A stretch of DNA of 26,655 nucleotides from a virus (taxonomy: Duplodnaviria; Caudoviricetes). The stretch lies in IMG/VR virus record IMGVR_UViG_3300032330_001293, positions 1 to 26,655 of that record; one strand, 5' to 3'. A program made the position numbers and the translations under genes. Within the stretch, counting starts at the first letter, position 1, and each line of letters opens with the position of its first letter. Below the pieces are notes generated by a model. It had not been told where the DNA came from. It saw nothing but the letters and a program-made list of their open reading frames with translations, and made no database searches. Positions 1-26,655 of this stretch are shown one piece after another.

Positions 1-558
1 ACCATCAGCGTTGATCTCAGAGGCAATCAAGTTCAGGCCGTCGTAGTTGGCAATCACAATCTCGTAGTCCTGCTGAATCATCTCTATGCGCCGTGAGGCT
101 TGCGTATGGTGGGCGACGATGGCGGAGCGATGGATAACACTGCGGTTGATGTCACCCATCCATGCGCTGTGCATGATAGACAGCGGACAGAGAATCAGCA
201 CACGACGAACTTCACCACGCTTCATCAAGAAGTCAGCCGCCCACAATGCTGAGAGCGTCTTGCCAGTGCCGGGGTCGTTAAAGCAGAACGCTCTGCGGTG
301 TAATGTGAGGAAAGCCGCTGTCTCTATTTGGTGAGCCATTGGTATAAACTTTCCGGGCCAGTCGTAGCGCCTAGTGATAGGCGACGGCACATCCTTCACA
401 CCAAGGTTGCGTAGCACCCGAGCCTCATCAAGCCCCCAGTACACAGCAACTTCATAGATGCCGTTCTCTTCAGACAACACCTTGTGCTTTGGAATGATCG
501 CGTACTTGTGCGGGTTGCGCGTGCGCAGTACGAGCGCTTTGTCATCAACGATCTGCAT
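1..558 (-). CDS. SNF2-family (SF2) phage helicase, N-terminal part; runs off the window edge
   Basis: Not in the ORF track. Manual translation from ATG at 558: MQIVDDKALVLRTRNPHK...PMAHQIETAAFL...FNDPGTGKT (Q motif, Walker A)...VLILCPLS (motif Ia)...IVIANYD. Open to position 1. Confidence 0.9.
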   Translation of the reverse strand, partial: MQIVDDKALVLRTRNPHKYAIIPKHKVLSEENGIYEVAVYWGLDEARVLRNLGVKDVPSPITRRYDWPGKFIPMAHQIETAAFLTLHRRAFCFNDPGTGKTLSALWAADFLMKRGEVRRVLILCPLSIMHSAWMGDINRSVIHRSAIVAHHTQASRRIEMIQQDYEIVIANYDGLNLIASEINADG

Positions 559-883
559 CTTCTCTTTCCGTCAAAACGTAGTAGTACAGTGTTTCGTCCA
601 TATCCATGCGCGATACTTTTCGCTGTTCAACTAGCGATCTGTTTGCTAACTCTTGCGCTACGTTTGCTTCGCCGCGATCTCCCGCGTTCCACATATCGTC
701 GTGTGTCACCGCCCTTGAACCGAACTGCACCATCCAAAGATCACGCAGTACTTCCGTTGGCGTTTCTATAAGCCCTGTGGGGTTACCTCCGTTTAAGTGT
801 ATTTTCCCAAGCATGTTTCCCCCACGCGGGTCACTCCACCCCATTGCGTATCGCTCAGTAGCTTTGTATTTCATCGTGCTCAT
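545..883 (-). CDS. Small protein, paralog family 1 member A; N-terminus resembles a major-capsid C-terminal motif
   Basis: Overlap-coupled to neighbours. Shares the LxDLWxxxFG core with 880-1224 and 1240-1704. N-terminus is MKYKATERYAMGWSDPRG. Confidence 0.8.
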   Translation of the reverse strand: MSTMKYKATERYAMGWSDPRGGNMLGKIHLNGGNPTGLIETPTEVLRDLWMVQFGSRAVTHDDMWNAGDRGEANVAQELANRSLVEQRKVSRMDMDETLYYYVLTEREDADR

Positions 884-1224
884 GCGCCCTCCTTAAGCCT
901 AGACCATGGCGTTGTGTCTGAGCGATGGTTAAGCTCTTCCATCATTTTGTTTTGGTGCAGTCGTGCGGAAGCATCGCACCAAAAGTCGTCTTCTAACTCT
1001 GACACATCTACCCACGTATCTCCGAAACGTGCACGCCACAGATTGACTAGCTCTGATAAAGGTATTGAGTACACAGGGTCCTTGTTAGGGTTGAACACCG
1101 TCATTATTGTGGGGTCAGGGTCTATGTGCTGAAAATATTTTGCGTATTCAGCAGGGCTCATTCCAAGTTTGGCCGCCAGTGCTATCTGTGACGGGTTCAT
1201 TAATATTTGTTTTACTTTTGCCAT
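880..1224 (-). CDS. Small protein, paralog family 1 member B; N-terminus resembles the scaffold C-terminus
   Basis: AGGAGAAGC RBS. Core LVNLWRARFGDTWVD. Residues 7-28 are 11/22 identical to the C-terminus of 24145-25101. Confidence 0.85.
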   Translation of the reverse strand: MAKVKQILMNPSQIALAAKLGMSPAEYAKYFQHIDPDPTIMTVFNPNKDPVYSIPLSELVNLWRARFGDTWVDVSELEDDFWCDASARLHQNKMMEELNHRSDTTPWSRLKEGA

Positions 1225-1239
1225 TCGCTTCTCCTTGAT

Positions 1240-1704
1240 TTATTCTGGTCTGCGGCACACGTACCGCGCTCGATCTGTTAGATAGTGCGTCTCAAGCTCG
1301 CCCATTTGTTTGAGCCTTCGGTACGCTAGCCTAAAGAAGTTATCGCCTTCAACATCCACTAGGTCAATCCATTCGTTTCCATAACGTGTTACCCAGAGAT
1401 CGATTAGCGAACCGACTGACACGTTGTAGGCTTCATGCTCAAGCTCTTTGCTTGTGGCAGGCGTGTGTGTTTCGCCTGTAATCTTTCCTATCGTGTGTTG
1501 CCCCGCCGCTTGTGAAAGCACATTGTTGTACTGCTGTTGCGCCATGTGTGCGTTTCCAACAGTGGTGTTAGTCCACATAGCTTGCCCCAACTGGTTCAGA
1601 GATTGTTGAGCGGGGCCAATCGCACCTTGCAGACCTGTCGTACCTTGAAGTCCCTGCGCGGCGTTCTGAGCGCCGCTACCGAATAGGTTGTTTAGTAGTG
1701 ACAT
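1240..1704 (-). CDS. Small protein, paralog family 1 member C; Q/G/A-rich N-terminus with a Gly-X-Y stretch
   Basis: TAATG overlap with the upstream gene. Core LIDLWVTRYGNEWID. Confidence 0.85.
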   Translation of the reverse strand: MSLLNNLFGSGAQNAAQGLQGTTGLQGAIGPAQQSLNQLGQAMWTNTTVGNAHMAQQQYNNVLSQAAGQHTIGKITGETHTPATSKELEHEAYNVSVGSLIDLWVTRYGNEWIDLVDVEGDNFFRLAYRRLKQMGELETHYLTDRARYVCRRPE

Positions 1705-1970
1705 TATTTTATTGAGTGGTCTGATTTGCGAGCGTATGAACGGTTCGCACTTGCATCTTTGACGCGCAGGTTTGAGCGCACAGTCTTGCCGCCTTTTGAG
1801 AGCGCTTTCTTGTGGTCAACATCTTTGCCGTCACCCTTGTGCACGAGGCCTTCCTTCTCCATCATGGCGCGTGCTTTGTTACGAGCGGCGCGTTTCTTTT
1901 TCACAGCGGGCGTGCCATCGTACTGCTCGTACTCTTTGGCGTAGGGGCGGGGTTTGTTTACGTAAGGCAT
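1704..1970 (-). CDS. Small HNH-type endonuclease-like protein
   Basis: DVDHKKALSKGG...NLRV...ANRS fits the HNH pattern; basic N-terminus. Confidence 0.75.
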   Translation of the reverse strand: MPYVNKPRPYAKEYEQYDGTPAVKKKRAARNKARAMMEKEGLVHKGDGKDVDHKKALSKGGKTVRSNLRVKDASANRSYARKSDHSIK

Positions 1971-1978
1971 GTTAGTTC

Positions 1979-2293
1979 CTATCTTGCTTGGTTAATTTTG
2001 GACACGGATTTGAGCGCATCTACTACGCGCATCGGTTGGTCTTTGTCCGTCTTGATCTTCATCACGTCATGGGCTAAACGTAACGCCATAACTGTCGCAC
2101 ATTCTGGGTGAAACCACAATGACACGTAGCCCTCAATGTGGTCGTGAAAATTTACCATGCGCGGGTCTTTGCTCTGCGTTAGCACGCCGTGGGCTGAGTG
2201 CTCAATGGCGGGTTGGTCTTCTCTAATATCTCCGTGGCAGATGTGACATTTGCATGGGGTCATCATGAAGTCGTTTGGGTAATGAACAGCCAT
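1979..2293 (-). CDS. Hypothetical Zn-binding protein
   Basis: CHIC...FHPEC (CxxC...HxxC); AGGAG RBS. Confidence 0.7.
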   Translation of the reverse strand: MAVHYPNDFMMTPCKCHICHGDIREDQPAIEHSAHGVLTQSKDPRMVNFHDHIEGYVSLWFHPECATVMALRLAHDVMKIKTDKDQPMRVVDALKSVSKINQAR

Positions 2294-2302
2294 TTGTTTC
2301 TC

Positions 2303-2968
2303 CTAGTGTTTCTTATTAAATTCGCAGGTTTTTACTGGGCACCAACCGCACAGAGGTGTTTGGTTCGGGTTCCACACATCGTTGGCAAAGCTTGCTTCAA
2401 GCCGCGCAGTACGCTCACGGTAGTCCCACCAGTGTTTGTCGATGTCTTCTCGCGCCATGGACATCTTGACCATGTCGTTCTTGACAATGAATAAAAGTGC
2501 AGAGTTAACTTTGCGGATGTGCGGGAAGTGCGCAAACACCATGAGCGACATGAGCACAAGCTGATCTCTGTCTGGGTACTTGTTGTTGCCAGTCTTCCAG
2601 TCGCCCACCCACGCCGTAAGGTTGTCGTCATCAACGACAAGGATGTCAGCAATGCCACGCACCCATACGTCTTTGTCTTTCCAACCAGTTGGCTTGAGGT
2701 CCACAGTCAGCGCCATCTCATACTCTGCAAGCTTGCGCCCATTCTTCTTGAGCATGGCGTCCACCACAGGCTTGAACTGTTCGTACTCGGCAGGTATCGG
2801 TTTGCCGTCCCTGATGTAGAACTCAATAGCTTCATGCACCTGATTGCCGTAGCGCGTTGCCTCAGTCTCAACGAACGGGTAGTTCTTTAAGACCTTGACC
2901 TCTTGGTATCTACGTGCGCATCCCTCGTAGTCTTTGAGGGAGGAGTGTGACCATGCGGGTTGTTTCAT
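2303..2968 (-). CDS. PD-(D/E)XK (Cas4/RecB-like) exonuclease
   Basis: WSHSSL..YEGC, G..VHEAIE, RGIADIL, DWKTG, QL..., and C-terminal CGWCPVKTC cysteine cluster. Confidence 0.9.
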   Translation of the reverse strand: MKQPAWSHSSLKDYEGCARRYQEVKVLKNYPFVETEATRYGNQVHEAIEFYIRDGKPIPAEYEQFKPVVDAMLKKNGRKLAEYEMALTVDLKPTGWKDKDVWVRGIADILVVDDDNLTAWVGDWKTGNNKYPDRDQLVLMSLMVFAHFPHIRKVNSALLFIVKNDMVKMSMAREDIDKHWWDYRERTARLEASFANDVWNPNQTPLCGWCPVKTCEFNKKH

Positions 2969-3171
2969 AAGTTTGGGTATTGGTTGTATTTTGTAAAGGT
3001 GTCAAAGACGTCGTAGATGAGAGGGCGATTTTCGCGCAGATAGACTGCTAACGAACGACCATTCGGGGTGACTATGTAAGCACCGCGTTGCTTTTCCACT
3101 ATCTCCCAACCTGCAATCATCATTGCGTCGAACATGGCCTGCTCTTCAGAGTTTCGCAGAGTTAACGGCAT
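2965..3171 (-). CDS. Small hypothetical protein (start 3171 or 3135)
   Basis: Fills the gap between genes with an ATGA overlap to the exonuclease. The 3324 start in the track overlaps the upstream gene extensively. Confidence 0.55.
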   Translation of the reverse strand: MPLTLRNSEEQAMFDAMMIAGWEIVEKQRGAYIVTPNGRSLAVYLRENRPLIYDVFDTFTKYNQYPNL

Positions 3172-3442
3172 CGCATAACCTATTTGCAAAAGCTGTAACA
3201 AAGCGCTCGTTGGCGCACAGGTCGTGCCCCATGTCGTACAGGATGGCATGCGTAAGCTCATGCCAGAATGTGTCGTCAACCTCTTCTTGCTCAAACGTGT
3301 TGCCGTGATTGTCGAACTTGGCAATCTCGATGCGGTTCTCGTCGAAGTACGTGCGCCCCATGGCGGCGGGGTCTTGTATTGTCTGTGGGCGCGTAATCTC
3401 GTACGTCTTTTTGCCCACGCTGATGCGTCTTGGTATCTGCAT
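3146..3442 (-). CDS. Small HExxH zincin-like metallopeptidase-domain protein
   Basis: GRTYFDENRIEI...DTFWHELTHAIL...NERFV. Confidence 0.75.
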   Translation of the reverse strand: MQIPRRISVGKKTYEITRPQTIQDPAAMGRTYFDENRIEIAKFDNHGNTFEQEEVDDTFWHELTHAILYDMGHDLCANERFVTAFANRLCDAVNSAKL

Positions 3443-3685
3443 TTAATTCTCCTCTACTTTTTCGTACGTCATTTCAAAGATGTCAGGCTTGCACGGGTAG
3501 TGCTCGCCCTTCACGCCTGTGATAATCCAGTCGCCCTCGGTGACTTCGTGCCCACCCTCCAGTGTGTGAATCCATCCTTTGTTTGCGCTTTCGCGGCCTC
3601 TTGGCATGATGGTGACCTTGGGATGGTCGCCATGCTTGAACCATTGTGTGGCCTCAATGACCACAGGTTTCTTTCTATACTTCAT
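3443..3685 (-). CDS. Conserved small phage protein (RKKPVVIEA...YPCKPDIFE family)
   Basis: Recognisable motifs KYRKKPVVIEA, TLEG, GDWIITGVKGE.YPCKPDIFE.TYE; AGGAGAAGC RBS. Confidence 0.85.
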   Translation of the reverse strand: MKYRKKPVVIEATQWFKHGDHPKVTIMPRGRESANKGWIHTLEGGHEVTEGDWIITGVKGEHYPCKPDIFEMTYEKVEEN

Positions 3686-3693
3686 TGCTTCTC

Positions 3694-5661
3694 CTAGTTT
3701 TTTGCTAACCCATAACGACGGTGTGCGCCACCGTCAGCGTCCAATGGAATACCTTGCATGTAGCTTGGCTCCATAGTCATTTGCGCCAAGACCCAAGTCT
3801 TAGCGTCAGCCACTTCATCGTCAGGTACAACAGCAATCAGTTCATCATGCACTGTGCCTGCGATCGGGTACTTCTTTGAGACCCTCAACATACCATCCGT
3901 CATCACAATGCGAGCCAAGGCCTGCGTGATGTTGTTCGTTATCTTCCCTGCATACAACTTGGTAGCGTGTGGCCCATAGACTGCTTGGCTCCTACCTTTG
4001 TCGTCCTTCTCATAGCGAAGATCAGGGTACAACAACTTCATTCCGTTGGGCAATTCAATCTCGCCTTTGCGGAACGTAACGCATTTATACACCAGTTCTT
4101 CACCATTGACAAGCGACCTGTGTAAAGCTGTTTCACAGAGGCTCCAGAACGCTACAACAGGGTACGCTGTTCTCCTATACGTATCTATGATTGCTTTGGA
4201 TGCAAGCGCATGGTGCAGAAGTTCCGGTGTGGTACACGTGTGCGGTATCTCCAACAGCTTCTCTTCGTTGCCTGCCATCTTGACGAACGCGCTCGCATAC
4301 TCTGAGTCAACGCCTAACTTCTTTGCGAAGTCTTTTGAGTATCGCTGAGGCGGTGCACCGAGGAAGCCTACTAACAACTGCGATGCAAACGACGCCCAAC
4401 CGAGGCCGTACCCGCACCCAAGTAATGCAGACTTCGCAGACTGTCGAAGATCTGGGTGAGTTTCTTTGGTGAGGTTCGGGATGTTGAACATCTGAGCGCC
4501 GAAAGCGGCGTAAGGGTCACCACCTGCCCTGAAGATGTTGAGCATGTCTTCGTAATCCGAAAGCCACGCGAGCACTCGCGGTTCAATTTGAGATAAGTCC
4601 CCCACGACCAGTTGGTAACCTTCGGGAGCCATAATCGCTTTGCGTAAGAACGAACCTCGCTTGAGGTTTTGCATGTTAATGGCCGAGCCTTTGGCGGCAG
4701 TCCAACGACCTGTTTGCGCACCATAGTAGGAGAGAGGTACCGGTAAGGCTCCACGTTTACTAATGTCGAGGAATCTCTGAGCCCTTGTGCGCTCGGTGGT
4801 CGATTTAACCTTAAGACGCGCTTGACAAAGTAGGGCAATGTCTTCACGTTCACTGTTGAGCAACGTCTGGAAGAGTGCATCGTTCTTTGCGAGTGCAAGC
4901 GCTGTCTTCCCTGTTGTCTTACTTGTTTTGGTAGGCGGAACAACGCCCAGTTTTGTAAGTAGTTCAGCAAACTTTGGGTTCGATGCCAGCTCAGCCTCTT
5001 CCACGCCGAGCCTCTGTAATAGTTGTTCACGAGCGTTGCCCTCCTCGGCCAGTGCCTTGATTAACATTTGTTGGTCTAACTGCAACAGCGGACGCGTGTA
5101 CATCTTGAGCGTCATGTCGATGAGCCGTAGCTCTTTCGCAGGGTAGCCTGCACGTAGGCGCTTGAAGATCTCTTCACAAAGATACACGTCATGCGCACAA
5201 TACTCGGCAAGTTCTTTCTCTATCTCAGGCGTGAGTTCTTGCAAGCCGTTGGTGTTGTGGACGGCGGCTCCCTTGGGGGGCAGGCCGAAATCCTGCGCCA
5301 GTTTCATCAATGAGTTGCCCACCTCAACACCACGTAGAGCGCGAGCCATGGAGAGAGAATCAAAAATAAAGCATGGATGCCAGTTATACGCCCACTCCAA
5401 TATAGATACATCGAACTGAGCGTTGTGAGCCAGAACAGCAGTAGTAGCAGGGTCGTAGCAACTAAGGATGCGTGGTAACTCGTCGGCTCTGTACCATTGT
5501 GTGCGTTTGTCTGAGCCGTACTCATGGATGCACGCTCCGAAAGCTTTGAATCTTGGGTCACGAATGTACTCCTCGGTTGTCATCTTGGACAGCGTGTACT
5601 CTTTGCTGTCCCATCGTGTTTCAAAATCGACTGTGATGATTTGTTTGAATGGCTTGCTCAT
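3694..5661 (-). CDS. polA: DNA polymerase, family A, with 3'-5' exonuclease domain
   Basis: ExoI VDFET, ExoII HNAQFD, ExoIII YCAHD; TGRW; motif A DLSQIEPR; motif B KSALLGCGYG; motif C TVHDEL. Confidence 0.96.
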   Translation of the reverse strand: MSKPFKQIITVDFETRWDSKEYTLSKMTTEEYIRDPRFKAFGACIHEYGSDKRTQWYRADELPRILSCYDPATTAVLAHNAQFDVSILEWAYNWHPCFIFDSLSMARALRGVEVGNSLMKLAQDFGLPPKGAAVHNTNGLQELTPEIEKELAEYCAHDVYLCEEIFKRLRAGYPAKELRLIDMTLKMYTRPLLQLDQQMLIKALAEEGNAREQLLQRLGVEEAELASNPKFAELLTKLGVVPPTKTSKTTGKTALALAKNDALFQTLLNSEREDIALLCQARLKVKSTTERTRAQRFLDISKRGALPVPLSYYGAQTGRWTAAKGSAINMQNLKRGSFLRKAIMAPEGYQLVVGDLSQIEPRVLAWLSDYEDMLNIFRAGGDPYAAFGAQMFNIPNLTKETHPDLRQSAKSALLGCGYGLGWASFASQLLVGFLGAPPQRYSKDFAKKLGVDSEYASAFVKMAGNEEKLLEIPHTCTTPELLHHALASKAIIDTYRRTAYPVVAFWSLCETALHRSLVNGEELVYKCVTFRKGEIELPNGMKLLYPDLRYEKDDKGRSQAVYGPHATKLYAGKITNNITQALARIVMTDGMLRVSKKYPIAGTVHDELIAVVPDDEVADAKTWVLAQMTMEPSYMQGIPLDADGGAHRRYGLAKN

Positions 5662-5891
5662 TTTTGTTTTCTTTCTCCAAGTACTTTATTACTCCACTCA
5701 ACCTTGTAGATGCCGCCATTCAAGTCAAAGTCAATTCGTAAGTTGCACTCGACAAGGTACGGGTGCAAACCCACACCCAACCCATCCCTGTTCTGACTAA
5801 CTCTGTAATACTTGCTGACACATGTCTTGCCGCGATCTTCTTCAGGAATAATCTGCCTGTACAGTGGTTCAGGTGTTTTTGATTTGCTCAA
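5658..5891 (-). CDS. Hypothetical protein
   Basis: 4-nt overlaps with both neighbours. Confidence 0.7.
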   Translation of the reverse strand: MSKSKTPEPLYRQIIPEEDRGKTCVSKYYRVSQNRDGLGVGLHPYLVECNLRIDFDLNGGIYKVEWSNKVLGERKQK

Positions 5892-6169
5892 TTAAATTGC
5901 TCCTTTGGTGGTGCGTCGAGGAGATTTAAAAAGCCGAAAAAATCGTTTGCCGCCAACATGAGTTGCGACGCCTCCATCTCATCACAATTTAGGGTGACGA
6001 CTCCTGCAAACTCATCCTCTGCGCGGCCAATGATGACAACAGCCTGCGCTTTGCCTTCTCCATAACACATCACCAACTTGTGTATCAGCAACTTGAAGTG
6101 CGCCTGCTCTTCGTCCGACATCGCCTCAACGCGTCGTTCTAATTCTTTCTGCGACATTGACTCGCTCAT
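5888..6169 (-). CDS. Hypothetical protein
   Basis: GGAGG RBS; overlap-coupled. Confidence 0.75.
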   Translation of the reverse strand: MSESMSQKELERRVEAMSDEEQAHFKLLIHKLVMCYGEGKAQAVVIIGRAEDEFAGVVTLNCDEMEASQLMLAANDFFGFLNLLDAPPKEQFN

Positions 6170-6450
6170 GATAAGACCTCCTTTAAAGTGTGTATGTTGT
6201 CCTCGTTGATGACAACTGCCGTCCCCCCTGCGCCACGTATGCGGCTTAGATGGGCTTCTTGTAGAGCGGTGGTTTTACCCTTACCCGCTTTTGCTTCAAT
6301 GCCGACGAACTTACCGCCAGCACACACGAGAAAGTCAGGCACGCCCGAGTTCCCGTATCCTGTCCCGATGGGCATGGCGTAGTACATGCCAAGCTCATCA
6401 AGAATCTTCCTGATCTGTTTCTTCACTTTCACTTCTGGTGTTGAAGCCAT
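6166..6450 (-). CDS. VRR-NUC family nuclease (putative Holliday junction resolvase)
   Basis: TPEVKVK, GVPDFL, GIEAKAG, TALQ motifs. Confidence 0.88.
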   Translation of the reverse strand: MASTPEVKVKKQIRKILDELGMYYAMPIGTGYGNSGVPDFLVCAGGKFVGIEAKAGKGKTTALQEAHLSRIRGAGGTAVVINEDNIHTLKEVLS

Positions 6451-6847
6451 GTTCTATCTCCATCTTTACTATGCTTGTGCCGTAGACCATTGCCGCCTGC
6501 ATCTGGCGTGAGTAGTTGTACGAGTCTACTGAGTGCCCCCACCACGCCTGCGTCTTCGCTTCTATCTGTCCGCAGTGAATGTCCAACTCCTCGCCTGTCA
6601 CCAGTTTAAACCCATCAGGTGTGGCGATCATGACTTCTTCAGTACGAAGCCTGTTGTAGCGATTGGCAAGTATCATGGCCTCGTCACGCTGTTTGTACAG
6701 CTCACCAATACGTTGCTCCATGTACTTGTCTTTATGTTTGTGGTCGGTCAGCTTGTCCTGCAACAGCCGCACCTGATTCTTCAACTCCTCCACAACATCT
6801 TTCTGAGCGAGGCGTTCAAACTTCTTTTGTTTCCATGCTGCCGTCAT
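6398..6847 (-). CDS. Hypothetical protein, paralog family 2 member E (coiled coil + AxRYxxL domain + variable tail)
   Basis: ANRYNRLR...G...T.EELD aligns by eye with 6844-7125; ATGA coupling. Confidence 0.75.
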   Translation of the reverse strand: MTAAWKQKKFERLAQKDVVEELKNQVRLLQDKLTDHKHKDKYMEQRIGELYKQRDEAMILANRYNRLRTEEVMIATPDGFKLVTGEELDIHCGQIEAKTQAWWGHSVDSYNYSRQMQAAMVYGTSIVKMEIEHGFNTRSESEETDQEDS

Positions 6848-7125
6848 TTTCGATTCTCCTTGATTGTCATTGTGAGTTCTTTCTCCAATATCTTTAACGC
6901 GTGCGTTGTGATGCTTGCAGGGGTGAGTAACCCTGTGCGGATTTCCAATGTATCAATGTAGGCGTCGATCTCTTCGTATGTTTCAAAGTGCAAGGCACCT
7001 TTGTTCTTATCCATGATGACGAGTGTGTCGACAAAGTACTTTAACTTGCGGTAACGCATAGCGTCTTTGAACTGTGCTTCGCCTGTGTCTTTGACGTATT
7101 TGTATTCGTGTGTTTGTGTATCCAT
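6844..7125 (-). CDS. Hypothetical protein, paralog family 2 member D (DAxRYRxL domain + coat-like tail)
   Basis: GGAGAAGC RBS; DAMRYRKLK...EEIDAYID resembles the common phage DAERYRWLR...LDAAID motif. Confidence 0.8.
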   Translation of the reverse strand: MDTQTHEYKYVKDTGEAQFKDAMRYRKLKYFVDTLVIMDKNKGALHFETYEEIDAYIDTLEIRTGLLTPASITTHALKILEKELTMTIKENRK

Positions 7126-7146
7126 TTGCTTCTCCAGTTATTAGGT

Positions 7147-7265
7147 GAGGGGGTTAAGTAGATTCCGCGCCCCCTCGTATCGCGGTGGGGAGTGGCAACA
7201 AGTGGTTTCCTTCGGTCGCCGGACTGACGATCACCTGTTGCCGACAAAGTGTGGTTGCATCTACT
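7147..7265 (-). ncRNA. Candidate structured RNA (three-way junction with pseudoknot)
   Basis: Intergenic. Complementary pairs: 7157-7163/7259-7265, 7194-7204/7232-7242, 7165-7169/7181-7185, and crossing pair 7170-7176/7147-7153. Confidence 0.55.
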
Positions 7266-7297
7266 AGGCTTGCACAAATCGTCTTTATCACACTTCG

Positions 7298-7465
7298 TCA
7301 GTCCTCGGTTCTTTGTTTGTAGTACTTCTTCGGCATGGGCGCGTGCTTCTCAAGCATCTTGCGTATCCATGCGACACCGCCCAAGTCTTTCAACATGGCT
7401 CGGTGGGTTAGCGTTAGTCGTAGTTCCGCACGTGTCAGAGGCTCAACTGGCTTTGGTCTTGGCAT
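7298..7465 (-). CDS. 55-aa protein, possibly ribbon-helix-helix DNA-binding
   Basis: Below the track cutoff: MPRPKPVEPLTRAELRLTLTHRAMLKDLGGVAWIRKMLEKHAPMPKKYYKQRTED. Confidence 0.65.
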   Translation of the reverse strand: MPRPKPVEPLTRAELRLTLTHRAMLKDLGGVAWIRKMLEKHAPMPKKYYKQRTED

Positions 7466-7643
7466 TTAACAAGTTCCTTGTGGTTGTTCGTTTCGTCCAA
7501 CATACTGCACAGTACCATTTAGACGGGCTCATCTGGATGCCCCCCTCAGGGGGGCGCATCTCTTCACATTTGTTGCACAGCTTGTGCTTGTGTATGGGTT
7601 GCTTCCCGCCAATCGCAAGCTGTTGTTTTGCAAATCCACTCAC
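7443..7643 (-). CDS. Small Zn-ribbon protein
   Basis: CNKC...CAVC; coupled to the glutaredoxin stop codon. Confidence 0.7.
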   Translation of the reverse strand: MSGFAKQQLAIGGKQPIHKHKLCNKCEEMRPPEGGIQMSPSKWYCAVCWTKRTTTRNLLNAKTKAS

Positions 7644-7888
7644 GCAAGCACTCCCAGTTGTCTAAGCGCTACCTTCAAACCTTCCACGCCACCAACACGT
7701 TGGTCGTTGATAAAGATCTGCGGCATTTGCCTAGCGTCAGGAAACTCCTTGAGGAAGTTGGCCATACGTTCGCCTACCATGATGTCAACGTCGGCATACT
7801 TCAGCCCCGCACTCTCCAATATAAGTTTGGCTATGTTGCAGTTGGGGCAACTGTCTTTGGTGTACATGGTGATGTTTATGTTGTTCAT
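7640..7888 (-). CDS. Glutaredoxin
   Basis: YTKDSCPNC active site; QMPQIFIN..RVGG. Confidence 0.92.
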   Translation of the reverse strand: MNNINITMYTKDSCPNCNIAKLILESAGLKYADVDIMVGERMANFLKEFPDARQMPQIFINDQRVGGVEGLKVALRQLGVLA

Positions 7889-8337
7889 TTGTTTTCTCCT
7901 GTTATGCCGTGTGCGGCTTCGATGGCTCTGGCGAACTCATTTGCCCATCCCCGTGCATTTCGGTCTATGTGGTTTGTGCAAAGATAAATCTCCTCATCCG
8001 TCAGAGGCTTGCGCTGTGGTGGGGTGGTGTAGAGAGGTGTCACGTTTTGCACCATCTCGTCCATGTACGGCATTGCCTGCGAAAAAACGTTAAACGCCCA
8101 TTGCCTTCCGCGCAGGTCGTTTGTTCGGTATTTGGCTTGGTCGTATCTCCACGCCACAGGCTCATCTTTCGCTTCTAGTGCGGCTTTAATGGCGGTGATG
8201 GCTTGGTCATAACCACAATTGCACTTAGGATAGTTCTCTGGCTCTGCATACGTAGGCCACTGCGGACAAACATGGTCATGGTTGCCAAGGTTTTCCAACG
8301 CCTCCAATGCAAGGCGTAATACTTCGTCTTTGGTCAT
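7885..8337 (-). CDS. Hypothetical phage protein (EPVAW...PLYT...LTDEEI...FARAIEAAHGI type)
   Basis: Common modular early-gene motifs; overlap-coupled. Confidence 0.8.
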   Translation of the reverse strand: MTKDEVLRLALEALENLGNHDHVCPQWPTYAEPENYPKCNCGYDQAITAIKAALEAKDEPVAWRYDQAKYRTNDLRGRQWAFNVFSQAMPYMDEMVQNVTPLYTTPPQRKPLTDEEIYLCTNHIDRNARGWANEFARAIEAAHGITGENK

Positions 8338-8429
8338 AGCGGTGCATCCTCGTGATTGTCAGGGTTGAACTTGGGCACCTTCGTGCCCTTGTCCTTTGGA
8401 TTGGGAAATGGTGGAAAGGGCCACGTCAT
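8334..8429 (-). CDS. 31-aa peptide (MTWPFPPFPNP...)
   Basis: TAATG coupling upstream and ATGA coupling downstream. Confidence 0.6.
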   Translation of the reverse strand: MTWPFPPFPNPKDKGTKVPKFNPDNHEDAPL

Positions 8430-8632
8430 TATTCTCTCGCTTTTAGCATTGCGTCTGCCATCTCGTAGCTTGTTTTTGCCAAGCGTTCTTGCTGATGCTC
8501 TGACCAACCAGTGCATGAAGCCAACATGCCTTGCATTGCTTTCGCCGCAAAGTAGTCACGCATGCTGATGCCGTAGTTGCTCTCGTCTGGGAACGCTTGT
8601 TGCCTTTGATCTTCTCTCATCTTAACCTCCAA
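8429..8632 (-). CDS. Conserved small phage protein (GxxxRDYFAAKAMQ...AxxxYxxADAML family); probable ATG start at 8620
   Basis: AFP...GISMRDYFAAKAMQG...SYEMADAMLKARE. Confidence 0.85.
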   Translation of the reverse strand: MEVKMREDQRQQAFPDESNYGISMRDYFAAKAMQGMLASCTGWSEHQQERLAKTSYEMADAMLKARE

Positions 8633-9359
8633 AGATATTCTTCAGGTACTCGTACAACTCCTTAGCTTGGCGCACGTTCATGTCGTTCAGAATATCTTCT
8701 GGTGTGCGCGAGCGAATGATTGTGGTGATTGCACGCTTGCTTGTAGCTTCGGGTTGGAGAGCGGCAATGCCTTCACTCTGTGGTGCCGTAGCCTTAGCTG
8801 GTTTGATTTTGCTGTGCGCCTTCGGTTTCTTGGTGTACTTCTGCGCCGCCTTCATTGGGATGTAGTCGTCCACAGTTACGCGATAGCCGTGGTTGTTATC
8901 TCGCACAGCTTGACCTGAACGAACGAACTGCGCCATGAGTGCGGTAATGGATGACCCTTTGAACCCTTGCTTGGCAAGATCTTTACAAGCGGCGGCGGCT
9001 GTCGTGCCGGGGTGGAGTTTCACGTAGTCAAATGTTGCACGTGTTACGTTGTTCTTGATGGGGAATGTAATTCTCTTGGACATAGATTTCTCCTTGGGTT
9101 GTTGAACTGACTGAACTGGTTTGTTGGTGGGGGTGGGTTCCCACGTTTCGATTGCGTTTTTGAGTGCTGACTGAAGATCAGGCATGACCGTTCCCTTTCT
9201 ATTTACGAGGTTGTTAAGAATTTCTTTTGCTTCGATGGCACCCCCGCTAGGAGGGGGCGCAGTCTTGTTGAGGTCGGGCAGAGGTGCGCCATAAAGACGC
9301 CTCTCTACCTCAGACGCAGTCAGATACTTTTTGGGTGTAGCTGATCGGCGGAAGCGCAT
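8622..9359 (-). CDS. Putative winged-helix DNA-binding protein (start 9359, alternative 9185)
   Basis: GGAG RBS and TGATG coupling at 9359. Central TFDYVKLHPGTT...SITALMAQFVRSGQAVR..GYRV resembles a wHTH. Confidence 0.65.
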   Translation of the reverse strand: MRFRRSATPKKYLTASEVERRLYGAPLPDLNKTAPPPSGGAIEAKEILNNLVNRKGTVMPDLQSALKNAIETWEPTPTNKPVQSVQQPKEKSMSKRITFPIKNNVTRATFDYVKLHPGTTAAAACKDLAKQGFKGSSITALMAQFVRSGQAVRDNNHGYRVTVDDYIPMKAAQKYTKKPKAHSKIKPAKATAPQSEGIAALQPEATSKRAITTIIRSRTPEDILNDMNVRQAKELYEYLKNIFGG

Positions 9360-9517
9360 CACAACTCCAAGCGTTGTACACGATGTGCTAACAACCACTT
9401 GTCACCAAGCCTACGGATAGACTGCACCCACTGGCGTTGGTAGTAGCGGATTGTTTCGGGTGGTGCGTCATAGCTTGCGAACAACTGGCGCACGTGTGTT
9501 AGGTAATGAGTATTCAT
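9359..9517 (-). CDS. 52-aa hypothetical protein
   Basis: Manual translation MNTHYLTHVRQLF...RQWVQSIRRLGDKWLLA...; AGGAAGGA RBS. Confidence 0.7.
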   Translation of the reverse strand: MNTHYLTHVRQLFASYDAPPETIRYYQRQWVQSIRRLGDKWLLAHRVQRLEL

Positions 9518-9532
9518 ATTCCTTCCTGTGTT

Positions 9533-10417
9533 TTAGAAGTTGAACTTGTCGAGGATTGCATCGACGTTCTTCTTGACGTCTTGACGGATAGCCTCGTTCT
9601 TGCGCAGATCAGCAGGCGTGACACCCACAAGCAACTGCTCCAACTGACTACGTGCAGTCTCAAGGGCTACGTCATTGGTTACGTTCAACGACTTAGTGAG
9701 ATCACACAACTCAAGCGCACCATCGACAAGCGTGTCGTGGAAGCGCCGTTGCTTAGCCTCGCCGTTCACATAGTCAGTAGTCAATCTGTCTGACATACGT
9801 TTGAGGTGAGTGCTAAGTCTTTCACGCACATCTGCCATAGCAGAGTCGATGCGTTCCTGTGTCAGAGATTCAAGGCGAGCCTTGAGTTCTGCCTGTGCTT
9901 GGTTGCCCACATCCACGCGGAAGTCACCCGATGATGGGACTGGCATGTAGTTAACGCGGAATGAGAACTTAGTCATGATCTCATTGGCGGTGGGGTAGTC
10001 ATCTCTCTTGAACATATCGCCAAGAGCAAGAGCCTGCGCTGTGATAAGCGTAGGGTAGATCGCAACGAAAGCCTTGACCAATGACTCCATCTCTTCCTCG
10101 AAATCATTCATGCGCTCAGTGAACTTCATGAAGTTGACAGTAGGTAAGAGGCGTAAGCCTGAGTCAGACCAAGGCGCTGTGTTGTCGTACACGAACTGAC
10201 GTGCTCGGCCTACGGCCTGCTGAATGATGTCTAGCTCTGTGCGACCTGCGAGCAGGTGCTTGTTAACACGGGCGGCATCCTTAGCGCCTGCGTTCTTGCT
10301 TGCCACCACCTCATCGGTGGTTGACTTGTCGAGCTTGCGTGCTGTCCACACAGAAGCGTTGAACTCCACAAGCATTGCGCATGTGTCGAGATTGTGGCGT
10401 GGTGTAGTTGTTGTCAT
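9533..10417 (-). CDS. DUF3150-like helical phage protein
   Basis: WTARKLD, VNKHLL, PWSDSGLRLLP, DYP motifs; this family usually accompanies phage AAA/VWA pairs. Confidence 0.7.
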   Translation of the reverse strand: MTTTTPRHNLDTCAMLVEFNASVWTARKLDKSTTDEVVASKNAGAKDAARVNKHLLAGRTELDIIQQAVGRARQFVYDNTAPWSDSGLRLLPTVNFMKFTERMNDFEEEMESLVKAFVAIYPTLITAQALALGDMFKRDDYPTANEIMTKFSFRVNYMPVPSSGDFRVDVGNQAQAELKARLESLTQERIDSAMADVRERLSTHLKRMSDRLTTDYVNGEAKQRRFHDTLVDGALELCDLTKSLNVTNDVALETARSQLEQLLVGVTPADLRKNEAIRQDVKKNVDAILDKFNF

Positions 10418-10429
10418 GATAAAGACTCC

Positions 10430-10672
10430 TTAAACTGTGTTGCGGGGATTTTTGAGATAGTTTTTTAGCGCTTGCGCGACGAGTGTTTCAAACTCGTAGG
10501 TGTTGTTCACAATCATTCGGCGAAAGTTGTCAGGGTTGTTGAACGCTTCGCGCACAACTTCGTGTGCAACCTTTGACGCTAGGTTGATGATGTGGCTGTC
10601 TACCTCCTTCTTTAAGTCATCATCACCGAACTGCGTTTGTAATGCCAGTGAGTTAGTTACTGGGTCTGTCAT
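10430..10672 (-). CDS. Hypothetical protein
   Basis: AGGAG RBS; coupled to the upstream gene. Confidence 0.75.
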   Translation of the reverse strand: MTDPVTNSLALQTQFGDDDLKKEVDSHIINLASKVAHEVVREAFNNPDNFRRMIVNNTYEFETLVAQALKNYLKNPRNTV

Positions 10673-11025
10673 TTAACTTCTCCTTTCATTTTGTGCATAC
10701 GCACCATGTTGAGTGCGGCTTGTTTTGGTTTAGCTTTTACGCTGTCGAGTATCTTTTGGTATGCATCCCACAGCACAAACTTGTCCGCGCTATTGAGCGC
10801 AGTTCTGTATGACTCGTCGTGGTAAGGCAGGCCCTTGATGTCGTACAGACGAAAGCCGTGGCGGTCATTACCAATCCAAAACTCTAGGCCTGAACTCATG
10901 TGCGTTATCCTGTACTCGCTGAGCTTCCATTCACCTTCTTCGAACAGGGGCAGTATCTCCTTGCCCAACTCCGACATGCGCTTCTCGCACATGCGGAGGA
11001 ATAGCTTGTATGCAAACTTCCGCAT
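10669..11025 (-). CDS. Hypothetical protein
   Basis: GAGGTG RBS; co-oriented and fills the gap. Confidence 0.75.
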   Translation of the reverse strand: MRKFAYKLFLRMCEKRMSELGKEILPLFEEGEWKLSEYRITHMSSGLEFWIGNDRHGFRLYDIKGLPYHDESYRTALNSADKFVLWDAYQKILDSVKAKPKQAALNMVRMHKMKGEVK

Positions 11026-11033
11026 GCGTCACC

Positions 11034-12158
11034 TCACTTGGTTGAGAAAAAGATCTTGTGCTCGGCCAACATGCGACCGAACTCATTGATGGTTGCGAAC
11101 ATAGCCACACGCTGACTTGTTGCCACTGTGTTGCAGAAGATCGACTGCATCTCTGCACGCATACGCCACACATACTTGACGATAGCCTCAGCCTCGGTGC
11201 GATCGGCCACACGGGTAACGAACTGGAATACCTGAATGAGTTGCGCCGTAGGGTTGTCAGACAGCGGCGCTGTGTCTGGTGACTTGATGACACGAGAGTA
11301 CTCGCAGATCTCACGACCGAAGCGAATGAACGATGACAATGCTTGCGCAGTAGTAGCACCGACAGTACCAACGAGAGCAGACTCAAGCGTGTCGTCATCG
11401 AGAACACCAAGACCTGTGTCGAGGATGTCGCTAGCGGCAACGAGTGAGCGAGGCGTAGCGTATGCAAGTTGCATAGACTTGGGGTTGAAGATGAAGCCGT
11501 TGTCCTTGGACAAGTCCTTGCCCTCGAACATACCGCCCTTCTCGTAGTCCATGAATGATTGCATAACACGTGGCTCGTTGCTAACGAACGCGATAATCAT
11601 TGGGTTGATCTGATTGTCAGTAGCCCACTTGACCCACTCGTCAGCCGTAGGCTTACGCATCTTGACGAACACAAGACGATTGCGTAGGTGCGCTTGGATG
11701 GAATCACCAAGACCCTCGACTGACAGATTGGTAGCACAGAACACAACGCTACCCTCGGGCATGTCAAGGTTACCAACACGACGCTCGTACACGATAGGCG
11801 CAAGAACATTCTTGATGAACTGCGGTGCCTTGGCGATCTCATCGAGCATGACGATGATAGGCTTGGAGTTGTTGACACCGAGTTGGTTGTTGGCACTAAC
11901 ACCGAAGCGCTCGTTGGGTAACTCACGCGATACGCCGTTCTCACGATCGAGGTCGGGCATCCACACAGAGCCGTCAGACAACTGCGTGCAGTCGACAGGC
12001 TTGACTGCGATGTGGTCAGCGAACTTGGGTAACTTACGCAAGGCATGGAAGAGAGCAGTCTTGCCGATGCCGTTCTCGCCCTCGACGATCACTGTGCGCT
12101 TGTCACCGATAGCGGCGATGAGGTTCAATACTTGTTGTGCAGATAAAAAGTTGTTCAT
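11034..12158 (-). CDS. MoxR/AAA_5-like AAA+ ATPase
   Basis: Walker A GENGIGKT, Walker B IVMLDE, sensor CATN, Arg finger LRNRL, TPRS; GGAG RBS before ATG 12158. Confidence 0.9.
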   Translation of the reverse strand: MNNFLSAQQVLNLIAAIGDKRTVIVEGENGIGKTALFHALRKLPKFADHIAVKPVDCTQLSDGSVWMPDLDRENGVSRELPNERFGVSANNQLGVNNSKPIIVMLDEIAKAPQFIKNVLAPIVYERRVGNLDMPEGSVVFCATNLSVEGLGDSIQAHLRNRLVFVKMRKPTADEWVKWATDNQINPMIIAFVSNEPRVMQSFMDYEKGGMFEGKDLSKDNGFIFNPKSMQLAYATPRSLVAASDILDTGLGVLDDDTLESALVGTVGATTAQALSSFIRFGREICEYSRVIKSPDTAPLSDNPTAQLIQVFQFVTRVADRTEAEAIVKYVWRMRAEMQSIFCNTVATSQRVAMFATINEFGRMLAEHKIFFSTK

Positions 12159-12181
12159 GATAAAGATCTCCAAAGATTAAG

Positions 12182-13384
12182 TTAAACAGAAATACGCAGG
12201 ACTTTGCCGTGAGTAGGAACGAATGTCTCGTTCTCCACCACACCCCACAGAGACGGCATAGGAGTGCTAGGGGTATCGCAACCGAGGTAACCATCTGTTA
12301 ACCAGACGATTGCCCGAGCGTCGATCTTGTGTTCCTTGATGTAGTCAACGACAACATCAGGAGTAGTACCGCCACCGCCCTTGGGTTTCATGAGCGTAGC
12401 GATCTGTTCGTAGTCAGCAGGCTTGAATGATTGGTCACCGCATACACTGGTGTCCCACCACAACACACGCACACCCGCAGGCTTGGTGATGTTGCAGATG
12501 CGAGCGATCTCACCGAACAGCAGACGATAGTAAGGATACATTGAGCCCGATGTATCGACAGCGAGGATGAGTTCACCGACTGACTCAGTGAAGTGCGAGG
12601 GCATAACGAAACCGCTAGCGAGCAGGCGCTTGTTGGGAGGACAGAAGCGTGAGTTGTCATCGCCCGCAGAGATAGAGCTAATCCATTCCTGAAGCGCTTG
12701 CTTCCAGTCAGTCGTGCGTTCCTTGGCAGTGCCTAAGATGTCACGACCACCCGCCTCCTTGCCCGCGAGCTTGCGTGCAAGTATCTCGCCTTGACGATTG
12801 GCATCGTCGATCTGCTTGCCAAGCTTCTCTTGCTCGACTGGGTTGTCATCGAACTCGCCGTCCTCGTGCGCATCGATGGGCTCATCGAAGTCACCACTAC
12901 CATTGTCGCCACCCTCACCACTCTCGGGTTCCTTCTTGCCCTGCTTGATGAGGTCATTGAGAACTTGAGGGAAAGACCAACCGAAGTACTTGCGGTCAAT
13001 CAGTAGCGTAGGCGTAGGACGATCAACGAACTTGAAGTCAGGGTCGAGTTCCTCGATGAGTGCATTGACCACATAGTCCTGTGCTACGTTGGTGAGCTTG
13101 GGCATCTTGCGCACGTACTCTCTGAACAAGATGCAGTGCTTGAGGGCTACGTGAAAGTTCTCGTGGAGAACAAGGTAACGCAGTTGCTTGCGTGTGAGTG
13201 GGGCAATGAAGTCAGCGCCATACTTCTTGTCACGACCATTGGTAGCGGCAGTCGGTATCTTGTCTGACACTTCGCTCTTGCCTAGCATGATGACACCTGA
13301 CAGCAAGGCGAACTTAGGGTGACGCATACAGTCAATGTTTGCGGCTTGGACTCTCTGCGTGAGAGTCATCTTCTCATAGCTCAT
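12182..13384 (-). CDS. DUF2201-like metallopeptidase plus VWA domain protein
   Basis: TAATNG, HENFH (HExxH), N..QD..VN; MIDAS DTSGS, GGGGT, LTDG. Confidence 0.9.
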   Translation of the reverse strand: MSYEKMTLTQRVQAANIDCMRHPKFALLSGVIMLGKSEVSDKIPTAATNGRDKKYGADFIAPLTRKQLRYLVLHENFHVALKHCILFREYVRKMPKLTNVAQDYVVNALIEELDPDFKFVDRPTPTLLIDRKYFGWSFPQVLNDLIKQGKKEPESGEGGDNGSGDFDEPIDAHEDGEFDDNPVEQEKLGKQIDDANRQGEILARKLAGKEAGGRDILGTAKERTTDWKQALQEWISSISAGDDNSRFCPPNKRLLASGFVMPSHFTESVGELILAVDTSGSMYPYYRLLFGEIARICNITKPAGVRVLWWDTSVCGDQSFKPADYEQIATLMKPKGGGGTTPDVVVDYIKEHKIDARAIVWLTDGYLGCDTPSTPMPSLWGVVENETFVPTHGKVLRISV

Positions 13385-13411
13385 AGTGCTTCTCCTGTTT
13401 TGTTTAAAAGA

Positions 13412-13447
13412 ATTATAGCATAGGTTGTCAAAGACTTGACAACCTAT
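13412..13447 (-). promoter_or_regulatory. Extended -10 promoter overlapped by a 12-bp-arm palindrome
   Basis: Minus-strand TGcTATAAT (13420-13412); ATAGGTTGTCAA-agac-TTGACAACCTAT at 13420-13447. Confidence 0.6.
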
Positions 13448-13476
13448 CGGAAACCCTGACGTGTGTCAGGTGTAGT

Positions 13477-14451
13477 TTAGGTGTGGATATTACTACGGGG
13501 GTATTCAGAATACTTAGGGAATTGTTTCACCTCCTCTGGTTTCTTCATCGAGTTGCTACCAACGTATTTGTGTATCCTGTCAAGGATGGCACGCCTGAAC
13601 TCGGGCATCTCGATGGGCTTGTCCAAGTCGTCGACTGTACTCTCGGGCGCATTGTTTCTATTCCACCATGTGCCTGCTATGTGGAAGCCCGACTGTTCCA
13701 TACCGCGCTTGGATGCGATGATGTCGTAGGCTTTCTGACACATCTCAAAGAACACATCAATGTCCTGTTGTCTTGGCTCGGGGTCAGTCCACATCTCTTG
13801 TATCGCCATGTAATAGGCGCGGTTGAATCCCTCGCCACCGAACTTGACACCAAAGCGCCGATCAATCTTGCACTCAGCCCTGAACTCAGGCATACGCATC
13901 TGTGCAAGCATGATGTAGGGCTCGAAGTGTGCGGCTACTTGTTGCTTGAACTTGCGGACATCGGTGTCCGCGACTAGTCGGTAGTGCGGTGTATGTTGCG
14001 AGCGTGTGGTGTCAAGGTTGCCGTCAACCCAATAAGAATTTAAACTAAACATCACGCCGTCGTCACGCATGAATCCCTTGGTATAGATCGGCATGATCGT
14101 GCGTTCGTCTGCATGCACGCCGTCACTCCACAATGTGTTGGCACCACACTCAACGCGTAGCGTGTGCGACATGAACTGCCTGCTAGTCTGCGAGCCGTGA
14201 CCCATGTACAACCTACGCTCGACGCGCTTGCCGTCCTCTACCTTGGGCTCGTAGAACCGCGCCATGATAGTTTGGTACAGCTTGATGTCGAAGTACTTGC
14301 CGTAATCGTTAACGCCCTCGATGAGTCGGTGATGCGTCACTGGTTTGGGGTCAAGTGGTCGCTCGTTGGGTTGCCACTTGCTACTGCGCACTGGCCCACG
14401 TAATGCAAATGTGCCCAATGCCTCGTCATAGTTTCTGCAAAGATATGCCAT
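13477..14451 (-). CDS. Hypothetical phage protein (324 aa)
   Basis: Long ORF with GGAG RBS. Confidence 0.85.
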   Translation of the reverse strand: MAYLCRNYDEALGTFALRGPVRSSKWQPNERPLDPKPVTHHRLIEGVNDYGKYFDIKLYQTIMARFYEPKVEDGKRVERRLYMGHGSQTSRQFMSHTLRVECGANTLWSDGVHADERTIMPIYTKGFMRDDGVMFSLNSYWVDGNLDTTRSQHTPHYRLVADTDVRKFKQQVAAHFEPYIMLAQMRMPEFRAECKIDRRFGVKFGGEGFNRAYYMAIQEMWTDPEPRQQDIDVFFEMCQKAYDIIASKRGMEQSGFHIAGTWWNRNNAPESTVDDLDKPIEMPEFRRAILDRIHKYVGSNSMKKPEEVKQFPKYSEYPRSNIHT

Positions 14452-14456
14452 GATAA

Positions 14457-14864
14457 TTACTCCTGTGTTGTGATTGATGTTGTTACTGGGAAACTTGTGC
14501 GTACTTCATGTATTGTCTCGATGTACTCGTACAAATCTCCGACGCTGTCGTCTTCGTCGCAGTCTTCTGCGCCATCCTCTCCGACTGTGATTAGTCGGTA
14601 TCTACCTCCCTTCTCTTCTCCATAAATTTCTACTGCCTCACGCATGAGTGCGTTGTGCGCCTTCACCTCGTCGTATGTTGTATACCACTTCACGCTTTGT
14701 GTTTCAAAGGTGATGATCGGGTCATCCTCATATCGGTACTCGCACTCGTCAAGCGCTTGTGTTATCCACTTGTCGTTCTTCGCAAGCATGAGCGTCACGA
14801 AGTTGTCGCGTGTCTCGATGTCGTCGAACTTGATTACGTATGCTACGTCTGATCTGTATCCCAT
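14457..14864 (-). CDS. Acidic hypothetical protein (MGYRSDV-type)
   Basis: GAGGAG RBS; D/E-rich. Confidence 0.82.
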   Translation of the reverse strand: MGYRSDVAYVIKFDDIETRDNFVTLMLAKNDKWITQALDECEYRYEDDPIITFETQSVKWYTTYDEVKAHNALMREAVEIYGEEKGGRYRLITVGEDGAEDCDEDDSVGDLYEYIETIHEVRTSFPVTTSITTQE

Positions 14865-14866
14865 GA

Positions 14867-15532
14867 TTACTCCTCGTTGATTAAGATGCCACGTTTATCG
14901 AAGCGCCATCCGTTGATGTCGCACAGGTCTTTGAAGTACTCCTCGCTTGTGTATGAGTGGTACTCGTCGCGCAGTTGGTTGTAGATCTCGTCGGCGTACT
15001 TCTGCGCTTTGTGTAGTGACCAGTTGCCTAGCTCGATCAGCAGTTCCTCGTAGTCAATAGACTTGGCAAGCTCTTGTACGTTAGCGCCTTCGAGGATGCC
15101 GCCATCTATGACTGAGTCTTTGTCTGCGTAGTACAGGCGGTCGTCAATGTCTGCGCTTCGCATCGTGCCGCTGTGGTTGTAGTAGAAGCCACTTCTGCTG
15201 ACCTCTATAAACTCTTCACACCACCCATCTTTGATTAACTCTGCGAGTACTGTGTACTGCGCGAAGTCGCCTGCATCTGGCTTGACGTGGTATGCGATGA
15301 AGTCCACGAGATTGATTCGCCCTGTCCATGACGCGCCGTCACCTTGTGAGTGAAAGCCGCTGAACTGTACCTCGTCGATGTTGAAGCCCCTTGCGGGGCC
15401 CTCCGCTTTTGCGCTGTTGATGATCTCGTCATGCCAGTCGTCGGGTGGTTGGCCATACTCCGCGATAGCGTGGTACTTGGCATTTTGTGGGAGTTCGCTG
15501 AACTCGTATGCTTTTATCTGTACTGTGTCCAT
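14867..15532 (-). CDS. Acidic hypothetical phage protein
   Basis: YEFSEL..AK..AI, FSGFHSQGDGASW motifs; co-oriented. Confidence 0.82.
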   Translation of the reverse strand: MDTVQIKAYEFSELPQNAKYHAIAEYGQPPDDWHDEIINSAKAEGPARGFNIDEVQFSGFHSQGDGASWTGRINLVDFIAYHVKPDAGDFAQYTVLAELIKDGWCEEFIEVSRSGFYYNHSGTMRSADIDDRLYYADKDSVIDGGILEGANVQELAKSIDYEELLIELGNWSLHKAQKYADEIYNQLRDEYHSYTSEEYFKDLCDINGWRFDKRGILINEE

Positions 15533-15536
15533 GATG

Positions 15537-15965
15537 TTAGTCCACTGAGATGGTTGCGGTGATAGTGACGTTGTCCTTAATAGCGGCTGTGACTACGTCG
15601 CTGAAGTCGAAGTCGTTGATCGCATCGTTGACCGCGTCGCTGATCTGACTGTCGAAGTCGTGATCTTCTACCGCACTTGTTGCGATGTCGTTGATTGCGT
15701 CCTCACTGATGTGATACTCGTCGTCGACGTGTCGCTCGACTGCGCCCTCTGCGGCGGCTAATGCAATCTCTTGGACTCGCGAGATGAAGCCCTCGTCAAT
15801 AAGTCGCATGGTGCGGTGGTTGGTGAGGATCTCGTTGACTTGTGCCGTGACGATGTCGCGGATGTAGTTGTCGATCAACGCCATGAGCGTGGTCATCAGC
15901 GCCGCTGTTGGCTGAGTGACTTGAGGGATTGTTGTTGTTTCAACTGTTGATGTGGTTTGTTCCAT
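15537..15965 (-). CDS. Acidic helical hypothetical protein
   Basis: GGAG RBS; D-rich quasi-repeats. Confidence 0.8.
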   Translation of the reverse strand: MEQTTSTVETTTIPQVTQPTAALMTTLMALIDNYIRDIVTAQVNEILTNHRTMRLIDEGFISRVQEIALAAAEGAVERHVDDEYHISEDAINDIATSAVEDHDFDSQISDAVNDAINDFDFSDVVTAAIKDNVTITATISVD

Positions 15966-16079
15966 GATAAATCTCCAAAAAATTAAAAATCAATAAAAGA
16001 TGCGGACGTTTTGTCCGCGAGTTAAAAACGTGGCGGGATGCCACAGAAGAAATGACCGTTCTCTTTGTTTTGCGTTGTG

Positions 16080-16199
16080 TTAATCCCCCCTTGGTGAATA
16101 AAAAGCTGTACAAATAAACCACAAGCCCCACCCTAGCGAGGTCGAGTAGTCGCCGATGAACCAACATCCAATACATATCAATATGAAATCAAGCATCAT
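16080..16199 (-). CDS. 39-aa hydrophobic (membrane) peptide
   Basis: MMLDFILICIGCWFIG...LGWGLWFICTAFY; GGAGG RBS, ATGA coupling. Confidence 0.6.
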   Translation of the reverse strand: MMLDFILICIGCWFIGDYSTSLGWGLWFICTAFYSPRGD

Positions 16200-16285
16200 G
16201 GCCTCCAATAAAAAAGATCTAACACAATGACGATGACGCCCAAGAGCATCACCACTCTTTCTAACTTCTCCCATTTACTGTGCAT
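16196..16285 (-). CDS. 29-aa single-TM peptide
   Basis: MHSKWEKLERVVMLLGVIVIVLDLFYWRP; AGGAGG RBS. Confidence 0.7.
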   Translation of the reverse strand: MHSKWEKLERVVMLLGVIVIVLDLFYWRP

Positions 16286-16427
16286 CTGTTTCCTCCTTCG
16301 GTTCACTTGTGCCATACGTCACAAGGTTCTCGTACTGACGCCATGCGTCACACACAATGCACCCTTCCTCGTACTCGGAACACTTCGGGCCCCAGTGTCC
16401 TGTCAATGCTTCTTCTACTAAGTTCAT
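16275..16427 (-). CDS. 50-aa Cys-containing peptide
   Basis: MNLVEEALTGHWGPKCSEYEEGCIVCDAWRQYE...; AAGGAG RBS. Confidence 0.7.
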   Translation of the reverse strand: MNLVEEALTGHWGPKCSEYEEGCIVCDAWRQYENLVTYGTSEPKEETDAQ

Positions 16428-16468
16428 CTTCTTTCTCCTTGAGTTGTTGCGGACAGTTTGTCCGCGAG

Positions 16469-17101
16469 TTATGCCCCTTCGGGGCGGTATTTGATTAAGA
16501 GTGGGACGTGTGAGTGTTTAAAGGTTGGAGGGAGGACTGCCCACATCTCACGGGTGCGGTTGAACACCGCAGGACTTATGTAGTCAGCCCACCTTGTGCT
16601 GATAGGTCGGCGCGGTGTGAGCATGAAGCTCATCTCAGCGTGTGTTTTCTCGTGTTTTAGTAGTCCCATGTACTCGTGATAAAAGGTGGCTTTATCTATG
16701 TAGCCCTTACTCTTGGCGTACATCCATGCGTTCCTTGCGCTGACAATCTCCCACTTGATGGGGTCAAGCACATCGGCTAACTCTGCCTTCCATGCCTTGA
16801 GCCATCGCTTGCGGGCAGACATCGCCTGTTTGTTGCGCTCATCTTGGGCTTGCTTTTCTCTGAGGTGTTTGGCCATGAGCGCGTTCATGTCCCCGCTTTG
16901 CACTTTGTTGTGTATCTCCTTGGCACTGAGCTTTGTCGTTGGTTTGCGCTTTGGACGACAGGCTTTGCAGTTCTTGGATTCGAGGGTCATCCGTACATTG
17001 CCCGCTCGACCCCATGCTTTTGACTGCGCATAGGTGGCAAGGTAGGTGAAATGATTGAGAGGGCGCGACTCCCCACATTTAGCGCACGTTTTGATTTGCA
17101 T
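16469..17101 (-). CDS. Basic hypothetical protein with N-terminal Zn finger
   Basis: CAKC...CKAC; AAGGAG RBS. Confidence 0.82.
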   Translation of the reverse strand: MQIKTCAKCGESRPLNHFTYLATYAQSKAWGRAGNVRMTLESKNCKACRPKRKPTTKLSAKEIHNKVQSGDMNALMAKHLREKQAQDERNKQAMSARKRWLKAWKAELADVLDPIKWEIVSARNAWMYAKSKGYIDKATFYHEYMGLLKHEKTHAEMSFMLTPRRPISTRWADYISPAVFNRTREMWAVLPPTFKHSHVPLLIKYRPEGA

Positions 17102-17516
17102 ACTTTCTCCTTACAGTTTGAGGCTAACTGGCCCACTTGTGTCCCGAGCATACCCACCACTCTGCAAGGTGGTCCAAAAAAAGATGACCACCTGAAACCC
17201 GCATGAACACTGGGGTTGACTTGCATTTGACCACAATACCCACCATTTTTAAAGAACTATTAGGCAAACTTGAAAACACAGACAAAAAGACACACCCACG
17301 TTCATGTAAATATATATATCTAAATGAAAATTGTATTTATATATATAGGTATTGTGGAAGTGGACATTGTGAACGCTAGTATCCATGCGGGTTACGAGAC
17401 GCCCATGTGTGTGTCCACTTGTGCAGAATGGTGGGTATGTGCGAAAATACAACACTTTTACCTCACTTCTCCACAACGTATTGTGGAGAGATGGATGCGG
17501 ACAGATTGTCCGCGAG
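17102..17516. other. Non-coding origin-like region
   Basis: AT-rich (TA)n core at about 17306-17348 flanked by inverted AACCCGCATG and ATACCCACCA repeats. Confidence 0.45.
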
Positions 17517-17723
17517 TTAGAGGAGGCGGAGTTGTTTGGATTGGCGCTTGATGGATTCCCACTCGTCCATGCCTTCGAGCGCACGTTGCTCACGTAGCTT
17601 TGCCTTGTGCGCCATGAGTGCTTTGTGGTTGCGCTTGCCAAGCTCGACCATCTCCACGTATTGTTGGCGCAGTTCACGCATCTGTGACAGGGCATAGTGT
17701 TTGTTCTTTGAGGATTTGCTCAT
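17517..17723 (-). CDS. Hypothetical basic helical protein
   Basis: AAGGAG RBS. Confidence 0.75.
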   Translation of the reverse strand: MSKSSKNKHYALSQMRELRQQYVEMVELGKRNHKALMAHKAKLREQRALEGMDEWESIKRQSKQLRLL

Positions 17724-17735
17724 GATGAATACTCC

Positions 17736-17903
17736 TTAGTTGGTTGATGTGCCGAACTGTGCTTGATGCCAGTCTTTGGCTTGTTGGTATTTGTCGAAAG
17801 CACGCAAGAAGTCCTCTTGAGTGCTGTGCTCTGCGTCTTCGCACAGTATGAGGTCACGCTCGCAGAGTGCGATGTGATCGAGGGATTGTTTGTATGTCAG
17901 CAT
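17736..17903 (-). CDS. 55-aa hypothetical protein
   Basis: Manual translation MLTYKQSLDHIALCERDLILCEDAEHST...; GGAGG RBS. Confidence 0.7.
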   Translation of the reverse strand: MLTYKQSLDHIALCERDLILCEDAEHSTQEDFLRAFDKYQQAKDWHQAQFGTSTN

Positions 17904-17925
17904 GATTGCCTCCAGTTAGACAAGA

Positions 17926-17955
17926 AATGAAACAGCGGGCAAGCCTCGCCCGCTG
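17926..17955 (-). terminator. Possible weak intrinsic terminator
   Basis: CAGCGGGC/GCCCGCTG 8-bp stem (17933-17955) followed on the minus strand by TTTCATTT. Confidence 0.5.
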
Positions 17956-17991
17956 ACCTTACGGAAAAAACTCGCGGACAACTTGTCCGCA

Positions 17992-18363
17992 TCAGATTGA
18001 CTTGAGGAAGCGACGCTTCTCACCTGCGCTCAATGCGCTGTACTTCTTGAGCAACGCATCGACTGGGTCAACCTTGTTGGCAATACGTTTGCCAGACTTC
18101 ACGATGTCTGCGCTTGGGAAGCAGACCTGAAGCACTCGGTTCATCGCACGCTCTGCGGCTGAATCACGAGGGAGAGTTGCGCCACGCTGACCTTGCTTGA
18201 TAGCAACGCCATGCTTCTTGGCCGCCCATTCCATAGCAAGTGGACGTGCGTCAGCACGAGAGCCAATGCCAAGAGCAAGCAGACGCTCTGCAAAACTGGC
18301 GGACGATTTGTCCGCATCATTGAACACAGCGAACACGGCAACACGATTGAATGACTTAGTCAT
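17992..18363 (-). CDS. First gene of the leftward (early) arm, hypothetical
   Basis: GGAG RBS; downstream of a TATAAT promoter. Confidence 0.82.
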   Translation of the reverse strand: MTKSFNRVAVFAVFNDADKSSASFAERLLALGIGSRADARPLAMEWAAKKHGVAIKQGQRGATLPRDSAAERAMNRVLQVCFPSADIVKSGKRIANKVDPVDALLKKYSALSAGEKRRFLKSI

Positions 18364-18375
18364 GATTAAAGCTCC

Positions 18376-18404
18376 AAATAAAAAGCCTCGCTAATCGGCG
18401 AGGC
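18376..18404 (-). terminator. Leader hairpin plus U-tract upstream of the first early gene
   Basis: GCCTCGC/GCGAGGC stem (18385-18404) followed on the minus strand by TTTTTATTT. Confidence 0.55.
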
Positions 18405-18440
18405 AAACGAATCGAATGAGTTCCCCCAATCGACACATCT

Positions 18441-18451
18441 ATTATACCACA
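18441..18451 (-). promoter_or_regulatory. Extended -10 sigma70-type promoter for the leftward arm
   Basis: Minus-strand TGTGgTATAAT. Confidence 0.6.
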
Positions 18452-18602
18452 GCGTGTTGCCAAATACCCTTGACAGCCCAAAATGGCTGTGGCCTGAACC
18501 CCACCATACCCCCACCACCCCATATTGACGGCTAGGCTCTCCTCGTGGTGTGAACACTATTTCGTAACCGCAAATCAAATTTTAAAAAATCCGAGGAACA
18601 TA

Positions 18603-18620
18603 TACTGTATAAATACACAG
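18603..18620. promoter_or_regulatory. LexA (SOS) box
   Basis: TACTGTATAAATACACAG = CTGT-N8-ACAG with AT-rich spacer, intergenic. Confidence 0.7.
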
Positions 18621-18709
18621 CCCCACCCCCTCGATTGGATACTTAAATTCCTGCACTGGATACTTAAGCCGCCAAAAATTTTATAAAAATTTGGAAAAAC
18701 CTCGTGGCG

Positions 18710-18739
18710 AAAAAAAGCCCCGGAGGATTAGACCGGGGC
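18710..18739 (-). terminator. Intrinsic terminator (minus strand)
   Basis: GCCCCGG/CCGGGGC stem followed on the minus strand by T7. Confidence 0.65.
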
Positions 18740-18789
18740 GAAGAGGCAATGCAAACTCACCTCAAGGAGAAGCAATGATGAACAAAGTG

Positions 18790-18819
18790 TTGCACCAGTG
18801 CCGAAAAGGAGTGTACACT
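18790..18819 (+). promoter_or_regulatory. Possible promoter for the packaging/structural arm
   Basis: TTGCAC-N18-TACACT, about 40 nt upstream of the TerS start. Confidence 0.4.
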
Positions 18820-18857
18820 CCCGCCAACGAGGATGCAACCGAAAAGGACTCCTGCGC

Positions 18858-19484
18858 ATGTTAGATCACTTGGTGCATTTTGAACCCGAAGTCACCGCTC
18901 GGGATGGGTTTGTAAAATTGGACGACGCGTCGCCCGAGGATTTGCTGTCCGCGCAAGTAGCCACAGAGCAGTGGTTAGCTGAGCTGGGTGTGGACGATGA
19001 CGAGACTGTTGCGAACCAGCAACAGACACAAGCTGCGCGTAAAGCATTCAACACCGTCACAACAAACGCTGACACCACTGAACAAAAGGCCAGTCTTGCG
19101 GAACTGAAAACGCCTGCGGCAGTACGTCACCTGACGGGCATGTTGGCTGCCTATGACTGGCAGTTCATCGACATGGCGCAGCAACTGCGCGGCTATACGG
19201 TTGCAAAACTGCTCGAAGAAACAAAGTCACCCAACGCCAACATCAGACTCAAAGCGCTCGGACTGCTGGGCAAAGTCACGGAAGTGGGGCTGTTCACTGA
19301 GCAAATCGAGGTTAAGAAAGTCGAGATGACGGACGCTGAAGTTGAGCAGCGCATCAAAGACAAGTTGGCCAAGTTCATGGGAGTGATAGACGTGGTGGAC
19401 GTTTCAGAGCGCCCAGAAGAAAGCCCAGACGAGTCAACCGGTGGGTCGGGCAGCACAAACGAAAGCGAAGATGGACCTCAATAA
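18858..19484 (+). CDS. terS: Putative terminase small subunit
   Basis: Immediately upstream of and overlapping TerL; RLKALGLLGK...GLF motif; AAAGGA RBS before ATG 18858. Confidence 0.7.
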   Translation: MLDHLVHFEPEVTARDGFVKLDDASPEDLLSAQVATEQWLAELGVDDDETVANQQQTQAARKAFNTVTTNADTTEQKASLAELKTPAAVRHLTGMLAAYDWQFIDMAQQLRGYTVAKLLEETKSPNANIRLKALGLLGKVTEVGLFTEQIEVKKVEMTDAEVEQRIKDKLAKFMGVIDVVDVSERPEESPDESTGGSGSTNESEDGPQ

Positions 19485-21012
19485 GTTCACGACGCTGAGC
19501 AAAAGGGAGCTTGAGGCCATCAAGATGGCGCTCCCGCACATGAAGCTGCAGGAAAAGATTGAGCTGCTGGACGATTTGGAACTGCGCGAGCGACGCGCCA
19601 GTCTTACGGCTGCCAAAACCAACATGTTGGGCTTCGCCCAAGCGGTCTATCCCGGGTTTAAGATTGGGCCGCACCACCGTAAACTTGCCAAAATCTTCAC
19701 AGACGTCGTGGAGGGCAAGAAAAAACGGGTCATCATCAACATCGCGCCACGTATGGGTAAGTCTGAGTTCAGCTCTTACCTGTTCCCTGCTTATTTTTTA
19801 GGCAAATACCCCAACAAGAAGATCATCATGGGCACGCACACTGCGGGTCTGTCAGAGGACTTCGGTCGGCGCGTGCGTAACTTGATCGACTCGGAGGAAT
19901 ATCGTGAAGTTTTCCCTCAAACGTTGGTGGCGGACGACCAAAAGGCTGCTGGTAAGTGGTCTACAAGTGCTGGTGGTCAGTACTATGCTGCTGGTGTCGG
20001 CGGCGCTCTTGCTGGTCGCGGTGCTGACCTGTTCGTTATTGATGATCCTCATTCGGAGCAAGACGTTAAAACCAATAGTCGACTGGCTTTTGATACCGCA
20101 TGGTCGTGGTTCCAGACGGGCCCGCTACAACGTCTGATGCCGGGCGGGGCGATCATAGTCATTATGACAAGGTGGTCGCTCTTGGACTTGACGGGGCGCT
20201 TGGTTGAGTACCAAGCGAGGAACCCAGAGGCGGTGCCGTGGGAGATTGTGGAGCTGCCAGCTATCCTGCACGAAGATACAGAGGAAGAGAAGTCGCTTTG
20301 GCCAGAGCAGTGGCCGCTGGCTTCTTTGAAAGCTACGAAAGCTTCGCTTGACCCTCGGTATTGGAACGCGCAGTACATGCAGCAGCCAACATCCGAAAAC
20401 TCTGCCATCGTGAGCCGTAAGATGTGGCGGATCTGGGAGGGCGACGAACCGCCAACGTGTGAATACATCATCCAGTCATGGTATACAGCCTTTGAGACGA
20501 AGAACAATTCCGACTACTCAGCCTGCACAACGTGGGGCATCTTCTACAACGAGGAAGAAAATGACACCCCCCAGCTCATTTTGCTCGACGCCTTCAAAGA
20601 CAGGATGGCGTTTCCCGAGTTAAAAACCGTCGCCCTCAAACACTACAAAGAGTGGGAGCCTGATGCTTTCATTGTGGAGAAAAAGGCCGCGGGTGCGCCG
20701 CTGATTCAGGAGCTTCGCAACATGGGGATCCCCGTGCAGGAGTTCAGCCCGTCGAGGGGGAATGACAAGATGGTGCGTGTCAATGCAGTTGCGGATTTAT
20801 TCAGCAGTGGTAAAGTCTGGGCACCGGACACCCGCTGGGCACGCGAGGTAATTGAAGAGATGGCGGCGTTCCCAGTTGGGGAGCACGACGACTTCGTGGA
20901 TACGACAACACAGGCGCTGCTGCGCTTCAGGCAAGGCGGCTTTATTTCTTTGGATACGGACGAGCAAGACGAACCCCAATTCTTCCGCCGTAAGAAGTAC
21001 GAATACTACTAG
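19471..21012 (+). CDS. terL: Terminase large subunit
   Basis: Walker A APRMGKS, GRGADLFVIDDP (Walker B), MTRW, YMQQP, DYSA, FPVGEHDDFVD. Confidence 0.96.
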   Translation: MDLNKFTTLSKRELEAIKMALPHMKLQEKIELLDDLELRERRASLTAAKTNMLGFAQAVYPGFKIGPHHRKLAKIFTDVVEGKKKRVIINIAPRMGKSEFSSYLFPAYFLGKYPNKKIIMGTHTAGLSEDFGRRVRNLIDSEEYREVFPQTLVADDQKAAGKWSTSAGGQYYAAGVGGALAGRGADLFVIDDPHSEQDVKTNSRLAFDTAWSWFQTGPLQRLMPGGAIIVIMTRWSLLDLTGRLVEYQARNPEAVPWEIVELPAILHEDTEEEKSLWPEQWPLASLKATKASLDPRYWNAQYMQQPTSENSAIVSRKMWRIWEGDEPPTCEYIIQSWYTAFETKNNSDYSACTTWGIFYNEEENDTPQLILLDAFKDRMAFPELKTVALKHYKEWEPDAFIVEKKAAGAPLIQELRNMGIPVQEFSPSRGNDKMVRVNAVADLFSSGKVWAPDTRWAREVIEEMAAFPVGEHDDFVDTTTQALLRFRQGGFISLDTDEQDEPQFFRRKKYEYY

Positions 21013-21020
21013 GAACACAC

Positions 21021-23516
21021 ATGGCAACGAACATCGACAAAGCGCTGTACCAGCAACCGGTTGGCATTGACGCACTGGCAGAGCAGGAGTCACCCCTTGA
21101 GATCGAGATCGTTGATCCCGAAGAAGTCAATATTGGCATGGATGGCCTAGAACTTTCCATCCGCCCCGGCGAGGACACCGAAGAAGGTTTCAGTGACAAC
21201 TTGGCCGAGTACATAGACGATGGTGCCTTGCAGTCACTCGCTGGTGACCTGATGGCGGACATTGACAACGACAAGGGCTCACGCAAAGAGTGGGAGAAGA
21301 CGTATGTTGATGGGTTGAAGCTGTTGGGTCTCCAAATTGAAGAGCGCACAGAACCGTGGCAAGGCGCATGCGGTGTGTTCCACCCCATGATTACTGAAGC
21401 GGTTGTGCGCTTCCAAGCCGAGACAATCACTGAGACGTTCCCTGCGCAGGGCCCTGTGCGTACAAAAATCTTGGGTAAAGAAACGCCTGAGAACAAAGAG
21501 ATCGCGGTCAATGTCGAGGATGACATGAACTACGAGCTGACCGAGAACATGGTCGAGTACCGGGCGGAGCATGAGCGCATGTTGTGGTCGCTGCCTGCTA
21601 CGGGTTCGGCATTTAAGAAGGTCTACTACGACCCATCGCTTGGACGTCAGGTATCTATGTTCGTGCCCGCAGAAGACATCCTGCTCCCATACGGCGCGAC
21701 AGATCTGGACACTTGCCACCGCGTCACGCACGTCATGCGTAAGACAAAGAACGAGGTCGTCAAGCTTCAGCAAGCGGGGTTCTATCTCGACATCGAGCTG
21801 CCCGATGCGCCCAAGGATCGCACTGACATTCAGAAAGCCAAGGACAAAGAGACAGGCTTCAACGACCTGAACGACGACCGCTACGTCATCTATGAGTGCC
21901 ACGTAGATTTGAACCTCGACGGCTACGAGGACATGACGGAAGACGGTGAAGAGACCGGCATCATGTTGCCGTACGTTGTCACCATCATCAAAGGAACGAA
22001 CGACATCCTGTCGATTCGTCGTAACTGGAAGGAAGACGATGAGCTCAGACTCAAGCGCCAGCACTTCGTGCACTACCAATACATTCCCGGCTTCGGCGCA
22101 TATGGTTTTGGACTCTTCCACCTCATCGGTGGTTTTGCCAAGTCCGCCACTAGCCTTATGCGTCAACTGGTTGACGCAGGAACGTTATCTAACCTTCCCG
22201 GTGGCCTCAAGTCAAGGGGACTCCGTATTAAAGGCGATGACACGCCTATCGCCCCCGGTGAGTGGAGAGACGTCGATGTAGCCTCTGGCAACATCCGCGA
22301 TAGCATCCTGCCTCTGCCTTACAAAGAGCCAAGCGCGACGCTGTTCAACTTGATGCAGACCATCGTTGATGAAGGCCGTCGCTTTGCCGCGACTGCTGAC
22401 ATGAAGGTGTCTGACATGTCTGCGCAGGCTCCTGTGGGAACCACACTGGCTCTCTTGGAGCGCCAGCTCAAGGTGATGACGGCTGTTCAGGCCCGCGTGC
22501 ACTTTGCCTTAAAGCAAGAGTTGAAGTTGCTCAAGGACATCATCCGCGACTACACAGACGAGAACTACACATACGATCCAGAGTACGGCTCACGCAAAGC
22601 GAAGAAGGCTGACTATGACAAGGTGGACGTGATCCCCGTGTCAGATCCCAATGCAGCCACTATGTCTCAGCGCGTGATCCAGTACCAAGCTGTGATTCAG
22701 ATGGCGCAGATGGCTCCGGACATCTACAACTTGCCCGAACTGCACCGCGGTATGTTGAACGTCTTGGGCATCAAGAACGCCGAGAAGCTTGTGCCAATCG
22801 AAGAGGACATGAAGCCGATTGACCCAGTGCAAGAGAACCAGAACGCGCTCAAGGGCACACCGCTCAAAGCCTTCTTGCATCAGGATCACGCCTCGCACAT
22901 CCAAGTGCACATGATGTTGTTGCAGGACCCCATGATCCAGCAGTACATCGGCCAGAACCCACAGGCTCAGAAGATCATTGGTGCCATCACAGCGCACGTG
23001 GCTGAGCACGTCGGCTACCAGATGCGTCAGAAGATTGAGCAGCAACTTGGTATGCCCTTGCCTCCCGAAGATGCGAAGTTGCCACCACAGGTGGAGATTG
23101 CGCTGTCGGGCATGATGGCGCAGGCGGCCAATCAAGTTCTCATGCAGGACCAAGCCAAGGCTGCACAGATGCAGGCACAGCAACAAGCACAAGACCCAGT
23201 CTTGCAGATTCAGATGCAGGAGCTTCAGCTCAAGCAGCAAGAACTGGAGTTGAAGAAACAAAAGATCATGATGGACGCTGCGGCTCAAGCCGACAAGCAG
23301 CAGTTGGAAGAACAGAAGGTAAGCGGACGCTTGGAACTCGACTCACTCAAGGTGGGTGCGCAAATCAAAGAAAGCCAAGCAAAAGCCCAATTCGAACAAG
23401 AACGTGCCGGTGTCCAGATGGGCACTGACATCGCAAAGAGTAAGGCTCAGATGGCCCTGCAAGCGCGAACTGCTGCGCTCCAACATAGCAGCAAACAAGG
23501 CAAACCCACTAAATGA
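21021..23516 (+). CDS. Portal protein with Q-rich C-terminal coiled coil (barrel)
   Basis: Follows TerL; PWQGACGVFHP, GSAFKKVYYD, GFGAYGFGL, QLVDAGTLSNLPGG motifs. Confidence 0.92.
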   Translation: MATNIDKALYQQPVGIDALAEQESPLEIEIVDPEEVNIGMDGLELSIRPGEDTEEGFSDNLAEYIDDGALQSLAGDLMADIDNDKGSRKEWEKTYVDGLKLLGLQIEERTEPWQGACGVFHPMITEAVVRFQAETITETFPAQGPVRTKILGKETPENKEIAVNVEDDMNYELTENMVEYRAEHERMLWSLPATGSAFKKVYYDPSLGRQVSMFVPAEDILLPYGATDLDTCHRVTHVMRKTKNEVVKLQQAGFYLDIELPDAPKDRTDIQKAKDKETGFNDLNDDRYVIYECHVDLNLDGYEDMTEDGEETGIMLPYVVTIIKGTNDILSIRRNWKEDDELRLKRQHFVHYQYIPGFGAYGFGLFHLIGGFAKSATSLMRQLVDAGTLSNLPGGLKSRGLRIKGDDTPIAPGEWRDVDVASGNIRDSILPLPYKEPSATLFNLMQTIVDEGRRFAATADMKVSDMSAQAPVGTTLALLERQLKVMTAVQARVHFALKQELKLLKDIIRDYTDENYTYDPEYGSRKAKKADYDKVDVIPVSDPNAATMSQRVIQYQAVIQMAQMAPDIYNLPELHRGMLNVLGIKNAEKLVPIEEDMKPIDPVQENQNALKGTPLKAFLHQDHASHIQVHMMLLQDPMIQQYIGQNPQAQKIIGAITAHVAEHVGYQMRQKIEQQLGMPLPPEDAKLPPQVEIALSGMMAQAANQVLMQDQAKAAQMQAQQQAQDPVLQIQMQELQLKQQELELKKQKIMMDAAAQADKQQLEEQKVSGRLELDSLKVGAQIKESQAKAQFEQERAGVQMGTDIAKSKAQMALQARTAALQHSSKQGKPTK

Positions 23517-23707
23517 TTCAAGACTTCGCACACGTATTGCGCGACCAAATACGTAAAGACATGAACAACTATGCCGACGACTTGGCTGGTGGTATCTGTC
23601 GTTCCTTTGAGGAATACCAAAAACTCTGCGGTGTTATTTCGGGTCTGGCTCTCGCAGAGCGTTACATCCTTGACCTGCTTGAGAAAGTCGAAAAATCAAA
23701 TGAGTGA
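23513..23707 (+). CDS. Small conserved head-module protein
   Basis: Coupled to the portal; LAGG..SFEEYQKLCGVISGL. Confidence 0.8.
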   Translation: MIQDFAHVLRDQIRKDMNNYADDLAGGICRSFEEYQKLCGVISGLALAERYILDLLEKVEKSNE

Positions 23708-24134
23708 ACTCATTCTGCCACCCGGTATTTCGTTGCCGCCCCATATTCAGCCGCTGGACAAACCAGAAGCCGAAGATGACAACGAGACAAAAGCAGGTGC
23801 ACTGCCCACCCCAACAGGTTGGAAGCTGCTCTGCGTCGTGCCTGAAGTCGAACAAAAGATTGCAGGTACAACACTGGATCTCGTGAGAGATACCGCCACA
23901 CTGCGTCAAGAAGAACACGCCACTACGGTGCTGTTTGTATTGCGCGTAGGCCCTGATGCGTACAAAGACACCGCCAAGTTCCCCAACGGAGCATGGTGTA
24001 AAGAAGGCGACTTCGTGCTTGTCCGCACATACTCCGGCACAAGATTCAAGATCTTTGGCAAGGAGTTCCGTCTCATCAACGATGACCAAGTTGATGCTGT
24101 TGTGCTAGACCCTCGCGGCTTGACCCGCGCTTGA
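23700..24134 (+). CDS. groES: GroES-like co-chaperonin
   Basis: PTGWKLL, VLRVGPDAY, CKEGDFVL...YSGT, FRLINDDQVDAVV; probable start at 23700. Confidence 0.88.
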   Translation: MSELILPPGISLPPHIQPLDKPEAEDDNETKAGALPTPTGWKLLCVVPEVEQKIAGTTLDLVRDTATLRQEEHATTVLFVLRVGPDAYKDTAKFPNGAWCKEGDFVLVRTYSGTRFKIFGKEFRLINDDQVDAVVLDPRGLTRA

Positions 24135-24144
24135 AAGGAAGAAC

Positions 24145-25101
24145 ATGGCTATAAAAGATGAGTTCAAGTTCCCCGACGAAATCGAGGACAAGAACACGCC
24201 CGAGCTTGAGATTGAGATTGAAGGCGAAGGTGAAGTAGACATCGAGATTGAAGACGACACCCCTGAACGTGACAGAGGCCGCAAGCCTTTGGACAAGGAA
24301 GTGGCGGACCCCACAGACGAAGAGATCGAAACTTACTCTGACAAAGTTAAGACGCGTATCAAGGAACTGACGCATGCCCGCCACGACGAGCGACGTGCCA
24401 AAGAAACCACACTTCGTGAAAAACAAGAGCTGGAGCGTCTAGCACAGCAGTTGATTGAGGAGAACAAACGCCTCAAGCAAAACGTTTACACAGGACAAGA
24501 AGCGATCATTGAAGGTGCGAAGTCAAAGGCGGAGGCAGAACTTGCCATGGCCCGTCGCAAACTCAAAGAAGCGCAGGAGTCCTACGATACTGACGCAATC
24601 ATTGCCGCACAAGAAGAGGTGATGGACGCCAAGATCAAAGTTGAACAAACAAAGAATTTTCGGCCTACCCCTTTACAGGAAGAAAATTTTGATGTACAAA
24701 CGCCTCAAGCCCAACCTGCAAAGGTTGAGCCCGACGAAAAGACTCTGCGCTGGCAGGCAAAAAACCAGTGGTTCGGGCAACAAGGGTTTGAGGAATACAC
24801 CAGCTACGCACTAGGGCTGCATCAAAAGCTAGTCACAAACGGAGTGGATCCCCGCTCTGCTGAATACTTCGAGCAAATTGATGCTCGCATGAAGTCAACG
24901 TTTCCTGATTTGTTTGGGCAAACGAATGACAAGCCAAGGTCTGGTGAGGTTCAAAAGAAGCCTACGACAGTGGTTGCCTCTGTCTCGCGTTCTACGAGCG
25001 CAGGAAAGATCAAGTTGACGACTACGCAAGTAGCGTTGGCAAAGAAATTAGGTTTAACCCCGCAGCAATACGCTGCACAAGTAGCAAAACTGGAGAACTG
25101 A
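24145..25101 (+). CDS. Capsid scaffolding protein
   Basis: Acidic N-terminus, long coiled coil, NQWFG, and C-terminal helix-turn-helix QVALAKKLGLTPQQYA; lies upstream of the MCP. Confidence 0.8.
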   Translation: MAIKDEFKFPDEIEDKNTPELEIEIEGEGEVDIEIEDDTPERDRGRKPLDKEVADPTDEEIETYSDKVKTRIKELTHARHDERRAKETTLREKQELERLAQQLIEENKRLKQNVYTGQEAIIEGAKSKAEAELAMARRKLKEAQESYDTDAIIAAQEEVMDAKIKVEQTKNFRPTPLQEENFDVQTPQAQPAKVEPDEKTLRWQAKNQWFGQQGFEEYTSYALGLHQKLVTNGVDPRSAEYFEQIDARMKSTFPDLFGQTNDKPRSGEVQKKPTTVVASVSRSTSAGKIKLTTTQVALAKKLGLTPQQYAAQVAKLEN

Positions 25102-25102
25102 A

Positions 25103-25558
25103 ATGGCTGAAACAATTGACCGCAAAAATCGTGATCTGACGACACGCGAAAAATCTGCTCGTGCTGTATACGTACCGCCGACAAACTTGCCTGATCCAAC
25201 GCCTGAACCGGGCTATGTGTATCGCTGGGTGGCGACACACGTGCTTGGCCAAGCGGAAGTAACCAACGTATCTCGCAAAATGCGTGAAGGTTGGGTGCCG
25301 GTGAAGGCAGAAGACCATCCGGAATTGATGATGGCTGGAAACCCTCAGACTGGGAATGTGGAAATTGGTGGACTCATGCTTTGCAAGATGTCTGCTGAAA
25401 AAGCAAAAGCCCGCGACGAGTACTATGACCAGCAAGCTCAAAACCAGATGGACTCAGTTGACAATAGCTTCATGCGACAAAACGATCCGCGCATGCCGTT
25501 GTTTGCCGAACGCAAGTCGACATCAACGCGTGGTGGATTTGGTTCTGGTTCTAAATAA
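25103..25558 (+). CDS. Conserved head-module hypothetical protein
   Basis: PEPGYVYRWV, REGWVPV, GGLMLCK; between scaffold and capsid genes. Confidence 0.8.
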   Translation: MAETIDRKNRDLTTREKSARAVYVPPTNLPDPTPEPGYVYRWVATHVLGQAEVTNVSRKMREGWVPVKAEDHPELMMAGNPQTGNVEIGGLMLCKMSAEKAKARDEYYDQQAQNQMDSVDNSFMRQNDPRMPLFAERKSTSTRGGFGSGSK

Positions 25559-25574
25559 ACTTAGGAGTCCTTAA

Positions 25575-26198
25575 ATGGCATCTACTGCTTCTCCCTACGG
25601 CCTTCGCGCCGTAAATGAGTTGGGTGGCCTACCATACGCTGGTAGCACTCGACAATTTCTGATTGACCCCGCTGGTTACAACACGAACATTTTCAATGGT
25701 TCGATCGTTGCTTTGAACACCAACGGCTACCTCAATATCGTCACTACAAACGGCGACAACAGCACACCATTCCCCGCAGGCACAATCGGCGTTTTCGTCG
25801 GCTGCTCCTTCGTGAATGCACAAGGCCAAACAATCTACTCTCAGTACTACCCAGCCAACACAGCTTCTGTGAATGGTTCTGCTATTACTGCGTACGTGAT
25901 TGATGACGACCGCGCTGTGTTCCAAGTCCAGTCCGCTGGTACAGTGGCGCAAGCAGCTTTGGGCGCTAACGTGTACTTGAACGCTGTTCAGTCCACATCC
26001 ACAGGTAGCACTACCACTGGTAACTCAAATACCGCTGTTGTGGCTGGCTCTTCTGCCGCTACTACTTCTGGCTATGCGTTCCGTGTTGTCGGTTTTGCGA
26101 ACGTTCCCGGATTCTCAACTGTGGGCGACGCCTACACTGACATCTTGGTCAAGTTCAATCCCGGTGCCCATTCGTACTCTAACGCCACCGGCATCTAA
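25575..26198 (+). CDS. Putative capsid decoration/minor capsid protein
   Basis: A/G/T/S-rich, beta-type composition; AGGAG RBS; directly upstream of the MCP. Confidence 0.65.
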   Translation: MASTASPYGLRAVNELGGLPYAGSTRQFLIDPAGYNTNIFNGSIVALNTNGYLNIVTTNGDNSTPFPAGTIGVFVGCSFVNAQGQTIYSQYYPANTASVNGSAITAYVIDDDRAVFQVQSAGTVAQAALGANVYLNAVQSTSTGSTTTGNSNTAVVAGSSAATTSGYAFRVVGFANVPGFSTVGDAYTDILVKFNPGAHSYSNATGI

Positions 26199-26211
26199 GG
26201 AGATATAGACC

Positions 26212-26655
26212 ATGGCAATTTCACGCGCACAACTACTTAAAGAGTTGCTCCCCGGCCTGAACGCTTTGTTCGGTATGGAATACGCCCGTTACGGCGAAGA
26301 GCACAAAGAAATCTACGAAACAGAGAAATCTGAGCGTAGCTTCGAAGAAGAAACAAAGCTGGCTGGCTTTGGTTCTGCTCCAGTCAAGAACGAGGGCCAA
26401 GCCATTGCTTATGACAATGCGCAGGAAGCCTTCACAGCACGTTACAACCACGAGACTATCGCCCTCGGTTTCTCCATCACGGAAGAAGCTGTGGAAGATA
26501 ACTTGTACGACAGCTTGTCTGCTCGTTACACGAAATCTTTGGCCCGTGCTATGGCTTACACCAAGCAAGTTAAAGCCGCTTCCGTTATCAACAACGGTTT
26601 CAACGGTTCATACTTGGGTGGTGACGGCGTTACTTTGTTCGGTAACAACAGCTCC
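26212..26655 (+). CDS. Major capsid protein, N-terminal 148 aa; runs off the window edge
   Basis: Not in the track. AAGGAG RBS; MAISRAQLLKELLPGLNALFGMEY...SERSFEEE...K.EG..I.YD...ARYNHETIALGFSITEEAVEDNLY. Confidence 0.93.
   Translation, partial: MAISRAQLLKELLPGLNALFGMEYARYGEEHKEIYETEKSERSFEEETKLAGFGSAPVKNEGQAIAYDNAQEAFTARYNHETIALGFSITEEAVEDNLYDSLSARYTKSLARAMAYTKQVKAASVINNGFNGSYLGGDGVTLFGNNSS

Follow-up and report, generated by a model that had tools for sequence, protein, structure and literature searches.

Small replication-arm genes of an uncultured phage carry swappable copies of head-protein segments: possible inhibitors of rival head assembly

Introduction

What could a phage gain from small genes in its replication arm whose variable ends look like pieces of virion-assembly proteins? 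The question is raised by a window of 26,655 nucleotides, by which we mean the whole stretch of DNA analysed (IMG/VR record IMGVR_UViG_3300032330_001293), from an uncultured phage of the HTVC023P/Pag-Yong1-like type. Its head genes in the window encode TerL, a portal, a protein in the scaffold slot and a major capsid protein (MCP), and five small open reading frames (A1, A2, A3, B1 and B2) belong to the replication arm and run on the minus strand, opposite to the head genes. The original prediction held that these genes join shared carrier domains to ends that imitate structural proteins. Its core stands, in that carriers do bear variable head-protein peptides, enriched over chance, while its collagen and TerL items do not. 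By sequence, four of the five genes (A1, A2, B1 and B2) bear real head-protein peptides, and the copied pieces are conserved segments of 15-25 residues, each attached to a small carrier domain.

Results

All five reading frames were recovered where they had been placed, in two blocks at 545-1704 and 6398-7125. A1 (545..883, 112 aa) has an MCP C-terminal peptide followed by a family A carrier (560..793), and A2 (880..1224, 114 aa) has a scaffold-tail peptide followed by a family A carrier of about 70 aa (886..1095). A3 (1240..1704, 154 aa) has a variable head rich in Q, G, A and N (1453-1704), for which no head-protein match was shown, before its carrier (1243-1452). B1 (6398..6847, 149 aa) comprises a predicted coiled-coil N-part, a family B carrier (6563-6676) and a variable tail, and B2 (6844..7125, 93 aa) a family B carrier (6946-7071) and a tail resembling a coat N-arm. 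The start of A3 coincides with the stop of an HNH gene, A2/A1 and B2/B1 overlap start-on-stop, and the final 17 codons of B1 overlap the start of a VRR-NUC gene; purine-rich ribosome-binding sites precede A2, A1, B2 and B1. Whole-protein scans against Pfam and PHROGs gave no naming match for any of the five proteins, nor did a PADLOC 2023 scan, in which the B1 N-part gave the only match, a weak one to LmuB. GTDB gave matches to five MAG contigs, each from a different and unrelated taxon; RNA-labelled runs, which are contigs and shared only small fractions of words, give no evidence of expression.

The division into two paralog families was borne out firmly for family A and weakly for family B. 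The A2-A3 alignment score of 83 was reached in 0 of 300 shuffles and the A1-A2 score of 48 in 0-2 of 300, and a single family A profile recovers 100 members in related loci; at 50% identity the family comprises 403 clusters. The family B pair scored 40, a value reached in 5-14 of 300 shuffles, and shares the pattern RY..L...I...G...EExD. Members of both families are often absent, and the A3 carrier found no match among cultured phages. The predicted structure of the A2 carrier (pLDDT 83) runs helix-strand-helix-helix-hairpin, an order that fits a putative winged-helix-like fold; the fold leads for carrier A are weak (eS10 at E 0.39; DsrD and Mnd1 at scores of 0.80-0.81). Peptide classes are scattered over a FastTree carrier tree, which, with about 70 columns and no root test, is too weak to count origins.

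The match of the A2 head to the phage's own scaffold C-terminus was upheld, with a score of 61 reached in 0 of 300 shuffles. Residues 5-31 of A2 (1132..1212, minus strand) copy the C-terminal helix-turn-helix of the scaffold-slot gene (24145-25101; motif at 25006..25074, plus strand), and the peptide is of the own-clade scaffold type, with 10 of 22 residues and 8 of 22 codon third positions identical. We infer that this gene encodes the scaffold, because it lies between GroES and the MCP and because an A2 head gives a PF10123 C-terminal match. The peptide is absent from 20 of 39 A2 members.

In A1, residues 3-21 (821..877, minus strand) copy the C-terminal motif of HK97-fold MCPs. The identity of this motif was confirmed in GenBank, where 12 of 12 matches to the A1 head were MCP ends, and an A1-type peptide scored 21.9 bits against MCP while no control reached at least 10 bits. 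The peptide is closer to the MCP end of KcrB, a cultured Caulobacter phage (15 of 19 residues), than to that of its own type (12 of 19), and the own-clade R..R..L residues, present in 73 of 73 own-clade MCP ends, occur in 0 of 19 A1-type peptides. The phage's own MCP (26212..26655, plus strand; N-terminal 148 aa, cut by the window end) has close relatives of the PF25209 type, not PF11651. Searching with a strict DNA pattern for A1 yielded just 2 loci; each was a small mimic gene, and no MCP was among them. Ten of the 22 A1 members lack the peptide, and in one locus (L379) it sits on an unrelated carrier.

The P22-type coat N-terminus seen in B2 also held: residues 66-87 (6865..6930, minus strand) copy the N-terminal helix of PF11651 (P22-like) coat proteins, and the tail motif falls on coat N-termini in 119 of 120 loci, 5 of them Pfam-confirmed and the remainder assigned by visible similarity. 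The peptide is identical at 13 of 22 positions to a coat (L208) from another phage group, and the motif is retained in 83 of 87 B2 homologues, while the window phage does not use the coat family that B2 copies. For B1, the portal resemblance that had been called weak proved stronger. Residues 112-132 (6452..6514, minus strand) hold a portal helix and YGTSIVK motif of foreign type, and portals (phrog_1216, phrog_332 and phrog_156) account for 26 of 39 motif loci, with one position of the pattern relaxed from S to S/G/R to fit a consensus and the exact S present in 7 of the 26. The apparent equivalent in the phage's own portal (SLPATGSAFKK, 21588..21620, plus strand; equivalence by eye) is unlike the B1 tail. 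At this tail position, an MCP spine-helix allele or a chimera occurs in orthologues of B1; 4 of 30 orthologues are half-spine/half-portal chimeras. Motif scans succeeded where tblastn searches of GenBank phages, with the tails of B1 and B2 as queries, returned nothing at E 10. A search of longer proteins with a B2 tail gave no match, short-fragment profile scans failed to detect the A1, B1 and B2 peptides, and none of 152 small genes from five P22-like genomes carried reciprocal peptides or carriers.

Enrichment of the variable ends for structural-protein matches above shuffled controls was found, as predicted. Among 652 early accessory genes there were 33 head-profile matches, compared with 3 in 23 shuffles, and the short matches comprised 27 to head and 0 to tail proteins, even though tail and replication profiles are longer; of the 19 short matches to replication profiles, 17 were ordinary orthologues or fragments. 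Family A ends reached at least 10 bits against four MCP segments or the scaffold in 22 of 136 cases, as against 0-1 in four controls. Across family A, carriers variously bear the four MCP segments, the scaffold tail or tail-fibre motifs, and the MCP C-terminal motif recurs in 17 clusters formed at 50% identity. Peptide ends are thus swappable among carriers. Compared with their structural counterparts, three of the four window peptides (A1, B1 and B2) are of a foreign phage type, and two further family A members (P0155 and P0163, source genomes not found) bear an own-clade MCP N-arm.

As aligned, the peptides are conserved at the protein level with saturated codon third positions. Their dN/dS values (A1 0.17, A2 0.28, B2 0.54) come from pooled, non-independent pairs picked for having the motif and are therefore biased low. 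Column conservation follows that of the structural protein for A2 (rho 0.56) and for B2 (rho 0.45, partly circular). Third-position identity between peptides and structural genes ranges from 3/22 to 11/19, and these differences exclude recent DNA-level copying and, with it, the reading of the peptides as DNA or CRISPR decoys.

Other assignments of the ends fell away. At 1609-1653 A3 does have five Gly at period 3, a run seldom equalled in shuffles (P 0.002-0.005). In 40 of 47 close orthologues, however, the run is down to 3 Gly, so there is no conserved Gly-X-Y repeat and a collagen mimic is rejected. A likeness of the A3 head to ejection or tail proteins was one of composition only, with controls scoring equally. 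The suggested TerL motif matched neither the own-clade TerL profile nor five other TerL sequences.

Discussion

Our preferred explanation, which we put forward tentatively and as possible rather than probable, is that the four peptide-bearing genes encode competitive inhibitors of head assembly, directed at other phages that share the cell. From their position, the genes would be made early, before or without the late genes. The carrier, probably winged-helix-like, would stabilise and present the peptide, which would then take the partner site of the real protein in a co-infecting or an induced resident phage. Candidate sites are that of the coat N-arm with the scaffold tail and the subunit-subunit or portal contacts; the copied pieces cover both halves of the coat-scaffold interface. 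Foreign-type peptides would spare the phage's own assembly, and recombination at the carrier-peptide junction would reshuffle the targets. The foreign type of the A1, B1 and B2 peptides favours interference with other phages, and a record with a PF11651 coat that is classed as a provirus (G028) makes resident prophages possible targets. A fuller formulation, a recombining armoury of early carriers displaying swappable capsid, scaffold and portal interface peptides of other phage families, dominant-negative in phage-phage competition, is one that we hold more loosely still. Against inhibition, the own-type A2 peptide and the own-clade MCP N-arm of P0155 and P0163 could poison the phage itself. 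In addition, once an HK97-fold subunit has folded, little of the MCP C-terminal strand or the spine helix is likely to be exposed. The B1 chimeras and the many members with decayed or no peptide further indicate that an intact mimic is dispensable.

We found no description in the literature of small phage proteins bearing such peptides. The closest system involves phage 80alpha: its coat N-arm is the binding site of its scaffold tail, and a satellite protein, CpmB, competes for this site through a homologous 16-residue motif (PMC5644958). In the cited account, SaPI1 CpmB resembles A2 in being a small protein with a motif homologous to a phage scaffold tail, but the motif is C-terminal in CpmB and N-terminal in A2, and CpmB acts as a dimer, a scaffold of the satellite with which small capsids are built (PMC5644958), whereas the window comes from a complete phage that has head genes itself. 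Unlike CpmB as described there, the present families place many peptides (four MCP segments, coat N-arm, scaffold, portal and fibre), mostly those of other phage groups, on swappable carriers. Blocking rival assembly is itself a known strategy: Tab (PMC10884400) and Tai (PMC11364771) are prophage or PICI proteins that block the assembly of an invader, as we propose here, although both target tails and are not described in the passages cited as copies of virion peptides.

Ranking next, and in our view unlikely but worth weighing seriously, is the reading that the peptides are immune decoys, occupying host, prophage or satellite sensors that recognise conserved parts of virion proteins when these are nascent or monomeric, and doing so ahead of the late proteins, with the foreign-type sequence binding the sensor without disturbing the phage's own assembly. 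What is copied is in each case a conserved motif, from capsid, scaffold or portal or, in relatives, from tail fibres, and these four classes are reported as defence triggers in the source consulted (PMC13728456). Host defence would be present in every infection, which suggests strong selection. A short MCP segment, Gol of T4, is recognised alone by a host-side factor and can activate Lit, but Gol is part of the capsid protein itself and sets off defence, and the cited text describes no stand-alone copy on a carrier (PMC9712102). Avs/STAND receptors (PMC13581612) and CapRel (PMC9712102) sense the protein classes copied here and would be putative targets, not relatives. However, SeAvs7 is described as enveloping the folded MCP over 3,700 Å² in a manner that depends on overall shape, and Avs7 as needing the A-domain, P-domain and E-loop surfaces of the folded HK97 domain (PMC13581612). 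A peptide of 20 residues has no such domain. Only segments of 15-30 residues match MCP or portal profiles in our proteins, and the folded domain read by Avs is absent. That Avs7 reads the whole fold, not a short peptide, weakens the decoy reading for Avs. A bound peptide might equally trigger the sensor, and decoys would be expected to be of own type, yet three of the four are foreign.

We regard it as improbable that the ends are captured fragments with no mimic function, late-gene pieces recombined onto the tolerant ends of small genes, of which only the conserved motifs are recognisable and which persist as translation starts or packing helices. Frequent loss and decay would fit this view, and so would the chimeras among B1 tails, A3 heads that are translated from another frame of the HNH gene upstream, and the higher dS of the A2 peptide (1.55) than of its carrier (0.85), which implies repeated replacement. 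However, random capture sits poorly with short matches confined to head rather than tail proteins, with an MCP motif that persists across clusters and with dN/dS below 1. Least probable is the reading in which the peptides serve as docking tags, bringing the carrier inside the phage's own prohead or onto its surface as cargo or assembly helper. It explains only A2, whose own-clade scaffold tail belongs to the class of motif that binds the coat protein of 80alpha (PMC5644958). The foreign peptides speak against it for the other three genes, and all four genes sit in the replication arm, on the strand opposite to the head genes, and are often absent.

If these proteins are competitive binders, whether against rival phages or against capsid-sensing immunity, they would constitute an undescribed layer of phage conflict in an abundant phage group, for which we estimate that about 18,000 IMG/VR stretches match the MCP patterns. 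If so, the peptides would also mark, by natural selection, the short segments of HK97-fold heads and portals that can be blocked in trans.

Results

The record, which is the 26,655-base window in its entirety, has a minus-strand arm with helicase, HNH, exonuclease, DNA polymerase, VRR-NUC, glutaredoxin and AAA/VWA-type genes, and a plus-strand arm with TerS, TerL, portal, GroES, a scaffold-slot gene and the N-terminal 148 aa only of a major capsid protein (MCP) that is 75% identical to that of Pag-Yong1 and 65% to that of HTVC023P. Five small minus-strand genes had been predicted to form two tandem paralog families, A (A1, 545-883; A2, 880-1224; A3, 1240-1704) and B (B1, 6398-6847; B2, 6844-7125), each gene joining a conserved carrier to a variable end. 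Family A held up: the A2-A3 and A1-A2 alignments exceed shuffles, and a single profile retrieved 100 non-identical members from related loci, where the A3-A2-A1 order is conserved as an array with HNH to one side and helicase to the other. Paralogy within family B is plausible but not proven, since the pairwise likeness of B1 and B2 is weak (5-14/300 shuffles) and both had served as seeds of the joint profile. The helix-strand-helix-helix-hairpin order of a confident AlphaFold model of the A2 carrier (pLDDT 83), together with weak leads to eS10, DsrD and Mnd1, which we take to be winged-helix domains, suggests a winged-helix-like predicted fold for the family A carrier.

A phage GroES-like co-chaperonin gene (23571-24134; phrog_3188) lies between portal and scaffold and is conserved in KcrB and Pag-Yong1. 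Pag-Yong1 also has an annotated anti-CRISPR AcrVA2 gene (L008:5454-6494) close to VWA/ATPase genes, to which the window ORF at 13477-14451 may be the counterpart.

Four of the variable ends resemble head proteins, as originally predicted. The first 26 residues of A1 have 12 matches in 50,697 GenBank phage records, all at an MCP C-terminus; five carry capsid or head annotation, KcrB gp086c was verified as MCP, three are genes also found with an MCP query, and three from other Caulobacter phages were inferred by matching coordinates. The motif R-Y-K-x-R...D-[PA]-L ends 73/73 own-clade MCPs and none of 19 A1-type peptides, and the A1 peptide is nearer in sequence to the KcrB MCP (15/19 identities) than to the own-type MCP of locus L010 (12/19). 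The head of A2 matches the phage's own scaffold-slot C-terminus better than any of 300 shuffles, and is the sole own-clade type among the peptides of A1, A2, B1 and B2. An A2 orthologue matches Pfam Mu-like_Pro at positions 305-330 (E 0.02); in GenBank, the top three matches to the A2 head sit a little upstream of MCP genes, the scaffold position, and the remaining three are weak (E 9).

A ten-position pattern built from five B2 tails matches an estimated 5,500 IMG/VR stretches. Among 120 matches listed, 119 are P22-type coat N-termini (five confirmed by PF11651, the others assigned by visible similarity) and one is a B2 orthologue. Consensus tails and coats agree also at columns outside the pattern, and the motif is retained in 83/87 B2 homologues. 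The window phage does not use this coat family. For B1, whose likeness had been claimed as weaker, a tail pattern widened at one position by a presumed consensus found 39 loci: 26 portals, one transposase, two other small phage genes, two very short frames and eight non-coding frames. The tail is unlike the phage's own portal motif; 30 orthologues carry the portal allele (13), an MCP spine-helix allele (11), a chimera (4) or another end (2). Two portal frames (L362:2-2500, L377:1533-4031) contain, at residues about 506-796, a block that matches terminase-large-subunit PHROGs and might be an intein-like insertion.

The remaining likenesses fell away. The Gly-X-Y run of A3 is a local feature without conservation, and no TerL likeness was found for any of A1, A2, A3, B1 or B2 in comparisons with an own-clade profile and five further TerL sequences. 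In many A3 orthologues (L004:4624-4935; P0056-P0120) the N-extension is read in an alternative frame within the HNH gene upstream, which could reflect overprinting or an artefact of gene calling. The final residues of B1 (6450-6475), A2 (883-900) and B2 (6847-6870) encode the next gene's ribosome-binding site and should not be taken as mimicry; the GGAGA site is common to A2, B2, B1 and VRR-NUC.

Structural-protein matches exceed chance, as had been proposed. When 48 core-family profiles were run against 651 early accessory genes at a cut-off of 10 bits, head profiles gave 27 matches, non-independent in coming from four gene families, and none in reversed or shuffled sets. Tail profiles gave none; the 19 matches to replication profiles comprise 17 ordinary orthologues or fragments plus two borderline cases. 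Once foreign coat and portal profiles were included, 33/652 genes match, versus 3 in 23 local shuffles; the scores of these two profiles are partly circular because both were built from motif-retrieved proteins. Family A forms 403 clusters at 50% identity; the best 150 of these yielded 136 variable ends, of which 22 match head profiles (controls 0, 0, 1, 1). In this set the matches fall at the MCP C-terminus (17), scaffold (1) and MCP segments that we presume, from the HK97 fold, to be N-arm (2), E-loop region (1) and spine-helix region (1). Tail-fibre PHROGs were matched through the heads of 2/129 scanned representatives from the same best 150.

Among individual family A heads, P0205 and P0263 (PHROG matches) and P0140 and P0258 (by eye) resemble tail-fibre repeats, P0195 resembles a minor head protein (E 0.038), and P0234 appears to carry the MCP C-terminal motif (27.9 bits) joined, in one extension, to an MCP N-arm-like start (by eye). 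Loci L001 (5243-5494) and L003 (4853-5107) have a third family B gene, which the window lacks; its start matches MCP at columns about 52-69, strongly in L001 (MCP 56-69) and less so in L003. Elsewhere, in a phage contig of 63.7 kb (L379:1189-1680), the MCP C-terminal peptide seen in A1 is borne by yet another carrier, the third, unrelated to the other two. Two stand-alone early genes, unrelated to the A or B carriers, match MCP 163-199 (L126:491-673, 60 aa; Pfam Mu-like_gpT, E 0.059) and the scaffold tail (L192:9508-9726, 72 aa). Small genes with the portal motif occur in other phage contigs (L360:1860-2141; L361:1799-2170 and 772-1461), the L361 neighbour having a Q-rich stretch with a GWTDPR core.

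The displayed peptide is optional: it is present in 12/22 A1 and 19/39 A2 variants, carriers occur without it (for example L127, 72 aa), and in contigs of relatives A1 may be missing, as may the peptide of A2 or the two B genes together. Pooled dN/dS, from non-independent pairs selected for motif presence, is 0.17 for the A1 peptide (carrier core 0.21), 0.28 for that of A2 (0.09) and 0.54 for that of B2 (0.18). Relative to the structural genes, third codon positions have reached saturation, hence the resemblances are old and at the protein level.

Discussion

In a full-text literature search that covered few subscription journals, we found no description of genes of such design. From the anatomy, a peptide on a carrier, we infer function. 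We tentatively favor competitive inhibition of head assembly in rival phages, because the peptides represent the two partners of the coat-scaffold contact and those of foreign type would not harm self; CpmB is a precedent at that contact (PMC5644958). Against this reading stand the A2 and P0155/P0163 peptides, which are own-type, and the chimeric and decayed alleles. The MCP segments copied, its C-terminal strand and spine helix, are, moreover, probably largely buried in the folded protein.

Close to assembly inhibition, if somewhat doubtful in itself, is that the peptides are decoys for host sensors. Capsid, scaffold, portal and fibres are listed among defence triggers (PMC13728456), and Gol is a short-peptide trigger (PMC9712102); however, Avs7 reads the whole fold (PMC13581612). 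Neutral capture of fragments fits less well than inhibition or decoys and is improbable, and cargo tags, likewise a poorer fit than those two, are very improbable.

By sequence comparison, A1, B1 and B2 bring foreign-type mimicry of three head proteins into one genome, a portal peptide among them, and the B1 end switches alleles, chimeras included, at a single site. If these peptides do inhibit rival assembly, their foreign type would leave the phage's own assembly untouched.

Follow-up and report, generated by a model that had tools for sequence, protein, structure and literature searches.

Capsid-protein fragments as exchangeable leaders on a predicted winged-helix carrier family in tailed phages

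We describe a small phage gene, ORF A, whose protein begins with a copy of one structural element found in the major capsid protein (MCP) and continues into an unrelated domain predicted to be a winged helix. Relatives of this domain carry copies of other head-protein elements as leaders. The function of ORF A is putative: our leading reading, to which we give a probability of about 45%, is that ORF A is a decoy for capsid-sensing host immunity with swappable leaders.

The window, by which we mean the whole 26.7-kb tailed-phage fragment that was analysed, carries replication genes (helicase, exonuclease, DNA polymerase) on its minus strand and the terminase and portal genes, a GroES-like gene and the MCP gene on its plus strand. 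The head module includes a GroES-like co-chaperonin (23571-24134, plus strand), which phage HTVC023P also has, and a putative scaffold (24145-25101, plus strand), proposed because the gene lies between the GroES-like gene and the MCP gene and because the protein ends in a helix pair; the product falls in PHROG 28737, a family without known function. The MCP gene begins at 26212 on the plus strand and runs off the contig end at 26655, so its C-terminus lies outside the window, as the sequence-only reading had stated. ORF A (545-883, minus strand, 112 aa) is a conserved gene of the replication arm, where it stands with two tandem paralogs. It lies directly upstream of the helicase gene (1-558) and overlaps it. 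Its ATG at 883 shares an ATGA overlap with the stop of the upstream paralog ORF B (880-1224), and a Shine-Dalgarno-like AAGGAGG (888-894, minus strand) is found inside the last codons of ORF B. Promoter and terminator scans over 1-7500 returned matches at chance level only. Among ten runs with small shares, the four placed on the sequence gave no coverage of 701-900, which says nothing for or against expression.

The leader of ORF A copies the last long beta-strand of the MCP and the turn that follows it. It is the peptide MKYKATERYAMGWSDPRG, encoded by the minus strand at 821-874. The sequence-only reading had called this an N-terminal peptide resembling the MCP C-terminal motif; the resemblance is real, and the placement needs only a small correction, since the peptide spans residues 4-21 and so sits near the N-terminus rather than at its very end. 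The motif given there as the family's C-terminal signature is real: the 80 closest MCP loci include 72 full-length MCPs, every one of which ends in VRYK[AS]RERYSFG[WF]SD[PA]LG. ORF A and 31 close homologues have the MCP leader, which is full in 27 of the 32 aligned sequences and shortened in five, and residues G15 and W16 are invariant across all 32.

Several searches tie the leader specifically to the MCP. Queried with whole ORF A against 50,697 phage records (2.3 Gb), tblastn returned five matches, every one of them the peptide on an MCP C-terminus (best E 4e-3). On the MCP profile the leader scores 28.2 bits, compared with a maximum of 7.3 among 3,240 shuffled leaders. A scan of GTDB gave 10 loci, nine of which match the peptide alone; the tenth (L409) results from reading on past the stop codon of an MCP. 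The match is significant and confined to one MCP segment, which makes the leader an MCP-derived fragment: only residues 3-21 of ORF A align to the MCP, and the rest of the 112 aa models as a winged helix rather than as part of a full-length HK97 fold. The MCP itself belongs to the HK97-fold family (PF25209 Phage_capsid_4, above cut-off; PHROG 371), with Foldseek matches at E 5e-10 to encapsulins and phage capsids; PDB sequence searches with the MCP gave no match. Its relatives include Pelagibacter phage HTVC023P gp40 and Caulobacter phage RW gp86, and the nearest cultured MCPs, HTVC023P among them, are 60-70% identical to the window MCP. In the predicted MCP structure the copied part is strand 285-297 with the turn to 302, which we take to lie in the P-domain sheet. 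Compared with this family, ORF A holds only 6% of an MCP, N-terminally on an unrelated domain and in the replication arm.

The peptide fits the MCPs of a sister lineage better than those of the carriers' own type. Own-type relatives stand in for the window's MCP C-terminus; one of them, L002, is 99% identical to the window MCP over 148 aa and matches the ORF A peptide at 12 of 18 residues (pairwise E 5e-7). The sister MCPs, which we call KAT-type and which are about 40% identical overall to own-type MCPs, come closer, with 16/19 identities for L224 (pairwise E 4e-10). Across the set, peptide identity is 12-16/18 for KAT-type MCPs (128 DNA variants) and 10-12/18 for own-type MCPs (73 variants), with Caulobacter phage RW at 15/18. 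A pattern scan retrieved 120 loci, nearly all sister-lineage MCP ends of the form MRYKATERYxxGWxDxR. The comparison of self with other phages that the sequence-only reading had proposed therefore comes out as "other". One KAT-type MCP gene (L143) occurs in several frame-shifted pieces, from assembly error or decay.

Diagnostic residues sharpen this distinction. All 11 carrier genomes that include an MCP end have the own-type motif, with R at position 6 and L at position 17. Of 45 leaders, 36 have T at position 6 and none has R there; at position 17, 42 have R and none has L. At the DNA level the peptide reaches at most 36/54 identical bases with own-type MCP genes and 44/54 with KAT-type genes, and synonymous codon identity is 33% and 36%, respectively. 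With relatives substituting for the window's C-terminus, these low DNA identities indicate that the leader did not arise by recent duplication from the MCP DNA of its own phage. No carrier turned up in 24 KAT-type records, 22 with a completeness of 90% or more (positive control 5/5), nor in 14 own-type records chosen through their MCP, just four of which reach that completeness. The carrier belongs to one lineage, in which it is an accessory module of patchy occurrence. The leaders' non-self residues also occur in the distant MCPs of Caulobacter phage RW, L139 and L183, and may for that reason simply be ancestral; ancestral retention and capture from another lineage would both fit.

The leader is conserved at the protein level. 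Among 21 A genes, leaders are 68% identical and carriers 41%, and in 193 of 210 pairs conservation is higher in the leader. Nonsynonymous divergence (pN) is 0.22 in the leader and 0.42 in the carrier, with pS at 0.67 and 0.71; the ratios are rough, because the 21 genes were selected by the presence of the motif and pS approaches saturation. Since synonymous sites vary freely, we rejected a role of the leader segment at the level of DNA or RNA.

The carrier is a domain of predicted winged-helix topology. Iterated profiles place a common C-terminal domain of 65-75 aa in the three ORFs at 545-883, 880-1224 and 1240-1704, all on the minus strand; direct profile comparisons among the paralogs are weak, at probabilities of 53% and 3%. 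In ORF A the domain, joined to the leader by a linker, spans 563-784 (minus strand), and the AlphaFold2 model (pLDDT 82-95) shows the helix-strand-helix-helix-hairpin order of a winged helix (helix 43-54, a strand, helices 61-66 and 72-81, hairpin 85-104) behind a disordered leader. Fold searches are weak and consistent with this topology (best Foldseek E 0.03; VIA Z 5-6.7), and most top fold matches are winged-helix proteins such as TFE-alpha and MarR/PadR/ArsR-like regulators. DNA binding is doubtful because the ORF A domain is acidic (8 K/R, 13 D/E); all three window carriers are net acidic. The carrier has no Pfam or PHROGs family assignment, with PadR, MarR, ArsR and TFE profiles considered, and single members of 44 carriers gave only sub-threshold Pfam matches. 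A carrier profile finds 858 database proteins among 1,075 candidates, and none of 120 carrier proteins among the matches listed bears a Pfam domain. A PDB sequence search with the carrier gave no match, and the ESM Atlas returned just viral clusters without names, all below 0.9, and weak matches of winged-helix type. Of 8,000 candidates scored in the search for longer fused forms, one matched, and it is a C paralog extended too far.

The paralogs differ in what precedes this domain. ORF B (880-1224, minus strand, 114 aa; carrier 886-1086) has a leader at residues 6-28 (1141-1209) that matches putative scaffold residues 288-310 (25006-25074) at 11 of 23 positions (pairwise E 5e-6), and that also matches the generic HTH_3 profile weakly (E 0.016). 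A complex prediction that paired MCP (A4) with the ORF B leader scored 0.02, which is no answer and evidence neither way. ORF C (1240-1704, minus strand, 154 aa; carrier 1249-1443) has a Q/A/G-rich leader without a match to MCP or scaffold profiles. Such leaders (MSLLNNLFG..., MGIFDG...) are found on B carriers as well as on C carriers (window 1240-1704, L214, L320, L358, L328), and some grade into the spine-helix copy described below. Upstream of ORF C lies an 88-aa HNH-like gene (1704-1970, minus strand; PHROG 4590), and in many relatives the C frame runs back across this gene and comes with a Shine-Dalgarno-like site, which leaves room for an overlapping reading. Many C paralogs have long "MEKMS..." leaders that resemble the HNH-like gene translated in another frame; these were left out of the mimic count.

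Head-protein copies recur across the carrier family. We sampled 180 distinct carriers, 162 of them with a leader of at least 12 residues, and called a leader a head-protein copy at 9 bits or more on an MCP or scaffold profile. By this measure 45 of the 180 bear a copy, as do 0 of 3,240 shuffles, and the other 135 have no recognised leader. The sources are the last MCP strand (27), the MCP spine helix (7), the MCP N-arm helix (1) and the C-terminal helix pair of the putative scaffold (10), and in the predicted MCP structure the three copied pieces correspond to helix 5-27, helix 99-127 and strand 285-297. The carriers showed no match to profiles for the portal, the two terminase subunits, the GroES-like gene and the two genes that precede the MCP.

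The position held by ORF A accepts different leaders. L344 has the MCP's own N-terminus at the start of the gene in the A slot, ahead of the helicase. To avoid ascertainment by the leader motif, we also collected loci through paralog C, with the motifs themselves defined after the sequences had been viewed. Among 57 distinct loci found in this way that include the helicase, cassette content varies and 28 have an A gene, of which 21 begin with the MCP strand and one with the MCP N-terminus. Bare A genes (L343, L345, L381) and degenerate leaders (L209, L212, L213, L216) exist as well, which implies that the carrier has some role without a capsid piece.

Small ORFs across all loci gave 49 short MCP-profile matches: 33 in this carrier family, six in a second family, nine in true MCP pieces and one elsewhere. 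A reversed-sequence control gave three weak matches, none to MCP or scaffold. The second family, recognised by a coil and YRRLR..EV.IM..DG.KYL, is also tandem and is unrelated to the winged-helix carrier. Five of its members (L286:1492-1821, L327, L356, L359, L361) have an MCP N-arm copy as a C-terminal tail, and L326 begins with a stretch like MCP 42-78. The window has a second-family member without an MCP match (6398-6847, minus strand) and a further ORF (6844-7125, minus strand) that resembles the family by eye alone. A 60-aa ORF (L381:371, plus strand) belonging to neither carrier aligns to MCP profile positions 164-203 at 13.6 bits and has no homologue among the fetched loci.

We favour a decoy because the pieces are short, single structural elements, are under selection and are exchanged on a dispensable carrier, and because the genes sit among those expected to precede head-gene expression. 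The protein would be made with the replication genes, ahead of capsid protein build-up, and its exposed leader would bind a host sensor whose cue is a short element of the capsid. The carrier would stabilise the leader and prevent sensor activation, leaving the sensor occupied by the decoy and not switched on. The decoy may retain the high-affinity residues of the family consensus, from which the phage's own MCP would have drifted. In support, head-protein leaders occur on 45/180 carriers and in 0/3,240 shuffles, no leader matches the other head-region profiles, the L344 slot swaps in the MCP N-terminus, and 22 of 28 A genes in the paralog-C loci have an MCP leader while cassette content varies. 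The greater conservation of leader than of carrier, the apparent coincidence of copied pieces with single secondary-structure elements of the model, and the N-arm tails on a second, unrelated carrier family point the same way. The 135 carriers lacking a recognised leader, together with the bare or degenerate A genes, weaken the case.

Described sensors would differ in how readily they could be baited. Lit and CapRel are described as sensing MCP via short motifs (10.64898/2026.01.04.697583), and the predicted contacts of CapRel-SJ46 with its capsid trigger are at the P-domain beta-sheet and the spine helix (PMC9712102). Avs7, Avs8 and Avs10 are described as enveloping the folded capsid A-domain (10.64898/2026.01.04.697583), so the range of baitable sensors is limited and an 18-mer would be a poor decoy for these three. 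A free trigger peptide could also activate rather than block, since Gol activates Lit (PMC9712102). The working model for a decoy is DSAD1, the anti-DSR2 protein of SPbeta: this small phage protein takes up the site at which the host sensor is triggered by a virion protein, and so shows that competitive blocking of such a sensor exists (PMC11087589). DSAD1 is reported there from experiment and opposes a tail-tube trigger; the description cited does not present it as a copied fragment on a carrier.

The same leaders might instead arm the phage against co-infecting phages: the leader would enter a KAT-type competitor's folding or assembling capsid protein and the carrier would jam assembly, with the phage's own MCP spared. 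We regard this as unlikely. T6 in 36/45 leaders and R17 in 42/45, set against R and L in 11/11 carrier genomes, fit such a weapon, as does the carrier's occurrence in 0/24 KAT-type records (22 at least 90% complete; control 5/5), and SaPI CpmB is described as competing for capsid protein with a scaffold-like C-terminus (PMC5644958). Yet the N-arm leader of L344 and the second-family tails match the carriers' own MCP type and not the KAT type, and the possibly ancestral residues shared with Caulobacter phage RW, L139 and L183 blunt the argument from sequence type. The closest likeness to ORF B is SaPI1 CpmB, whose C-terminal segment, homologous to the helper scaffold, is borne by a distinct small domain and competes for capsid protein (PMC5644958); CpmB is described as satellite-encoded and as redirecting capsid size, with its copied part C-terminal, whereas ORF B is phage-encoded and its N-terminal piece is exchanged with MCP pieces.

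The recognised pieces all come from the MCP or the putative scaffold, as would be expected if they were address tags docking the winged-helix carrier on the phage's own scaffold, procapsid or GroES-like chaperone, for packaging or for coupling replication to assembly. The 80alpha scaffold C-termini, reported to bind the capsid N-arm (PMC5644958), and the phage's GroES-like gene lend this some colour, but a self-docking tag should follow its own MCP, and the A leader differs from it at the diagnostic sites in 11/11 genomes; the carrier is moreover present in 0/14 own-type records picked by MCP (four at least 90% complete). We hold this explanation to be rather doubtful. Still less probable, in our judgement, is a relic, a capsid fragment captured by recombination and still carried, inert, in front of a winged-helix regulator. 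In its favour, some leaders are bare or degenerate, and one ancient capture would account for all MCP-strand leaders because a quick carrier tree places the A carriers together on a single starred branch. Against inertness, the leader is conserved beyond its carrier though its synonymous sites are scrambled, and four head-protein elements and two carrier families are involved.

A broader form of the decoy reading can be put forward only tentatively. The winged-helix and second-family carriers may form a modular system that displays interchangeable head-protein elements; the displayed set would map the epitopes read by undiscovered sensors, and the leaders would be held at consensus while the true capsid escapes.

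Targeted searches of a literature collection with few subscription journals listed no published description of a gene combining a capsid piece with a carrier; one related preprint concerns host-side decoys (10.1101/2023.04.06.535777). Capsid proteins often trigger bacterial immunity, and the sources consulted describe escape chiefly as point mutation; an editorial mentions immune escape by scaffold or capsid mutations (PMC13728456). Selected, swappable capsid and scaffold fragments, if that is what these leaders are, would be a new counter-defence design. If they are decoys, they would serve as ready baits for sensors and would reveal the capsid surfaces those sensors read; if instead the pieces poison rival capsids, they would be minimal, lineage-specific assembly inhibitors.

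Follow-up and report, generated by a model that had tools for sequence, protein, structure and literature searches.

The minus strand of a freshwater phage contig carries, between two short ORFs, a stretch that had been predicted to form a pseudoknotted non-coding RNA, raising the question of what this RNA is and what it could do. The window (the whole stretch of DNA analysed, 26,655 nt) encodes a DNA polymerase, an exonuclease, an AAA ATPase, a DUF2201 protein, a terminase and a portal protein, and no close isolate relative was found, the best polymerase match showing at most 34% identity. On the minus strand the RNA is flanked by a 55-aa ORF upstream (stop 7300-7298) and a 93-aa ORF downstream (start 7125), and a VRR-NUC-type gene lies about 700 nt beyond it:

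7147..7304, minus strand: whole structured RNA, 158 nt, with six helices and short tertiary pairs, delimited by homologue comparison
7298..7465, minus strand: upstream 55-aa ORF, with its stop within helix P0 and homologues in related phages
6844..7135, minus strand: GGAG ribosome-binding site (7135-7132) and 93-aa ORF of unassigned function, not a fixed partner of the RNA
6166..6450, minus strand: endonuclease/resolvase gene of VRR-NUC type, part of the replication module and the most frequent downstream neighbour among homologues

Elsewhere in the window, a module encoding DUF3150, AAA ATPase and DUF2201 (metallopeptidase plus VWA-like) proteins occupies positions 9533-13384 in the early operon, and in relatives the RNA can sit inside or behind it. 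The early control region holds five or six copies, in both orientations, of a 26-28-nt palindromic repeat, GCGGACA...TGTCCGC (13956, 15999-16024, 16446-16471, 17494-17519, 17967-17994 and 18292-18319), which probably serve as repressor operators or form terminator-like hairpins; in loci L545 and L556, comparable GGACA...TGTCC palindromes separate the terminator from the promoter. The adjacent ORFs 545-883, 880-1224 and 1240-1704 have a C-terminal domain in common (BLASTP E values of 1e-8 and 0.015), and a Pfam scan of one of the three returned no family.

The original prediction had placed four helices within 7147..7265, and all four are found exactly at the positions given: P1 at 7265-7259/7163-7157, P2 at 7242-7232/7204-7194 with its single G-U pair, P3 at 7185-7181/7169-7165 and the pseudoknot at 7176-7170/7153-7147. 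The interval thus contains all eight strands of these helices and is too short, the RNA reaching 7304 with two further helices, PA and P0. The GGAG begins at 7135, 11 nt past the pseudoknot, in agreement with the end of the element having been put about 12 nt before the ribosome-binding site. P1, thought to close the junction, is present; it does not simply do so from a free 5' end, because PA (7283-7273/7253-7243) encloses its 5' strand. With P1 and P2 renamed PC and PB, the elements of the fold, all on the minus strand, are:

7295..7304, minus strand: P0 5' strand, holding the UGA stop (7300-7298) of the upstream ORF
7273..7283, minus strand: PA 5' strand, of a hairpin overlooked in the prediction
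7266..7269, minus strand: segment of the 2-bp helix (G7269-C7268 with G7258-C7257) that closes the 9-nt loop, its pairs formed in 61/66 and 64/66 copies
7259..7265, minus strand: PC 5' strand (formerly P1), the kissing loop of PA
7243..7253, minus strand: PA 3' strand, pairing with 7273..7283
7232..7242, minus strand: PB 5' strand (formerly P2), 11 bp with one G-U
7221..7230, minus strand: P0 3' strand, in the PB loop; a peripheral pseudoknot, lost or replaced by a hairpin in some homologues
7194..7204, minus strand: PB 3' strand (formerly P2), pairing with 7232..7242
7181..7185, minus strand: P3 5' strand, pairing with 7165-7169
7170..7176, minus strand: 5' strand of the pseudoknot PK, in the P3 loop
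7154..7169, minus strand: candidate ring path, 16 nt, made of the P3 3' strand, the invariant A7164, the PC 3' strand (7163-7157) and a 3-nt linker
7157..7163, minus strand: PC 3' strand (formerly P1), within the candidate ring path
7147..7153, minus strand: PK 3' strand, followed by ACC

To ask whether this structure is more than a chance arrangement, homologues were collected by pattern scans that yielded 35 viral, 120 metagenome and then 119 further viral loci; of the metagenome loci, 76 out of 120 passed a descriptor, and of the 100 further viral loci submitted to a covariance model about 64 were matched. Clustering at 85% left 57 representatives, to which 9 were added by hand, giving 66 copies. 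One hit (L069, 32 bits), which overlaps an ORF end, was judged a chance match and set aside. The set of four helices did not recur in 2000 dinucleotide shuffles of the 119 nt, nor in 2654 tiles of 119 nt taken every 20 nt along the window, none of which falls exactly on the element; the pseudoknot-free folding energy by itself is not significant (z -0.76). In an alignment of 58 sequences fitted to PA, PB and P3, with P0, PC and PK left out of the fitting, 83.4% of cells are paired versus 66.8% in shuffles and 39-49% in slid registers, double-sided changes occur at 40 of 47 pairs, and PK is paired in 94.6% of cells. The pairs with the highest mutual information belong to P3, PK and the first position of PC. 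Six PC pairs seemed invariant, partly because the search patterns required them, and two of these change in a compensatory manner in loci found through the VRR-NUC protein (L517, L556 and L545). A likeness of PC to the Cas12a repeat stem was considered and abandoned, since the pairs concerned are altered in three homologues. The register of P0 shifts, so that 50% of its cells are paired at fixed columns; tested on 38 of 43 representatives, five having been dropped as mis-parsed or of a hairpin subtype, its own duplex gives -17.6 versus -9.5 kcal/mol when permuted, a value reached in 0 of 5000 permutations. At the fixed columns of PA, P3 and PK, G-U cells outnumber A-C cells by 68 to 12, which bears out the earlier choice of the minus strand. 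Pairing between the junction and the Shine-Dalgarno sequence does not covary and was rejected, as were other candidate pairings; in the same test, the value for PKb with the tail is an artefact caused by missing duplexes.

The homologues thus do carry compensatory changes, since P2, P3, the pseudoknot and three pairs of P1 covary, and the prediction of a pseudoknotted structured RNA stands. With three interlocked pseudoknots, unusually clean covariation and compensating mutations across dozens of related phages and a few bacterial genomes, we regard the reality of this RNA structure as practically certain.

Its strands run, 5' to 3', P0a, PAa, PCa, PAb, PBa, P0b, PBb, P3a, PKa, P3b, A, PCb, PKb, and ViennaRNA predicts PA and PB unaided, including the 2-bp helix closing the 9-nt loop. 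The RNA therefore consists of two pseudoknotted domains linked by a kissing helix, PC, in which the 9-nt loop of PA pairs with the long loop of the H-type pseudoknot P3/PK. The 2-bp helix and PC form in turn an H-type pseudoknot with a two-base loop, C7267 and U7266, which we infer to cross the major groove of PC; the C is found at the position equivalent to 7267 in 66/66 copies, in part imposed by a search rule. Such a loop in the major groove would explain a near-invariant PC without catalysis. A7180, just after the P3 5' strand, pairs with U7156 (A-U in 47/57, G-C in 5/57), a contact of the first L3 base with the base after PC. P0 is not required, as a hairpin takes its place in L229, L381, L388 and L410, and minimal natural forms of 105-120 nt (L545, L556, L578) lack it. 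One copy (L373:1380-1536) is without PAb, PB and the junction, seemingly deleted between two short GC sites, apparently by natural deletion or through an assembly error.

This RNA is an uncatalogued family, outside every family tested. As had been proposed, the window was searched against Rfam: no family matched at the element (E<=1), and one chance match was obtained elsewhere. Twelve divergent loci gave three weak sub-threshold matches and no family at E<=5, and 20 MerR loci gave one tRNA only. A blastn search of the element against 50,697 phage records returned no match. No description of the RNA was found in the literature, where the supplementary lists of two motif surveys (PMC10690425, PMC5737381) could include it; among the supplements of PMC10690425, the 7 files searched held no match to the motif.

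Its distribution is patchy. Among loci collected independently via the VRR-NUC protein, the RNA is present in 75 of 80 close and 7 of 80 distant ones; it is missing from two near-complete relatives, isolate regions L357 and L358 hold no copy, and at least three gains or losses are forced on the VRR-NUC tree. All 5 complete carrier genomes have one copy each. A pattern scan of GTDB gave 117 loci with one true member, on a contig titled Limnohabitans sp.; 5 of 139 genomes of the genus of this Limnohabitans MAG match, while in the family and order genome samples only the centre genome does (1/151 each). From the carrier genomes in it, this Limnohabitans genus is the likely host of the phage. Two contigs of one freshwater metatranscriptome cover the element at a depth of about 2, which says nothing on expression, ends or level, and the even cover of a relative's flanks in a second run is probably DNA and so uninformative on expression.

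The genes around the RNA differ markedly on its two sides. Upstream, 57 of 66 copies have the end of an ORF of 48 codons or more at 25-52 nt ahead of the core, versus 4 of 66 on the antisense strand; clustering sorts the 59 upstream proteins into 23 groups, the stop codons are TAA (22), TGA (21) and TAG (20), and the stop overlaps P0 in 27 of 42 parsed copies. Downstream, 44 of 57 copies, including that of this window, have a ribosome-binding site and start no more than 45 nt away, the others being followed by a promoter (4/57) or another arrangement (8/57) or being too short (1/57). The downstream proteins form 12 clusters, with VRR-NUC in 58 of 90, about half of the loci having been found via the VRR-NUC gene itself. 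Six copies end in an intrinsic terminator whose stem does not overlap the RNA; in L442 a separate promoter follows the terminator, and in L584 an 11-of-12 sigma-70 promoter directly follows the RNA and precedes a leaderless gene. Promoters close to the sigma-70 consensus also lie 6-8 nt ahead of the VRR-NUC start codon (L584:2967-3000, and in L053, L400 and L452), implying leaderless replication-operon mRNAs.

Within one phage family the RNA occupies different junctions, from AAA to DUF2201, from DUF2201 to the next gene, and before VRR-NUC, polymerase, HNH and exonuclease genes. It marks the border of early and replication genes in most phage copies and is also found inside operons of the AAA-VWA and MerR-VIT types. 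Three genomes of that Limnohabitans genus have it in a 175-198-nt gap between the MerR and VIT-VWA genes; at 23 other MerR/VIT-VWA loci, none of which matches the covariance model, the two genes lie within -38 to +51 nt of each other in 21, with a 4-nt overlap in 11, and two were not resolved. In the closest such operon without the RNA (L485), the MerR stop is followed by another kind of gap, about 145 nt long and containing hairpins, which matched neither the RNA model nor Rfam. L359, L408 and L482, the last a degenerate copy, have no upstream ORF. In L359 a tRNA gene (1134-1209) follows sspB, then comes island-like DNA with the copy (1500-1670) and, judged by eye only, a promoter-like sequence just upstream of P0.

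With its upstream side linked to stop codons and its downstream side varied, the RNA is tied to the preceding and not to the following gene. The proposed link to the downstream gene pair is not supported, as downstream genes vary and a terminator or promoter comes after the RNA in some copies. The pair itself (6844-7125 and 6398-6847), taken for paralogs, shows no direct BLASTP match at E<0.1, although the homologues of its members fall in one single-linkage cluster. For the same reason we consider it very unlikely that the RNA is a 5' leader, riboswitch or protein-bound operator, controlling the next gene: the close ribosome-binding site and start in most copies and the frequency of VRR-NUC as next gene would suit such a role, but the terminators, the promoters, above all the one in L584, the 12 downstream protein clusters and the want of a covarying junction-to-Shine-Dalgarno pairing argue against it. 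A recoding signal that fuses the upstream and downstream ORFs by readthrough, frameshift or hop was suggested by the succession of stop codon, short spacer and strong structure, and is hardly credible given that the distances from stop to start are spread over the three frames (19, 11, 10), that intervening frames contain stops in nearly every copy and that all three stop codons are used; a readthrough or frameshift fusion was rejected, as no constant open frame joins the two ORFs. A tRNA or tRNA-like element was likewise rejected, in line with the prediction that the element does not resemble a tRNA: ARAGORN finds none, and a 12-bp acceptor stack with a CCA end is not conserved either, since ACC is present in about 45 of 57 copies, the fourth base is A in 12 of 57, and PK varies from 5 to 8 bp.

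The position of the RNA where ribosomes leave the message, its frequent place at the early/replication border and the terminators after six copies are what a cis-acting antiterminator or Rho roadblock would predict, a knot behind the stop that halts Rho or modifies RNA polymerase so that transcription continues into the replication genes. We hold this for quite improbable, since a terminator can be followed by a separate promoter, the terminator stems do not overlap the RNA and the RNA also sits within AAA-VWA and MerR-VIT operons. The single copy per genome, the lack of a fixed neighbour gene, the patchy occurrence among relatives, the copies that end a transcription unit and the three without an upstream ORF would also fit an accessory RNA gene that inserts in any transcribed gap, is released by host RNases, has its 3' end protected by P3/PK and acts in trans as a decoy or sponge of a host protein. 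This seems unlikely to us, as no protein partner travels along with the RNA and a tRNA-like 3' end is not kept.

Among the four functions originally listed, riboswitch-like elements are disfavoured, nuclease-resistant RNA fits best, and ribozyme and decoy are less probable. Our preferred reading, which we put forward tentatively by analogy, is that the RNA is a knot that halts 5'-to-3' decay and works like an xrRNA, the kind of RNA by which viruses of animals and plants resist nucleases. The strand running from P3 through PC to PK would encircle C7267 and U7266, the two nucleotides leading into PC; once the upstream message is cut, decay would stop at the knot and leave a stable downstream RNA, which would be a 5'-protected replication-gene mRNA where a ribosome-binding site follows and a short non-coding RNA where a terminator follows. 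The enzyme blocked could be a host beta-CASP nuclease, Rho or a scanning RNase E. Because P0 lies partly in the stretch covered by a ribosome that terminates at the stop, whether it pairs would depend on translation of the upstream ORF.

Several observations are in favour of this roadblock. The ring path measures 15-16 nt in 55 of 57 copies, and in 33 of the 35 whose spacing was not fixed by the pattern, this length being a secondary-structure proxy and not a 3D measure, with a parser that allowed about 12-22 nt; it is 16-19 nt in seven divergent copies. Other segments vary (49-79 nt from PC to P3, 7-13 nt for L3), and the junction of PC, PB and P3 has a one-nucleotide link in 50 of 57. The position at stop codons, the 23 upstream clusters and the occurrence of both coding and terminator endings point the same way, with the reservation that closeness to the stop may reflect only compact genomes. 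A candidate nuclease, by sequence, is a beta-CASP protein encoded in 66 of 139 genomes, mostly incomplete, of the likely host genus; this protein is of CPSF type and about 460 aa long. Against the roadblock, none of these 139 genomes encodes RNase J (control, 7/14), and copies followed by a promoter and a leaderless gene, such as L584, have no downstream message to protect. Moreover, P0 and the outer stem of PA, both 5' of the supposed ring, show covariation, a sign that the 5' flank needs to be intact. We regard as rather doubtful the wider proposal, again by analogy, that a ring-threaded knot of xrRNA type was invented independently in DNA phages, as an accessory RNA that settled behind stops at many junctions, entered host MerR/VIT-VWA operons and blocks a 5'-to-3' motor (beta-CASP nuclease or Rho) in hosts without RNase J, yielding decay-generated messages and small RNAs resembling sfRNAs.

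The many junctions occupied in one phage family, together with a MerR/VIT-VWA junction that leaves little space in 21 of 23 other loci, may also be viewed as the trace of a new class of self-cleaving ribozyme by which polycistronic phage transcripts would be severed where genes meet. Judging from the analogous strand order in HDV-like ribozymes, cleavage would be expected between 7266 and 7265. The compact nested pseudoknots and conserved core are compatible with this, as is a wandering position like that described, in the accessible parts of three reports, for prophage hammerheads (PMC3088659, PMC6765202, PMC8782182). We nevertheless judge such a ribozyme improbable. No known ribozyme family matched in Rfam; 40 neighbouring phage loci, most of them without the RNA, gave no hit at the gathering score, ribozymes included. 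A pairing equivalent to HDV P2 is unsupported (own versus permuted duplex, -4.29 versus -4.05, p=0.12), invariant unpaired bases are few and accounted for as triples, and there is a single copy in each of the 5 complete genomes. Six copies are terminator-ended, and comparable terminator-ended motifs did not self-cleave according to the available portion of one survey (PMC5737381).

Whatever its role, the RNA has an uncatalogued fold and comes from a group of freshwater phages that is common. If the roadblock reading is true, DNA phages share the xrRNA principle with the RNA viruses of eukaryotes, and betaproteobacteria would be expected to possess a 5'-to-3' activity that has gone unrecognised; if the RNA cleaves itself, it constitutes a new ribozyme class. 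The natural minimal forms make function tests and structure determination cheap.

The RNA can finally be set beside known systems. It resembles highly conserved bacterial motifs that have 3' terminators and no assigned function and are improbable as riboswitches, and departs from them in having no Rfam match, a terminator in a minority of copies and no constant protein partner. HDV-like ribozymes have the strand order P1, P3, P1.1, with a 7-bp first helix and a single pair stacked after its 3' strand, as well as a 3-bp P3, a 1-2-bp P1.1, a P4 and a catalytic C in J4/2. The order PC, P3, PK found here corresponds to theirs, the first helix is also of 7 bp and a single pair is also stacked after the PC 3' strand. 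In contrast, P3 has 5 bp, the loop helix (PK) 5-8 bp, there is no equivalent of P2 or P4, and conserved structure extends 5' of the would-be cut; in most copies no hairpin comes after PC. As far as the accessible parts of two reports describe them (PMC3088659, PMC6765202), hammerheads flank variable prophage genes and have been proposed to process long phage transcripts. Like these hammerhead and twister ribozymes of phage operons, the RNA is intergenic and lies beside variable genes of phages or mobile elements, whereas it has no consensus in common with them and occurs once per genome instead of in clusters.

In the available portion of the structural literature (PMC8374639), the defining features of xrRNAs are a three-way junction into which a 5' strand pairs, a pseudoknot that latches the fold and a ring of 15-16 nt, and these RNAs are called a generic roadblock that also stops RNase J1; no hairpin like PA is described there. 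Unlike those of flaviviruses, the RNA belongs to a DNA phage with a bacterial host whose genus lacks RNase J, has an additional P0 and shows no sequence match in Rfam. Its equivalent of P1 is a 7-bp helix whose 5' strand is the loop of hairpin PA, and the 2-bp junction pairing, which would stand in for PK1 and its conserved base triple, is made with the link after P1, within PA, the triples being only presumed. In common with classes 1 and 2 of the flavivirus xrRNAs as given in that portion (PMC8374639), it has a three-way junction, here of PC, PB and P3, and a second pseudoknot in which the P3 loop pairs with nucleotides that follow PC. The 5' strand that pairs back at the junction and the predicted ring path of 15-16 nt would be further points of likeness, and its place where a 3' untranslated stretch starts is similar to theirs.
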